Shown here: positions 1 to 64,000 of the stretch, one piece after another | How the letters are laid out: each line of letters opens with the position of its first letter | Numbering within the stretch: the first letter of the stretch is position 1 | Sequence record: GQ981382 | Reading direction: 5' to 3' (one strand) | Length of the DNA: 64,000 nt | Source: Shigella phage SP18 | Position numbers and translations under genes: made by a program | Notes under the pieces: generated by a model | Database searches by the model: none | What the model was told of the DNA's origin: nothing | Seen by the model: the letters and a program-made list of their open reading frames with translations, nothing else

Positions 1-761
1 AAAGCACTGTTACAGTGGAACTGGCCCAGGACCTGGAAGCAAACGGTTTTGACGCTCCAAACTTCCTGGAAGACCTGTTAGCTACCGAAATGGCTGATGA
101 AATTAACAAAGATATCCTGCAATCCCTGGTAACAGTTTCCAAGCGTTATAAAGTTGCTGGGCTATGTGATGATGGCCTGATTGACCTGTCTTATACTAAC
201 TCTCCGGAAGCTTCACGCAAGTTGTACGAAATCATGTGTGAGATGGTCTCCCATATTCAGCGGGCAACTTCTTACACCGCAACATACGTTGTTGCTTCTA
301 CGCGTGTAGCTGCAGTTTTGGCTGGTTCCGGTTGGTTGAAGCATCGTCCACAAGATGAGAAATATCTCTCCGATAATGCGTATGGTTTCTTGGATAATGG
401 TCTACCGCTTTATTGCGATACGAACACTCCATTTGATTATGTGACTGTTGGTGTTAAAGAAGATTTCGGTGGGAAAGAGATGGTGGGTTCACTGTTTTAT
501 GCACCTTATACCGAAGGTCTTGACCTGGAAGACCCTGAACATGTTGGTTCGTTCAAAGTTGTCGTTGACCCAGAAAGTTTGCAGCCGTCTATTGCATTAA
601 TGGTTCGTTATGCGTTAGCAGCTAACCCTTATACAGTGACTGCTGATGATAAACAAGCTCGTATTATTGATGCAACAAATATGGATTTGATGGCAGGACG
701 TTCAGATATGTCTGTACTGCTTGGTGTGAAACTTCCTAAAGTTCTGACTGAAATAAATTAA
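1..761 (+). CDS. 24: capsid vertex protein gp24 (gp23 paralog), C-terminal part; 5' end outside window
   Basis: Frame is open to the window edge. Translation (ELAQDLEANGFDAPNFLEDLLATEMADEINKD ... YAPYTEGLDLEDPEHVGSFKVVVDPESLQ) matches T4 gp24 as I recall it, not gp23. Followed by a terminator and convergent rnlB, as in T4. Confidence 0.8.
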   Translation, partial: STVTVELAQDLEANGFDAPNFLEDLLATEMADEINKDILQSLVTVSKRYKVAGLCDDGLIDLSYTNSPEASRKLYEIMCEMVSHIQRATSYTATYVVASTRVAAVLAGSGWLKHRPQDEKYLSDNAYGFLDNGLPLYCDTNTPFDYVTVGVKEDFGGKEMVGSLFYAPYTEGLDLEDPEHVGSFKVVVDPESLQPSIALMVRYALAANPYTVTADDKQARIIDATNMDLMAGRSDMSVLLGVKLPKVLTEIN

Positions 762-790
762 AAAGGGACCTTCGGGTCCCTTTATTTTTA
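762..790. terminator. bidirectional rho-independent terminator hairpin (GGGACCTTCGGGTCCC) with flanking A/T runs
   Basis: Perfect GC-rich stem with TTCG loop, between convergent gp24 and rnlB. Confidence 0.75.
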
Positions 791-1795
791 TTCACTAACT
801 AATGCAATCCAAACATGTCTTAATGTTTCTCTTACATTTGCGATGAGTTGCTTTTTAACTTCAACAGGATTTTCCGTCAGAGACAATTCAAGACCTTCGC
901 GCCCCGCTTCTTCCAGAATATCTTGGACTGTTAACCCCATTACCTTTCCAAAATCCTTCGGTGTTACTTCCCCAATTTTACTGATAACATTGTTGATACG
1001 GTTAACAGTCACATAATCAGTGAAATTCCACAGTAAATCCATATCATTTTGGCTCAGAACCACTGCAGCCTTAATAGGCTTATCAGACTTTTTCTTTTCA
1101 CTGAATTTAGAGTTCTTACATTTAATCGCCACACGCTCGCCGTTAGGTAACCAGGCAGGAACATCAGGTTTTAATACAAATCCTTCAGCAGTGAATACTT
1201 TACCTTCCACCTTTGCATCAAAATCAGTGGTATTTGCTGTAGTCAATCCTGCGTTATCCACTGTAAAATTGTAATCAGGGACCACAGAATCCAGGTCATT
1301 AGGTAGCTTAATTAATTCTTCAAAACTACCTGTAGCCAGGCGCGGGGCAACTTTAAACTTATGAATAATACAAAAGGCTTCCATAAGTGTGTCAGTCAGG
1401 ACGGATTCAGAGCCATCTTCCTTAGTAACGCGGATATCAAACACATAGAAATCTTTATCGCCGTAATTCACATTCTTCTGAATACCTGTACCAGCAAACT
1501 CACCATAAATCTGATATGCCTGGTAATTAATATCCTGCAAAAGTTTCTGCACAGATTTAATAGAATCTACGTAGTTCTTTAATACAATTTCATAACCATA
1601 GAAATCTTCTGCAGGTAGGATAGGTCCAGTGCGTTTCGCGCATGTCACATTGTCTTGTTCAATAATTAATGAAAAATTGGTACCATGAATTTTCTCGCGG
1701 GCTACCCATTCACCGCTGGTGAAGCCTTGTAGGCGAATTTTTTCAATGAATTTGTTGTTATAGTGATTTTCAAGGCTGTTATATTTCTTAAACAT
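788..1795 (-). CDS. rnlB: RNA ligase 2 (Rnl2)
   Basis: 335 aa; N-terminus [24 protein letters not shown] with the ligase KxHG nucleotidyltransferase motif; near-colinear with T4 Rnl2. Confidence 0.92.
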
Positions 1796-1892
1796 ATTCT
1801 CTCACTTTTGATGTTATAAATATCATTATAAATTAGACCCACTATACTTTCTTTCTCTGAAAGGAATTAATAGTTGCAAAGGGTCTAGAACC

Positions 1893-1920
1893 ATTATACC
1901 GCATTTTTATTTGAAGCAAA
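1893..1920 (-). promoter_or_regulatory. middle-promoter-like site upstream of rnlB (MotA box TTTGCTTCA, ~13 bp, TATAAT)
   Basis: Minus strand reads tttGCTTCAaataaaaatgcggTATAATggttctagaccc; matches T4 MotA-dependent promoter architecture. Confidence 0.5.
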
Positions 1921-1925
1921 AAGGG

Positions 1926-2189
1926 TCAGAATTTTACATACAGCATTGGCTTGGATTCTTGCCAATCATAATTCCAGGTAAAAGATGTAAATTTTTCTGC
2001 TCGCAGAAATTCAGATATCTTTGTGCGGTTTCCTTCTTCATACTCTTTTTCAGAAACTGCCATATTAACAGCATCTTTGCCATTTTCAGCGGCGGCAATA
2101 GCCACTTTGCGAAATATAGAAATAAAGTCATTTGCAACTTTATCTTGTGACTCTTTGGCTATTTGGCGTAGTTCTTCTGCGAATGTCAT
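1926..2189 (-). CDS. hypothetical small protein (T4 24.2-like position)
   Basis: 87 aa ORF with AGGTGA Shine-Dalgarno; start overlaps stop of upstream gene. Confidence 0.55.
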   Translation of the reverse strand: MTFAEELRQIAKESQDKVANDFISIFRKVAIAAAENGKDAVNMAVSEKEYEEGNRTKISEFLRAEKFTSFTWNYDWQESKPMLYVKF

Positions 2190-2389
2190 TTCTTCACCTT
2201 TTTGTTATTCAAACGTTTACGATAAACAATCTTTTCTTTCGCTTTAAATTTAGCTTTAGCTTGCTCTACATCAACCCAGGCCTTTGCCATCTCTTTAGCA
2301 GTCCCGCCTAATACCTTGGCGATTTCAATAAATGTCATACCAGATTCATGCAGAAAATGTACTTTAACCTTATCCATAATGATTCTCAT
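2186..2389 (-). CDS. hypothetical small basic protein, possible helix-turn-helix (T4 24.3-like position)
   Basis: 67 aa ORF, lysine-rich C-terminus; translationally coupled to downstream ORF. Confidence 0.5.
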   Translation of the reverse strand: MRIIMDKVKVHFLHESGMTFIEIAKVLGGTAKEMAKAWVDVEQAKAKFKAKEKIVYRKRLNNKKVKK

Positions 2390-2474
2390 GTTGAGTTAGT
2401 GAAGCTATCTTAACATGGAATTTTTAACTTGTAAACAGGGTTTTTATGCCAGGCAACGCTTGCCCAGTACCATA

Positions 2475-2505
2475 AAAAATAAAGGGACCTTCGGGTCCCT
2501 TTTTA
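2475..2505. terminator. bidirectional terminator hairpin (AGGGACCTTCGGGTCCCT)
   Basis: Same hairpin sequence as at 762-790; lies downstream of hoc on the minus strand, flanked by A8 and T4 runs. Confidence 0.7.
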
Positions 2506-2506
2506 A

Positions 2507-3355
2507 TTAATAAACGTAATCGTATATAATACCAGCTTCTAAAGCGGTGCGATGAATAATTCGACCATTACGAGATTCTTGTACATCAACCTCTGGATAG
2601 TCGGTAATCATTTTTTGAAGGGTATATCGGTGCAAATAATATGGGCTATCTGGAGCATCAGTTTTCCAGTCTTGTCCAGCAAGAGTCATTTTCTGAATTT
2701 CGTCCATAACCCACCAACCACACCAGATATAAGCTGAATTACGAACTGGCAGCGGATGAACGTAAGGTAATTCGCCATCTGGAACTGGTGCGACTTTAGC
2801 CGTGACTGTTACATTACCAGTTTTTGTGACAGTCACCGGGTCATAATCAGTCGCCGAAACCACAACAGAAACTTCAATAACCTGTGAACCTTCAGCGCTT
2901 GTATCGATTACCAGAGTATCCGTGGTGCCAACTACAGGAGAACCGTCTTTCTTCCAAGAATAGGCAAAAGTAGCATCACCAGGTGCGCCAACTACATCCG
3001 CTTTAAAAGAAGCCGGAGTACCTTCCTGAACATTAATTGATTCTGGGGTTAATGTCACAGAAACATCAGACATAGTTTTATTCTGGATAGTTAAAGTCGT
3101 CTCAGCTTCAGCTGTTTCTGGTTCGCCGTCCGCTGGTGTAGTTGTTGCAACAACTTTAATAGTCTTGCTACCTGCTGGACCAACAGCAACATAATCCATT
3201 GCAGCAGTCACAGAAGATTGAGGAACACCATCAACGGTCCAGACAAATGATTCGGTACCTTCAGCTGCAGCACCGGAACCGGTTGCAGTGAAATTGGTTG
3301 TTGCTCCAATAACGGCCGTAGCCGCCAAAGGAGCAATATCTACGGTATAAGCCAT
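2507..3355 (-). CDS. hoc: Hoc, highly immunogenic outer capsid protein (Ig-like domains)
   Basis: 282 aa; C-terminal LPYVHPLP..AYIWCGWWVMDEIQKMT..YYLHRYTLQKM..PEVDVQESRNG..IH.TALE.GIIY matches the T4 Hoc capsid-binding domain; Ig-like repeats upstream. Confidence 0.88.
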   Translation of the reverse strand: MAYTVDIAPLAATAVIGATTNFTATGSGAAAEGTESFVWTVDGVPQSSVTAAMDYVAVGPAGSKTIKVVATTTPADGEPETAEAETTLTIQNKTMSDVSVTLTPESINVQEGTPASFKADVVGAPGDATFAYSWKKDGSPVVGTTDTLVIDTSAEGSQVIEVSVVVSATDYDPVTVTKTGNVTVTAKVAPVPDGELPYVHPLPVRNSAYIWCGWWVMDEIQKMTLAGQDWKTDAPDSPYYLHRYTLQKMITDYPEVDVQESRNGRIIHRTALEAGIIYDYVY

Positions 3356-3364
3356 AATAAACCC

Positions 3365-4030
3365 TTATTTTAAAGTGACAAAAGATGAGTTACGAGTTTC
3401 TCGTACTAGAACAGACCCATTACGATTGATGTAATAAATCAAACTGAATAGAGTTTGGTGCGCGGTGGGATGTGGGAAAGCAGTTGGACGTTCTTTCCAA
3501 TCTGGAGTCTCGGCAATCCACTGATAAATCCACCATGGAACAGTACAGAATCCAGGGTTCTTACCAATAAGCATTAAATTCGGGCTAAAGTTTTTTGGCA
3601 AATCAAATACAGGTTTTTCAGATTCGATAACCTTAGCAACAGCAGCTTCGAACTTTTCTTCGACAAAAGGAACGTCCTCTTCGACCAAAACAACTGGTTC
3701 TTCGATTTCAACAACTTCAACCTTTGCTTCGGTTGGAGCATCAAATAAGAGCTTAGCTTCTTCTTTAGCTGACTCATCGCCATCAAATTTAGCACCTGAC
3801 AATTCGTCATCGGCATCGATAAGGTCAGTGATGCTCAGTCCCTCATTATCATCAGGCATGGGCATGTCAGCAAATGCTTTAAGCCCTGCTTCCAGGTCAG
3901 CCAACATATTATCAAAGGTTTTTGTTTTCTTAACATCAACACCAAGTGATGCTGCATATTCGGCTAATTTTTCTTTGGCTTCTTTTTTCTCGAGGACACG
4001 AATTTCCTCAATGTAGTTCTTGTCAATCAT
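3365..4030 (-). CDS. inh: Inh-like protein (inhibitor of prohead protease), acidic central region
   Basis: 221 aa; position between hoc and uvsW as in T4; acidic E/D-rich middle. Confidence 0.6.
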   Translation of the reverse strand: MIDKNYIEEIRVLEKKEAKEKLAEYAASLGVDVKKTKTFDNMLADLEAGLKAFADMPMPDDNEGLSITDLIDADDELSGAKFDGDESAKEEAKLLFDAPTEAKVEVVEIEEPVVLVEEDVPFVEEKFEAAVAKVIESEKPVFDLPKNFSPNLMLIGKNPGFCTVPWWIYQWIAETPDWKERPTAFPHPTAHQTLFSLIYYINRNGSVLVRETRNSSFVTLK

Positions 4031-4048
4031 GATGAACCTCGGTTAGTG

Positions 4049-4056
4049 TATAAATA
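4049..4056 (+). promoter_or_regulatory. late promoter TATAAATA upstream of uvsW
   Basis: Exact T4 late -10 consensus about 30 nt before the uvsW ATG. Confidence 0.6.
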
Positions 4057-4084
4057 TAGATATATTTATTACCTTGGAATCATC

Positions 4085-5584
4085 ATGGATATTAAAATCA
4101 ACTTTCTAAATTTTAGTCACGTGCATGTTGAATGTGAAGATGGAATCTTCTACGAACTCCGTGATTACTTCAGCTTCGAAGCTGAAAACTATCGCTTCAA
4201 TCCAAAGTTCAAGCAGGGAGTTTGGGACGGACGAATCCGCCTCCTGGATTACAATCGTAAATTACCATACGGTTTGGTTAATCAAATTAAAAAGTTCGCT
4301 GACCAGTTTGGTTATTCATTCTGGATTGACCCGCAAATCACCGAGAAAGAAGAAATCTCTCGCGAAGAATTCGACAAATGGGTTGAGTCAAAAGAAATCT
4401 ATTCAGGCAATACCAAGATAACGCCTCATTGGTATCAATCTGACGCCGTATATGACGGTCTGGTCAACAGAAGAAAGATTCTGAACTTACCTACGTCTGC
4501 AGGTAAAAGCCTCATCCAGGCGCTTCTGGCGCGATATTATCTCGAGAACTATGAAGGCAAGGTGCTTATCCTTGTTCCTACAACCGCGCTTGTTGACCAG
4601 ATGATTAATGACTTTGTTGATTATCGGCTTTTCCCTCGTGAAGCTTGTCTGGGTATTCGTTCCGGGACTAAACGCGATTCTGATGCGATGATTTATGTAT
4701 CGACTTATCAGACGGCTGTAAAACAACCTAAAGAATGGTTTGGCCAGTTTGGCCAGTTTATGAATGACGAATGCCACATGGCTACAGGTAAATCGATTTC
4801 GACGGTTATCGAAGGCCTTACGAATTGCATGTTTAAATTTGGTCTGTCAGGTTCACTCCGTGATGGCAAAGCCAACCTTATGCAATATATGGGTCTGTTT
4901 GGTGATATCTTTAAACCAGTATCAACATCCAAATTGATGGAAGATGGCCAGGTTACTGACCTTAAAATAAATAGTATTTTCCTTCGTTACCCTGATGAAT
5001 TCACTGTTAAAATGAAAGGTAAAACTTATCAGGATGAAATTAAGGTAATTACAAAAGCTACACGCCGAAATAAATGGGTAACAAATCTTGCTCTCAAGCT
5101 TGCTAAAAAAGATGAAAACGTCTTTTTGATGTTTAAGAATATCGAGCACGGTAAATCGATGTTTGAAATGCTTAAGGAAGCTGGTCATGAGAAAGTGTAT
5201 TATGTTTCCGGGGAAGTTGATACCGAAACCCGTAATGCTCTGAAGGTCATGGCAGAGAATGGAAAGGGAATTATTGTTGTAGCTTCATACGGTGTATTCT
5301 CAACGGGGATTTCCGTTAAAAACCTCCATCATATTATTTTCGCTCACCCGGTCAAGTCAAAGGTAATTGTACTCCAGACAATTGGTCGTGTGCTTCGAAA
5401 ACATGAATCCAAATCACAAGCAAACGTTTTTGATATCGTTGATGATATGGGTGTTAAACCTAAATCAGCAAATGCTAAAAAGAAATATGTTCATCTTAAC
5501 TTTGCCCTAAAACATGGCCTTGAACGTATACAACGATATGCTGATGAACGTTTTAACTATGTAATTAAACAGGTGGAAATTTGA
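4085..5584 (+). CDS. uvsW: UvsW DNA/RNA helicase (SF2, DExH)
   Basis: N-terminus MDIKINF...; Walker A LPTSAGKS, DExH motif MNDECH; colinear with T4 UvsW. Start placed at the first ATG downstream of the late promoter. Confidence 0.93.
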   Translation: MDIKINFLNFSHVHVECEDGIFYELRDYFSFEAENYRFNPKFKQGVWDGRIRLLDYNRKLPYGLVNQIKKFADQFGYSFWIDPQITEKEEISREEFDKWVESKEIYSGNTKITPHWYQSDAVYDGLVNRRKILNLPTSAGKSLIQALLARYYLENYEGKVLILVPTTALVDQMINDFVDYRLFPREACLGIRSGTKRDSDAMIYVSTYQTAVKQPKEWFGQFGQFMNDECHMATGKSISTVIEGLTNCMFKFGLSGSLRDGKANLMQYMGLFGDIFKPVSTSKLMEDGQVTDLKINSIFLRYPDEFTVKMKGKTYQDEIKVITKATRRNKWVTNLALKLAKKDENVFLMFKNIEHGKSMFEMLKEAGHEKVYYVSGEVDTETRNALKVMAENGKGIIVVASYGVFSTGISVKNLHHIIFAHPVKSKVIVLQTIGRVLRKHESKSQANVFDIVDDMGVKPKSANAKKKYVHLNFALKHGLERIQRYADERFNYVIKQVEI

Positions 5585-6272
5585 ATTATCAAAAAATATA
5601 TGATGATTTAATTGGGAGTCGAAAGGCTTCCAAACCGATTGGATACACGGAATCTCACCATATCATTCCAGAATGTATGGGTGGACCTGATACACAAGAA
5701 AACAGAGTCAACCTTACTCCGGAAGAACATTTCGTTGCGCATAAATTATTGGCCAAAATTCATCCTAATCATTACGGTCTTATAAAGGCCGTCATTGCTA
5801 TGGGTATGAGCTCTCGAACACATCAACGACAATTCAATAAATCGTATGGATGGGAGCGTAGACAAATGTCAGTTCTTCAAACTGGTGAAGGCAATCCTTT
5901 TTATGGTAAACACCATACTGAAGAACATAAAGAATATATGAGCCAATTATTAAAGGGTCGCAAAATAACTTGGGCTGATAAAATATCCGCGACAAAGAAA
6001 GCGAATCCGTATAAATACTCTCAAGCACAATGTCAAGCTATATCTGAAAGAAATAAAGGTGAAGGTAATTGGATGTATGGTAAATCACATACACCAGAAG
6101 CATCAAAGAAAATTTCAGATAAAGCAAAAGAACGTTATAAGGACCCATCCAAAAATCCTGCCGCTAAGAAAGTGGTTTTAAACGGGATTGAATATGGTTC
6201 GATGAAGCAAGCTTCTGTAGCAACGGGGCTTTCTTTATATAAAATCAGAAATTTAATTAAACAGGTGGAAAT
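5562..6272 (+). mobile_element. HNH homing-endonuclease cassette flanked by 19 bp direct repeats (taattaaacaggtggaaat at 5562-5580 and 6254-6272)
   Basis: The last 19 nt of uvsW, including an AGGTGG Shine-Dalgarno, are repeated exactly at the 3' end of the HNH ORF, restoring the ribosome-binding site of uvsW.1. Confidence 0.6.
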
Positions 6273-6276
6273 ATAA
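5581..6276 (+). CDS. HNH homing endonuclease (HNH plus NUMOD-like repeats), free-standing
   Basis: 231 aa; ESHHIIPECMGGPDTQENRVNLTPEEHFVAHKL HNH motif; repeated GNPFYGKHHTEEHK / NWMYGKSHTPEASKK repeats; TTG start overlapping the uvsW stop; paralog of the ORF at 28806-29531. Confidence 0.85.
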   Translation: MNYQKIYDDLIGSRKASKPIGYTESHHIIPECMGGPDTQENRVNLTPEEHFVAHKLLAKIHPNHYGLIKAVIAMGMSSRTHQRQFNKSYGWERRQMSVLQTGEGNPFYGKHHTEEHKEYMSQLLKGRKITWADKISATKKANPYKYSQAQCQAISERNKGEGNWMYGKSHTPEASKKISDKAKERYKDPSKNPAAKKVVLNGIEYGSMKQASVATGLSLYKIRNLIKQVEI

Positions 6277-6503
6277 TGAAATCCTTCGAAGAAATTATGT
6301 ACGAAGCATCAATTGAAGGCTTTATGGCTAAGATTGGCTCCTGTCAGACCATGGACGGTCTGAAGGAGTTGGAAGGCTATTATAAGAAACGCAGCAAAGA
6401 AGCTGAACTGAAAGATTCCGATGATATCAGTGTTCGTGACGCTCTTGCCGGTAAACGCGCCGAGCTTGAGGATATGGACGACGACGAAGACGAAGATTTC
6501 TAA
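6276..6503 (+). CDS. uvsW.1: UvsW.1-like small acidic protein
   Basis: 75 aa, acidic C-terminal tail DMDDDEDEDF; immediately downstream of uvsW as in T4. Confidence 0.7.
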   Translation: MKSFEEIMYEASIEGFMAKIGSCQTMDGLKELEGYYKKRSKEAELKDSDDISVRDALAGKRAELEDMDDDEDEDF

Positions 6504-6507
6504 ATAA

Positions 6508-6536
6508 AAAGGCCCCAACCAAAAGGAAGGGGCAAA
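6508..6536. terminator. hairpin (GCCCC...GGGGC) plus T-run on minus strand
   Basis: GC stem between convergent uvsW.1 and the small minus-strand ORF; 12 nt loop, so weaker than the other terminators. Confidence 0.4.
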
Positions 6537-6561
6537 ACCAAAAAATGGTTAACAACACTAG

Positions 6562-6729
6562 CTAAATTAAAAGTTGGGTCTCGTTCAGTTGCTCTTCTGT
6601 ATTTTCCGTAACTGGCAAACTCTGAACATAATTATAACAGGCGCCCGGATGCACCGGACCTTGGTCTGTATCCACAACCAATGCAGAATCGATTGGAGTT
6701 TTACAGACAACACAAATCTTATCTGACAT
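6562..6729 (-). CDS. small Cys-containing protein (~55 aa), uvsY.-2-like position
   Basis: Hand-translated ORF MSDKICVVCKTPIDS... with a GAGGAG Shine-Dalgarno 7 nt upstream; below the 60 aa track cutoff; coordinates approximate. Confidence 0.5.
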   Translation of the reverse strand: MSDKICVVCKTPIDSALVVDTDQGPVHPGACYNYVQSLPVTENTEEQLNETQLLI

Positions 6730-6868
6730 GATTGTCTCCTCAGTTAAACTTACATATCTATTTAGTGCTCTTCATAATAGCAGCACGAGCTTTCATCTCA
6801 TTAACAATTTCAGTTATTCGGTTTGCAGAGATAACCATCTCGTCAAGAATCTTACTAATATTTTTCAT

Positions 6869-7102
6869 TTAATTTTCCTTAAAGTATCTCATACCGGTAT
6901 CTATCCCCATATTGTGAGAATAGAACGCATCATCGATGTATCCTGCAAATTTACCTTTAACATAGATAACATCTTCACCACAAGGGTGGTCAGCGCAGAT
7001 ACGAATATCCGCACGATTCAATTTCCATTCCTTCATCATATACTTAATTTCTTCTTCGAACTCTTCGTCTTGGTTAAACGCATCGTCGATAGAATATCGC
7101 AT
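6869..7102 (-). CDS. UvsY.-1-like small protein
   Basis: 77 aa; ATG overlaps the uvsY stop (TAATG), indicating translational coupling. Confidence 0.65.
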   Translation of the reverse strand: MRYSIDDAFNQDEEFEEEIKYMMKEWKLNRADIRICADHPCGEDVIYVKGKFAGYIDDAFYSHNMGIDTGMRYFKEN

Positions 7103-7536
7103 TACTTGCCTGCCTCGAATTGTCTTATTTCTAACATATGTTTAAGTGCGAAACTTCGTGACTTAACACCATCTAATGCAGCGCTACAGAAGTCCTGGAG
7201 TAGTGCCCAATACTGAATTGAAGTATCAATCTTCAGTATGTTTGAATCTGCGGCCATGACTGTTTTCAATTCTGACTTCTCGTATACATCCATGCATACT
7301 TCTTCCCCTGGGTCACCCCTTCCTGTATAATGGTCTAGCCGTTTTTTCAGTGCAGTTTTCTTCTGAATCTCAAGACGCATTATTTCTTTCTTGCAGTTGG
7401 TATACAATCTCAACCATTTGCTATGCAACAAAACGTTGTTTTGTGTTTCATATTGAAGTTGCGTACCATCAATTTTTAAATCTGCATCCAACTCATCCTG
7501 AAAGACTTCTAACTTATATTCAATCTCTGTTTTCAT
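7102..7536 (-). CDS. uvsY: UvsY recombination mediator protein
   Basis: Translation LQYE..NNV.L.SKWL...KKE.LRLE.QKK.ALK.RLD.Y.GRGD...YEKSE.KTV..AD...LK.DTS.QYW..L.DFCS.ALD..KSR.FA.KH....FEAGK matches T4 UvsY; start taken at the in-frame ATG downstream of the promoter. Confidence 0.9.
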   Translation of the reverse strand: MKTEIEYKLEVFQDELDADLKIDGTQLQYETQNNVLLHSKWLRLYTNCKKEIMRLEIQKKTALKKRLDHYTGRGDPGEEVCMDVYEKSELKTVMAADSNILKIDTSIQYWALLQDFCSAALDGVKSRSFALKHMLEIRQFEAGK

Positions 7537-7564
7537 AATGTATCCAATGTAAGGGTCTAGAACC

Positions 7565-7590
7565 ATTATACAGCCATAAAATTAAAGCAT
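7565..7590 (-). promoter_or_regulatory. middle-promoter-like site upstream of uvsY (MotA box aaTGCTTTA, 12 bp, TATAAT); candidate oriF-like region
   Basis: Minus strand reads aaTGCTTTAattttatggctgTATAATggttctagaccc. In T4 the uvsY middle promoter is part of replication origin oriF. Confidence 0.5.
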
Positions 7591-7979
7591 TAACCGTTTT
7601 GACTTAACTGAATCCTGATTTGTTCGAGGGTGTCAGGGTCATCAACAATGCTAAACTGAACCGTTACGATAATGGAGTTATCATCATACATAGGGACAAC
7701 TGCAACCCGTAGATTGCTTATCCGTGGTTCGAAGTTCCGCACAGCGGAGACGATGTTGCGTTTAATGGTATCTGTGATTAATGGAGTGATATTCTCAAAA
7801 AGCTGATTACTTATATCACATCCAAATTCAGGCATAAAAGGCCTTGACCCTTTTCTTGTGGTGATTATTCCCAGAAGGCTGTTCTTAACAGACCTTGCGC
7901 CGGTTACTTTAGCAACGTCTTTATCCCAACTCATTGACAAGTCAGGAGACACATCGCTATACATTTTGTTTATATTCAT
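7590..7979 (-). CDS. 25: baseplate wedge subunit gp25
   Basis: 129 aa; SLLGIITTRKGSRPF.PEFGCD.S.QLFEN.TPL motif matches T4 gp25. Confidence 0.92.
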   Translation of the reverse strand: MNINKMYSDVSPDLSMSWDKDVAKVTGARSVKNSLLGIITTRKGSRPFMPEFGCDISNQLFENITPLITDTIKRNIVSAVRNFEPRISNLRVAVVPMYDDNSIIVTVQFSIVDDPDTLEQIRIQLSQNG

Positions 7980-8603
7980 TTACATAAACTTAAAGAATTC
8001 TTTAAGCCCCTTAATTACATGGACAGAATGCGCTCCACACTCGCAAGAGATAGGAATAGCCATTTGGACCTGTGGCTTGAGAAGTTCTTCCGTTAGTGCA
8101 TTTATATCATCGAGGGTAATTGCATTGTACAGGTCCTCGATTTCGGCTTCATTTAAGTCATCAACAACGATGCGCTCACCGCCTTCCGTGATAATATATT
8201 CGATACAACAAGCAATCATTTTTCCTTTATCGCCATCTTCAAACAGCCCAGGATAACGGAATTTAATTTTAAACGCCCCGAAATCACGAATAACTTCAGA
8301 CTCATCCACGATGCTTGCGCGACTTATAGTCACAGGAATATCTTGTTCCTTTCCGCACTCACATATCCATGTATGCTCGACGTTAACAGCTCCGAGACTA
8401 TTTGCCCAGAGATTAATAAGAAGCAGTTCAGCTTCCTGTTTGTTTAACCCTTTAGCATCAGTGCATTTATTAAGCAGTTCAATTATTGCAGGTTCCATAC
8501 GCTTTTCTAATTTTGCTTGAAGCAAATCTTTGTATTCGCGCAAGGTAAAAGCCCTACAATTTATAGTTTTATTTTTAATTTGGACAATAAATTCATAAGT
8601 CAT
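7980..8603 (-). CDS. 26: baseplate hub subunit gp26
   Basis: About 207 aa from the ATG with an AAGGAG Shine-Dalgarno; synteny 25-26-51 as in T4. Confidence 0.8.
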   Translation of the reverse strand: MTYEFIVQIKNKTINCRAFTLREYKDLLQAKLEKRMEPAIIELLNKCTDAKGLNKQEAELLLINLWANSLGAVNVEHTWICECGKEQDIPVTISRASIVDESEVIRDFGAFKIKFRYPGLFEDGDKGKMIACCIEYIITEGGERIVVDDLNEAEIEDLYNAITLDDINALTEELLKPQVQMAIPISCECGAHSVHVIKGLKEFFKFM

Positions 8604-8620
8604 AATTTGCTCCTTTACTG

Positions 8621-8632
8621 TATTTATAAATA
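8621..8632. promoter_or_regulatory. palindromic divergent late promoter (TATTTATAAATA) serving gp26 (-) and gp51 (+)
   Basis: TATAAATA reads on both strands within a 12 bp palindrome lying between the divergent gene 26 and gene 51 starts. Confidence 0.6.
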
Positions 8633-8656
8633 TCAATAAAGATAAAAGGGGATTCT

Positions 8657-9409
8657 ATGGCCAATATCGTAAGATGCGAAATGCCAGACGGAGTTCATCG
8701 TTTCAAACCGTTTACAGTCGCTGATTACCGTGATTTACTGCTTGTGCGAAACGACATGAACAACAAACCCGTCGAAGAACAAAAACAATTATTAGACGAA
8801 CTGTTGGAAGATTATTTTGGAGAGTATCCGAAAGCATGGAGGCCATACATATTCTTGAAGGTATTCACTTCCTCTATCGGTAAGACAAAAGTCCCGGTAG
8901 CGTTCGAATGTCAAAAATGTAAAAAGACAAAGCAGACTTTGTTTAATATGAGTCAAGGGCCATTGATAAATCCAACAATGGAAACTGCGGGGATAAAAAT
9001 ACAATTTAAGTTCCCCGAAGTGGAATATAAAGATAAGTCGGAGCTTGTTCTAAACACCATCCAGACTGTCGAAGACTCAGAACAAAAGTACAATTGGGAA
9101 GACCTTCCTGAAGAAACGAAGATGCAGGTTATTGATGCAATTGATATAGAGAGTCTCGAAGAGCTCCTTAAGAAAATGCATTCAGTTTATATTCCATTTA
9201 CATATGGTTGCTGCGAAAAACACAAAACCGAATATACAGACTTGATTGATGTCTTTAAGCTTATCCTTAACCCGGATGAAGTCTTTGTATTTTATCAAAT
9301 TAACCACTTGCTGGTAAAGAACCAATATACGCTCGATAGCATCATGCACATGATTCCCATCGAACGAGGTATTGCTTTATCGTTAGTTGAGAAGGACTTG
9401 AAGAAATGA
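8657..9409 (+). CDS. 51: baseplate hub assembly catalyst gp51
   Basis: 250 aa; position and size as T4 gp51; Cys-rich (CQKCKK...CCEKH). Confidence 0.8.
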
Positions 9410-10575
9410 CAGCTAAATCTATGCAGCGTGAAGGCTTTCCTAATATCAGCATACGCCTTTACGAAGATTATGATGCCTGGCTCGAACACCGTTTTGTAGA
9501 ACTGGCTGCAACATTTACAACCATGACCATGCGCGATTCTCTTTACGGAAGAAACGAAGGCCTGTTGCAATTCTACGACACAAAGAACTTGCATACAAAA
9601 ATGAACGGTGAACAAATTATACAAGTCTCCGTTAAGAATGCCAACTCAGACCGAACCCAATCCAGGATATACGGAAGTAAGCACTTTGCTGTTTCCGTGG
9701 ATTCAAAGGGTGATAACATAATTACAATTCAGCTGGCACCGATTCATGAAATTGAAGACCTGAAATTTAGTCGTATGTTTTATCCGAGTGTGCAAGAAAC
9801 ATTGGTCGAAATGACCGGGGTAATTTATCAGGATAGACCTTTGCTTGCTCCTCCGATAAACGGTATAAACGTTTATGCTCCTAATGTTCCGTGGTGTGAT
9901 TCGATGAGCCAGTATATGGAATTCATCAGGGAAGTTGGTCTTGCAGTTGAATCTGATAAATTTGTATTTGTATGGCAAGATATTGACGGCATAAGTATCC
10001 AGGATTATGAATGGTTAATCGCGCAAGAGCCGATTAATTTCGTGGTGGGGGAACCCCGATTGGTTGGTCAGTTTGTACAAAACCTCGAGACCCCTTTGGC
10101 CTTCGATTTCGAATGGTTAACAAAGGCGAACCAACATACAAGAAAACCATACGAAAACGCAACCGTGTATGCGCATTCATTCCTTGATAAGAACGCAACC
10201 AGAATAACTTTTGGGGAAGGACAAAACAGCATTCTGGTATCTCGTTCTGGCGGCTATTCGGATTATACATATCGAAATGGTTTCGAGGAAGCACAACGAT
10301 TAATAACCATGTCACAATATGACGGTTACGCGCATTGCAAAACATACGGGAACTTTGAATTAACTCCGGGCGATAAGATAAATTTCTATGACCCGAAGAA
10401 CCAATTCAAATATGATTTTTACGTAGACGAAGTTATTCATGAAGTGAGTAACAATACATCAATTACAAACCTCTATATGTTTACCAATGGTAAGCCTATC
10501 GAAGTTGAAGAACCACCGAAGGTTAAAAATGAACTTAAAACTGATTCTGCCGACGAAGAAAATACAGCTGGGTGA
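9406..10575 (+). CDS. 27: baseplate hub subunit gp27
   Basis: 389 aa; [42 protein letters not shown] matches T4 gp27. Confidence 0.92.
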
Positions 10576-11047
10576 TAAAGAGATTCACGTTCCCAAGCTT
10601 GGACTCAAGCATCACAATCTGATTAAAAACGAACCTAATCCTTATGTTGCATTAAGAAAGATTATGCAATCGATATTCCCTAATCTTACAGCAGCCGAAT
10701 CCGACTTTGTATCTTTACATCTTCTGGAATTCAATGGTAAGCTAAAAGACAAACGCGAGATTAATGGATTTACATATAAGCTGGATGATGTTTATATCTG
10801 TCAGCGCCTTGAATTCTCTTATCAAGGAAAGACATTTAAATTCCGCTCCAATAAACCGTATGAAGAATTCGGACCAGTTGACAATCTCCTGGAGACCCTT
10901 TATCTCGGGGAAGATGTTCCAGACTTTCTGGATATGCCTGCTTTTGTTGCTAAGTGGGCAGACGATATCACAAGCACATTAGCAATCCCGGGCCCGAATG
11001 GTCCTGTTAAGGGGTTACTGAAAATAATGGAACTCCTAAATGAATAA
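10529..11047 (+). CDS. 28: baseplate hub distal subunit gp28
   Basis: [11 protein letters not shown]...[17 protein letters not shown] matches the T4 gp28 N-terminus; start at the ATG with a GAAGG Shine-Dalgarno, overlapping the gp27 3' end. Confidence 0.85.
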
Positions 11048-12785
11048 GAACTCCGAACAAACGAGCTTCAGACGCGGTGGACCTAATAAAAAGCTTATCG
11101 AAGAATTAGCACCACAAAGGAGGGCGGAAGCCCTCTCTGCTGAACAGAATGATGAATTATCGAATCTGAATACAACTCTTACAAATACTCAGGCTGCAAC
11201 CGAACTTGTATCGGAAGCTATTGAGGATAAGGGTAATCAGATTATAGAGAATATCCAAACCAATAATGGAGTCCTCCAGGATATCAGTGCTGGGGTCGAA
11301 CTGACGGCCGAAGCCACCGAGAAGACTCAACAAGGGATTAAAAACCTCACGGATATTCTCTCGGATAAGCTCGACAAACTCAGCGCAATGATAAGTGGTA
11401 AACTAGGCGTCACGTCTCCTGTGGCTGGTTCTGAAAGCCTTAAACCTGTGGAGGATGCACTACCAGAGCCTGAAGAGAATAAGCCCACGGCGAGCGTTCC
11501 AACGCTCATACCGCCTGAAGAACAAAAGCCCGACGCTGACTTCATTCCGGAACCAGAACAGCCAAAAACCGATGCAGAAGGCAAAGAGACTAATACCTGG
11601 TCACTTGGTGATAAGCTTGATACCCTTTCGAAGATAACCGAAAAAGGATTTAAGGCATCGATTTCTGTAGCCGACCGAATCTCCGGAATGTTGTTCAAAT
11701 ATACAATTACAGCTGCAGCCGAAGCAGCCAAGCTTATTGGTGGATTATTGTTGTTGGTATTCGGTATCGATGCAATACGAGTTTACTTCCAATATTTCAT
11801 GAAGCAATTCGAAAAAGGATGGGCCGAATTTAATGATAAGTTCAAAGAATGGGGCCCACTGCTTGAAGGACTAATGACTTGGGCTAAGAACGCGCAAGCG
11901 ATGTTTAGTGAAAAGAATTGGTTGGGATTAGCTGAAGCTATTATCCGTGGGATGGTCAACTTAACGAAGAACATGGCTCAACTTCTTATGCTTGGTATTT
12001 CGAAACTGATTTCAGCTATCTTAAGCAAAATCCCTGGGATGGGCGATTTAGCAGATAATGTGGAAGCCTCAGCTTTGATGTCTTATCAGCAAAATACAGG
12101 GGCAACTCTGGATGATGAAGACCAAACCAAGATAGCAAAATATCATGACAAACGTTCGGCTGAAGCAATGGAAGCTACAGAGAAGATGAATAAGAAGTAT
12201 AAGGATAAACCTGAACTAATTAATCAAGCCGAAAAATATGGTAACCTTACCAAGGAACAAGCCGACCAGCTTCGCGCGGGTGGTATTGACACAAGCTTCA
12301 GAGACCTTCCGGAAGAAGAACGTCTGGACTATTTCAAGAAGCGTGACAAAGCACAGGCTGATATTATTCGTTTGACCCAAACTGCTGACAACCTAATGAA
12401 GCCAGACGCAACCGATAAAAAGAATGCGATGGAAATGAGAGCTAACATTGAAAAACAATTAGCTGACCCATCTATGGCAAAAGGTGGAGCTCCGAAAGAC
12501 CTGAATATGCGCGCCCTGTTGGAAAAACTTGATAAGTCTCTCGAGAAGTTCAAAGACGAACCGAAAGTTAAACCGCCGGATGTTAAGACTTCTCCGGATG
12601 CACAACAAGCTGCGAAGGTTGACGAAGGCATGAAGGCCAAAGAAAATAAATACAAGGATGCACCAGCTCAGGCACAAATTAACACAGTCAATAATATTCA
12701 GAAGACTTCCAGGACGCAATACAATATGCCTCCTCAAAGTTCAACCCCTGCCCCTGGCATGAGACAGGCCACGAGAATTAACTAA
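11040..12785 (+). CDS. 29: baseplate hub subunit / tail length determinator gp29
   Basis: 581 aa, extended coiled-coil-like protein in the gp29 position between 28 and 48. Confidence 0.85.
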   Translation: MNKNSEQTSFRRGGPNKKLIEELAPQRRAEALSAEQNDELSNLNTTLTNTQAATELVSEAIEDKGNQIIENIQTNNGVLQDISAGVELTAEATEKTQQGIKNLTDILSDKLDKLSAMISGKLGVTSPVAGSESLKPVEDALPEPEENKPTASVPTLIPPEEQKPDADFIPEPEQPKTDAEGKETNTWSLGDKLDTLSKITEKGFKASISVADRISGMLFKYTITAAAEAAKLIGGLLLLVFGIDAIRVYFQYFMKQFEKGWAEFNDKFKEWGPLLEGLMTWAKNAQAMFSEKNWLGLAEAIIRGMVNLTKNMAQLLMLGISKLISAILSKIPGMGDLADNVEASALMSYQQNTGATLDDEDQTKIAKYHDKRSAEAMEATEKMNKKYKDKPELINQAEKYGNLTKEQADQLRAGGIDTSFRDLPEEERLDYFKKRDKAQADIIRLTQTADNLMKPDATDKKNAMEMRANIEKQLADPSMAKGGAPKDLNMRALLEKLDKSLEKFKDEPKVKPPDVKTSPDAQQAAKVDEGMKAKENKYKDAPAQAQINTVNNIQKTSRTQYNMPPQSSTPAPGMRQATRIN

Positions 12786-12793
12786 GGAATAAC

Positions 12794-13882
12794 ATGAAAG
12801 TAAAAGAACTCGATATTGCGGGTTTATTTAACGGAGGTTCTAAGACCTCCGCTGGGCAGTCAAAAGCTGCCCAGACTCAAGCTACTATTGTGGCGCAATA
12901 TCCAGCAGAACGAGCTTCCGGTAATGATTCTTCAGATGATATGCGAGTTAATGACCTTTATAAAAATGGTCTGTTATTCACGGCATACAATTTCAGTTCA
13001 AGAACATCTCCGGAATTACGCTCAGACAGGTCAAGCCAATTGACTTCATTAAAGAAAGTTTCCAATGGCGCTTCATTTAACCCGGTTAAAAGTTTAACAT
13101 CTTTTGCTAAATCGAAATTAACCGGCGCTGGCTCAACAGGTAAAAGTTTTGATTCAAACGCTGTTGCAAATATCCTGTTGCCTCGTTCGAAGTCTGATGT
13201 AGAATCCGTATCGCACCGATTCAACGATGTTGGTGAATCTCTTATTACGAAAGGGGGCGGCTCAGCTACAGGTATTCTTAGTAACATCGCATCGACTGCA
13301 GTTTTCGGCGCACTCGAATCAGTTACAAATGGTGTAATGGCCGACCATGGTGAACAGATTTACACAACCGCGCGAAGCATGTATGCTGGTCCTGATAACA
13401 GGACAAAAGTTTACACATGGGAAATGACTCCACGTTCGGCCCAGGACTTAATCCAGATAGTGAAGATATACGAGATTTTTAACTATTATTCCTATGGAGA
13501 AACCGGCAAAAGTTCGTTTGCTTCCGAGCTGAAAGAAAAAATCGATACATGGTATAAATCCACCTTCAAAAAAGAAGCAATCGATAACTTTGACGGCAAG
13601 TTGCTCGGTGAAGAGATAACAAGCTTCCTAACGAACGTTCTGGTGGTCTCTAACCCTACTATCTGGTATATCCGCAACTTCGGCGATACAAGCTCGTACG
13701 ATGGTCGTGGGGAGCTATTTGGGCCGTGTCAGATTCAGAGCATACGATTTGACAAATCACCGGATGGTCATTTCGGTGGATTAGCTATTGCTCCTAACCT
13801 ACCATCGACTTTTGTGCTTGAAATCACTTTCCGTGAAATCATTACGCTTAACCGTGGCTCGTTATATGCGGAGGGTTTCTAA
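12794..13882 (+). CDS. 48: baseplate tail tube cap gp48
   Basis: 362 aa; synteny 29-48-54 and T4-like size. Confidence 0.85.
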   Translation: MKVKELDIAGLFNGGSKTSAGQSKAAQTQATIVAQYPAERASGNDSSDDMRVNDLYKNGLLFTAYNFSSRTSPELRSDRSSQLTSLKKVSNGASFNPVKSLTSFAKSKLTGAGSTGKSFDSNAVANILLPRSKSDVESVSHRFNDVGESLITKGGGSATGILSNIASTAVFGALESVTNGVMADHGEQIYTTARSMYAGPDNRTKVYTWEMTPRSAQDLIQIVKIYEIFNYYSYGETGKSSFASELKEKIDTWYKSTFKKEAIDNFDGKLLGEEITSFLTNVLVVSNPTIWYIRNFGDTSSYDGRGELFGPCQIQSIRFDKSPDGHFGGLAIAPNLPSTFVLEITFREIITLNRGSLYAEGF

Positions 13883-14826
13883 TGTTTACTTTACAAGAAT
13901 TCCAAACGCAGGCGATTAATATCGACTTACAAAGGAATAACCTTTTTAGTGTGGTCTTCGCGACCGCACCTTCCTCTAAATCTCAGAATCTTCTGGACCA
14001 GTTTGGTGGCGCATTATTCAGCAACCTTCCTGTTAACTCAGATTGGTTCGGATTAACACAAGGTGACTTAACTCAAGGGATAACAACTCTTGTTACTGCC
14101 GGAACACAAAAGCTTATTCGCAAATCAGGGATAAGCAAATATCTTATTGGGGCAATGAGTAACCGTGTTGTGCAATCATTATTAGGGGAATTTGAGGTTG
14201 GTACTTACCTGCTTGATTTCTTTAATATGGCTTATCCAACGGCTGGTCTATTAGTTCACTCTGTTAAGCTTCCGGATAACACATTGAACTACGAAATGGA
14301 CCTTAACCATAATGCGCCAAATATCAAGATAACAGGGAGAGAATATTCTCCGTTGGTATTGAGCTTTAGAATGGATTCAGAGGCGGGGAACTTCAGAGCA
14401 TTTAACGATTGGGTTAACTCTGTACAGGACCCAGTTACCCAGCTAAGGGCTTTGCCTGAAGACGTTGAAGCTGATATTCAGGTTAACCTTCATTCGCGTA
14501 ATGGGTTACCACATACGGTTGTTATGTTAACCGGTTGTGTTCCTGTAAGTGTATCAGCGCCTGAATTGAGCTATGAAGGGGATAATCAGATAGCTACATT
14601 TGATGTAACTTTTGCTTATCGCGTTATGTCAACTGGTGCGGTGGGAAGAGCTGCAGCATTGGAATGGTTGGAAGATAAGGTTATTAAAGGTGTATCTGGT
14701 ATTAGTTCAGATAACAACTTGAACGCAGAAGTTGCCAAATTGAGTCGCTTGTCTGGTGCTCAATCTGGATTAACAAGTCTATACAATACGTTTACTGGTT
14801 CTGGCGGAAGTCAACGTATATTATAA
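13882..14826 (+). CDS. 54: baseplate tail tube initiator gp54
   Basis: 314 aa; start overlaps the gp48 stop; synteny. Confidence 0.85.
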   Translation: MFTLQEFQTQAINIDLQRNNLFSVVFATAPSSKSQNLLDQFGGALFSNLPVNSDWFGLTQGDLTQGITTLVTAGTQKLIRKSGISKYLIGAMSNRVVQSLLGEFEVGTYLLDFFNMAYPTAGLLVHSVKLPDNTLNYEMDLNHNAPNIKITGREYSPLVLSFRMDSEAGNFRAFNDWVNSVQDPVTQLRALPEDVEADIQVNLHSRNGLPHTVVMLTGCVPVSVSAPELSYEGDNQIATFDVTFAYRVMSTGAVGRAAALEWLEDKVIKGVSGISSDNNLNAEVAKLSRLSGAQSGLTSLYNTFTGSGGSQRIL

Positions 14827-14852
14827 AAAGAAAGGGACCGAAGGTCCCTTTT
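14827..14852. terminator. bidirectional terminator hairpin (AGGGACCGAAGGTCCCT) with T-run
   Basis: Between convergent gp54 (+) and the minus-strand early block. Confidence 0.75.
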
Positions 14853-15142
14853 TATTTGCGGAATGAAATGAAACCTGCTGCAGTCATTACAACTTCTTTC
14901 TTAGCAAAGACTGTAATTGCAATTGGTGCTTCAGATTCAAGTTGCCCAGTTACTACACCATTAAAAATATTTTCTGTTTGTTCAGAATTTACAAAGTTTT
15001 CAACAGGGCGAAGGTCAAACTTCTTATCTTCGCCAAACACGCGCCGCAGTTCATTACCCACCGCGCTGTCAAACTCTTCTGAAGCCGGGATAACATTCTC
15101 AACTACCAGTTCCTGGCCATTAAAGCGAAAAGATGATTTCAT
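14852..15142 (-). CDS. hypothetical protein (alt.-1-like position)
   Basis: 96 aa from the ATG preceded by GAGGAAA; the longer track ORF overlaps the Alt 3' end. Confidence 0.5.
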   Translation of the reverse strand: MKSSFRFNGQELVVENVIPASEEFDSAVGNELRRVFGEDKKFDLRPVENFVNSEQTENIFNGVVTGQLESEAPIAITVFAKKEVVMTAAGFISFRK

Positions 15143-15206
15143 TTTGTTTTCCTCATGTGCAATTGATATGAACATTGTATCGCACTTCCTTGTGCTTGTA
15201 AACCCC

Positions 15207-17267
15207 CTACGAAAGGAATTTAGGAGGAATAGCTTCCAAATTAATACAACTAGCAAGAATACCAAGACCTTGATTGACTTTCTTCGTTACCCCAGAGGAT
15301 GCAAACGATGCAAAGTCAACAGATTCTACTGGCTCTTCTGTTTCCTCGCCCTGATAAACGACAAGCTCACCAGTTTCCATCAACACATCACCATCATAGA
15401 TAACTGCATTTTCATCCAGTTGGTCAGTGGTCTGGATATCAGCTTCCAGCATTTTGACGTTCGCGTTTCCTTTATACGAAGCATCCGTAATTTTGGTAAT
15501 CTTAACTACAGTTCCACGTGGAAGAATAACTTCCTGCTCGGATGGGTTGCCTGACAATTCCCCAGGAACAATTACGTTAATTAAGTCTGCCCCAGAAATT
15601 TTCCAACCGACATGAATCATTGCGTTGTCCGGGTTTGCACCTGGGATATTTGGTAAAACAATTTCGTCATCAGCCTGGAAAGATGTCCCGTCGCGATAGT
15701 CCTGATGAACTGCGGCCATAGCAACGTTCGCCACCCAGCCACCAAAGATAATTGGTTTAAATGATGTTGATACATAGTTCCTAAAATAGAATAATTTCGA
15801 CTGTTTAATTTTATTAAATGTAGGAACGTTTAAATATTGACCACGCCAAAGAGTTGTATTAGGTGGCAACTTATGTCCAATTTCAAAGGCCGAATCCAAT
15901 TCCTTAATTGTTTCGACAACTCTGTCTAGATTTAGGAATTCGGTGTCTTCTTCATAATAATTACCCATCAAATAATTATTAATATCGACATAGTTGGCTC
16001 CACAATAATCTGCAATTGCTTCACGCTGGCCATAATGGAAACGGTTGTCAGTATACCCTGCTGTGAAATTAAGAGTATTTTCTGATGCTTCTTCTGCAAA
16101 GTCTTTAACTGCAACACGAATGGCGCTTGTGTATTCTTCTTCCCAGAGCGTGGCTGCATAAGTGGCTGCATCCAGGTTAGGAGGAGCATCATTCATTTTT
16201 CTTTCGATAAATGCGGCTTTGCGAAGGTTAAGAATCTCTGCACATGATTCGGCAAAAATCTGCATCTGCTTCATACTACCAACTGGAGCACGTTTAAGTT
16301 CGCGATGCATACGGTTAAAAATTGGGTCAGAGTCTTCAACACGAATTTCTTCTTTCCAAACACCATTTGCACGCATAGCCGTATCTGCTGCGCGCATACG
16401 AGCCATAGTATTCGTTTCGGAAGGTCGAACAAAAATTTCCAGTTCTTCGTAATCATCGATAAGTTCTGCCGTAGCCGGTCGACTAAACTTAGCAGCTTCT
16501 GCATCAATTTCGTCCCAACCTTCTGGCACGGAATCACTTGGAGCGTACTGGGCTTGTGCAATAGCTCGGCGACTGATTTTAGTTTTCTGGGCAACAGCAG
16601 CATCGGTCTTTTTGTTTGCTGCATCAATCAGAACTTCGGCTGCGATTTCTTGTTTGGAGACTTGTGCGCCTGTATCTTTATTAGTGAATACATCGCCGAC
16701 TTTAGTTTCAACTTTTTGATATTTCTCAGGGACCGGTGGCATACCATCAACCGAAAGCAGGTCAACACCCTTTTTGTACATAATTACATAAGCGTTCTTT
16801 TTACCGAGGCCGGAAGCATTCGGAAGAACATGATAACGCCCGCTGGTTTTCATTTGAATCAGTCGATTCATAATACGAATAACAGCTTGGTCTTGCCCTT
16901 TCATCTTTTTGGATGGGAAACGGAACAAGACTACATCAGGTTTGCCTAGTTTAATGCTTTCCCAGACTGTAACAAAAATCAGGTTAATCGCATCAAGAGG
17001 TTTTTCACCTAGACCACCCTTCAGAGGAACAGCATGGCCATGTGAAGTCCCGGATAACAGGAATACCTCGGCAATTGCATCGCCACGTTTATATTGTTTA
17101 ACTGTTTCTTTGCCCGTGAATTGCATCAAACGGGCCATAAGAGAATTGGTCCCAGGAACACCGAATTGCCAAACCTGCGGGACCTTGTATTTTGGATTCA
17201 TATTAATGACAGGATAACCGAAGGCTTCGATATATTTGTCAAAGAGTTCATTTAATTGTTCAGACAT
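15207..17267 (-). CDS. alt: Alt-like ADP-ribosyltransferase (paralog 1)
   Basis: 686 aa; C-terminal ART signature R (LWRGQ), STS (YVSTSF), ExE (SEQEVILPRG); N-terminal half alignable with the adjacent paralog. Confidence 0.85.
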   Translation of the reverse strand: MSEQLNELFDKYIEAFGYPVINMNPKYKVPQVWQFGVPGTNSLMARLMQFTGKETVKQYKRGDAIAEVFLLSGTSHGHAVPLKGGLGEKPLDAINLIFVTVWESIKLGKPDVVLFRFPSKKMKGQDQAVIRIMNRLIQMKTSGRYHVLPNASGLGKKNAYVIMYKKGVDLLSVDGMPPVPEKYQKVETKVGDVFTNKDTGAQVSKQEIAAEVLIDAANKKTDAAVAQKTKISRRAIAQAQYAPSDSVPEGWDEIDAEAAKFSRPATAELIDDYEELEIFVRPSETNTMARMRAADTAMRANGVWKEEIRVEDSDPIFNRMHRELKRAPVGSMKQMQIFAESCAEILNLRKAAFIERKMNDAPPNLDAATYAATLWEEEYTSAIRVAVKDFAEEASENTLNFTAGYTDNRFHYGQREAIADYCGANYVDINNYLMGNYYEEDTEFLNLDRVVETIKELDSAFEIGHKLPPNTTLWRGQYLNVPTFNKIKQSKLFYFRNYVSTSFKPIIFGGWVANVAMAAVHQDYRDGTSFQADDEIVLPNIPGANPDNAMIHVGWKISGADLINVIVPGELSGNPSEQEVILPRGTVVKITKITDASYKGNANVKMLEADIQTTDQLDENAVIYDGDVLMETGELVVYQGEETEEPVESVDFASFASSGVTKKVNQGLGILASCINLEAIPPKFLS

Positions 17268-17276
17268 TTTTAACCC

Positions 17277-19151
17277 TTAATTGAGAAGGTGTACAAGTTT
17301 TTCCATAGACAAATCATAAGAGATTCTGTCATATTTTTTCAAAAGCGAATTTGATTCGTCTATCTGGTCATTTTCTAAGATAGAGCATTCAACGAGAATG
17401 TATTTACCCATCGAACCCATCATGCCAGCTGTAGCACCATAGACTTTATCAATCTTAAGCATTGTTCCACGTGGAAGAATAACTTCGGTTTCAACGGACC
17501 AGTTTGCCAGGTCACCAGGAATAACTACCTTGATATTTTCTGCACCTTTGATAATCATACCAATCTTGATTGTAGGTTTCGCCGAACCAGTTGCACTTTT
17601 AATAGTTGCATCGATTGCCCCATCATCGATATCACTCGATAATGCATTTGGGTCAAGGTTCGCAGCGGTGTGGCCCATACGACCGAAAATATTTGGCGCC
17701 AGAGATGTACTCGCAAACATAGGAAGATACATCGTTTTATTTTTTATGGAATTAATTGCCATATCGGTTGGCATGACTTGAGCACGGTAGATGATAGTTC
17801 CTTTTGGAAGCTTAACACCGTTTTCAAATACTTTATCCATATCGGAAATCATTTTGATTTCGCTTTCTTTTGCGTCAGCTTTCCCTAGCAGGAAATTATT
17901 GATTGCAGTATATTTTCCGCGAGTATACGCCTTAATTGCTTCGGCCTGGTCTTCAGTTATTTCAGGGTTGTCGGAGATATGAAATAATGGTTGGATGGCC
18001 TTGGTGTAAATTTCATCTGCGATAATACGAATAGCTTCTTTAGTCTTATCTTCGCGCGCCCAGGTCCCCACAATGGAGTCGTCAAGCAACATATCAGCAA
18101 CTCTACGCAATGTATCAACAGGATTCTTTGAGGCCCGCAGGACGTTCGAAAACTCACTTATTTTGTGTTCCATGTCAACTTCTTTAAGAGCATTAAACAC
18201 ATCCATGGCTACACGAGTTTTTGTCTTATCTTCACCAACACCACCTTGTGCAACTAAATCAAAATAGTCTGCATACTCATCACCCGCACGGTCGATTACT
18301 TTTATTGAAGCTTTAGCTATCTGACTTTCTCTGGCATCATCTGCTGAATGCACTGCGCTACTGGTCGAGAGTTTTGTATAAATCTCTTTGTGCTCTGGTG
18401 AGAATTTAGCAAGGCCAGTTGGTTCGTTCCCCGAATACAATGCGTTAATAGCTGCGCGTTTAGAAAACTTGGTTTTAACAACAACTGCCTGGTCTGTACG
18501 TTTTTCTTCAACCTTTGCAATAGAGGCCGCAATAGCTTCATTCTTGGTAACAGTTTCGCCGGTGGCTTTGTCTACATAAACATCACCGACTTTCGATTCC
18601 ACTTTTGTGTACAATTCGGTATTGATGCCAGGAATTCCGGCGATAGATTCAATTGGTTTGGATTTACGATAAATCAATACGTAAGTATGTTTACCCGTGT
18701 ACTGATACATATCATCCAGAACTTTGAACTGACCGCCGGCACGGGCCATAATAAGCCGAGCAAGAACACGCTGAATAGTTCGTTCTTGTCCCTTCATTTT
18801 GCGGGTCGGGAAGCGGAACATAATTGCATCCATTTTCATCAGTTTTACTTGTTCGTAAACTACATCAAAAATGGATTTAATTGCTCCAATCGGGTTATCA
18901 CCAAGACCACCTTTAAGAATAGCTGGAGTACCGTTTGAATTTAATGACATCAAAATAACGTGTGCATACTTATCGCCAGTTTTGACCTGTTTAATAGCAT
19001 CGCCTTCGGATGCGTAAGACACCATACGAGCAATAAGATTATCATTCCCCGGGACCTGGATATTCCAAATCTGTGGAACTTTTGACTTTGAAAGGTTAAT
19101 GGCCGGGATATTAGATTCCCCTTCAAAAACCTCTGACAATAATTCGGTCAT
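17277..19151 (-). CDS. Alt-like ADP-ribosyltransferase (paralog 2)
   Basis: 624 aa; R (IIYRAQ), STS (FASTSL), ExE (ETEVILPRG); shares GGLG..PI.AI..IF..V, RFP..KMKGQ and TKVESKVGDVY..K.TG..V.K.E.IAA blocks with paralog 1. Confidence 0.85.
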   Translation of the reverse strand: MTELLSEVFEGESNIPAINLSKSKVPQIWNIQVPGNDNLIARMVSYASEGDAIKQVKTGDKYAHVILMSLNSNGTPAILKGGLGDNPIGAIKSIFDVVYEQVKLMKMDAIMFRFPTRKMKGQERTIQRVLARLIMARAGGQFKVLDDMYQYTGKHTYVLIYRKSKPIESIAGIPGINTELYTKVESKVGDVYVDKATGETVTKNEAIAASIAKVEEKRTDQAVVVKTKFSKRAAINALYSGNEPTGLAKFSPEHKEIYTKLSTSSAVHSADDARESQIAKASIKVIDRAGDEYADYFDLVAQGGVGEDKTKTRVAMDVFNALKEVDMEHKISEFSNVLRASKNPVDTLRRVADMLLDDSIVGTWAREDKTKEAIRIIADEIYTKAIQPLFHISDNPEITEDQAEAIKAYTRGKYTAINNFLLGKADAKESEIKMISDMDKVFENGVKLPKGTIIYRAQVMPTDMAINSIKNKTMYLPMFASTSLAPNIFGRMGHTAANLDPNALSSDIDDGAIDATIKSATGSAKPTIKIGMIIKGAENIKVVIPGDLANWSVETEVILPRGTMLKIDKVYGATAGMMGSMGKYILVECSILENDQIDESNSLLKKYDRISYDLSMEKLVHLLN

Positions 19152-19176
19152 ATTGTTTTCCTTATAAAATATGATG

Positions 19177-19184
19177 TATTTATA
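19177..19184 (-). promoter_or_regulatory. late promoter TATAAATA upstream of Alt paralog 2
   Basis: Minus strand reads cgTATAAATAcatcatattttataAGGAAAacaatATG; immediately downstream of the gp30 terminator. Confidence 0.6.
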
Positions 19185-19185
19185 C

Positions 19186-19208
19186 GAAAAAGGGCCGAAG
19201 CCCTTTTG
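19186..19208 (-). terminator. terminator hairpin (AAGGGCTTCGGCCCTT) plus T5 after gene 30
   Basis: GC stem, TTCG loop, T-run on the minus strand. Confidence 0.7.
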
Positions 19209-20756
19209 TTATTTTAATCCAGTCTTTGACCAGTCGCCAAATACATCTTCGAATGTGTCTGCATGGTCTTTATCGAAACGGAACCCTTTGATAATCGGCA
19301 GGAACAATGCAACCGTATTATCTTTACGAGTCTCGGAAGTCACCCAACCATTACATTCACAGTCAGCAATCATTCCAACCAATTCACCTTTACGAGCTTT
19401 AACCATCAAGGCTTCACGGTCCAGTTCGTGACGTTCATCAATCGGAATAGAAACCCATTTTTTGGTTTTCTTATCTTTCACTTGAGTTGTGTCTTTAAAA
19501 CCAGACCCACAGTTATTTGTAATCTTGCCACAAGAAGAACGAAGCACAACACCGCCAATTTTATCTGGGTCTTTATCGTGCTCGTAATATCCAATGATTT
19601 CCATTGCAATGTCAATTACTTCTTTGAACTTATACAAGTTCTTTGAGCGCTTGTTTTCCCAAATCGATGCCATATTCTTAAGGATAATACCTTCAAGACC
19701 TTCATCAACATATTTCTTATAGATAACTTTCGCTTCATCGAGATTGTTAACAACATGGTTTTCAATCAGAATCATGCGGTCGAAACCATGCAGCACCACA
19801 TTATCTGCAATCATCTTTTCCAGAACAGCAAAACGCACATCGTATTTCAACGGATTGAGAATCTTAACATCAGAATAGACTTCAATCAGCGGAACATAAT
19901 CCCAAACCTGGAATTTCATGCAAGAAGCTTCTGCTGCAGAAATAGTTCCTTTCAATGATTTGTTTGCCAGACCATTTGAAAAGGTTCTTGATTCCGCGAA
20001 TTCTGTGAATTCTTTTGCCTTACTAAGCTCAGGCATATCGTCAAAAAGGAAGCTCAAACCATCATTCTGGGGAGCTATTTTCTGTTCATGATATACTAAC
20101 TCGCCGTCAATCAAAACGCCCTCAGGATGTCTCTCACGCGCTTCACGGGTAGCTTCAATCAATTCCTTTTTAAGGAGGTCAAGCTTGAGGTATTCGTTGC
20201 CAGCTCGGGATAACAATCGAACATCATCCAACTCATCGCCACGAACTTCTGCAAAACACCGAGCGCCGTCGGCTTTCAATTGCGCAAAGGCCGGGAACTT
20301 AATGTTCTTGGCAATACCGGCTTCATCATAGGAAGAAGCGAGCATCTGCGGTTGTTCAGGAATTAAACCTTTCCAAACCTTATTTGCAATTGATACGGAT
20401 GCCCCGCATTCCAGGTCACGCATCATAACACGCCGCAGGACTTCAACATCTGCTTTTTTACCATCAGCAATATAGCCAGATAATTCCTCGATTGCAGCAT
20501 TACCTGTTAATTTACGAGAGGCTAATGTGAATTCAATAAAGTCAAGCATATCATCGATATTCAGCATACCAAAGCTTTGAGTCGTTGTCCCAGGTTTTGG
20601 CCATTTCTTAATATAGAACTGGATGCCTTTGGAATATGTCAAACGATACACACGTTTGAGGGTTTCATTGTCAGAATACGATTCCAGAATAGCTTGTTTC
20701 TCTTTAGTAGAATCGGTTGCAGCAATTTCATTTAAAATATCTAAAATCATAATCAC
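19209..20756 (-). CDS. 30: ATP-dependent DNA ligase gp30
   Basis: 515 aa; adenylation motif KADGAR; strong colinearity with T4 DNA ligase (e.g. RRVMMRDLECGASVSIANKVW). Confidence 0.93.
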   Translation of the reverse strand: MIMILDILNEIAATDSTKEKQAILESYSDNETLKRVYRLTYSKGIQFYIKKWPKPGTTTQSFGMLNIDDMLDFIEFTLASRKLTGNAAIEELSGYIADGKKADVEVLRRVMMRDLECGASVSIANKVWKGLIPEQPQMLASSYDEAGIAKNIKFPAFAQLKADGARCFAEVRGDELDDVRLLSRAGNEYLKLDLLKKELIEATREARERHPEGVLIDGELVYHEQKIAPQNDGLSFLFDDMPELSKAKEFTEFAESRTFSNGLANKSLKGTISAAEASCMKFQVWDYVPLIEVYSDVKILNPLKYDVRFAVLEKMIADNVVLHGFDRMILIENHVVNNLDEAKVIYKKYVDEGLEGIILKNMASIWENKRSKNLYKFKEVIDIAMEIIGYYEHDKDPDKIGGVVLRSSCGKITNNCGSGFKDTTQVKDKKTKKWVSIPIDERHELDREALMVKARKGELVGMIADCECNGWVTSETRKDNTVALFLPIIKGFRFDKDHADTFEDVFGDWSKTGLK

Positions 20757-20759
20757 CTC

Positions 20760-21041
20760 TTAGTCGTTGGCTCTATTATATGCCACATCTTCCAAAAGCA
20801 AATCCAGACGCTTATGATAAGAGAACACAAATCTCATTCGCCCATCTGGTTTAAACTTAGACATAAAGTGAACATAGATAAACCCTTGCTCAACACATTC
20901 ACGCCAAACCGGATGGTCTTTGGCTGGGTTAATATCAAACGAGTAATCATGATTCACATGACGAATAAACTGATTAACATGACCATAATCCATGGTAGTA
21001 GTAGGACCATAATCAGAAATAGTATGAACGACAAACATCAA
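20760..21041 (-). CDS. hypothetical protein (30.1-like position)
   Basis: 93 aa ORF in an operon-like array. Confidence 0.5.
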   Translation of the reverse strand: MMFVVHTISDYGPTTTMDYGHVNQFIRHVNHDYSFDINPAKDHPVWRECVEQGFIYVHFMSKFKPDGRMRFVFSYHKRLDLLLEDVAYNRAND

Positions 21042-21862
21042 TTACCCCCTTGGCCGCCGGTCGGTTGATTGTACCAATATTCAATGCCAGTACCTACGCA
21101 TGGGCCATATTGATATGGATATGCTGGATTATAACCAGGAGTCCATGGTTGACCTGGCTGCCAGCCTTGTTGCATTTGTTGTTGAAGACGGCGAGTTTCA
21201 CGAAACAGTTCGTCCAGTTTACGGAGTTCATCAGGGGTGAATTCTGGTTTGACCGGTTCATCTTTGTGTTTCAGTTTAAGCTGTCCAGCAACATCGTCCC
21301 AATTAAAAACTTTGGAAGCTGTTTTAGGAATAGCATCACGTTCGCCACGGGCCATCCAATAAACCGGGACTTCAAGGATTTCACTCGCATGGTCGCAATG
21401 GTGTGCAAGGTCATCAATATAACAAACGACATTATATTTGGTCTTCGCTTTCTGGAATAACTCTTCTTTAGAGGCTGTATGGCCACACATCATCACTTCT
21501 TTAAATGCACCAGGGAACAAAGCATTCAGGTTGAATTGACGATTCAGACGGGCATCAATGGAATCACCCAGAGCTGTAACGGCCACAAAATCATATTGCT
21601 CTTTGAGGTTATTAATAACCCTTAACGCATCCGCATAAGGAGACAAATAGCGAATAAAATCTGAACAGTTATATTTCTCAATCAACTGTGCTCCCAACTC
21701 TTCATCACAATTGAACAGTTTACCAGGGGTCACAAATTTTTCATCCTGAATCATCTTAAGGATATGTTCCAGGGGTAAATTATATTTTTGGGCGAAATAA
21801 GGCAAGCCAGACTGCCATGACAAACATACGCCATCAATATCGGTTAAAATAACGGGTTTCAT
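21038..21862 (-). CDS. HAD-superfamily hydrolase (30.2-like) with Q/P/Y/G-rich C-terminal tail
   Basis: N-terminal DxDGV motif (LTDIDGVCL); low-complexity tail QQQMQQGWQPGQPWTPGYNPAYPYQYG. Confidence 0.65.
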   Translation of the reverse strand: MKPVILTDIDGVCLSWQSGLPYFAQKYNLPLEHILKMIQDEKFVTPGKLFNCDEELGAQLIEKYNCSDFIRYLSPYADALRVINNLKEQYDFVAVTALGDSIDARLNRQFNLNALFPGAFKEVMMCGHTASKEELFQKAKTKYNVVCYIDDLAHHCDHASEILEVPVYWMARGERDAIPKTASKVFNWDDVAGQLKLKHKDEPVKPEFTPDELRKLDELFRETRRLQQQMQQGWQPGQPWTPGYNPAYPYQYGPCVGTGIEYWYNQPTGGQGGN

Positions 21863-22326
21863 AATGCATCTCTCAATTGGTTAAGTATGTCAATAAATTC
21901 TTGTTCAGTCAATATTGTATCATGAACAGTAAGGTGGCTCGCCATCGAATGCTTTAAAACTTTGCCCTTTGTAGCTTGTAATGCGTCGCGGAATCCTTTG
22001 TTTTGGAGCGCTGCTTCAAAATATGCATTTGTATACAACTCTTTCCATGATGTAGAGTATCTTGAAAAGGGAATTCCAAGCCAGAAAAGCGTCCCACGGT
22101 CCGCAGCTCTTGCATAAGCTCTTCCAGTTTGCTGGGCGGTCAATCCGGACATCCCAAATATACGTTTTTGTTGTTCACAATTTCTCACCTTACACCCCTG
22201 TAGGAAGCCTTCAAGACCTCCAAACTGGATGCCATCCATAACAAAAGGCCATTTAGCAAAGTTACTTAATGCACATGACGGCCATGGGAAATTGCTTCTG
22301 ATTTCTAACTCAGACATCTTTGACAC
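21859..22326 (-). CDS. NADAR / YbiA-like (DUF1768) protein (30.3-like)
   Basis: SNFAKWPFVMDGIQFGGLEGFLQGCKV resembles the YbiA SNFAAWP..DG...E.FQA.KF core. The track start is a GTG; the first in-frame ATG is at about 22316. Confidence 0.6.
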   Translation of the reverse strand: MSKMSELEIRSNFPWPSCALSNFAKWPFVMDGIQFGGLEGFLQGCKVRNCEQQKRIFGMSGLTAQQTGRAYARAADRGTLFWLGIPFSRYSTSWKELYTNAYFEAALQNKGFRDALQATKGKVLKHSMASHLTVHDTILTEQEFIDILNQLRDAL

Positions 22327-22522
22327 TGATAATATCTACATCAGCCCAATGACCATAACCAGGTAGACGGTCTTCAATAGATAAGCTGTTATGCTTTTTA
22401 AGGATAATCTTTTTAATAACTTTTTCTTTGTTATCTTGAAGATAAGGACTATGGTCAATAACTGAATAAGTAACTTCAACCATTTCTGTTCCCAAAATTT
22501 TCTGAATCAGTTTCTTAAACAT
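22310..22522 (-). CDS. hypothetical protein
   Basis: 70 aa ORF in a tightly packed minus-strand array. Confidence 0.45.
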   Translation of the reverse strand: MFKKLIQKILGTEMVEVTYSVIDHSPYLQDNKEKVIKKIILKKHNSLSIEDRLPGYGHWADVDIISVKDV

Positions 22523-22523
22523 A

Positions 22524-22718
22524 TTATCCTCGCCTTAAACATTTGATTACAGACAGTTCACCGCTCATGCGAACATCTTCAGTTCCATCAACCCACAAGA
22601 CTAAATACGCTTCTTTAATTACAATACCACCGAATTTAAAAGCAGGCAGGACCTTTGAAATCATTCCAGGAATACCCACACCTTTTAACTGAACAGTTTG
22701 TGATAAGAATAGTTGCAT
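22524..22718 (-). CDS. hypothetical protein
   Basis: 64 aa ORF in the same array. Confidence 0.4.
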   Translation of the reverse strand: MQLFLSQTVQLKGVGIPGMISKVLPAFKFGGIVIKEAYLVLWVDGTEDVRMSGELSVIKCLRRG

Positions 22719-23005
22719 TAGAACCTCATCTGGAAACCGTGTGATTTAACATTACCGCCATTAATATCAGACGAATTAATTTCACGTGCTGCAATTGGGT
22801 CAATATCAATGTCGCGGCTAAGCTTGGTGATTGCCAGTGTATCACGTCCATTAACAGCCCTGAATTCAACTGGGCAAACTATATCCACATAGTTTTTAAT
22901 GGATTCTTTAGTTGGTTGCTTATCAGCAGGTACACCTGGACCAGCTTTAGAGAAAACAACTTCACAGAAATTTTTACGTGTATCAAAGTAAGTAGTCATA
23001 AACAT
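22718..23005 (-). CDS. hypothetical protein
   Basis: About 95 aa from the ATG downstream of a GC hairpin, with a GAGG Shine-Dalgarno. Confidence 0.5.
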   Translation of the reverse strand: MFMTTYFDTRKNFCEVVFSKAGPGVPADKQPTKESIKNYVDIVCPVEFRAVNGRDTLAITKLSRDIDIDPIAAREINSSDINGGNVKSHGFQMRF

Positions 23006-23041
23006 AGTATTTGCCTCAAGGGGCTTTCGCCCCATTTAAGA

Positions 23042-23407
23042 TTAGATATCAAATTCATTAAGAACTACATCAAAAATTGCTTCCAGGTGTTCAGGTTTTG
23101 CTTTGTTACCCAGGATATGACGAATCCAAGTTTTAACCAACAGCTTGCGATTAACACCATTCCAGCAAGGATGAGTCCCTAAATCACGTTCACGGAAATC
23201 ATCATCTAAAGCAATTTTAAAGGTTGAACCAGTCATAGTGATTGAAAGAGTGATACCATTTTCAAATCGCATATAAACGTAGTTAGGAGTCATATACTGT
23301 TCAATTTCGCACACTGAACCATTTTTATGTTTCCACAGGCAAATAACTTCAGAAGAACCTGGGATGCAGTTAGAAACATATTTGCGTTCAAAGTTGATGT
23401 AGTTCAT
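23042..23407 (-). CDS. hypothetical protein
   Basis: 121 aa ORF with GGAGAATAAAATG start context. Confidence 0.55.
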   Translation of the reverse strand: MNYINFERKYVSNCIPGSSEVICLWKHKNGSVCEIEQYMTPNYVYMRFENGITLSITMTGSTFKIALDDDFRERDLGTHPCWNGVNRKLLVKTWIRHILGNKAKPEHLEAIFDVVLNEFDI

Positions 23408-23432
23408 TTTATTCTCCAGTTGTTTTCATTTG

Positions 23433-23467
23433 TTGGTACAGGTTTATAATATCATAACCTGTACCAA
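23433..23467. repeat. perfect 12 bp inverted repeat (TTGGTACAGGTT / AACCTGTACCAA) around an 11 nt TATAAT-containing loop
   Basis: Read directly from the sequence; intergenic between two small early genes. Confidence 0.7.
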
Positions 23468-23478
23468 AGTAAACTGTT

Positions 23479-23847
23479 TTATGCGACTTTAATCCAATTA
23501 TCTAAATTTAATTCACCCTTAGCTTTCATTTTTTCAATCAAATCATCAGCAGTGGTGCGACCATTTTGATACCATGTAACATCTTCAGAATAACCAGTTT
23601 CTTCATCTTCATAGGTCTTACAGCGAATCTTACCAAGAATCAAAGTTTTCAGTTCGTAGGTATCACCAGTAAAAAAGTTTGTTACCATAATTTTCCAGGA
23701 GAAGTCATCAGAAGGACCTTCTGGAGTCATGCAAGAAACGAATTCAAATTGTTCTTTATACAAGTGCCATTGCATTTCTTTAGTTTCAATGGCTTTGTAG
23801 CCGTCGTGGTCTTTACCTTTGATGTATGAGTTAAGATTGATTTTCAT
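23479..23847 (-). CDS. hypothetical protein
   Basis: 122 aa ORF with GGAGAATAAAATG start context, downstream of an early promoter cassette. Confidence 0.55.
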   Translation of the reverse strand: MKINLNSYIKGKDHDGYKAIETKEMQWHLYKEQFEFVSCMTPEGPSDDFSWKIMVTNFFTGDTYELKTLILGKIRCKTYEDEETGYSEDVTWYQNGRTTADDLIEKMKAKGELNLDNWIKVA

Positions 23848-23888
23848 TTTATTCTCCAGTGCTTTATTGTGTAACTCAGTATGGAATC

Positions 23889-23917
23889 ATTATGCACTGG
23901 CCCAACCCTGTTGTACA
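23889..23917 (-). promoter_or_regulatory. early sigma70-type promoter (TGTACA, 17 bp, CATAAT) with conserved leader CCATACTGAGTTACAC
   Basis: -35/-10 spacing of 17 bp; the 30-mer is identical to the one at 57743-57772; preceded by a terminator hairpin. Confidence 0.6.
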
Positions 23918-23926
23918 CCCTTTATG

Positions 23927-23952
23927 AAAAAAAAAGACTCCCGAAGGAGTCA
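23927..23952 (-). terminator. terminator hairpin (GACTCCTTCGGGAGTC) plus T9
   Basis: GC stem with TTCG loop followed by a long T-run on the minus strand. Confidence 0.75.
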
Positions 23953-24300
23953 TTTGATAATTGTTTTATAGGTCACTTCAGCTGTGTAGAAGTTTTTGGC
24001 TTTCATTACAATAGCTTCACCCTTTGGATTCGCCTCAATCCATTCTCTGGCACGTTTATGTGCTTCCAGTTCAGTAAGCAAACCAGAGCGTTGACAGCCA
24101 CGGTCTTGTGTACCAGCTTCACTTAAGAAAGCGACTAGATAAATTGCGTCGTCATACGGTTTAGCAGGTGGGATGTACACCGGAGGACTCGGTGGGACAT
24201 ACGCAGCAGGATGATGACCCGGAATTTCATTGTATGGACCAGGCGCGGCATAAGATGCTCCACGTGGTGTAGTAAACGTGTGATTGTATCTATCGTTCAT
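23950..24300 (-). CDS. hypothetical proline-rich protein
   Basis: 116 aa ORF; N-terminal half Pro/Tyr rich. Confidence 0.5.
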   Translation of the reverse strand: MNDRYNHTFTTPRGASYAAPGPYNEIPGHHPAAYVPPSPPVYIPPAKPYDDAIYLVAFLSEAGTQDRGCQRSGLLTELEAHKRAREWIEANPKGEAIVMKAKNFYTAEVTYKTIIK

Positions 24301-24312
24301 AATATTTTCCTA

Positions 24313-24339
24313 GAAAAAAGGGACTCCGAAGAGTCCCTG
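24313..24339 (-). terminator. terminator hairpin (AGGGACTCTTCGGAGTCCCT) plus T6
   Basis: Perfect stem-loop with T-run on the minus strand, downstream of the small basic ORF. Confidence 0.7.
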
Positions 24340-24342
24340 AAC

Positions 24343-24504
24343 TTATGCTTTCGGCTTACCAAAGCAAGCTGCATCGGCACGCAATACCGCACGAGCACGA
24401 GCCTGAAGTTTATCAGTTACCTGATTGATTCGCTTGTTGGACGCACGCTTGTAACCAGCGCGTTTGGAGGAGCCATCAACAACTTTAACTTCTTTCTTAG
24501 CCAT
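24343..24504 (-). CDS. small basic protein (~53 aa), 30.9-like position
   Basis: Hand-translated MAKKEVKVVDGSSKRAGYKRASNKRINQ...; below the track cutoff; weak Shine-Dalgarno; coordinates approximate. Confidence 0.4.
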   Translation of the reverse strand: MAKKEVKVVDGSSKRAGYKRASNKRINQVTDKLQARARAVLRADAACFGKPKA

Positions 24505-24901
24505 ATTAAATTCTCTTTAAAATAGAATGCAGGACTTATTGGCATTGCCTGCGCAAGCCCTCGAAGGGAACATTAGGTTTCGGATATTTAACGACAGGAT
24601 AACCATAAACCTCGTCATCATACCTTATAGCTCTTATCTGTTGCACACCGTTAGCTTAAAGGTTCCGGGTTCGATTTCTCGAGGATAAGATATATACTGA
24701 TGGATATATAGGCCTTGAGGCGTACTCCCGATTGGCCATCACCTCGGGGTAGCATGCACTTGCCGCTATAAGAATAACATTCAAGAGGTACACCATAAAA
24801 TTGCCGAGGTCTTAAAACTATAATGATTCGCAAATCATTAATCAGACAATTCGACGGCTCCTCGATTTTAGCTCACACTAAGGCAGTGAATCTCCAATAA
24901 A

Positions 24902-25156
24902 TTACTTCAGAGTTACGACAAAATGGCGAACAGCTTTACGGGCAGCAGATGCCAGCGGCTTAGCAAATTTCAGTTCATCTTTTGCTTCGAGCACTGCACG
25001 AAGGTCGGTTTGAATCGGGTTAAGATGTTTGAAATACTGCAGAATTTCCAGTGCTTCGGCTTCAACATCAATAGATGCGCCGTAGTTTTCGTGACCGTTA
25101 TTCCATGCAGTGCGTTGCAGTTCAAGAGCGTGTTGTAATTGTTTGTTTAAAGACAT
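24902..25156 (-). CDS. rIII: rIII lysis inhibition accessory protein
   Basis: MSLNKQLQHALELQRTAWNNGHENYGASIDVEAEALEIL... matches T4 rIII from the internal ATG (about 84 aa). Confidence 0.8.
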   Translation of the reverse strand: MSLNKQLQHALELQRTAWNNGHENYGASIDVEAEALEILQYFKHLNPIQTDLRAVLEAKDELKFAKPLASAARKAVRHFVVTLK

Positions 25157-25313
25157 TTTAGAAGCCTCAATATGAGGTGAATATTTGGTGGACACGTTCT
25201 TCTGAATTTCACTTCCTTTCGGCAAGTCTCTCAGTTGTAGTCCACCGTTTAGGATTCTCCGGTTAACTAACTGGTCCGGCAGCCAATCCATATTATTATT
25301 TATAACGCTAATT

Positions 25314-25661
25314 TTACTTATAAAGACAAGGAACAGCTTTATAATGACAGGTCACAAATTTCTGCTTAACTTCTTTAGCCTGCTTAAGTCCCAGAGCAAC
25401 CAGAGGATGTGGAACGTTTGCAATCTTGCCAACCGGAAGAGGAGTCAAATCACCCACTTCACAGAAACCTTCGGGAACATCCGGACCAACCGAAAATACT
25501 TCGCACATCTCTGGGATTTCACCCTGATGGAGTTTTCCGATAACGATACCTGATGCCGTAGTTTCTTCATCACCAGCTTGCTTTGGCTCAGAAACCAAAA
25601 TAATATATTCACCTACTGCTTTAATTGGTAATTCCATATTTAATCCATGTTGTTTGGTCAT
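25314..25661 (-). CDS. 31: co-chaperonin gp31 (GroES-like)
   Basis: [22 protein letters not shown]...[20 protein letters not shown]...[30 protein letters not shown] matches T4 gp31; start could be 25661 or 25637. Confidence 0.9.
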
Positions 25662-25692
25662 GTATTAATAATAACACGCACCGTTTGAAGCA

Positions 25693-25992
25693 TTAAAGGA
25701 CAAGCAGAGTCTCGGTCTGCAGACCATTCACGGAAATCAATTTATTGAAACAGAATGAACGCCATTCATTAAGCTTGGTATCAAATACCCGGATATAGCT
25801 AACTGGTTCTTTATTGGCTTCTGGTCCAGGGGTCTGGATTTCTTTATGCGGCAGCAGGTCCAGGTCACGAGTACAAGTCATACGGCGGATGCTACCATCT
25901 GCTTTTTCAAACAGAACTTCGTGAAAACCAACAGACAAAATAGTCTTGACTTTTTCACGGAGACGAATTGTTTCTTGTTCAGTTAAAATCAT
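25693..25992 (-). CDS. hypothetical protein (31.1-like position)
   Basis: 99 aa ORF. Confidence 0.55.
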   Translation of the reverse strand: MILTEQETIRLREKVKTILSVGFHEVLFEKADGSIRRMTCTRDLDLLPHKEIQTPGPEANKEPVSYIRVFDTKLNEWRSFCFNKLISVNGLQTETLLVL

Positions 25993-25994
25993 AA

Positions 25995-26228
25995 TTATTC
26001 CAAAACAGTTTTAATGGTTGTTGCATTACGCTCTTTTAGAGCTCTTAATAGGCTATGGCAATTTTCAAGAATAGGCACCGTTTTATAGTTCATTTCGGGG
26101 CGAACCCACTCGGATTTATAGTACGATTTCCAACGAGAGAAAAAGTACTTTTTATATTCTACTGAATAGGCTACCAGGTTTTCACCTTTTGAGTTCAGAC
26201 CTGAAAACTTAACTAGACGAAATTTCAT
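25995..26228 (-). CDS. hypothetical protein (31.2-like position)
   Basis: 77 aa ORF; its stop abuts the next gene's start. Confidence 0.5.
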   Translation of the reverse strand: MKFRLVKFSGLNSKGENLVAYSVEYKKYFFSRWKSYYKSEWVRPEMNYKTVPILENCHSLLRALKERNATTIKTVLE

Positions 26229-26809
26229 TATTCACCACAAAATTCGTTAATGTTTTCCCAGTTCAATTTGTCTAGACTACGCTTAGGCACATTGAACACC
26301 TCAATTCCCGCGTTCTTCAGGATATCATCCCAACCAGGAATATTCTTATCATACGTTTCACAGTAAACCAATTTCTTGATTCCTGATTGAGAAATTGCCT
26401 TTGCACAATCAGGGCAAGGAGAAAGCGTCACATACATAGTAGCGCCTTCAATTGACGAACCCATTCTGGCTGCGAACAGAATCGCATTAAGCTCGGCATG
26501 AATTTCGTTGTTCTTTGACCAGGCCGAATGAGCTTCGCGATGAGCTTTCGCCAATACAAAACGGTCAACCTGACTGAATCTCACGCATTCTGACTTATGA
26601 CCAGGGATGAGAACTGGTTTAGGTTTATTCAGTAACCAACCTTGCTCTTCCGCATGCTCGCAACAGTTAACCCCACCCGCAGGGGAACCATTATACCCTG
26701 TAGAAATAATGCGACCATTCTTTTCAATAACAGCTCCCACTTTCCAGGAGCAACATTTGGATTCTTGAGATACAAGGTATGCGATTTGCAGAACAGTAGT
26801 TGGTTTCAT
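26228..26809 (-). CDS. cd: dCMP deaminase
   Basis: 193 aa; zinc-binding HAE and PCxxC motifs (HAELNAILFAAR, SPCPDCAKAI); colinear with T4 Cd. Confidence 0.93.
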   Translation of the reverse strand: MKPTTVLQIAYLVSQESKCCSWKVGAVIEKNGRIISTGYNGSPAGGVNCCEHAEEQGWLLNKPKPVLIPGHKSECVRFSQVDRFVLAKAHREAHSAWSKNNEIHAELNAILFAARMGSSIEGATMYVTLSPCPDCAKAISQSGIKKLVYCETYDKNIPGWDDILKNAGIEVFNVPKRSLDKLNWENINEFCGE

Positions 26810-27145
26810 TTACATCACCACGAGATAATTGGTTTTAATAGTTTCAACACGATATAATTCATGTCGCAATTTAGTAATGCTCTTAACATGTGTTGTAATT
26901 ATACTATCACCATCGCTGAAGCGTTTTTTCTTATCGTCAAAAATCACCCCAAACATTCGCTCACCAATTTCTACAGGAGCTTCTGTGATAACAACCGCAT
27001 CATAATTACTTGGGTGAATACTTTTAAACAGAGCATCATTCGCAAGCGTTACTTTGATAAATGCAGCTGTCTCCGGGTCCAACTTACGATGGTCACCCAA
27101 ATCATTTTTAAGTGCTTCCTGAAAAATATCCATTAAATTCATCAT
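26810..27145 (-). CDS. hypothetical protein (cd.1-like position)
   Basis: 111 aa ORF. Confidence 0.5.
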   Translation of the reverse strand: MMNLMDIFQEALKNDLGDHRKLDPETAAFIKVTLANDALFKSIHPSNYDAVVITEAPVEIGERMFGVIFDDKKKRFSDGDSIITTHVKSITKLRHELYRVETIKTNYLVVM

Positions 27146-27387
27146 TGAATATACACTCGCTGCGCTTCAACCAGACCGTCAGAACCCAATTTCAGTTGGG
27201 TCAACTGATCACCACCTTTTAGAGTAATTTTCGGATTAATGACAATCATAAAACTGCGTGCAGATTCCTGAATAACTTGCAAAGTCGCAGCAGGGAATCG
27301 CTCTGATACGTGATTAATCATCGCTTGAGCAAATGCCTTCACTTTTTCGTGGAACTCTTCAACAGTAATTGGGGTTTCGCTAAGCAT
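27142..27387 (-). CDS. hypothetical protein (cd.2-like position)
   Basis: 81 aa ORF; overlapping stop/start. Confidence 0.5.
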   Translation of the reverse strand: MLSETPITVEEFHEKVKAFAQAMINHVSERFPAATLQVIQESARSFMIVINPKITLKGGDQLTQLKLGSDGLVEAQRVYIQ

Positions 27388-27929
27388 CAGATTGTCTCCT
27401 GTTTTACTTGTTTAATGATAGAAGCTTTTGTGATATCGCCTTTGATAATATAGCAATCTTCTGCAGTACCACGGTTTAACAGACGCTCTGCTTCGCCTTC
27501 CGCTCGCTCTTTTGACACATGACGAGAGTTAATCTCAATCTTGCCATTTTTAACCACAAGCAATTTCCAAACTGATGCAAGTTTCACTGGCACAGGTTCA
27601 ACTTCTGGCTTAACACCAACTTCTGCCCGGATGAAATAATCAAATTCATCAGACAATGGACCAGCAGAAACAAACATTGCTCCATGATGCCTGTTTTCTG
27701 CGCCAGATATTTTTGCCAAATCCACAAAATCATTTTCATCAATCAAACGTATCTCACAAACTTTTCTTCCACCGCTCGCGGTATCAGGTACAATTTTCAC
27801 TTCAAACGGAGTCATACCGATGTATTTGGCAATTTGGTAATTAGCTGCCCAGCCGCCGGCAATAAACTGTTTTTTGGCATTTTCAGATACGAATTTGTAA
27901 AACTTGCCTTCTTCAAAGAAATTACTCAT
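27387..27929 (-). CDS. hypothetical protein, member of the GKFY..KKQFIAG paralog family
   Basis: 180 aa; N-terminus EGKFYKFVSENAKKQFIAGGW resembles the ORFs at 40047 and 40478. Confidence 0.55.
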   Translation of the reverse strand: MSNFFEEGKFYKFVSENAKKQFIAGGWAANYQIAKYIGMTPFEVKIVPDTASGGRKVCEIRLIDENDFVDLAKISGAENRHHGAMFVSAGPLSDEFDYFIRAEVGVKPEVEPVPVKLASVWKLLVVKNGKIEINSRHVSKERAEGEAERLLNRGTAEDCYIIKGDITKASIIKQVKQETI

Positions 27930-27989
27930 TTTGTTTTCCTCATGTGTTGATGAAATTCATTATACACCATCCGTGGTGAAAGTAAACAC

Positions 27990-28268
27990 TTAAATTGCTT
28001 CGACAACTACCGTTTGTTTCTGGAAGTCCATCTTGCATGAAATAGCCAAAATGTGGTTATCAATTTTAAATGGAACAATTGCAAATGCTGCACCAGGCGT
28101 GAGTTGAACAGTGATTGCATCAACTGCATCCGGGAACATGATTTCCAGAATAGCAGACAAACGGCCATGCACTTTTAGTTCAGTCGACACGTCGACGCTT
28201 TCGTATAGATAATCAGATACAATCTGACTAAAAACTACTTTAACAATTTCAGAATATGTAGGAAACAT
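27990..28268 (-). CDS. hypothetical protein (cd.4-like position)
   Basis: 92 aa ORF. Confidence 0.5.
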   Translation of the reverse strand: MFPTYSEIVKVVFSQIVSDYLYESVDVSTELKVHGRLSAILEIMFPDAVDAITVQLTPGAAFAIVPFKIDNHILAISCKMDFQKQTVVVEAI

Positions 28269-28314
28269 TTCTTTTCTCGCTTAGTTATTAGGGTATCCAA
28301 AGGACCTAGACCCC

Positions 28315-28340
28315 ATTATAACATAAAATTTTTAAAGCGT
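28315..28340 (-). promoter_or_regulatory. middle-promoter-like site (CGCTTTA box, 12 bp, TATAAT followed by GGGGTCTAGGTCC)
   Basis: Third copy of the TATAATgg.tctag.cc module seen at rnlB and uvsY; the MotA box is imperfect. Confidence 0.35.
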
Positions 28341-28555
28341 TAATGGACGGTATGCACCTTGACATTAACGATAAATCGGTCAATGACTTCAGTCAGCGGA
28401 ACGAATTCAACATAATATTCGCCCTTGTATCGTTCGTTGATATCATTGCGCAGTGCAGCCAGGTTGTTGATAAGAGCAGGAGACATATTCTGCCCTACCA
28501 GTTTCTGAAGCTCTTTATAAGCTTCTTCTTCAACTTCATGGTGTTTGTTATACAT
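28340..28555 (-). CDS. hypothetical protein
   Basis: About 71 aa from the internal ATG; the longer track ORF overlaps the upstream gene. Confidence 0.45.
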   Translation of the reverse strand: MYNKHHEVEEEAYKELQKLVGQNMSPALINNLAALRNDINERYKGEYYVEFVPLTEVIDRFIVNVKVHTVH

Positions 28556-28757
28556 AATGTTCTTCCAAGAAGGCCAAGAGTTCTGGAGCGGATTTAAAGA
28601 TACCGCCATCGACCTTGTCTTCATCTTTATAGTCCATTACATCCAGACCAATACGTCCATCTGTTAAAGGCCATACGCCGAAGAAAAAGCATTTACGTTT
28701 TTCAATTTCTTCGATTGTACGAAAAATCTTTTCGATATTATTCATAGGGTTCCACAT
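28548..28757 (-). CDS. hypothetical protein
   Basis: About 69 aa from the internal ATG (MWNPMNNIEK...). Confidence 0.45.
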   Translation of the reverse strand: MWNPMNNIEKIFRTIEEIEKRKCFFFGVWPLTDGRIGLDVMDYKDEDKVDGGIFKSAPELLAFLEEHYV

Positions 28758-28771
28758 CTCCACTACTTGAG

Positions 28772-28779
28772 TATAAATA
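28772..28779 (+). promoter_or_regulatory. late promoter TATAAATA upstream of the second HNH endonuclease gene
   Basis: gagTATAAATAtagtatatcaccaAAGAGGAcatacaATG; exact late consensus and Shine-Dalgarno. Confidence 0.6.
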
Positions 28780-28805
28780 TAGTATATCACCAAAGAGGAC
28801 ATACA

Positions 28806-30667
<1,862 letters not shown>

Positions 30668-30701
30668 AATAATTTCCTCAAATTTTATAATCCGTGGGAG
30701 C

Positions 30702-30730
30702 ATTATACTCTGCTCCCATAAGTTTGTACA
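30702..30730 (-). promoter_or_regulatory. early sigma70-type promoter (TGTACA, 17 bp, TATAAT); the -10 sits in the loop of a GGGAGC/GCTCCC hairpin
   Basis: Minus strand reads gtGTACAAacttatgggagcagagTATAATgctccc. Confidence 0.55.
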
Positions 30731-30834
30731 CTACTTTCCAAAAATACCATTTATACACATGCTAAGCACGATTCCAAAACAAAAGCATGTAAAGCCAAAC
30801 AGAATGACATCCGACCCATCGATACAAGACTCAA

Positions 30835-31125
30835 TCATTTGCACTTCTCCTCTTTTAGTTCAGAACGATAATAACATAACATGCCTTTTTGGTCATGTAC
30901 ATACCTTTTTACATCATTCATCCAAATCCTGAATTCTTGCGATGCTTCAAAAGGCATACCAACCCAGGCTTGACCCTCAATTACCTTCACTTCCCATTGC
31001 TGTTTGTAATCAGCCAATGCAACAGGCCAATTAGGATGAACTTGGATTGTGGGCTCCACAACGGGCTTCTGGGCGCATGAAACGAGTCCAATAGCCAAAC
31101 ATACTGCCAGGATAGATTTCATCAT
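30835..31125 (-). CDS. o-spanin (outer-membrane lipoprotein), pseT.2-like
   Basis: 96 aa; signal peptide with lipobox LVSC; start overlaps the i-spanin stop by 4 nt. Confidence 0.7.
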   Translation of the reverse strand: MMKSILAVCLAIGLVSCAQKPVVEPTIQVHPNWPVALADYKQQWEVKVIEGQAWVGMPFEASQEFRIWMNDVKRYVHDQKGMLCYYRSELKEEKCK

Positions 31126-31475
31126 TTGGTGAGCTCCTGGAAGTCCTGGGCGAACTTATCAAATGACTGATTAATCTGTTTTTCGACTAATTTAGGCTTC
31201 GCTGCCACAACCTTAGTACGTTTTGCATCTGCGCGAAGTTTATCATTTTCCTTCTGCAGGTGTTCAACATATTCCTGTCGCTGTTGGTCAAGGAGATTAA
31301 TTTGATTAACCTGGTCTTTTACTGATTGCAGATTTTTCGCATTATCTTCTGCGACTTTGGTGACTTCCGCCACCGCCGTCTTGAGATTATCCACTTTTGC
31401 TTTTAGATAGAAACCACTACCAGCAGTTACTACCAGGGCGAGCATAAGCCCTGTGGTGAGATTACTTATTTGCAT
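31122..31475 (-). CDS. i-spanin (N-terminal transmembrane helix plus coiled coil), pseT.3-like
   Basis: 117 aa; TMD LMLALVVTAGSGFYL followed by a heptad-rich coiled coil. Confidence 0.7.
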   Translation of the reverse strand: MQISNLTTGLMLALVVTAGSGFYLKAKVDNLKTAVAEVTKVAEDNAKNLQSVKDQVNQINLLDQQRQEYVEHLQKENDKLRADAKRTKVVAAKPKLVEKQINQSFDKFAQDFQELTK

Positions 31476-31969
31476 AACTTGATGATTACCTCAACAATAT
31501 CATCCTGGGATAAACCATTCAGGAGGATGTGATTTGTACTGTCAGATGCTGAAATGCGGAACTGATTACCAACTTCATCCGCCATATCATCCTGGGTTAA
31601 CACTGGGTGTTTAATTCCCAGGCGGTGTTGAAGTGTCAGGGGTTCAACCACAACATAACAAACACATCCATTGATATGCACATTAGGTTGGGTCTGATTG
31701 ATGAACACTTCTGCATCATATTTAACCAAATGGTTCTTTAAGAAGTCAACCATTTCGGGAACAGATTCATGAAGGGCTTCTTTCCGCTCTTCTGATTTCT
31801 TATCACGATATTCTTTTTGTTTCGCCTTCAACTTATTATCAGACGCCAGTTTCTTTCTTAAGTCAGTAAGGAACCCAACATTTTTGGAACCTTTATAAAC
31901 ATAGATTCCGTCATGGCGGTCACCATATACATCAACAATCATATCATTTGAAATCAGTTGCATATTCAT
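31466..31969 (-). CDS. alc: Alc-like protein (167 aa), assigned by synteny and size
   Basis: Start at the ATG preceded by GAGGAAA, right after the stop of the upstream 77 aa ORF; occupies the alc position between the spanin genes and rnlA. The T4 Alc sequence is not recalled well enough to confirm. Confidence 0.45.
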   Translation of the reverse strand: MNMQLISNDMIVDVYGDRHDGIYVYKGSKNVGFLTDLRKKLASDNKLKAKQKEYRDKKSEERKEALHESVPEMVDFLKNHLVKYDAEVFINQTQPNVHINGCVCYVVVEPLTLQHRLGIKHPVLTQDDMADEVGNQFRISASDSTNHILLNGLSQDDIVEVIIKLCK

Positions 31970-31982
31970 AATATTTTCCTCA

Positions 31983-32216
31983 TTAGTAGCGGTTGTAACC
32001 TCTAGGACCAAAAGAGTTGGCACCCAGGCGTTCATCTTTCTTTTTGGCTCTTGCTCTAAACCCAGAATCACCTGTTTGAGCTTTCAGTTCTTTTAACAAT
32101 TTGGCCTTCAGGTCAGTAATGAAACCAATCCGGCGGTCTCCCTTGTAGACATAGATTCCGTCATTACTGTCACCATATGCCTGTGTAACTCTTTCATTTG
32201 TAATTAAGTTTAACAT
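31983..32216 (-). CDS. small protein homologous to the N-terminus of the Alc-like gene (partial tandem duplication) with a basic tail
   Basis: YGDSNDGIYVYKGDRRIGFITDLKAKL versus YGDRHDGIYVYKGSKNVGFLTDLRKKL; own GAGGA Shine-Dalgarno and promoter cassette. Confidence 0.55.
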   Translation of the reverse strand: MLNLITNERVTQAYGDSNDGIYVYKGDRRIGFITDLKAKLLKELKAQTGDSGFRARAKKKDERLGANSFGPRGYNRY

Positions 32217-32248
32217 GTTTTAGTCCTCATCAGTAGTTGATGGAACCA

Positions 32249-32276
32249 TTATGTATAGAAAGAAGGGGCTTGTACA
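32249..32276 (-). promoter_or_regulatory. early promoter cassette (TGTACA inside a GGGG/CCCC hairpin, 16 bp, CATAAT) with leader CCATCAACTACTGAT
   Basis: Overlaps the terminator-like hairpin after rnlA. Confidence 0.5.
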
Positions 32277-32286
32277 CCCCTTTTTA

Positions 32287-33423
32287 TTATTCAGGAAGGA
32301 TTACTTCCGCTTGGTAGTCCGACGGAATGTAAAGTTTATGATTTTTAAGGAAAACTTTATTGATTTGAGCAATCGTTTGTTCAGTTTCCTGCGGGCGTTG
32401 ATAGGTGTTCATTAATACGGAGAACAATCCCGGGTACGGTTTACACAACTCTTGACCTTTAATCGCAAACTCGCGACGGTCTTTTCCTGCCAGTTGTTTC
32501 TGGGCATCAAGCAGCAATCCAAGAGTGTTGGACAGATAATCCAGATGTACAATGGTAAAGGCATTAACTTTTTCGCGAGCATAATCATCACCAGTAAACA
32601 TGGCAATAACATCATCTGCGCCGCCGGCAACAACAACTTCAAACAGACGCTCATTATTATTAATGGAGTCTTTAGTATGGTGCAGAGCACAATACCATTC
32701 TGTTTTCAGCTTGAACTTCTGACCACTTGCCAGCTCGTAGACGAAGCCTTCAATCTCTTTCATACCACGAACATTCTCAATGCTCACCAGGTCATATGCT
32801 TCAACCAGGAAAGGACGGAGTGCAGCATCTTTGAACAGCTCAGGATAAGGAATATATTCGCCAGTTTCATTATGACGAACGTTCAGTAAAATCAGGTCAC
32901 GTTCCTGGTAAGGCAAAACAATGCGGTTGGTTGGTGCAACATATTCCATATTGCATGTATAACCAGCTTCAGTGATTTCAGTCACACGAGCCCTGAACGC
33001 TTCACGGTGCGGTTGTTTAAACACCTGCAGAGATTCAGCAGCTTGGGAACTTTTAATCGACCCTTTGGATTTAAAAGCAATATTAGTCTGGTCCATATAA
33101 GTAGAAACCAAGCTACCATCAGCTTTTGCAGTAACCAGGACAACTTCATCAAGGTTAAGGTCCATGGTCATTGGGTTCTCACCCAGATTAAAGAATTTTT
33201 CCATAGGACGGGCAGCAATGCGAACTGGACCATTGTCATCCATTTCAAACATAATGCCGCGGCACTCCAGCGCATCATCAAGAAGCCAATCACTATAGGA
33301 AGCATAGTTATAGCTAAAGATGCGGAACTTAGTTTCAAATGGAGAAACAAAATCCGTATAGAAAAACTTACCTTTATCGGATTCGGCGCAAAGCTTCATT
33401 AAGTTATCATATAATTCAATCAT
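32287..33423 (-). CDS. rnlA: RNA ligase 1
   Basis: 378 aa; KxDG adenylation motif (TAKADGSLVS); RIFSYNYASYSDWLL..ALECRGIMFE colinear with T4 Rnl1. Confidence 0.92.
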   Translation of the reverse strand: MIELYDNLMKLCAESDKGKFFYTDFVSPFETKFRIFSYNYASYSDWLLDDALECRGIMFEMDDNGPVRIAARPMEKFFNLGENPMTMDLNLDEVVLVTAKADGSLVSTYMDQTNIAFKSKGSIKSSQAAESLQVFKQPHREAFRARVTEITEAGYTCNMEYVAPTNRIVLPYQERDLILLNVRHNETGEYIPYPELFKDAALRPFLVEAYDLVSIENVRGMKEIEGFVYELASGQKFKLKTEWYCALHHTKDSINNNERLFEVVVAGGADDVIAMFTGDDYAREKVNAFTIVHLDYLSNTLGLLLDAQKQLAGKDRREFAIKGQELCKPYPGLFSVLMNTYQRPQETEQTIAQINKVFLKNHKLYIPSDYQAEVILPE

Positions 33424-33836
33424 TTCTTCACCTTATGTTGGTAATTCCACGGGGGATTAAAAAGCTTGATGAACATCGGCTCTTCTAGAGACATCGTTTC
33501 GACTGACATTGTGCCAAGTTCATTGGTCATTGACAGATTGAAACATTGTCGTGCATAGAATACCACCTTTTTACCTTCTTGTAAAGCTTCATGTATCATC
33601 CGGGATTTGTTTGAATCACTTGTCTGGTCGATTCGGTTAATCGCAGTCCGGTAATAGTTGATACGCTTCTTAAGGTTGTTCGTCTTACCAATATACACTA
33701 GTTCATCATCAACTGAAATAGCATAGATAACATTTTTCTTGTTTGCGAGAGTAAGAATAGGGATTTTACCATCGACTAACTCCAACTCCGCGTATTTTAT
33801 AAAACTGTATTCATCAGCGATTTGTTTCATGGGCAA
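33420..33836 (-). CDS. denA: endonuclease II (GIY-YIG family)
   Basis: 138 aa; EYSFIKY.ELEL...NVIYAI...DELVYIGKT.NL.KRINYYRTAINR colinear with T4 DenA. Confidence 0.9.
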   Translation of the reverse strand: MPMKQIADEYSFIKYAELELVDGKIPILTLANKKNVIYAISVDDELVYIGKTNNLKKRINYYRTAINRIDQTSDSNKSRMIHEALQEGKKVVFYARQCFNLSMTNELGTMSVETMSLEEPMFIKLFNPPWNYQHKVKK

Positions 33837-33856
33837 AAAGGGCCGAAGCCCTTTCC
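33837..33856 (-). terminator. hairpin (AAGGGCTTCGGCCCTT) plus T-run between nrdB and denA
   Basis: GC stem with TTCG loop; probably an attenuator, since denA starts immediately after. Confidence 0.5.
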
Positions 33857-35035
33857 TTATAGATATTTACGGAAACCAGCAAGAACATTCTCATCGACGT
33901 CATTGTCAATCTGGGCTACCAGGTAAGCAGACAACTCAACTTCTTGTGGGGCAGATTGCACATTATCAGAGTTAAGATATTCGCGAATCCATGGAATCGG
34001 GTGCTTAGTAGATTCTAACACGATTTCACAAGGGAGACCGCATTGCTTCATACGAGAAACTGTCAGGTAATCGATAAAACGGTTAAGAATCTCGACGCTC
34101 AACCCAGGGAGTCCACCATCTTTAAACAGATGCACGGCCCATTCTTTTTCCTGGCGATTAACTTCCATGAAAATGGCTGCGGCTTCTGCTTCACATTCGT
34201 GTGCGATTTTAACCCATTCGTCACCGTCAACACCAGTTTGCAGCTGACGAAGAATATATTGGGTCCCCTTAAGGTGGAGCTGTTCATCACGGGCGATGAA
34301 CTTCATTATCTTCGCATTACCTTCCATGATTTCCATGTTCTTATGGAAGTTGAAAGTACAAGCAAAAGATACATAAAAACGAATAGCTTCCAGGGCGTTA
34401 ATAACGTGCAGGCAGAGATAAAGAGACTTCATCAATGCTCGTTTGGCGATAGATTCTTGTTTGATAGCTCGTTCCAAACGTTCGTCCGCTTCGGGAGTTT
34501 CTTTGGCCAGTTCAACAAAAGCAATCTGGTTTTGCCATTGACGAGTTTTATTCAGAACATCATCATAGTAATGACCAATGGATTCTGCACGCTTCATGAT
34601 TGCATCATCTAACAGGATTTCGTCGAATACTTTCGCCGGGTCCGTGTAGAGATTTCGCATGATGTGCGTATAAGAACGAGAGTGAATTGTCTCGCTGAAT
34701 GTCCAGGTCTGAATCCATGTATCAAGACTCGGGTCAGAAACTAATGCGGCTAATGCTGCAGCTGGAGCACGACCCTGAATACTATCCAGAAGTGATTGGT
34801 ATTTCAGGTTGTTGGTAAAAATATTTTGTTGATGTTCAGGAAGCTTATTAAATTGGGCTCCATCCATCATCAGGTTTACTTCCTCTGGACGCCAGAAGAA
34901 TGATAATTGCTTTTCTGTTAATTCTTCGAAAACTTTATGGCGCTGGATATCATAACGGGCGATGCCCAATCCTGAACCGAAGAACATCGGCTCGGTTAAA
35001 ACATCCACTGGAGTGGTATTAAAAACTGTACTCAT
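33857..35035 (-). CDS. nrdB: ribonucleotide reductase small (beta) subunit, intron-less
   Basis: 392 aa continuous ORF with the di-iron ligand pattern; no intron or intron-encoded ORF (T4 nrdB carries a group I intron). Confidence 0.92.
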   Translation of the reverse strand: MSTVFNTTPVDVLTEPMFFGSGLGIARYDIQRHKVFEELTEKQLSFFWRPEEVNLMMDGAQFNKLPEHQQNIFTNNLKYQSLLDSIQGRAPAAALAALVSDPSLDTWIQTWTFSETIHSRSYTHIMRNLYTDPAKVFDEILLDDAIMKRAESIGHYYDDVLNKTRQWQNQIAFVELAKETPEADERLERAIKQESIAKRALMKSLYLCLHVINALEAIRFYVSFACTFNFHKNMEIMEGNAKIMKFIARDEQLHLKGTQYILRQLQTGVDGDEWVKIAHECEAEAAAIFMEVNRQEKEWAVHLFKDGGLPGLSVEILNRFIDYLTVSRMKQCGLPCEIVLESTKHPIPWIREYLNSDNVQSAPQEVELSAYLVAQIDNDVDENVLAGFRKYL

Positions 35036-35073
35036 TTTATTTCCTCAATAGCTCATCCATGAGCATAATTATA

Positions 35074-37329
35074 TCAAAGTTTACAGGCGGAGCAGTCTTC
35101 TGCTTTAGGAGCTTCGATTTCGTAATCGTCTGTTCCGGAACCATCTCTAGTGTTATGATAATAAAGGTTTTTTCCGCCAAAATACCAGAAGTACATCAGG
35201 TCGTCAAGCATAACAGACATCGGAACTTTTCCTTTCGGATAATTCTGTGGGTCATAATATGTATTGGCTGATGCTGACTGACAAATCCATTTCAACATAA
35301 TCGCGACTTGTGTCAGATAAGGTTTGTTACCCTGCTTAGCTAGCACCCATGCGTAATCGTACAATCCTTTATTGTGCTCAATATTGGGCACGACTTGATT
35401 AAAGGAACCCTCTTTTGACTCTTTAATAGAGACTGGTCCACGCGGAGGTTCGATACCGTTTGTACTGTTAGAAACTTGGGAAGATGACTCACAAGGCATA
35501 AGTGCTGATAATGTGCTATTACGGATGCCATGTTCAACCAGGTCTTCCCGCAACTGCGCCCAGTCACAAACGTAGTTTGGAGCTGCGATTTGGTCAATCT
35601 TTTTATTGTACCAGTCGATAGGTAATTCGCCTCGAGCCCAACGAGTGTCTGAATAATATTCGCAAGGTCCTTTTTCTTTGGCGAGCTTGATTGATGCTCG
35701 GATAAGGCCATATTGTAATCTCTCGAACAGTTCATGTGTTAAATCATTTGCATCAGCGTAGGAAGCGAAATTGCTTGCCAGCCATGCAGCATAGTTAGTA
35801 ACCCCAACACCCAGGTTGCGGCGTTTTTTGGCTTTCAGAGCTTCTTTAACCGGATAACCCTGATAGTCCAACAGGTTATCAAGAGCACGAACTTGAACTT
35901 CAGCCAGCTCGTTAATCTTATCTTGGTCCTGCCAGTCAAAACTATCCAGAACAAATGCAGACAATGTGCACAATCCGATTTCAGCGTCTTCGCTGTTCAC
36001 ATCAGTAGTCGGGATTGCAATTTCGCAGCAAAGGTTTGATTGACGAATCGGAGCCTTATCACGGATGAACGGAGTGTAGTCATTCACGTTATCGACGAAC
36101 TGCGGATAAACCCTGGCTGTACCGGAACGTTCAGTCATGAATAATTCGAATACATCTTTTGCTTTGATACGCTTCTTACGAACTGTCGGGTCTTTTTCCA
36201 AGGCTTCATATAACTCGCGGAATTTATCCGGGTTATCAAAATATGAATAATACAATTCACCGCCAGCTTCGTGCGGACTAAACAGAGTGATGTAATCATT
36301 CTTAGCCAGACGTTCCATCATCAGGTTATTCAGCTGGACACCATAGTCCATATGTCTGATGCGGTTTTCTTCAACGCCCTTGTTGTTCTTCAGAACGAGT
36401 AAATTTTCAACTTCCAAATGCCAAATAGGATAATAAGCAGTAGCAGCGCCGCCACGGATTCCACCTTGTGAACATGATTTAACAGCCGTTTGGAAATGTT
36501 TCCAGAACGGAATAACACCAGTATGCTTAACTTCGCCCATACCGATTTTCGAACCTTCGGCACGAATCATGCCAACGTTGATACCGATACCTGCACGCTT
36601 ACTGATATATTCGATGATTGAATTAGCAGTCTTATTAATTGACTTCAGGGAGTCAGCCGCTTCGATAACCACGCAGGAACTGAACTGTCTGGTAGGTGTT
36701 CTGGCGCCGGCCATGATAGGCGTGGGCAACGAAACCTGTCGAGTGGATACTGCATCATAAAAACGGCAAACGTGCTTCAGACGGTCCGTTGGTTCATCCT
36801 GGTGCAGTGCCATGCCGATAGCCATGATTGCGAATTGCGGAGTCTCGTAGATTTTCCCAGTGGTTTTATCTTTAACCAGGTATTTTTCTTTAAGCTGCAT
36901 CGCGCCTGCATAAGTCAAGTCAAAATCACGTTCGTGTTTGATACGAGATTCCAGATAAGTAATCTCTTCGGCCGAGTAGCTTGACAACAGTTCCGGGTCG
37001 TATTTGCCTTCATTGACACAATAAGAAATCTGGTCAATAAAAGAACGCGGTTCGAACTGGCCATAAACATCTTTACGCAGAGCAAACATCGTAGCCTTCG
37101 CTGCAACGTATTGGTAATCTGGTTCTTCAACCGAGATAAGCCCAGCAGACACTTTGATGATAACCGTCTGAATATCGCGAGTAGTCATACCATCGCGCAG
37201 GTGTGGTTTGATTGTTTCGTATAATTCATACGGGTCGATATTGGTTCCTTCACATGACCAGGAAAGAACTTTAATAATTTTCTGGCCATCAAAATCTTGA
37301 GATACGCCACTACTTTTTTGTACTTGCAT
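35074..37329 (-). CDS. nrdA: ribonucleotide reductase large (alpha) subunit
   Basis: 751 aa; ATP-cone N-terminus; class Ia signature blocks (GIGINVG, NLCCEIA, MPCESSSQ). Confidence 0.93.
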   Translation of the reverse strand: MQVQKSSGVSQDFDGQKIIKVLSWSCEGTNIDPYELYETIKPHLRDGMTTRDIQTVIIKVSAGLISVEEPDYQYVAAKATMFALRKDVYGQFEPRSFIDQISYCVNEGKYDPELLSSYSAEEITYLESRIKHERDFDLTYAGAMQLKEKYLVKDKTTGKIYETPQFAIMAIGMALHQDEPTDRLKHVCRFYDAVSTRQVSLPTPIMAGARTPTRQFSSCVVIEAADSLKSINKTANSIIEYISKRAGIGINVGMIRAEGSKIGMGEVKHTGVIPFWKHFQTAVKSCSQGGIRGGAATAYYPIWHLEVENLLVLKNNKGVEENRIRHMDYGVQLNNLMMERLAKNDYITLFSPHEAGGELYYSYFDNPDKFRELYEALEKDPTVRKKRIKAKDVFELFMTERSGTARVYPQFVDNVNDYTPFIRDKAPIRQSNLCCEIAIPTTDVNSEDAEIGLCTLSAFVLDSFDWQDQDKINELAEVQVRALDNLLDYQGYPVKEALKAKKRRNLGVGVTNYAAWLASNFASYADANDLTHELFERLQYGLIRASIKLAKEKGPCEYYSDTRWARGELPIDWYNKKIDQIAAPNYVCDWAQLREDLVEHGIRNSTLSALMPCESSSQVSNSTNGIEPPRGPVSIKESKEGSFNQVVPNIEHNKGLYDYAWVLAKQGNKPYLTQVAIMLKWICQSASANTYYDPQNYPKGKVPMSVMLDDLMYFWYFGGKNLYYHNTRDGSGTDDYEIEAPKAEDCSACKL

Positions 37330-37459
37330 GTTTTCCTCTGTTATAAAATGGGGTCATGCTTATAATAACACATGACCCTGAAGCGGAATCGTATTTATAG
37401 AAGGAAGTTAAGCCCAACCATTACGACCAAAAATAAAATGCCAGCAATTTGAATATTCA

Positions 37460-39121
<1,662 letters not shown>

Positions 39122-39125
<4 letters not shown>

Positions 39126-39463
39126 TTTAATTCCTTAACTGTCTTTTTAATGGCAGTAAAATCTTTACGAATATCGAGAACCAATTTGTAAAGATGTTTA
39201 ATTGTATCTGTATCAAAATATGATACAGCGCAACGTGATTGGCGAATATCTTCTAATGAATATTTGCTTTCACTTGTACCATATCCAATAATACCACTAA
39301 TGCACTTGTCATTAAGCGTATATTTCTGTGGACCATCAATATTATTTTTAGGATAGATGTAAAGGCTCCAATCAAATTTTTGTTCAAGCGTATTAACCTT
39401 AACTTCAAGAATCAGTTCAGGATGTGCATCATCTTTAGCAAAACAAGTGTATTCAGTAAGCAT
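39122..39463 (-). CDS. hypothetical protein (frd.2-like)
   Basis: About 113 aa from the ATG with GAGGAAA; the longer track ORF overlaps the upstream gene in another frame. Confidence 0.5.
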
Positions 39464-39473
39464 TATATTTTCC

Positions 39474-39713
39474 TCACGCTTTCTTAGCAACTTTCCAGTC
39501 AGCTTTAAATTGGTCAACGTCAGAGTGATGAATCCAGAAACCAGATGAGCTACCATCTTCATAAAGAGGACAACCATCACACTCATCTTTCCAACCCATC
39601 GCGCATAAAGTTTCTTCAGCTTTTTCCAGAGCTTCTGGATTGTTACCCTGGATTGTGAAGTACCATTTGCCTTTAACTTCTGAATCTTTGATGCTCTCAC
39701 GTTGTAATTTCAT
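39474..39713 (-). CDS. hypothetical protein (frd.3-like)
   Basis: 79 aa ORF with GGAGAATAAAATG start context. Confidence 0.5.
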   Translation of the reverse strand: MKLQRESIKDSEVKGKWYFTIQGNNPEALEKAEETLCAMGWKDECDGCPLYEDGSSSGFWIHHSDVDQFKADWKVAKKA

Positions 39714-39754
39714 TTTATTCTCCAGGGTTTTAGTTGTTAACTCAGTATGGGACC

Positions 39755-39783
39755 ATTATGTCATAGCCCCATTTGGTTGTACA
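39755..39783 (-). promoter_or_regulatory. early sigma70-type promoter (TGTACA, 17 bp, CATAAT) with leader CCATACTGAGTTAACA
   Basis: Same cassette architecture as at 23889 and 57755. Confidence 0.55.
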
Positions 39784-39790
39784 CTACTTT

Positions 39791-40057
39791 TTAAATTTTA
39801 TCAAGCCATTTGCCAAGTTTAATCATTTCCTTGGTGGCTTTTTCCATACTTCTGAACTTAACTAATAAAGGATGAGTATCAACACCCATAACAAGATTGG
39901 TTGCAAGACTGTGCTCACCCACAAGCCACAATGAGTATGTTTGAACATCGAGACCATAATTTCTGTCTTTATGTAAACGTACACCCATTACTTCAAATTG
40001 TTCGCTTGCTTTTTCTACTGCATCCAGGAAATCATCTTTAGTCATGTTAGACCTCAA
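39791..40057 (-). CDS. hypothetical protein
   Basis: 88 aa ORF. Confidence 0.45.
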   Translation of the reverse strand: MRSNMTKDDFLDAVEKASEQFEVMGVRLHKDRNYGLDVQTYSLWLVGEHSLATNLVMGVDTHPLLVKFRSMEKATKEMIKLGKWLDKI

Positions 40058-40415
40058 AAGTTGCTTTAATCAAGGCAATAACTTCCGCGGCATTTTTATA
40101 ATTTACCTGCACATGAATGGTTTGGGTATCAACATCAGGAGCATCACCATCAACTTCCAGGAAGTGACAGAATTCCCATTCAGCGAGTTCAAAGTACTCA
40201 TCAACATCACCCATACTATTCAGGATGGTGCCATCTTTCATTTCAACTTTTTCAACAAAATAATCACCTTCAATATAACACATATCCAGGACTTTGAAGG
40301 AATTGCCATGCTGTTCCATTAACTTGACCATGCACGAATTATCATCAGGACTACCAGCGATGAATTGTTTTTTAGCAGCAGGGTCTAATACGTAAAATTT
40401 ACCAGTTTCCATCAT
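40047..40415 (-). CDS. hypothetical acidic protein, GKFY..KKQFIAG family
   Basis: 122 aa; paralogous to the ORF at 40478 (DEYFELAEWEF versus DDYFELSEEEF). Confidence 0.55.
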   Translation of the reverse strand: MMETGKFYVLDPAAKKQFIAGSPDDNSCMVKLMEQHGNSFKVLDMCYIEGDYFVEKVEMKDGTILNSMGDVDEYFELAEWEFCHFLEVDGDAPDVDTQTIHVQVNYKNAAEVIALIKATFEV

Positions 40416-40477
40416 TTTATTTTCCTCATGTAGTTGATAGGTCTATAATAACATAATCATAGACCCGTTGTAAACTG

Positions 40478-40840
40478 CTATTTGAAAGCTTTTTGTAGAA
40501 GTTCAATGATTTGGTCGACGTTATTAGCATCCACAACACAATTAATAGAAACCGCCCCCGAAGGTGTTTTTGTATAATTGGAGTATTCACGGAAGCAATA
40601 AAACTCTTCTTCACTAAGTTCAAAATAATCATCACCCATGCCATCATCATTATAGATTGCACCATTAGCACAAATGATTTCGGTTACATAATCATAGCCG
40701 TCTGCACTTGATATTGATTTAACTTCAAACCAATCACCATTTTCTTGGATGATGTCGACCATACTAGCATTCGATGAACTAATATCAATGAAAGATTTAA
40801 TACGATGTGGATTGAACTCATATTTTTTGCCGATTTCCAT
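40478..40840 (-). CDS. hypothetical acidic protein, paralog of 40047-40415
   Basis: 120 aa; shared motifs with the adjacent gene. Confidence 0.55.
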   Translation of the reverse strand: MEIGKKYEFNPHRIKSFIDISSSNASMVDIIQENGDWFEVKSISSADGYDYVTEIICANGAIYNDDGMGDDYFELSEEEFYCFREYSNYTKTPSGAVSINCVVDANNVDQIIELLQKAFK

Positions 40841-40879
40841 TTTTTATTTCCTCAGTTGTTATCAGTAGTTGATGGAATC

Positions 40880-40908
40880 ATTATGCCTTAGCTCAAAGGA
40901 CTTGTACA
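40880..40908 (-). promoter_or_regulatory. early sigma70-type promoter (TGTACA, 17 bp, CATAAT) with leader CCATCAACTACTGAT
   Basis: Directly downstream of the gene 32 terminator. Confidence 0.55.
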
Positions 40909-40924
40909 CTACTTTTTGAAAATA

Positions 40925-40950
40925 AAAAAGGGACCCGAAGGTCCCCCTTA
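40925..40950 (-). terminator. terminator hairpin (GGGACCTTCGGGTCCC) plus T6 after gene 32
   Basis: Perfect stem with TTCG loop and T-run on the minus strand. Confidence 0.75.
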
Positions 40951-40952
40951 TA

Positions 40953-41864
40953 TTAAAGGCCAGCCAGAAGGTCGTCAAGACCATCATCAGAAGGCTCTGG
41001 AGTGCTTGGAGCAGTCGCAGTGCGTTCAGACTTAGCAGGTTTGCTGGAAGTGAAGTCTTCCATATCTTTATCGAAATCGTCCAGGTCAGCGCCCAGTTTA
41101 TCAGCTTGTGCAGCGGCTTTAGAAGCAGCCCCGCCAAGAGCAGCCGTACCCATTACTTTAGAGAATTTCTTCTGATTCTCTTCAAGGGATTTAAATACCA
41201 GCAATTCATTCAGGTCAGACATTTCGTCCCAAAGTTTTTTCTGGAATGCTTCATCATTGATACCAGCGATTTCAGACTGGTTCATGAATTTGGAATCATC
41301 GTAGTTTTTATAACCGGAAACCAGTTTGGATTTCAGTACAAAGTTTGCACCTTCAAAAGGACAAGTTACATCAATAGCTGTTTCGCCCATGTCAACATCG
41401 ACTTCAACCATCTGGTTAATTTTGTCCATGATTTTCTTGCCGAAGCGATATTTGAATACTTGACCTTCGTTAGACGGAACAGCAGGGTCTTTAATGACCA
41501 GGATGTTAGCCCAGTAAGAAGTATTACGCTTCAGTTTACGATATTCGGATTCGTTTGTGTTGTACAGGTCATTCTTGTTCATGTACGCACACACAGGGCA
41601 GTTTTCATAATCGCCGTGGGTAGAAGTACAGTTTTCAATATACCATTGACCGCCATTTTTAAAGCCGTGGTTAACGAGCTTGATGAACGGAGATGGATTT
41701 TCTTCATTCTTGGAAGGCAGGAAACGAATAACCGCAGAACCGACGCCATCAGTATCTTTCAGTTTCCATTCTTTTTTATCGTCAGAAGAGAAACCAGAAC
41801 CACCTTTCAGAGCGTTAAGGGAAGCAGCCAGGTCAGCAGGGTTTTTACGTTTAAACATAGACAT
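40953..41864 (-). CDS. 32: single-stranded DNA-binding protein gp32
   Basis: 303 aa; [13 protein letters not shown], zinc-site C.STHGDY..CPVC; acidic C-terminal tail; colinear with T4 gp32. Confidence 0.94.
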
Positions 41865-41913
41865 ATGATTTTCCTTAGATTATTTGATTTTTAGCAGTTG
41901 TTTTGATTACGTA

Positions 41914-42552
41914 TTAATTATACTTCAAAGTGATTGAAGCGATAAACTTTTGAAATTCAGAATCAAGATGGGGATTCCATCCTAATTTGAATTTATTTAT
42001 AATGGAAATACCGGTCGTGTGTGTACACGGTAAACCAGTTTCTCTTGCCATAATAACTGGACCAAGTCTGGAAGTTCTATGCGGTCCTATATACCAGTCA
42101 TAATATATTCCAGCATTTAACCAAACTAAATGAGCACCTTTAGCTATTGTATTAGGATGTTCCCAAGGCAATAAACCTTTAAGGTGAGAATTTAATTTCA
42201 TATTTATTTTATGTGATTCTGATTTTGGTTTACCTTTTAATGAAGACTTAAAGGTTCCACGAGCACTCGCCTTATTGAAAAACAATGGCGATTTAACCAC
42301 ATTATAGTGTTGATGGTAAAACTCTTCTTCTGACAACACATCGTCACACACATGCAGAATTTTAACGGTTGGTTTTTCAGACAATGCCTCAATAAAACGA
42401 GATTGTTTGCATGAAGACCAGTATTCTTTATTATGTGAATCAATTATAACACCATTTTCAAAAGCACAATTATGCTTTGACCCAATGTAAAAATAAGGAG
42501 GCGTTTTATTTTTCAGACGAGTTTCAAATGTAAACCAATATACAACATTCAA
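41914..42552 (-). CDS. GIY-YIG homing endonuclease (SegG-like) between genes 32 and 59
   Basis: 212 aa; N-terminal VVYWFTFETRLKNKTPPYFYIGSK GIY-(x)-YIG motif; same intergenic position as T4 segG. Confidence 0.7.
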   Translation of the reverse strand: MNVVYWFTFETRLKNKTPPYFYIGSKHNCAFENGVIIDSHNKEYWSSCKQSRFIEALSEKPTVKILHVCDDVLSEEEFYHQHYNVVKSPLFFNKASARGTFKSSLKGKPKSESHKINMKLNSHLKGLLPWEHPNTIAKGAHLVWLNAGIYYDWYIGPHRTSRLGPVIMARETGLPCTHTTGISIINKFKLGWNPHLDSEFQKFIASITLKYN

Positions 42553-43202
42553 AACTTACACCCTTTAACAGTCTCGATGAACAATTTACGGGCTTCAAGA
42601 GAATCGATATTTAAGATTTTCTTATAAGCATTTAGTTTAGTTGAATACTTTTCCCAAACCAAGTCGTTAGTCTGTTCATCATGTTGGTCTATTATACCTA
42701 AAAATGAATCAAGCAAACAAAACGTTTCAAATGAAATAACATTCGATTGGAGAAGTTTGAAAATATAACTTGTATTCACTTTAGTATTATACTCGAAAAT
42801 CTCTTGAAGCGATTTGACTTCGACTTTCTTACTGAAGTAATAGATATTCTTTATATCATCTTCGTATACTTGTTTAATTCTTTTAAGTCTGCCAATGTAT
42901 TCACGATAAAATATCAGAGCATCAGCATCACTTATATCGCCTATCCATGCATCCTGGTTTGCAACCAGGTTTGACATGAATATTAACGTTAATTCTTTAA
43001 GAGTGTACTTATCGCTAAGCTTTTCGAAAAAATACTTATCGCGACGTTTTTGATAAGCACTATCGGAGATTCGCATGGTCCAGTTATATTTGATAATATC
43101 ATAACGACCCGAAAAATGCTGTTTGATGGATAAGTACAGTTGGTATACTGATTTACCATTTATGTATCGGTTGTTATTTGGAGGCATGCGAATCGTAATC
43201 AT
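42549..43202 (-). CDS. 59: helicase loader gp59
   Basis: 217 aa; GKSVY.LYL.IKQH..G.YD.IKYNW.MR.SD.AYQKRRDKYFF.KLS.KY.LKEL colinear with T4 gp59. Confidence 0.93.
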   Translation of the reverse strand: MITIRMPPNNNRYINGKSVYQLYLSIKQHFSGRYDIIKYNWTMRISDSAYQKRRDKYFFEKLSDKYTLKELTLIFMSNLVANQDAWIGDISDADALIFYREYIGRLKRIKQVYEDDIKNIYYFSKKVEVKSLQEIFEYNTKVNTSYIFKLLQSNVISFETFCLLDSFLGIIDQHDEQTNDLVWEKYSTKLNAYKKILNIDSLEARKLFIETVKGCKF

Positions 43203-43492
43203 AACAAAAAGTCCAGCGTATTAGTTTTCTGTGTACGAGACATACTCGGACGAAGCAGGTTATCATCATATGCTTCATTCATAATCTTATCGACGATTCC
43301 CGCAGGGATATATCGCGCAAAATTACCTTCAGGAATTCCACGTTCTTCCAACCAGGCAGTTGTAGCTTCCAGATAAGACATTTCGGTTGACTCAACCATG
43401 GCTTCAATATCAAGCCCGTTTTGCTGCTTACTAATCGCCCCGGAAGGCGATTCAGTTTTCTGTGTATCAAAATTAACTAAAGAGGACATCAT
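43199..43492 (-). CDS. 33: late transcription coactivator gp33
   Basis: MSYLEATTAWLEE..IPE..FA..IP.GI..KI..EA.D.NLLRPS.....KNTLDFLL matches the T4 gp33 C-terminus; start taken at the ATG with a GGAG Shine-Dalgarno; overlaps the dsbA 3' end. Confidence 0.75.
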   Translation of the reverse strand: MMSSLVNFDTQKTESPSGAISKQQNGLDIEAMVESTEMSYLEATTAWLEERGIPEGNFARYIPAGIVDKIMNEAYDDNLLRPSMSRTQKTNTLDFLL

Positions 43493-43727
43493 AGAGCTCC
43501 ACAGCTTCGGTTTTTTCATCTTCAAAACGCTCACGGGTGCCTTTATGATACAGACCGAGCTGTGTATTGAACATCTTACCGTCAACGCCTAATTCGGTTT
43601 TTGCCTTGTCTTTAAGGTCTTTAATTTCGTCTGCATATGCTTCCATTTTTAATTTGGTATCGGAAGCAGCTTTAATCAGCTTGGCCAGTTCAGCACCATG
43701 AGTATCAGGACAAAATTCAACTTTCAC
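43473..43727 (-). CDS. dsbA: late-promoter dsDNA-binding protein DsbA
   Basis: KVEFCPDT.GAELAKLIKAASDTK.KMEAYADEIK.L.DK.KTELG.DGKMFN matches T4 DsbA; apparent GTG start (see findings). Confidence 0.8.
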   Translation of the reverse strand: MKVEFCPDTHGAELAKLIKAASDTKLKMEAYADEIKDLKDKAKTELGVDGKMFNTQLGLYHKGTRERFEDEKTEAVELYDVLFS

Positions 43728-43751
43728 TTTTTTCTTCTTTCATAATATACC

Positions 43752-44696
43752 TTAATAAAATTCAGCAATGTTTGCAGTTAGTTTAGACAGACCAGACTTA
43801 ACAAAGTAAGGATAAACTTTACTTTTGGCCGGGATGACGTAGTTATTATATCGTTCTAAAATTGAAGCGGATATTTCCGTTGGGATAAAGTCCATATCAA
43901 TCAACAATTGGTTTTCACAGAATCTATTATATTGCTCTTCTGTTAAAAGCGTTTTCAGCACGTCATGGTCGTAATAGTTGAGCGCAATTTGTTCAAGCTC
44001 GGCTGCACGTGTCGGTGGAGTGCGTTCACCCTCTTCGTGAGTGTAATAAAAATCACCACGAACCTTGATGCTCGACACGTTATCTTTTTTGTCACCTTTA
44101 ACAACCTTTGTCACGCAATCCATAAGGGCATCGCCTGATTTAGTTTTGACATATTTTTTCTGCATCGGGGACCATTGTTTCACCCCAGGGAATTTATGCA
44201 ACTGTGTAAAGTCACCATCCGAAGAAACAATCATAACCGGATGTCCGAGACCAGTGAGCAACTTCGTTAATACTGCAATATGGTCATCAGCCTCGACTTT
44301 ATCCATATTCATCACGATGTAAGGCATGTGTTTTTCCATTTCATCGATAATGATGTGCATGGCAGCATGTAGGCCTTCCCAATCGAATTGAGACTCTTCA
44401 CGAGCTTTCGCACGGTTTTTCTTATAATAATAAGATTTTGTGCGGCGCCAATAGCCATTCTTCGAGTTATCAACACAAATAATTGGAATCGTATAACCGA
44501 GCTTCTTGAACTGCACAATATTTTTTCTGATGGAGTTCAGAACCAGGTGTCTGGTCATTGCAGTTGTTACCTTCGGAAAGCCTGCGTCTTTGCCGAATTC
44601 CTGGAAGGCTGCAGCCATGATGAGCTGACTAAAATCGAGTAACTGAAAACCATCTTTTTGACGGTCTTCTTCAGGGAGTAAAAAATCTAAATTCAT
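43752..44696 (-). CDS. rnh: RNase H (5'-3' exonuclease / flap endonuclease)
   Basis: 314 aa; YWRR..YYKKNR.KAREES.WDWEG, SSDGDFTQLHK..VKQWSP, GDKKDNV.S.KVR colinear with T4 RNase H. Confidence 0.93.
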   Translation of the reverse strand: MNLDFLLPEEDRQKDGFQLLDFSQLIMAAAFQEFGKDAGFPKVTTAMTRHLVLNSIRKNIVQFKKLGYTIPIICVDNSKNGYWRRTKSYYYKKNRAKAREESQFDWEGLHAAMHIIIDEMEKHMPYIVMNMDKVEADDHIAVLTKLLTGLGHPVMIVSSDGDFTQLHKFPGVKQWSPMQKKYVKTKSGDALMDCVTKVVKGDKKDNVSSIKVRGDFYYTHEEGERTPPTRAAELEQIALNYYDHDVLKTLLTEEQYNRFCENQLLIDMDFIPTEISASILERYNNYVIPAKSKVYPYFVKSGLSKLTANIAEFY

Positions 44697-44754
44697 ATGA
44701 ACCTCTGTTCAATTAGTTGACTCGATTATATTAGCATAAAATTTTTAAAGCAAT

Positions 44755-44762
44755 ATAAATAC
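44755..44762 (+). promoter_or_regulatory. late promoter TATAAATA upstream of gene 34
   Basis: Exact late consensus about 30 nt before the gp34 ATG, at the strand switch. Confidence 0.65.
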
Positions 44763-44791
44763 ACGTATACCAATCAATAAGGATAAAGCAC

Positions 44792-47700
44792 ATGGCCGAT
44801 ATTTTAAAACCAGCATTCAGAGCAACATCCGGTCTCGATGCTGCTGGTGAGAAAGTCATTAATGTCGCAAAAGCTGATTACTCAGTTTTATCAGACGGCG
44901 TTAACGTAGATTTCTTTATAGAAGAAAACACAGTTCAACAATATGATGCGACACGAGGATACAAAAAGAACTTTGCCGTTATTAACGATAACCGTATTTG
45001 GGTTGCTCAACGTGATATCGCGGCTCCGGCAGGGACATTTACCCCTCAGTATTGGTTAGCAACCCGTACTGACCCGAAATGGGAAACTGTTGCATCTCCA
45101 ACTCGTCAGCTTAGCTCGGGTGAATTTATCGCGGTCGACTCAGCTGCAAGCTTTACCACATTTACATTGCCTCCAAACCCGACTGATGGTGATACCATCG
45201 TTATTAAAGATATCGGTGGCAATACCGGTTATAATGAAATCAAAGTTCAATCGAGCAATGTACCTGGTCAAGGTAACCAAAAGATTGTTCGTTTCGGTAA
45301 CCAATTTACTGAAATATTAATCAGTAAGCCGTTCTCTTACAACATGCTTATTTTCTCCAACCGCTTATGGCAGTTCTGGGAAGCAGGTAACGAAGAACGC
45401 GGAATAAGAATTGAACCAAGCTCTGGCAAATATCGTGCACAGGCAGCAGACTTTATTATGCGCCATTACACGACCGCAGAGAAAATTACATTTGTTCTTC
45501 CTAAGTATGCTAACCAAGGCGATATTGTCAAATCAGTAGATATAGATGGATTAGGGCCATTATACCACCTGGATGTTGAAACGTTTGACGAGTCAAGTTC
45601 TCTGGGTAAACAAGGCCAACACAGTATGGAATTCCGTACTACTGGTGATGGTTTCTTCGTTTATAATGCCACCGAAAAATTGTGGGTGACCTGGGACGGT
45701 GATAATAAAACTCGTTTGCGTGTAATTCGTGACAATGTAAAATTGTTACCAAACGAAAGTATTATCGTGTTCGGTAATGATAACAACACCTCACAGACAA
45801 TTAACATCGACCTTCCGACGGGTGTTCGTCCTGGTGATGTTGTTAAGATTGCTCTGAACTATCTCCGCAAGGCACAGACTGTTAATATTAAAGCTTCGGC
45901 TACTGATAAAATTGCATCTTCTGTTCAGCTGCTTCAGTTCCCGAAACGTTCGGAATATCCACCTGACACTGAATGGGTATTTGTTGACTCTTTGACTTTC
46001 AATGGTAATATAAGTTATACTCCGGTTATTGAATTAAGTTACATGGAAGATACGGTTAATAACGTTAACTACTGGGTTGTTGCTCAGAACGTTCCGACTA
46101 TTGAGCGTGTTGACTCGAAGGATGATTTGACCCGTGCTCGTCTGGGTGTTATTGCATTGGCTAACCAGGCTCAGGCTAACGTTGACCATGAAAATAACCC
46201 TGAAAAAGAATTAGCAATTACCCCGCAGACTTTAGCTAACCGTGTGGCTACTGAATCACGTCGTGGTATTGCACGAATTGCTAACACTGCACAGGTGAAC
46301 CAGGATACGACTTTTGCTTTCCAGGATGACATCATCATCTCTCCGAAAAAGTTAAACGAACGTACAGCTACAGAAACAAGACGTGGGCTCGCAGAAATTG
46401 CCACACAGCAAGAAACTGATGCAGGCACTGATGATACTACCATCATCACTCCGCGCAAGCTACAAGCTCGTCAGGGCTCCGAAAGCTTATCTGGTATCGT
46501 TAAGTATGTTCCTACTACCGGGACTACTCCAGCAGCAAGCCGTATAACGGTTGGGACAAACGTTTATAATAAAAATACAACCACTCTGGTAATTTCTCCG
46601 AAAGCTTTGGACCAATATAAAGCTGACCAGAATAACCAAGGTGCTGTATATCTGGCTACTCAGTCAGAAGTTAACGCGGGTGCAACAAATACAGGATTCA
46701 GTAACTCGGTCGTGACTCCGGAAACATTAGGCGCACGCAGAGCAACAGATTCAAACCATGGTTTAATCGAGATTGCAACTCAGGTTGAAACTAATGCAGG
46801 AACCGATTATACCAGAGCTGTGACTCCTAAAACGTTAAATGACCGTAAAGCAACAGAATCATTATCCGGCATAGCCGAGATTGCTACGCAATCAGAATTT
46901 GATACTGGCACTGATGATACTCGTATCGCAACGCCATTAAAAATTAAAACTAGACTTAATAATACTGCTCGTACTTCTGTTATTGCAGCAAGTGGTTTAG
47001 TAGAAACAGGGACGCTCTGGGACCATTATACGCTGAATATTCTTGAAGCAAATGAGACTCAACGTGGCACCGCACGACTGGCAACTCAACTTGAAGTTAA
47101 TACCGGCACCGACGACAAAACAATCGTTACTCCGCTTAAGTTGATGTCGAAAAAAGCCACAGAAGGCACCGAAGGTATAGTTCGCATCGCTACTCGCGCA
47201 GAAACTATCGCAGGAACAAGTTCGATTCTGGCTGTTTCTCCTGTTAGTCTGAAATGGATTGCACAGTCCGAACCAACATGGGCGGCAACCACGACGACCC
47301 GCGGCTTTGCTAAGATGTCTGAAGGCGCAATTACTTTTGTCGGTAATGCAACTGCAGGTTCGACCCAGGCTCTTGACCTGTACGAGAAAAATAGCTATGC
47401 TATCTCTCCGTATGAGTTAAACAAAACCCTTGGTAACTTCCTGCCGCGTCTGGCTAAAGCAGCAGACTCGGATAAACTGGATAACCTGGATAGTACACAG
47501 TTCGTCAGGAGAGATATTGACCAGACAGTTGAAGGAACATTAACCCTTCGTAAAAACATCAGAATCGATGGCCAGTTAACTACAGGTGGTACAGGTGAGT
47601 TTGGTGGTTCTTTAGCTGCTAATTCTACATTTACTATTCGTAATACAGGTGCTTCAACTCGTTTGATATTTGAAAAAGGACCACAAACTGGAAATAACCC

Positions 47701-48691
47701 GTTTCAAACCATGAATATCCGAGTATGGGGTAACCAATTCGCTGGTGGTTCTGATACAAGTCGTTCTACGATATTTGAAGTTGGCGATGAAACATCCAAC
47801 CATTTTTATTCTCAACGGAATAATCTTGGTAATATTACTTTTAGTATCAACGGCACAGTTCAACCGATTAACGTTAATGCATCCGGAACATTGAATGCTA
47901 ATGGGGTGGCAACATTTGGACGTTCAGTGACCGCACAGGGTGAATTTATAACCTATAGTGCAAACGCATTTAGAGCTATTAATGGACAGTATGGGTTCTT
48001 TATTCGTAATGATAACTCGAACATCTATTTCATGCTTACAAATGCAAATGACCAGACTGGTGGCTTTAACGGATTAAGACCATTAGCTATTAGTAATACA
48101 TCTGGCCAAGTAACGATTGGTGAAAGCTTAATCATTGCCAAAGGTGCTACTATAAATTTGGGTGGTTTAACGGTTAATTCAAGAATTCGTTCACAAGGTA
48201 CTAAACCTGCTGACCTTTATTCGAGAAAACCTAATGCCGATAATACAGGCTTCTGGTCCGTTGAAGTTAATGATTCAGCTACATATAATCAGTTCCCGGG
48301 TTATTTCAAAATGGTCGAAAAGACTAACGAAGTAACTGGTCTGCCTTATTTGGAGCGTGGTGAAGAAGTTAAATCACCTGGCACATTGACTCAGTTTGGT
48401 AACACGCTGAATTCACTCTATCAAGACTGGATTACTTATCCGAATACTGCTAATGCAAGCACCACTCGTTGGACTCGTACATGGCAGCAGAACAAAAACG
48501 CATGGTCTGGTTTTGTTCAGGTCTTTGATGGTGGCAACCCACCTCAGCCGTCGGATATTGGTGCATTGCCTGCTGATAATGCTTCGATGAGTAACCTGAC
48601 TATCAGGGATTGGTTAAGAATCGGTAACGTACGCATTGTTCCAGACCCAGTAACCAAATCCGTTAAATTTGAATGGATTGATACACCATAA
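44792..48691 (+). CDS. 34: long tail fibre proximal subunit gp34
   Basis: 1299 aa; extensive colinearity with T4 gp34 (e.g. RARLGVIALA.QAQANVD.EN.P.KELAITP.TLANR.ATE.RRGIARIA). Confidence 0.95.
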   Translation: MADILKPAFRATSGLDAAGEKVINVAKADYSVLSDGVNVDFFIEENTVQQYDATRGYKKNFAVINDNRIWVAQRDIAAPAGTFTPQYWLATRTDPKWETVASPTRQLSSGEFIAVDSAASFTTFTLPPNPTDGDTIVIKDIGGNTGYNEIKVQSSNVPGQGNQKIVRFGNQFTEILISKPFSYNMLIFSNRLWQFWEAGNEERGIRIEPSSGKYRAQAADFIMRHYTTAEKITFVLPKYANQGDIVKSVDIDGLGPLYHLDVETFDESSSLGKQGQHSMEFRTTGDGFFVYNATEKLWVTWDGDNKTRLRVIRDNVKLLPNESIIVFGNDNNTSQTINIDLPTGVRPGDVVKIALNYLRKAQTVNIKASATDKIASSVQLLQFPKRSEYPPDTEWVFVDSLTFNGNISYTPVIELSYMEDTVNNVNYWVVAQNVPTIERVDSKDDLTRARLGVIALANQAQANVDHENNPEKELAITPQTLANRVATESRRGIARIANTAQVNQDTTFAFQDDIIISPKKLNERTATETRRGLAEIATQQETDAGTDDTTIITPRKLQARQGSESLSGIVKYVPTTGTTPAASRITVGTNVYNKNTTTLVISPKALDQYKADQNNQGAVYLATQSEVNAGATNTGFSNSVVTPETLGARRATDSNHGLIEIATQVETNAGTDYTRAVTPKTLNDRKATESLSGIAEIATQSEFDTGTDDTRIATPLKIKTRLNNTARTSVIAASGLVETGTLWDHYTLNILEANETQRGTARLATQLEVNTGTDDKTIVTPLKLMSKKATEGTEGIVRIATRAETIAGTSSILAVSPVSLKWIAQSEPTWAATTTTRGFAKMSEGAITFVGNATAGSTQALDLYEKNSYAISPYELNKTLGNFLPRLAKAADSDKLDNLDSTQFVRRDIDQTVEGTLTLRKNIRIDGQLTTGGTGEFGGSLAANSTFTIRNTGASTRLIFEKGPQTGNNPFQTMNIRVWGNQFAGGSDTSRSTIFEVGDETSNHFYSQRNNLGNITFSINGTVQPINVNASGTLNANGVATFGRSVTAQGEFITYSANAFRAINGQYGFFIRNDNSNIYFMLTNANDQTGGFNGLRPLAISNTSGQVTIGESLIIAKGATINLGGLTVNSRIRSQGTKPADLYSRKPNADNTGFWSVEVNDSATYNQFPGYFKMVEKTNEVTGLPYLERGEEVKSPGTLTQFGNTLNSLYQDWITYPNTANASTTRWTRTWQQNKNAWSGFVQVFDGGNPPQPSDIGALPADNASMSNLTIRDWLRIGNVRIVPDPVTKSVKFEWIDTP

Positions 48692-48699
48692 GAGGTATT

Positions 48700-49836
48700 A
48701 TGGAAAGATTTATGGCTGAATTTGGACAGGGATACGTCCAAGTTCCCGTGCTTTCTGAAAATAACGCAGTAAGATATAAATTGTCGATTGCTGGGACTTG
48801 TACCAAATCGCCAAACTATCCCTACGTTAAGTTTCAAGATGAGGCCTTCGGGCCTCAGGACTTCCAGAATGGATTAAACCTTATTGAGATTGACCCAGTA
48901 ACAAATACAATTACCGCCACCAAAAACTATGGCTTCACGAAAGACTATGACGTCATTTCACAGGCCTTTGTGACTTATATTAATTCCATCCCGGCTGGTA
49001 GGATTGTTTGTTTGATATCACAGGGGAAATTGAATGCTTCCCAAACTTTAATTGATTGGTTCAGAACACATGGCTCGACTGCATTTCCGGATAAGTGGTT
49101 GATTGACCAAGTTGATACTTCGTATTCGGCTTTTTATATCTCTGGTCGAAATGCAATCGTTAAAGAGCATGTGTTGTATAATGACGGGGTAACTGTTGAG
49201 GATGTATTGACTCCATTGGAAATGGTGTATGACGACTTTGCTGATGTAGGCGGCACAGGGTTCCCTCTGCGCATCGTGGAAGACGAAAACACATATTACA
49301 GTAATAGTACACAAGAAATAAAACGTTTCCCCACAGACTCTCCTATCACTCCTGCGGTCGATTATAATATGGCACCTGGAGATACTTTTTACCTGAAGTT
49401 TCAGCTGACATATGACCAGGCACTTAAAGACCTTGGAACAACTCAGATGTCTGTTCGATTCTTTAATGGACAGACGATGATTCAGTCAAACGATTATGAT
49501 ATCCCATCTACAGGACAAGCAAGCCCACCGGCTGGTGCATGGATGACGTTTGAACGTTATGTAGTTGTTCCACCGAATGCTGATGGATTTACACTGTACG
49601 CAAGGAAGACCGCTGCTGCAGGGCAAGGTGGAGTAAGGAATATTTTCTTTACAGAAATCGCCCGACAAGAAACACAAGCTAAATCTGCAGAAATCGGTGT
49701 CAACGGCATAAGAATGGTTGTAGCTGGAGAACCAGGAAATCTTGGTAATGTCATTGCACAATTGAATGATAAAAATGCGACAAGGTCCAGTCAATCTGGA
49801 TTTGTATTTGCAGCGGAATTCCGTGAAAAAGAATAA
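48700..49836 (+). CDS. 35: long tail fibre hinge connector gp35
   Basis: 378 aa, immediately after gp34; synteny and size. Confidence 0.85.
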   Translation: MERFMAEFGQGYVQVPVLSENNAVRYKLSIAGTCTKSPNYPYVKFQDEAFGPQDFQNGLNLIEIDPVTNTITATKNYGFTKDYDVISQAFVTYINSIPAGRIVCLISQGKLNASQTLIDWFRTHGSTAFPDKWLIDQVDTSYSAFYISGRNAIVKEHVLYNDGVTVEDVLTPLEMVYDDFADVGGTGFPLRIVEDENTYYSNSTQEIKRFPTDSPITPAVDYNMAPGDTFYLKFQLTYDQALKDLGTTQMSVRFFNGQTMIQSNDYDIPSTGQASPPAGAWMTFERYVVVPPNADGFTLYARKTAAAGQGGVRNIFFTEIARQETQAKSAEIGVNGIRMVVAGEPGNLGNVIAQLNDKNATRSSQSGFVFAAEFREKE

Positions 49837-49856
49837 GGACCTTCGGGTCCTTTTTC
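49836..49856 (+). terminator. terminator hairpin (AAGGACCTTCGGGTCCTT) plus T5 after gene 35
   Basis: GC stem with TTCG loop and T-run. Confidence 0.7.
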
Positions 49857-49858
49857 AT

Positions 49859-49866
49859 TATAAATA
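49859..49866 (+). promoter_or_regulatory. late promoter TATAAATA upstream of gene 36
   Basis: cattaTAAATActcttatctaataAAGGGGAataatATG. Confidence 0.6.
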
Positions 49867-49891
49867 CTCTTATCTAATAAAGGGGAATAAT

Positions 49892-50551
49892 ATGGCCGAT
49901 TTAAGAGTAGGCTCAACGACTGGTGGGTCAGTTATCTGGCACCAGGGTAACTTTCCGTTGACGCCCGTAAGCAATGATTTATTTTACAAAACATATAAAG
50001 TATATACAGAATTCAATAAACCGCAAGCAGCAGATAACGACTTTGTTTCTAAAGCAGCAGGTGGGACATATTTAAACACTGTAGGGTTTGATAAAGATTT
50101 ACAGTTTAAAGACACTGATGGGTATTGGGTTAAATTAGGACGTAAAGTAAACAACTCCCCGATGTCTGCTACATATTCTTTCTCATTTAGAATGAGCAAA
50201 GGTATGGGTCTTGAGACATCGGATGGTACACCGTTTGTAATTTTCGACCCGACTACTGTTATAGGTGCAAACCGTCTTACTGTAATGGGTGATATCCTTG
50301 GTCGTCAAATTAAAGACGAATCAGGTCGAGTGTTTTCTCCAGGGAATACTCCGTCAAAAGCACAAGTTGGATTAAGTGATGTGGATAACGCAAAACAGGT
50401 CCAAATAAATAATAGTAACATACAATCTATGGCTGGCGTTCTTTCAGCCCCGAATTTCATATCTAGGAACCCAGGAACATTGAACGAACACGTTCCTCGT
50501 ATTGACCAGGTTGTTCTTAGAGGCACATCTGAAGATTTTGGATATTATTAA
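49892..50551 (+). CDS. 36: long tail fibre distal connector gp36
   Basis: [23 protein letters not shown]...[14 protein letters not shown] matches the T4 gp36 N-terminus; start at the ATG with AAGGGGA. Confidence 0.9.
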
Positions 50552-50559
50552 GAGGCATT

Positions 50560-53500
50560 ATGGCTACTTTAAAATCGATACAATTTAAAAGAAGTAAAAC
50601 ACCAGGAGCCAAGCCTACTGCAGCTCAGTTAGATGAAGGCGAACTGGCTATTAACTTGCGTGACCGCACTATTTTTACTAAATCCGACCAGGGACAGATT
50701 ATTGATTTGGGCTTTGCAAAAGGCGGAACTATTGATGGAGATGTTCTTCAAAACGGGACATTTAACCTTAACGGTAACCAATTTGTTTATGCCGGTAAAT
50801 ATATTGAATTTTTACCTAAGACCACCGGTAATGGCGCATGGGCAAACCAGCATCTGAATAAAGCACCTATCTTTACGGATTTGAGTTCAACTACCTCAGT
50901 ATCAGAATACCACCCTTTGATTAAGCAACGTTATAAAGATGGTACTTTTTCAGTAGGTACATTAGTAAGCGAAGGCTCATTTAGAGTTCATTATATTGAT
51001 TCTACAGCTCCAGACAATTCTAAACACTGGGTCTTTAACCGTAACGGTAATTTTATTGTAGATTCTGGCAATATTGAGGTCCGCACAGGTAATATTTCTG
51101 CGTCAGGCAATATTAACTCCGCTAATGGTATAGTTTCTGCTCCACAAGTTATTACTAAAAATATTATTCTTGATTCGAAAAATTTCGGACAATACGACAG
51201 TCAATCTTTAGTTAACTACGTATACCCAGGCACAGGCGAAACGAATGGTGTAAACTATCTTCGTAAAGTTCGCGCCAAATCCGGCGGCACTATGTGGCAT
51301 GAGCTTTGCACTGCCCAGACAGGTCAAGCTGATGAATTGTCTTGGTGGACAGGTAATACTCCAACATCTAAACAATATGGCATTCGTAATGATGGACGAA
51401 TGGCAGGCCGTAATAGCCTTGCATTAGGTACATTCACTACAGATTTCCCGTCTAGTGATTATGGCAACTTCGGTATAATGGGCGATAAGTATCTTGTTCT
51501 CGGTGACACTGTAACTGGTCTGAAATATATTAAACAAGGTGTTTATGATTTAGTTGGTGGAGGTTATTCAGTTGCTTCCATTACTCCTGATAGTTTCCGT
51601 AGTACTCGTAAAGGTTTATTTGGTCGTTCAGAAGACCAAGGCGAAACATGGATTATGCCTGGAACCAACAAGGCGCTTTTATCGGTTCAAACACAAGCTG
51701 ATAATAACGCTGCTGGCGACGGCCAGACACATATTGGCTATAACTCAGGCGGAAAAATGAACCACTATTTCCGTGGTAAAGGCAAAACTAATATTAATAC
51801 TCAAAAAGGCATGGAAGTTAATCCGGGTATTTTGAAATTGGTAACTGGCTCTGATAATCTACAATTTTATGCTAACGGAACTATTTCTTCTATTCAACCT
51901 ATTAAATTGGATAATGAGATATTTTTAACTACCTCTAATAATACTGCAGGCCTTAAATTTGGCGCCCCTAGCGGAGTTAATGAAACAAGAGCTATCCAGT
52001 GGAACGGTGGTACTCGTGAAGGACAGAATAAAAACTATGTGATTGTTAAAGCATGGGGTAACTCATTTAATGCCGCCGGTGATAAATCTCGCGAAACGGT
52101 TTTCCAAGTATCAGATGGTCAAGGATATTATTTTTATGCCCATCGTAAAGCTCCAACCGGCGACGAAACTATTGGACGCATTGAAGCTCAGTTTGCTGGA
52201 GCTCTTAATGCTAAAAGTATTAATGCCATCGAAAATTTTAAAGTTAATGGATTAAGCACTTTAGTCGGCGGAGTTACAATGAGCAATGGACTTAATTTAA
52301 CTGGCGGTGCTAATATCAGCGGGCCAGTTAAAATCGGCGGCGTCACCAATGCATTAAGAATTTGGGACTCTCGCTATGGCGCCATTTTCCGTCGCTCAGA
52401 AACATCATTACATATTATCCCAACTAATGAAAATGAAGGGGAAAACGGTGCAATAAGCAACCTTCGTCCGTTTAGTATTGAGTTAGGCACCGGTACGGTT
52501 ATAATGGGGGATAAATCTACGGGCGGACCGCTTTTCACGGTCGACAACGTAAGTAAATTCGTCCAGACGGACTGTAGATTCCGTGTTAACATGGATTCTG
52601 ATGGTATTGTTGTTAACGCCTCATCTCAAGCGGCATCTAACTTTATTCAAGGTCGTAAGGCTGATGTGACTAAATGGTATTTGGGTATTGGCGATGGCGG
52701 CAACGTCGTTCGTATGCACAACTACACATATTCTCACGGTATTGCGTTAAACTCTGATACTGTCGATATTACTAAGCCTCTTAAAGTTGGAAATGCCCAA
52801 CTAGGAACTGACGGTAATATTACAGGTGGTAGTGGTAATTTCGGTAATTTAAATACTACCATCGAGAATATGAAAGCCGATATTGTTACCAGTTACCCAG
52901 TCGGTGCCCCAATTCCATGGCCAAGTGATTCAGTTCCTGACGGATTTGCTTTAATGGAAGGCCAGACTTTTGACACAGGTGCTTATCCTAAGCTCGCTAT
53001 CGCATATCCTACCGGTACTATTCCTGATATGCGTGGACAAACTATCAAGGGTACACCTAGTGGACGGGCCGTGTTAAGCGCAGAAGCAGATGGTGTTAAG
53101 TCTCATAACCACTCCGCATCGGCATCAACTACTGCTTTGACAGGCACAACCAATGGTACGGACTTGGGTACAAAAACTGTCAGCACTGTTGATATAGGGC
53201 GTAAGTATACTAATAACGCAGGAGCGCATACTCACACGTTCTCAGGAACAACTAGTACGAACGGCGACCATAACCACCCAGCTTCACTTGGTAACAACGC
53301 CAACGTTCAATCAGGTCGTTTTGCAGCATCTAACTCAGGTCAGTCTGCTATAGCATATACCAACAACGCTGGTAACCACAGTCACACGTTCTCAGGAACT
53401 ACGTCTGCAGGCCCAGAGCACAGTCACTACGTTGATATAGGTAGTCATAACCACACCGTAGCAATAGGTTCACATAGCCATACGTTCTCTATTGCGGCTC

Positions 53501-53589
53501 ACGGTCATACCATCACCGTAAATAACACCGGTAATACAGAAAACACAGTTAAAAACATTGCTTTTAACTATATTGTTCGTTTAGCTTAA
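50560..53589 (+). CDS. 37: long tail fibre distal subunit gp37 (receptor-binding), T4-type with C-terminal His-box repeats
   Basis: 1009 aa; C-terminal HxH repeats ([42 protein letters not shown]) typical of the T4 gp37 needle/tip. Confidence 0.92.
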
Positions 53590-53591
53590 GG

Positions 53592-53613
53592 AGAGGGACT
53601 TCGGTCCCTTTTA
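53592..53613 (+). terminator. hairpin (AGGGACTTCGGTCCCT) between genes 37 and 38; likely partial terminator or attenuator
   Basis: Perfect stem with TTCG loop and a short T-run, directly before the gp38 ATG. Confidence 0.5.
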
Positions 53614-53616
53614 AAT

Positions 53617-54162
53617 ATGAAAATTTATCACTTTTATTTTGATACTAAAGAATTTTACAAAGAAGAAGATTATAAACCTATTAAGGGTTTAGGTCTCCCG
53701 GCCCATTCCACAGCTAAAAAACCTTTAGAACCTAAAGAAGGATACGCAGTAGTTTTTGATGAAAGAATTCAAGATTGGATTTATGAAGAAGACCACCGTG
53801 GTAAAGACGTTTGGACTTATAATAAAGAACATCTTATTATAAATTCTATTGGAAGTTTACATGGGGTCACATTTGACGAGCCTGGCGAATTTGATATATG
53901 GACTGATAACGGTTGGAAAGAAGACGAGGCTTATAAACGAGTAACCATTCGAAATAAGAAAATAGCCTTACTACATAAAGAATTCCAGGTATTAAGTAAT
54001 ATGGTTGAAGCCTCTGTTGCTGATAAGAAAGAAAAATTCTATCACCAGAATCTTAAACGTTTCTTTGCTCTTTTAGAAAAACACGAACACTTAGGTGGTG
54101 AATTTCCGGCTTGGCCAGAGAAAGAGAAAAAATCCTTTTTCAAAAGATTGTTTAAAAAATAA
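53617..54162 (+). CDS. 38: gp38 tail-fibre assembly chaperone (T4 type)
   Basis: 181 aa; MKIYH.YFDTKEFYKEE.YKP.KGLGLPAHST.KKPLEPKEGYAVVFDER.QDWIYEEDHRGK matches T4 gp38. Confidence 0.9.
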   Translation: MKIYHFYFDTKEFYKEEDYKPIKGLGLPAHSTAKKPLEPKEGYAVVFDERIQDWIYEEDHRGKDVWTYNKEHLIINSIGSLHGVTFDEPGEFDIWTDNGWKEDEAYKRVTIRNKKIALLHKEFQVLSNMVEASVADKKEKFYHQNLKRFFALLEKHEHLGGEFPAWPEKEKKSFFKRLFKK

Positions 54163-54176
54163 TAGTGCAAAGGCAT

Positions 54177-54184
54177 TATAAATA
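54177..54184 (+). promoter_or_regulatory. late promoter TATAAATA upstream of holin gene t
   Basis: ggcatTATAAATAtctttaAAGGAGAaaagtATG. Confidence 0.65.
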
Positions 54185-54202
54185 TCTTTAAAGGAGAAAA
54201 GT

Positions 54203-54856
54203 ATGGAACCAAAAGTAGGATTTTCATTATCAGACCTACTTTTTGGACTTCTTGATAGAATTTTTAAAGATAATGCGACCGGGAAAGTTGTTTTTTCCCG
54301 GGTACTAGTTATTGTTCTATTATTTTTAATGGCGGTAATCTGGTATAAAGGTGATGCAATTTTAGATGCGTATAGGGATGCTTCATACGCCTCGTACACA
54401 GAAATGATAAGGCAAGACCAGGATAACAGATTTAAAATTGCAGCTATCGAGCAAATCCAGATAGTCCACTCGTCAAGCGGAGCAGACTTTACAGCGATAT
54501 ATTCCTTTAGGCCAACTAACCTTAACTACTTTGTGGATATGGTGGGGTATGAGGGGATATTACCTGAATCAGTTGATGAAAAAAATTTGGGCGGGTTTCC
54601 AATAGATAAGACTTCAGCAGAATATTTGGCGGGAGTTAATGGTAATTATTTTGAATCCAGTACGGAATCTGTATTCTTACCAACAAAGAAAAAAAGCAGC
54701 TTCGCATATATGTTCAGCTGCCCATTCTTTAATTTGGAAAACGTTTATGCAGGCACAGTCTCGCTGTACTGGTATAAGCAAAAACCTAACCTTGGTTTTG
54801 ATAGGCTTTCTGCTATGTGTGGACAAGCAGGTCGTACGCTCGGGCGTACACGTTAG
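54203..54856 (+). CDS. t: holin T
   Basis: 217 aa; single N-terminal TMD; FKDNATGKV, YSFRP.NLNYFVD, SCP.FNL.N.YAGT...YWY colinear with T4 T. Confidence 0.92.
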   Translation: MEPKVGFSLSDLLFGLLDRIFKDNATGKVVFSRVLVIVLLFLMAVIWYKGDAILDAYRDASYASYTEMIRQDQDNRFKIAAIEQIQIVHSSSGADFTAIYSFRPTNLNYFVDMVGYEGILPESVDEKNLGGFPIDKTSAEYLAGVNGNYFESSTESVFLPTKKKSSFAYMFSCPFFNLENVYAGTVSLYWYKQKPNLGFDRLSAMCGQAGRTLGRTR

Positions 54857-55128
54857 AATCCGGAGGTATACATCATAAGATAACGGTGTATATCTTCGAA
54901 TCCTTCGTTAAATTGTTCAATGATTTGTTCAATTTCATCTTCAGATAAACTTTTAAACAACTTGTTAAACGATACATTGTTTAACTCATTACCATTCTCA
55001 TTCCTCAATCCCAACTCATTCAAAAACGCGATAAACACATCACGCTTCATTGTAATATCTTCCCGGTCGGTTTTAATCAAAATTGAAGTTACAGTAACAA
55101 TTTCAGAAACGATTTCAAATTTAGTCAT
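54853..55128 (-). CDS. asiA: anti-sigma70 factor AsiA
   Basis: 91 aa; VTSILIK..REDI...R..FIAFLNE.G....G..LN..SF.K......E........FNEGFE...RYL.MYT matches T4 AsiA. Confidence 0.88.
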   Translation of the reverse strand: MTKFEIVSEIVTVTSILIKTDREDITMKRDVFIAFLNELGLRNENGNELNNVSFNKLFKSLSEDEIEQIIEQFNEGFEDIHRYLMMYTSGF

Positions 55129-55186
55129 TTTAATTTACTCAAGTATTCAATAAGACATTCAATTATTCAGTAAGGATATTATACTA

Positions 55187-55351
55187 TTATTCCTCTGGGT
55201 TGCACACATGATTTTCCATCTGTACAACATATTCCTGATACATCTGTTCAACTGGTTCCTGGAACTTAAAATCAGCTCCAAGGAATTCCTCAAAGCAAGT
55301 CTGTTCGCGTGTACGCTGACCAGTGATGGTGTTCTCTAAGTTATGACTCAT
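55187..55351 (-). CDS. small hypothetical protein (~54 aa)
   Basis: Hand-translated; AAGGGGA Shine-Dalgarno; coordinates approximate. Confidence 0.35.
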   Translation of the reverse strand: MSHNLENTITGQRTREQTCFEEFLGADFKFQEPVEQMYQEYVVQMENHVCNPEE

Positions 55352-55440
55352 AGTGATTCCCCTTGTGTTTCTGCTTGCGTTTGGACTGCATTTCAGTTTT
55401 CTTCTTGTCCTTATGGACAGACGCCTTATTGAAATCGTGT

Positions 55441-55719
55441 TTAGCTACCAGGTTGTTCATGCAATTTCCTTAATTGGTATTCAAGAGAGCTAATAATTTC
55501 TTTATTAGTCGCAATATACATATCACGCAGGAAGGGCTTCAGGCCTTCTCTAACTCTATATGTGTTATCACTAATATCCTTTATATATTCATGGTCTAGG
55601 GCATCCCAACCTGGCTGGTTAACATAAGTTCCCCAGTTGTCTTCCATCATGGTATTCAGATGTTTGATATGATTAATATGGTTTTCAATCGCATCAATTT
55701 GGAGTTGTTTAAGGTTCAT
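55441..55719 (-). CDS. hypothetical protein; Arn-like by position and size only
   Basis: 92 aa ORF immediately upstream of asiA, where T4 has arn (also 92 aa); no sequence-level confirmation. Confidence 0.4.
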   Translation of the reverse strand: MNLKQLQIDAIENHINHIKHLNTMMEDNWGTYVNQPGWDALDHEYIKDISDNTYRVREGLKPFLRDMYIATNKEIISSLEYQLRKLHEQPGS

Positions 55720-56207
55720 TAGTAAAGGTCCTCTGAATAAAGTTCTTTCTCACTGCCACCACGTTCAATGCGCACCTGATTTGCATAAGTCGCAATAATC
55801 ATTGCTTCTTCGCGGGTCCAGTAATTGCTGTATTGGTCAATAAATCCTTGGTCGTCACCACAAACATGGTCTGACACGAGTTTATCACTTACCTGGTCAA
55901 GCACTTCTGCCATATCCTTGGAATAATGTCTGGCGCCGGGAATAACCAGAGTCCCACCATCTTTTAACTTAAAGCGGTTGGCAGCACACACAATCCGTCG
56001 CTGATATTTTTCATTGTTGTTCCAATGAGCAATCTGCCAACAGATTTCCGGGACTTCTTCTAAAACATCCTCTTCTGTATATTCGGTGTAATCACCATAT
56101 GCCTGTAGTTTAGCAGCGAGGCTTTCGGGAGTCTCACGCGAAAGAGCTTTATCTAATAAAGCCATACGGTCTTTAAAGGATAATTCTTTACCTTTTAATG
56201 GATTCAT
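55719..56207 (-). CDS. hypothetical protein
   Basis: 162 aa ORF; overlapping stop/start with neighbours. Confidence 0.55.
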
Positions 56208-56551
56208 TTGATAATCACCTTATAACCATTATATTTCACGAATTCATGAATTTTATCACCAATACCAATCAACTCGCCTTTGTCAGAAGAAGTCAATTTG
56301 ATATCAACTGTTTGGCATACACCATACGAAGTTATGGATACTTTTTCTATAGTAATAAGCTCAAGAAATCGCAATAGCTGCATACCAAACTCAAGAGGAA
56401 CATTATCAATCTGGAGATGAAGGTTATAAATTACCTTAATACCATTCACCAAGGCACAGCGCTCATCCCAAGCGTTACGTTGCTCTTCAATCAATTTAAG
56501 GGAATGGCCTTCACCATCCCAGTTTAGTTCCATAGGAATCATTTGAACCAA
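56204..56551 (-). CDS. hypothetical protein
   Basis: 115 aa ORF. Confidence 0.5.
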
Positions 56552-56871
56552 CCTTTAACACGTTGCCACAGACTTTTCTGTTGAGCTTTATTAACACCAA
56601 TTGAGCGAATAACTGGTTGTGATTCCTGGTATTCTTTATAGTCAGCTTTATATACTTCATATGCTGCTGGAACAAAGGCACCAATCGCTGCCATGAAGTT
56701 CTTGCGTGCACCAAACGGAGCTACTGCATCATCCTGACGATGGATAAGATACTGACCAGCTTTGACCTTGACAATAGTTCCAAGGTAAGCGCCATGATAC
56801 CAAACATCCCAACCCTCTTGAGTAGGTTCTACACAAGCGCGCAATTCATTAACAATATTCAGCTTATTCAT
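56539..56871 (-). CDS. hypothetical protein
   Basis: 110 aa ORF. Confidence 0.5.
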   Translation of the reverse strand: MNKLNIVNELRACVEPTQEGWDVWYHGAYLGTIVKVKAGQYLIHRQDDAVAPFGARKNFMAAIGAFVPAAYEVYKADYKEYQESQPVIRSIGVNKAQQKSLWQRVKGWFK

Positions 56872-56878
56872 AATTTCC

Positions 56879-57487
56879 TCACTTTAAGATGTTAATAACA
56901 TGTTGAATGTTTTCAGTTGACATAACGTTGTCAATGTAGGTATTCAATCCACCTACTTTAACGCTAAATCCCACGTCTGTAAACTGTTTTACTATCTTTT
57001 GTTCAGTATTATACGCATGCACGCGAATCTGACCATCGCGACGAACATCAATCTGTTTTAATGTCTTGACACGCTTGAACTTCACAATCAGATTGCTGCG
57101 GTCTTCTGAAATGCTCTTAAAGTCAATACCAATAGACAACAATTGCTCTTTGATATATTCTGCAGTCGCTTCCATTTCATCAGTCACACCGCGTTTTGTT
57201 CTTGTCTTCTTCACTTCCAGAAGGTCAGGATTATTTTCATTCGCCCAAAGTTCAGCTGCATCCAGAATAAGGTCAACACCCTTTTCTGTAATCATCAAAC
57301 CATCACCAGAAGCTTCAACATAGTTGTTATTCAACAAGGTCTGCACACTATCAATTGATGTGTTCTGCTGGTCTAAAACAACCTCTGGGCTCACGAAGTT
57401 GTTTTTGTATACAAACACCAGAGCATTGACAACAGTCTCATGCAGCGCGTTCTGGGAGCATTTAACGATATAATTTAACTTGTTCAC
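56879..57487 (-). CDS. motA: middle transcription activator MotA
   Basis: 202 aa; SGDGLMITEKGVDLI and C-terminal QKIVKQFTDVGFSVKV...YIDNVMSTENIQHVINI parallel T4 MotA; located upstream of gene 52 as in T4. Confidence 0.75.
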   Translation of the reverse strand: MNKLNYIVKCSQNALHETVVNALVFVYKNNFVSPEVVLDQQNTSIDSVQTLLNNNYVEASGDGLMITEKGVDLILDAAELWANENNPDLLEVKKTRTKRGVTDEMEATAEYIKEQLLSIGIDFKSISEDRSNLIVKFKRVKTLKQIDVRRDGQIRVHAYNTEQKIVKQFTDVGFSVKVGGLNTYIDNVMSTENIQHVINILK

Positions 57488-57489
57488 AA

Positions 57490-57717
57490 TTATCCCTTAA
57501 TAGATTTCATATAATTTGATGCATACGATTGTACCACAGTACGTTTCATATGGGAAGTAGAAACAATCACATCAATCGCTTGTTTACGTTCTTCTTTGGA
57601 GTTTGCCAGTTTGAACATGTCAAAGTAGTAATAGCAAGCTTCTTTGTTAGATTTGAATTTAGCGTTGATGTATTCTTGACCTTCATTCTGTTGTGCAGTA
57701 AACATTTTATTCTCCAA
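57490..57717 (-). CDS. hypothetical protein (motA.1-like)
   Basis: 75 aa ORF; GGAGAATAAAATG start context; downstream of an early promoter cassette. Confidence 0.5.
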   Translation of the reverse strand: MENKMFTAQQNEGQEYINAKFKSNKEACYYYFDMFKLANSKEERKQAIDVIVSTSHMKRTVVQSYASNYMKSIKG

Positions 57718-57754
57718 AGTTTTTGTGATTCATTGTGTAACTCAGTATGGAATC

Positions 57755-57783
57755 ATTATGCAGCGGGTCAAGGGGATTGTACA
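57755..57783 (-). promoter_or_regulatory. early sigma70-type promoter (TGTACA, 17 bp, CATAAT) with leader CCATACTGAGTTACAC
   Basis: 30-mer identical to the copy at 23863-23892. Confidence 0.6.
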
Positions 57784-57797
57784 CTACTTTTTTAAAA

Positions 57798-57826
57798 TAA
57801 AAAAAAAAGGACCCCGAAGGGTCCTA
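57798..57826 (-). terminator. terminator hairpin (AGGACCCTTCGGGGTCCT) plus T10
   Basis: Strong GC stem followed by a 10 nt T-run on the minus strand. Confidence 0.8.
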
Positions 57827-57922
57827 GTCTTTATCTATCTTATTACCAATAAACATACCAACAATCACACCTGCGATTGCCGCAAAAATACAAAGCAATG
57901 CAAACTCAACTCCAAAACTCAT
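57824..57922 (-). CDS. small hydrophobic membrane peptide (~32 aa, 52.1-like)
   Basis: ATG overlaps the gp52 TGA (ATGA); single predicted TMD; hand-translated. Confidence 0.45.
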   Translation of the reverse strand: MSFGVEFALLCIFAAIAGVIVGMFIGNKIDKD

Positions 57923-59250
57923 AGAGCCTCCAAATCATTAAGGTATTCAGTTTTAACATCAGTTGTCTTCCAGTATTCATGCTCAGCTTTCTTAGCCTTT
58001 GCTTCGTCTGCAAGCTTCTTGGCTTCATCAGAGGTCATATGGTAGATGTTCATCGCCACCAACTTCTCTGCATAATCGCCATATATTTCACTCGCCTGGA
58101 GTTCCTCAATCAACTTCTTACGAGGTTTCCCCTGGATAACAACCTTACCGTCAATCACTTCTTTAATAAAGAAGACTTTTGCTCGGGCCAGTTTAAATGC
58201 TGCTTCAGTTTCTTTAATCTTACTGTCAATTCGCACTTGAACATAAGTCTTACGGACATCAACGAAATCGCGAATCAGGTCAAGCGTGTTGGTGTATTCA
58301 GCCAGTTTGCCTTTGTGATTAAGCACCGTTAAGTTCTGGGAGAGCTTCTCAATCAGACCAAAGTCTTTCATGATTTTCTCATGATTTTCTTCTTCGGTAC
58401 CATCCAGCTTGTATTCTTTGCGGAATTTAATCTTAAACCCAAAACCATGCTCGCCGCAGTTATCTTTCCAGGTGATAAAACCTTTCTCTTCCAGCGGGTC
58501 CAGGATTTTACTTGTATACTTTTCCAGGTTCCATTGGACCGGGATTTCAGTAATTTCCATTTGGGTCCTGGAAGTCATTTTGTACGTGCCATGAAGCTCA
58601 TACTTACCAGGCTCTTCCAGCTCAACCACTTCACCACGGAATTCTGGATATTTTACTTTCGGAGCAACCGGCTCACGACCTTCCACGATAGCTTTAACAG
58701 CTTCCTTGACGTCCTGGAACGAATGAGGAAGAATATCAGTAGCGAAGCCAACAGCAATCCCAGAAGTGGCGTTAAGTAATACAGTAGGAATAACAGGAAG
58801 ATAAAAAGCAGGAGGCTTATGTTCTTCATCAGGATGGACCGGAGCATATTCGGTATCCTTAAACAAGTTATAAAAGTTCTTTGAAACCCTTGCGAATACA
58901 TAACGAGCTGATGATGCTTCTGGCACCATTCTGGAACCAAAGTTGCCTTGCCCATCAAACATGGGGTATTCATTTTTATATGTTGCGACCAGACCAGAAG
59001 TTGCTTCTTCCGCTGATGCTTCACCATGGTGATAACCATAATCAGCTACGCCGCCAGCGATGGATGCAACCTTATGGAATTTATTTTTATCACCGCGTGC
59101 CAGGTCTAATGCTCTCGCCATAACAAATCTGTGAACTGGTTTAAAACCATCAATCATGTTTGGGATGGCACGACCTTCCACAGTGTAGATAGCATATGAC
59201 AATGCTTCCACATCAATAATGTCTTTTAAATCACGTTTATTCAGTTGCAT
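57919..59250 (-). CDS. 52: DNA topoisomerase II medium subunit gp52
   Basis: 443 aa; active-site region AIPNMIDGFKPV.RFV.ARALDLARG and YHHGE colinear with T4 gp52. Confidence 0.94.
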   Translation of the reverse strand: MQLNKRDLKDIIDVEALSYAIYTVEGRAIPNMIDGFKPVHRFVMARALDLARGDKNKFHKVASIAGGVADYGYHHGEASAEEATSGLVATYKNEYPMFDGQGNFGSRMVPEASSARYVFARVSKNFYNLFKDTEYAPVHPDEEHKPPAFYLPVIPTVLLNATSGIAVGFATDILPHSFQDVKEAVKAIVEGREPVAPKVKYPEFRGEVVELEEPGKYELHGTYKMTSRTQMEITEIPVQWNLEKYTSKILDPLEEKGFITWKDNCGEHGFGFKIKFRKEYKLDGTEEENHEKIMKDFGLIEKLSQNLTVLNHKGKLAEYTNTLDLIRDFVDVRKTYVQVRIDSKIKETEAAFKLARAKVFFIKEVIDGKVVIQGKPRKKLIEELQASEIYGDYAEKLVAMNIYHMTSDEAKKLADEAKAKKAEHEYWKTTDVKTEYLNDLEAL

Positions 59251-59254
59251 ATTT

Positions 59255-59557
59255 TTACCATATCAGTGAATGTACTGCCATTATAGCATCAGAAATAAAA
59301 AGCACAACCTGCACTAATGCAAACATAACTCCATAATACAGCGCTACCAATAAGGTAGCAAGGGCTAACGAGTAGCCCAAGATTTTCTTAATCATTTATT
59401 AACCGCTGATTCAAGAAATTTAACTAAGGCATCCAGTACAAACCATATGCAAATAAATCCTGCAAAAAAAGTAACTTGGAACCCATACACCTGTAGCAAA
59501 AAGAGCCACAGCAACGATAACAGCTACGAGCCAGATAAAAGTAAAAACTGATTGCAT
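59255..59557 (-). other. two tandem small hydrophobic ORFs (~46 aa and ~45 aa; ac/stp-like position between gene 52 and ndd)
   Basis: Hand-translated MIKKILGYSLALATLLVALYYG... (about 59255-59395) and MQSVFTFIWLVAVIVAVALFATG... (about 59420-59557, GAGGAAA Shine-Dalgarno); coordinates approximate. Confidence 0.4.
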
Positions 59558-59646
59558 ATTTTCCTCAAGGGCGTCCAAAGACGCCAGTTAATTTCAGATT
59601 ATGACGATGCCATTGCATCACGTGTTCATTATGGAAATTACTCATA

Positions 59647-60096
59647 TTAATAGCTCTGCAGAATGAATTTAAAGTTATCAGCAAGCATGCGATTCATTTC
59701 TGAAAGGGTTTGGCAATCAGAACTATGTGAGCGAGTGAACGCCATCGCAATTTGACCTTTACCATAACCAGTTGTCAGAGGTTTCATTTTAGAAACCGGG
59801 ACAAACAGGACTTCATAGATAACACCATTGTTCGCCATTGTGCGAGACAGTTGTGAACGCTGTTTGCGGATGTGACTTAATACAGTGTCAAACCCTTGTT
59901 GTGAACGTTGGTTACCAACATAAAAACGTGCAGCAACAATACGTGATTCACCTTCACCTTTGACCACGAAATAAAAACCTGGTTGGGTAATAGCTTCTTT
60001 AGTTGGACGGCCCGCAACATAATTACCATTATGGATGTAAGCAACAGTGGTAGCGCCAGCATTCAGTACGTCACGACGGGTCATGTAAGTAGACAT
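59647..60096 (-). CDS. ndd: nucleoid disruption protein Ndd
   Basis: 149 aa; [76 protein letters not shown] matches T4 Ndd. Confidence 0.92.
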
Positions 60097-60140
60097 ATTA
60101 ATTTCCTCAATAAGTTAAAGTTTTGTGCTCCAGTGGGGTC

Positions 60141-60169
60141 ATTATACTCTGACCCCAAGAGTTTGTACA
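60141..60169 (-). promoter_or_regulatory. early sigma70-type promoter (TGTACA, 17 bp, TATAAT); the -10 lies in the loop of a GGGGTCA/TGACCCC hairpin
   Basis: Same architecture as at 30702 and 60548. Confidence 0.55.
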
Positions 60170-60508
60170 CTATTTTTGAAGTTGTTCTAAAATAAATCCA
60201 GAAGTATAAAGGCTTGCATTATACAGGCGGTCAAGAGACAGTGAATCCAATCCATAAGCTTCACGAATTGCATTAATAACACTTTCATAACTTGTATAAT
60301 AAACATCACCGCGGTCCATAGTCATGCGGAACTTAATAAATTTGTAGAAACCAGTTTCAGGGTCCTGATAGAATGCAAATTCTGCAGACATCAAATTTTT
60401 AAGGTTAACAGCTTTTGTACCACCTGAATAACTTAAATCAAATGCTTCTGATATGCTAATCTGTTTAAAGAACATAATGTTGCGATTACCAAAAAAGATT
60501 TTAGACAT
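60170..60508 (-). CDS. hypothetical protein (ndd.1-like position)
   Basis: 112 aa ORF with GAGGAAA Shine-Dalgarno. Confidence 0.55.
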   Translation of the reverse strand: MSKIFFGNRNIMFFKQISISEAFDLSYSGGTKAVNLKNLMSAEFAFYQDPETGFYKFIKFRMTMDRGDVYYTSYESVINAIREAYGLDSLSLDRLYNASLYTSGFILEQLQK

Positions 60509-60547
60509 AATGATTTCCTCAGTTAAATTTTATTATCCACTGGGAAC

Positions 60548-60576
60548 ATTATACTCTGCTCCCAAGAGTTTGTACA
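60548..60576 (-). promoter_or_regulatory. early sigma70-type promoter (TGTACA, 17 bp, TATAAT), hairpin-embedded variant
   Basis: Near-identical to the cassette at 60141. Confidence 0.55.
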
Positions 60577-60822
60577 CTATTCTACATCAACTGCGTCATC
60601 CCACAAGTCAACTTCTTCTGATGATTCCATCAGTTCATCAACTGTGAAGCACTCAGTATTATTTTCAATTGCAAAACGCTTCTGATAAAAAGGATAATCC
60701 AAACAGTTTTCAGTGCGCACAGGACGTTCACTATTATCCATTAAAGGCGAAATGCGAATCAGTTGTTGACCATTACCCAGGACAAATTTTTCACCAACTA
60801 CAATGTCTTTAAAAAGTTTCAT
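60577..60822 (-). CDS. hypothetical protein
   Basis: 81 aa ORF; ATG overlaps the upstream stop (ATGA); GGAG Shine-Dalgarno. Confidence 0.5.
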   Translation of the reverse strand: MKLFKDIVVGEKFVLGNGQQLIRISPLMDNSERPVRTENCLDYPFYQKRFAIENNTECFTVDELMESSEEVDLWDDAVDVE

Positions 60823-61025
60823 TGCTTAGCTCCATTCCAAATTACATCAACAACAGACTTCAAACCATTATCCTGGATTTGTGTGAATACTTCAGCAGCA
60901 ATCCAGACCTGGAAACCAATCATTGCAATGGCACCAATGAAAATCAGGATAATCATTGCCACAATAAACTTGAACATAAAGTCAAAGCGGCGATTGGATT
61001 TCTGAAAGTGTGAATTGTAATTCAT
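60819..61025 (-). CDS. small membrane protein
   Basis: About 68 aa from the ATG with a GAGGA Shine-Dalgarno; hydrophobic segment FIVAMIILIFIGAIAMIGF. Confidence 0.5.
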   Translation of the reverse strand: MNYNSHFQKSNRRFDFMFKFIVAMIILIFIGAIAMIGFQVWIAAEVFTQIQDNGLKSVVDVIWNGAKQ

Positions 61026-61178
61026 AATATTATCCTCAAAAGAAATAGTTAAAGTAAACACGCACATGGTCAATCATAAAAACAATTGGGAAAATGCTCA
61101 GGACAACAAACAGTACAAACATGTTCCAAATGGCTTTAAGTAACTTTTTCATAATCATCTCCAGTAGTTGATAGGTTC

Positions 61179-61206
61179 ATTATACTACAACCACCGGAGA
61201 TGTACA
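61179..61206 (-). promoter_or_regulatory. early sigma70-type promoter (TGTACA, 16 bp, TATAAT) with CCATCAACTACTGG leader variant
   Basis: Upstream of a short hydrophobic ORF (~40 aa, not annotated). Confidence 0.45.
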
Positions 61207-61297
61207 CTCTTTTACGCAAGTTTCAATAATAATAAACTAAAACAAACACAAATTACTGGGATGCACAACATCCAGATAAAACACCAGGTTCTGCTGC

Positions 61298-61561
61298 TCA
61301 CAATTCCACCTCAATGATTTCAAGTTGATTTTCAACAATTGCATGCTGAATACATTTATACACATCAATGGACCAGGAATTATTATATTGCCCATCAATC
61401 AAACGTTGAAGGTCTTCGCGAGTTGACAGATATGGTTGGTCTGATTCCCATTTTGATAAAAACATTGTGGTGTATGTATCGCCTTCGCCGGTGACAAAGG
61501 TCGCGGATGCAACAAATTCCCCAGTAACTTTATGCTTGACATAGTAAAATTTAAATTTCAT
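61298..61561 (-). CDS. hypothetical protein
   Basis: 87 aa ORF with GGAGAATAAAATG start context, downstream of a promoter cassette. Confidence 0.55.
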   Translation of the reverse strand: MKFKFYYVKHKVTGEFVASATFVTGEGDTYTTMFLSKWESDQPYLSTREDLQRLIDGQYNNSWSIDVYKCIQHAIVENQLEIIEVEL

Positions 61562-61599
61562 TTTATTCTCCAGTCTGTTTGGTAACTCAGTATGAAGCC

Positions 61600-61628
61600 A
61601 TTATGCACTGACTCCATACTGATGTACA
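61600..61628 (-). promoter_or_regulatory. early sigma70-type promoter (TGTACA, 17 bp, CATAAT) with leader CTTCATACTGAGTTACC
   Basis: Same cassette family as at 23889. Confidence 0.55.
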
Positions 61629-61639
61629 CTACTTTTTAA

Positions 61640-61915
61640 TTAATTGCGCATTTGTTCTTTAACTTCTTTATATGCGCCAACTGCATTCACGACCCCAGTA
61701 AAATCTGCTGTTCCGCGATATAGATAGAAAGCAATTTCAGCCAGATGATAGACTTCAAATTCTGAAAGATAAATGATAACGTCATAATATGCAACTTGTC
61801 CCTGGACTTCGTTGAATGCTATATCAAAAATTTCATGAGTTGGAAAATTGATGTTGTTGTTTTTAAGTGCTTGAATAAGAATTTGTTTGATGTGATGAGT
61901 AGTAACGTGTTCCAT
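61640..61915 (-). CDS. hypothetical protein
   Basis: About 91 aa from the ATG with a GAGGA Shine-Dalgarno. Confidence 0.45.
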   Translation of the reverse strand: MEHVTTHHIKQILIQALKNNNINFPTHEIFDIAFNEVQGQVAYYDVIIYLSEFEVYHLAEIAFYLYRGTADFTGVVNAVGAYKEVKEQMRN

Positions 61916-61962
61916 GATAATGTCCTCATTTGTTGGTGTGAGGACATTATTACACAGTTGGT

Positions 61963-62556
61963 TCAGCTTGTAAACCGGTGATAGGGAAATTTTTCTTCTG
62001 AACAAGAACGGAGGTACCAGCCATCCCCTTGTGACTTCTGCACAAGACCAGACTCAGGAACGAAAGCACCGGGTCCAGCAAGGAATTTTGGTTTAAATCT
62101 ATAACCTTTGAGAGTCTCTTTTACATCGAGCATAATCATAAGGTCAGCAAGCTTGTGCTGCATAAAGGGACCAAGATTAATCCCGTAACCATGTGGATAA
62201 TCGCCCTGGTGGCCAGTATGCACGGATATCCATTTGGACCCAGACTGGTGGGTCTTGACTTCGATTCTCACCCCTTCCTTCGAAACTACATCAAATGCAA
62301 AGGAATAAGGATTATCGTAATCTTCATCACCGCCACATAAAAAACCGGAGGTCCATTTAGCAATAGCTTGTTCAGCCATTGTGGCCACCATACATCTTTG
62401 CATGACTTGCTCACGGTCCTGACCTGGGTCTTTACGCAATGAATACCTGGCCGTGTCTACAATCTTCTGCAGGGATTCGGGGTTTAAGTCTTCCTTTGTA
62501 TAAAGAAAGGAGGGCATCTTTTTCAGATGCTCCCAGGTTTTACTCTTCTGAATCAT
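61963..62556 (-). CDS. hypothetical protein; possibly DenB (endonuclease IV)-like, by position only
   Basis: 197 aa ORF in the ndd-rIIB interval where T4 encodes denB; no motif-level confirmation. Confidence 0.5.
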   Translation of the reverse strand: MIQKSKTWEHLKKMPSFLYTKEDLNPESLQKIVDTARYSLRKDPGQDREQVMQRCMVATMAEQAIAKWTSGFLCGGDEDYDNPYSFAFDVVSKEGVRIEVKTHQSGSKWISVHTGHQGDYPHGYGINLGPFMQHKLADLMIMLDVKETLKGYRFKPKFLAGPGAFVPESGLVQKSQGDGWYLRSCSEEKFPYHRFTS

Positions 62557-62809
62557 TTACGACCTCATCGATACCGACGATTCCCCGGATGTGAAGCTCG
62601 CCATAATACAAACGGTCATTAGCATCAAATGTATCAGAATCTGGGTCAGGGAATTCCCCAACAACTACTTCATCACATTCCAACCAACCATAGTGAACAT
62701 CACCTTCATGCTTGATGAGCTTACCGCAGTAAACTATTCCCGCATAATGATGACCCCGGAGATTTGAAACTTTGATGTCACGGTCTGACACATTGAAATG
62801 CTTAATCAT
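62540..62809 (-). CDS. hypothetical protein
   Basis: 89 aa ORF. Confidence 0.45.
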   Translation of the reverse strand: MIKHFNVSDRDIKVSNLRGHHYAGIVYCGKLIKHEGDVHYGWLECDEVVVGEFPDPDSDTFDANDRLYYGELHIRGIVGIDEVVNDSEE

Positions 62810-62812
62810 AAT

Positions 62813-63010
62813 TTATTCACCAAAATAAGAGATACGAGTTGCCAGTACATGAACATATGCACCCATCGCGTCTAACTGGGCAATCAAAAGACCTTGTTGA
62901 CGAGCATCGAGAGTTTCAAAAACACCGCCCTTAATAAATTCTTCAAGAGCATTAATTTTCAAAACCAGCTGGTCATGTTCTTCAACTACACGTGCTTGGA
63001 AACCTAACAT
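62813..63010 (-). CDS. hypothetical protein
   Basis: 65 aa ORF preceded by a GC hairpin and a GAGG Shine-Dalgarno. Confidence 0.4.
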   Translation of the reverse strand: MLGFQARVVEEHDQLVLKINALEEFIKGGVFETLDARQQGLLIAQLDAMGAYVHVLATRISYFGE

Positions 63011-63043
63011 AAAGCCTCATTAGGGGCCGAAGCCCCGATTAAT

Positions 63044-64000
63044 TTAGAATTGTTCAGTTACATCATCAAGGACTAGGTAACCACAGACCCGCATTTTGGA
63101 ATCGTTATAATCAACCGGGATACTTACAACATCACGCGGGTGAACTTTACAGGATACGATGCGTCCATCACCATGACCAAAACCACTTCCGATATAGCCT
63201 TTAGAGCAAACATGCAACCCGGTTGAACAAGTTTGTTCGTCATTGTCATTCACACGAGAGCGCGGCATTTTAACATATTGGCCAGGGCTGTTGTCGAATG
63301 TGTTTGAGTGGCAATCTTTGTAAGTTGCACGAACCATTTTCCATGCGATGAAATGGCCGTCTTCGGTGATTTCGATATCGTTCGCAACCAGGAAGTCAAA
63401 CAAACGCTGTACGGCTTTCTCACTCGGGTTCTCAAGGAGATTCTCAAGGAATGGCAGATAGAATTCAAAGTCTTCGCCATTTTGCATTGAATCAATGATA
63501 CGAGTAACCAGGCCAGAGCGCAGTTCAATTCCCTGATAGAACAGACTACCACCTTCAATACGCACATCGCCTTTCACATATTTTTGTACTGCAGCTTTGA
63601 TTGAGATAAACTCGATAGCATCATCAAAACGAAATTCTTTGAGTGCCTGGATAATATCATTAAAGTGTTTATGGTCTTTTGTGGCGTTCCAGACTGTGCG
63701 ACCTTCAGTGATGGAAACGAATTTGCTTGATGCGTTCCATACGATTTCTGGGCGGCTACCGCCAATTGTATCTTCAACAACCGGAACCACTTGAGGTTCA
63801 TTAGGAACCGTTACTGTAATATTTCCGGTAATAACTACTTCAGAAGGCTTAAATTCTTTATCATTTTTCAAAACGCGACGAATGGTATCAACCGAAATAT
63901 TGTACCAGTCAGCTAGTTCCTGCTGTGTATAGTTACCTGAAGCATACAGAGAAACAATTTGTTTTTGTTCGTATTCAGAGACACATTTAATATTGTACAT
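63044..64000 (-). CDS. rIIB: rIIB rapid-lysis / membrane integrity protein
   Basis: 318 aa; MYNIKC...YTQQELADW...SVDTIRRVLKN and C-terminal PRSRVNDNDEQTCSTGLHVCSK.YIGSGFGH.DGRIV..KVHPRDVVSIPVDYND.KMR.C.Y colinear with T4 rIIB; the ATG is the last three bases of the window. Confidence 0.93.
   Translation of the reverse strand: MYNIKCVSEYEQKQIVSLYASGNYTQQELADWYNISVDTIRRVLKNDKEFKPSEVVITGNITVTVPNEPQVVPVVEDTIGGSRPEIVWNASSKFVSITEGRTVWNATKDHKHFNDIIQALKEFRFDDAIEFISIKAAVQKYVKGDVRIEGGSLFYQGIELRSGLVTRIIDSMQNGEDFEFYLPFLENLLENPSEKAVQRLFDFLVANDIEITEDGHFIAWKMVRATYKDCHSNTFDNSPGQYVKMPRSRVNDNDEQTCSTGLHVCSKGYIGSGFGHGDGRIVSCKVHPRDVVSIPVDYNDSKMRVCGYLVLDDVTEQF

Follow-up and report, generated by a model that had tools for sequence, protein, structure and literature searches.

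A short paralog of Alc upstream of alc in Gaprivervirus phages, derived by partial tandem duplication and carrying a conserved basic tail

A short gene encoding 77 amino acids, here called mini-Alc, lies directly upstream of the full-length alc gene in the window, i.e., the stretch of 64,000 nucleotides of Shigella phage SP18 (GQ981382) that was analysed. It is very probably a real duplicated gene with a function of its own. The best overall explanation of the locus is that of a conserved duplicated gene, expressed in an early coupled operon with alc, which acts via the partner of the N-terminal module (N-module) of Alc. This reading is given a probability of about 0.55.

Alc of phage T4 binds the host RNA polymerase and causes termination of transcription on dC-DNA (PMC2988021, PMC2939025). 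The paf mutations, which block Alc function, map to residues R368 and P372 of the polymerase beta subunit, near the entrance of the main channel, a position from which bound Alc could read either the DNA duplex downstream or the non-template strand (PMC2988021, PMC2939025). The protein senses cytosine modification somehow, and its mechanism has been unexplained for about 30 years (PMC2988021, PMC2939025). One expression survey found recombinant T4 Alc to be insoluble (PMC8076793).

The short gene is already in databases. VR7 gp243 (VR7ORF243c, YP_004063924), with phrog_17715, is the same gene as mini-Alc and shows no structural difference from it. The 2010 record of VR7 describes VR7ORF243c as "similar to bacteriophage T4 Alc", RefSeq and PHROG (phrog_17715) use the label "inhibitor of host transcription", one record has "PRC domain-containing protein", and other records list the product as hypothetical. 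The VR7, RefSeq and PHROG labels are name transfers only, and a search of a literature library returned no paper on a short Alc paralog, its origin or function. The present analysis contributes how the duplication is built, that its promoter is shared and the two genes are likely coupled, how old the gene is and which sister lineages have it, and that its tail is under selection.

Gene order and parts of the locus

The window belongs to a VR7-like coliphage of the T4 type (genus Gaprivervirus). Over the 1.2 kb around mini-Alc, identity is 99.7% to Escherichia phage 212 and 94–96% to VR7, VR20, VR25, and VR26. Gene order was read from the ORF listing and family searches, and all genes lie on the minus strand:

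35035..33857, minus strand: nrdB
33836..33420, minus strand: denA-like gene for a GIY-YIG endonuclease
33423..32287, minus strand: rnlA
32263..32282, minus strand: hairpin AAGGGGTGTACAAGCCCCTT, then CTTTCT, directly past the rnlA stop; a terminator-like site in the scan
32248..32277, minus strand: T4-early-type promoter GTGTAC-18 nt-CATAAT (in the scan TGTACA-17-CATAAT, 32276..32248)
32224..32247, minus strand: 5'UTR copy 1, GGTTCCATCAACTACTGATGAGGA, with the Shine-Dalgarno of the 77 aa ORF (from DNA alignment)
31983..32216, minus strand: mini-Alc gene, the 77 aa ORF (from BLASTP, Pfam and PHROG)
32216..32076, minus strand: mini-Alc residues 1–47, the Alc N-terminal module
32075..31986, minus strand: mini-Alc residues 48–77, a basic and probably disordered tail
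31977..32000, minus strand: 5'UTR copy 2, GGTTACAACCGCTACTAATGAGGA, which carries the alc Shine-Dalgarno (from DNA alignment)
31466..31969, minus strand: full-length alc, 167 aa, composed of repeat unit 2 and a unique C-terminal alpha/beta domain (from Pfam, PHROG and AlphaFold2)
Downstream of alc, minus strand: two spanin genes (pseT.3 and pseT.2), a small ORF, and pseT

Mini-Alc thus has the location of the Alc family, between rnlA and the pseT.3/pseT.2 spanins, on the same strand and with an early-type promoter upstream. The hairpin at 32263..32282 looks, from its sequence, like an intrinsic terminator, and it shares sequence with the -35 element of the promoter that follows. The coordinates and strand given in the original prediction for the 77 aa ORF (32216..31983, minus) are right, and the neighbour of 167 aa occupies 31969..31466.

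Homology to Alc

The 167 aa ORF is a genuine homologue of Alc, matching the Pfam family PF17527 (ALC) over profile positions 1–176 of 177 (E = 2.9e-50, 170.8 bits) and phrog_1253 with E = 1.4e-74. The 77 aa ORF matches PF17527 only at profile positions 3–62 of 177 (42.5 bits at a cut-off of 25, E = 7.3e-11). In BLASTP it is identical to its 167 aa neighbour at 27 of 62 positions (44%, E = 3e-16). Against phrog_17715 it aligns end to end, residues 1–77 on profile positions 1–77 (E = 2.9e-53), and it is 94% identical to the VR7 ORF.

The original prediction had described the two ORFs as alike in both protein and nucleotide sequence, and had proposed the short one as a possible truncated paralog or regulator of Alc. 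The protein likeness is far above chance by both the BLASTP and the Pfam score. The two nucleotide strings that it quoted are there when reverse-complemented: the short ORF contains atatggtgacagtaatgacgg and alc contains atatggtgaccgccatgacgg. A match confined to the beginning of the PF17527 profile and to the N-terminus of the neighbour is that of a truncated paralog. A role of this kind, or as a regulator, would fit the results. The 77 aa ORF does not correspond to a named T4 gene unrelated to Alc, since in T6, a Tequatrovirus of the T4 type, as in other lineages, alc directly follows rnlA. The Shine-Dalgarno that had been assigned to the short ORF is present (GAGGA, 32228..32224), as is the basic tail (net charge of about +4.4 over residues 48–77).

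Anatomy of the duplication

When the two genes are aligned as DNA together with the 60 nt that precede each of them, the alignment opens 31 nt before each ATG and shows identity at 91 of 139 positions. The two ATG codons are 247 nt apart, which is the repeat period, and the two 5'UTR copies match at 19 of 24 positions. The repeat unit comprises the alc 5'UTR with its Shine-Dalgarno and about 70 codons. The first copy consists of the 5'UTR and the N-terminal part, and the second of the 5'UTR, the N-terminal part and the C-terminal part. Mini-Alc runs from alc-derived codons into the second 5'UTR copy, which encodes its last residues (GYNRY) and its stop. The left breakpoint of the repeat lies directly after the -10 element, so that the second copy has a leader and no promoter. 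Leader copy 1 has ATGAGGACT in common with T6, and leader copy 2 has ATGAGGAAAATATTATG in common with L008 and L011, two lineages lacking the short gene; both leader copies resemble the alc leaders of duplication-free phages.

The copies are therefore those of a tandem duplication, being adjacent on the same strand, homologous into the 5' flank, and joined by head-to-tail breakpoints. The partial tandem duplication of the original prediction is borne out and sharpened, in that the 5'UTR and Shine-Dalgarno prove to belong to the unit and the stop of the short ORF lies within the second 5'UTR copy. Sequence comparison identifies mini-Alc as the product of one old partial tandem duplication in the ancestor of Gaprivervirus and at least two uncultured sister lineages. 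Gene conversion between the copies was considered as the source of an allele patch in the N-terminal part of alc, and was rejected because both alleles are equally far from the short copy (59–63% nucleotide identity).

Distribution and age

An Alc homologue is encoded by 1,141 of 50,697 phage records. The short ORF is found over at least 80% of its length in 33 records, 32 of them at 90% identity or more, and mini-Alc is absent from about 1,100 other Alc-bearing phage records. The records matched at the DNA level (megablast, n = 32) are all VR7-like and all cover the mini-Alc region, and the gene was directly read as intact in 13 Gaprivervirus genomes. Matches in IMG/VR were limited to VR20, VR25, and VR26. 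A word-indexed search of 5.8 billion proteins gave two clusters. When 1.84 billion cluster representatives were searched exhaustively with phmmer, just two true short clusters emerged, along with a frameshifted T4-type Alc of 63 aa and spurious long repeat proteins. The scan of JGI metagenomes added one near-identical short-ORF locus (L023) and two loci with an ordinary full-length alc (L024 and L025). One metagenomic variant, P0002, has a deletion and a frameshift in the mini-Alc tail. Mini-Alc without an adjoining full-length alc was not found in the databases searched.

Sister lineages were traced through Alc relatives from metagenomes. The uncultured L005/L006, with an Alc 78% identical to that of the window, and L007, also uncultured and with an Alc 80% identical, have a short gene between rnlA and alc, of 77 aa and 78 aa, respectively. 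In the next-closest Alc lineages, L008–L013 (62–63% identity), rnlA is followed directly by alc and there is no short gene. The three short versions are mutually 45–62% identical, and they are alike in length, in position, and in having a tail that is absent from Alc. These common traits argue for a single origin before the three lineages split.

The flanking genes of L005 are about as distant from the window as those of the duplication-free L008. Identities to the window for L005 and L008, respectively, are 83 and 80% for NrdB, 82 and 85% for DenA, 53 and 56% for RnlA, and 78 and 63% for Alc. From these distances, the mini-alc/alc cassette may have been transferred from one lineage to another, or else the duplication was lost from, or never present in, L008-like phages.

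Conservation and selection

In the N-terminal part, M1, N3, L4, I5, Y14, G15, D19, I21, Y22, K25, G26, R29, G31, F32, D35, L36, and K42 are invariant in all short versions. The invariant (I6, G16, D20, G21, I22, and G32) and near-invariant (D36 and L37) residues of the Alc N-module correspond to I5, G15, D19, G20, I21, G31, D35, and L36 of mini-Alc. These equivalents are kept in the short versions of three lineages, with the sole exception of G20E in L006. In the tail, G52, F53, R63, G65, N67, S68, F69, G70, P71, and N75 are invariant among the short versions and include a G-x-NSFGP motif. The tail with this NSFGP motif has no counterpart in Alc, and its net charge is about +4.5 in all three lineages. 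Peptides contained in the predicted 77 aa product include, for example, GDRRIGFITDLK and LGANSFGPR.

Among the 13 Gaprivervirus genomes, the Nei-Gojobori method gives a dN/dS of 0.115 over the short ORF, compared with 0.090 over alc; tail codons 46–77 have 0.047, at a dS of 0.22. The segregating sites of the short ORF in these genomes are synonymous in 16 cases and non-synonymous in six (binomial P = 7e-7, with a neutral expectation of 78% non-synonymous). In the tail the counts are 10 synonymous to one non-synonymous (P = 6e-6), and include an AGA/CGG pair in which Arg is kept. Between lineages dS is saturated, and dN is 0.5–0.6 for the short gene vs. 0.15–0.2 for alc. Lengths of 77, 77, and 78 aa are held across the three lineages despite this saturation. 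The substitution pattern marks mini-Alc as a functional protein-coding gene under purifying selection, not a remnant. Its divergence between lineages, about three times faster than that of Alc, could mean a different partner.

Predicted structure

The AlphaFold2 model of Alc, made with 27 homologues, has a mean pLDDT of 93 and a pTM of 0.71. It consists of a short helix (residues 8–15), a beta-hairpin (23–33), a long, highly charged helix (34–80), and a C-terminal alpha/beta domain (87–166). The model of mini-Alc is confident for residues 1–45 only, where it shows the helix, the beta-hairpin, and the start of the long helix as in Alc; the tail has a pLDDT of about 50. Both predictions are of single-chain monomers. 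Mini-Alc has no counterpart of Alc residues ~65–167: its long helix is cut off halfway, and the C-terminal alpha/beta domain is missing altogether. The invariant residues of the full architecture (N91, Q94, P95, N96, V97, Y105, G118, and C166) are found in the 167 aa neighbour and not in the short ORF. As modelled, mini-Alc is an Alc "head" with a flexible basic tail and no C-terminal domain. The PDB holds no solved structure related to Alc by sequence, and a fold search of the PDB with the mini-Alc model gave no significant match.

Promoter and probable coupling

In phages without the duplication (T6 and the uncultured L008, L011, and L013) the spacer between rnlA and alc holds a T4-early-type promoter, GTTTAC-18 nt-TAnnnT. 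In L005 and L007, which have the duplication, the equivalent promoter lies with equal geometry upstream of the short ORF. The GTGTAC variant of the window seems to be normal for this phage, as GTGTACA...GTATAAT has four further occurrences on this strand. The promoter upstream of mini-Alc is the ancestral alc early promoter, which now probably drives both genes. The sigma-70 scan gave no promoter-like site between mini-Alc and alc on that strand. Middle (MotA-box TGCTT) or late (TATAAATA) promoters inside the short ORF were found neither by eye nor in the scan of that strand.

In each of the three lineages the mini-Alc stop either overlaps the alc Shine-Dalgarno or directly adjoins it (TAATGAGGA in the window; TGAGGA in VR7, L005, and L007). 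With a shared promoter, none between the genes, and a stop placed on the alc Shine-Dalgarno, the two genes probably form one early coupled operon. Judged from these signals, a single early bicistronic mini-alc/alc transcript, with the two genes co-transcribed and translationally coupled, is likely. An RNA element at the junction was also considered, and was ruled out by the absence of any Rfam match in 29000–36000 and by ordinary folding, the junction of mini-Alc and alc being no better folded than shuffles (z = +0.5).

Two statements of the original prediction are modified by these results. The "own promoter cassette" of the short ORF exists as a promoter-like site upstream, but by its position this site is homologous to the alc early promoter and is not an extra cassette. 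The "independent" ORF is a separate conserved gene, but it is probably not transcribed on its own, since alc has no promoter-like site of its own.

Possible mode of action and alternatives

In the proposed mechanism, mini-Alc would be made early, as the first cistron and together with Alc, from the ancestral alc promoter. It would bind the partner of the Alc N-module, which may be the host RNA polymerase near the paf site of the beta subunit, or Alc itself. Having no C-terminal domain, it would modulate (attenuate, time, or assist) the Alc-dependent termination of host transcription and would not terminate alone. A docking role of the Alc N-module is presumed here. All head invariants are kept and mini-Alc is apparently co-produced with Alc, so that the most economical model has mini-Alc occupying the partner of the head. 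Action through this partner is nevertheless a tentative proposal, with chances somewhat below even. The more specific version, in which mini-Alc is a stand-alone docking module that limits, e.g., Alc-induced termination on the phage's own DNA, is improbable as a complete account. The selected new tail suggests an added interaction.

The main rival is that of a neofunctionalised paralog, in which the Alc N-fold serves as a scaffold and the NSFGP tail acts on another target (nucleic acid, the nucleoid in connection with the unf phenotype, or another host protein) without involvement of Alc or the paf site. It draws on the tail being the most constrained part of the protein within the genus (10:1; dN/dS 0.047), lacking an Alc counterpart, and keeping its charge of about +4.5 in three lineages, and on the faster divergence of mini-Alc than of Alc. 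The retention of every Alc N-module invariant speaks against such independence, as does the constant placement of the gene directly upstream of full-length alc, with its stop over the alc Shine-Dalgarno and never alone in the databases searched; the neofunctionalised paralog is possible, though on the unlikely side. The same placement of the stop, on or beside the alc Shine-Dalgarno in three lineages, together with the lack of a promoter between the genes, would also be expected of a regulatory uORF, whose translation delivers ribosomes to the alc Shine-Dalgarno or start and sets the level of Alc, the peptide having no function. Purifying selection acts at the amino-acid level along the whole ORF, motifs and length (77/77/78 aa) have been kept in spite of saturation at synonymous sites, and the junction has neither unusual RNA structure (z = +0.5) nor an Rfam match, which makes a functionless peptide quite improbable.

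The remaining alternatives concern the origin and status of the gene. The window's mini-Alc is 54.5% identical to the T2/T6-type Alc (over 55 residues) vs. 44% to its own neighbour, as might result if a 5' fragment of alc from another T4-like lineage had recombined in upstream of the resident alc, with no duplication in situ. The homology, however, reaches into the 5'UTR and the breakpoints fit a head-to-tail repeat of 247 nt, while the L005 mini-Alc is closest to Alc of the resident clade (64%) and just 45% identical to T6 Alc. A neighbour-joining tree sets the short versions beside the resident Alc group, at weak support (24% bootstrap for the grouping of the shorts, 47 columns). Acquisition of this kind is very improbable, and an origin from a Tequatrovirus-type alc was rejected as the main explanation on account of the duplicated 5'UTR and of the L005 short version being closest to resident-type Alc. 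Finally, a decaying, functionless remnant of the duplication or an artefact of gene calling might be suspected in an ORF that is short, lineage-restricted, frameshifted in the tail in P0002, and "hypothetical" in many records. The ORF is intact, has a proper Shine-Dalgarno, holds its length across saturated synonymous divergence, and shows the synonymous excess (P = 7e-7); a dead remnant is effectively excluded. The preferred reading is thus that of a conserved gene, probably co-expressed with alc, that may work through the partner of the Alc head.

Relation to known systems and significance

MicroProteins are small single-domain paralogs that arise by truncation and titrate the full-length protein or its partner. 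Mini-Alc is similar to them as a small paralog with one interaction module, without the presumed effector or sensor domain, and apparently co-expressed with the full-length protein. It differs in its conserved new tail, which suggests more than passive titration. T4 MotA is a two-domain regulator of the host RNA polymerase, and its C-terminal "double-wing" domain reads phage DNA. No match to mini-Alc was obtained in PADLOC (defence and anti-defence systems) or NCBIfam.

With T4 Alc (alc/unf, PF17527, phrog_1253) mini-Alc shares homology over the N-terminal ~47–60 residues, including the N-module invariants. The T4 gene also has the same locus, between rnlA and the pseT.3 spanin, and the same early promoter and 5'UTR. 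Unlike T4 Alc, mini-Alc is without some 100 residues, including the invariant QPNV, Y105, G118, and C166, has a basic NSFGP tail that is not of Alc type, and coexists with a full-length Alc.

Gaprivervirus, the genus of the best-sampled carriers of mini-Alc, has been reported to be without the gene for dCMP hydroxymethylase (gp42), yet with alc, denA, denB, and dCTPase (PMC8056088, PMC12115623). A modulator of Alc might matter where the gp42 pathway is absent, and mini-Alc may bear on the question of how a phage clade that lacks the hmC pathway copes with an Alc homologue (PMC8056088, PMC12115623).

The locus is a neat case of a partial tandem duplication giving rise to a small new gene whose conserved tail is also new. 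As a natural, selected Alc N-module of 8.7 kDa, mini-Alc is a ready reagent for asking which half of Alc binds the polymerase and which half reads the DNA. If it is indeed a docking module, it would offer the first domain-level handle on how Alc works. It is otherwise a modest, lineage-restricted feature, and is valuable chiefly because it separates, in nature, the domains of a transcription terminator that is poorly understood.

Variability and conservation of Alc

A short hypervariable patch lies in the N-module of the full-length alc gene, that is, in the N-terminal part common to Alc and mini-Alc, the 77 aa product of the ORF directly upstream of alc:

31842-31940, hypervariable patch (alc codons ~10-43)

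Two allele groups are found here, one comprising the window, VR7, VR25, and VR26, and the other the remaining genomes examined. The groups differ at 16-17 of 60 nt in the patch and at less than 5% of the flanking sequence, and outside the patch the window is near-identical to UPEC01. The dS of alc is 0.51 in codons 1-50 vs 0.11 across the remaining codons, and the non-synonymous sites number 14 in codons 1-50 and two in codons 51-167. The patch looks like the outcome of short-patch recombination. Conversion from the mini-Alc copy was also considered as its source, and was rejected.

In lineages with mini-Alc, Alc is far more conserved than the flanking proteins (region 29445-35035). For example, identity between the window and L005, an uncultured lineage carrying mini-Alc, is 78% for Alc, 53% for RnlA, 53% for PseT, and 42% for PseT.3. 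The uncultured lineage L008, which is without the duplication, resembles L005 in the identity of its NrdB, DenA, and RnlA to those of the window, but its Alc reaches just 63%; the C-terminal half of this protein is close to the mini-Alc clade and the N-terminal 45 residues are very divergent. Cassette exchange or a chimeric alc is a possible explanation of the pattern in L005 and L008.

Start codons of mini-Alc and alc

Most VR7-like genomes, as well as L005 and L006, which represent one uncultured lineage with mini-Alc, have an in-frame upstream ATG that would lengthen mini-Alc to 88 aa (MVPSTTDEDQN-MLNL...). Comparison with L001, L005, and others shows that this extension is shut by TAA (gaggacTAAaac) at 32220-32222 in the window, UPEC01, and ECML-359, which supports the ATG at 32216, accompanied by GAGGA, as the real start.

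The alc gene itself is often called as 188-189 aa by gene callers, through an upstream extension (region 31970-32071; entries P0003 and P0004; records OQ845958, PP693301, and MW233709) that overlaps the final ~50 nt of mini-Alc in a different frame. The amino-acid sequence of this extension changes freely from genome to genome, and the longer form is probably an annotation artefact.

Apparent truncated and frameshifted variants

In P0002, a mini-Alc variant of 75 aa on a 9.3 kb ENA metagenome contig, a deletion following ...GFRA takes out the basic stretch and changes the reading frame, which then runs on across the start of alc. Either this variant has really lost its tail, or the contig is misassembled there. 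P0039, a 63 aa protein from the phmmer search of cluster representatives, starts with the N-terminus of a T4-type Alc and continues with residues from another frame. It looks like a frameshifted alc, either a natural mutant or the result of a sequencing error, and has no relation to the mini-Alc family. The BFVD entry A0A3S7GSC5 (Escherichia phage vB_EcoM-G28), likewise 63 aa, may be the same protein.

Promoter-like sites

The mini-alc/alc promoter overlaps a terminator-like hairpin, its -35 element GTGTACA lying inside the loop and stem:

32263-32282, terminator-like hairpin 3' of rnlA, with the promoter overlap

Four early-promoter-like sites GTGTAC-N(16-18)-TATAAT occur in the window (1.1 expected from shuffles):

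30702-30731, minus strand, GTGTAC-type site 1
60141-60170, minus strand, GTGTAC-type site 2
60548-60577, minus strand, GTGTAC-type site 3
61179-61207, minus strand, GTGTAC-type site 4

Sites 1-3 are near-identical 30 nt cassettes, GTGTACAAACTYWTGGGRKCAGAGTATAAT. GTTTAC-type sites number five in the window, all on the minus strand. GTGTAC thus seems to be a common -35 variant in SP18.
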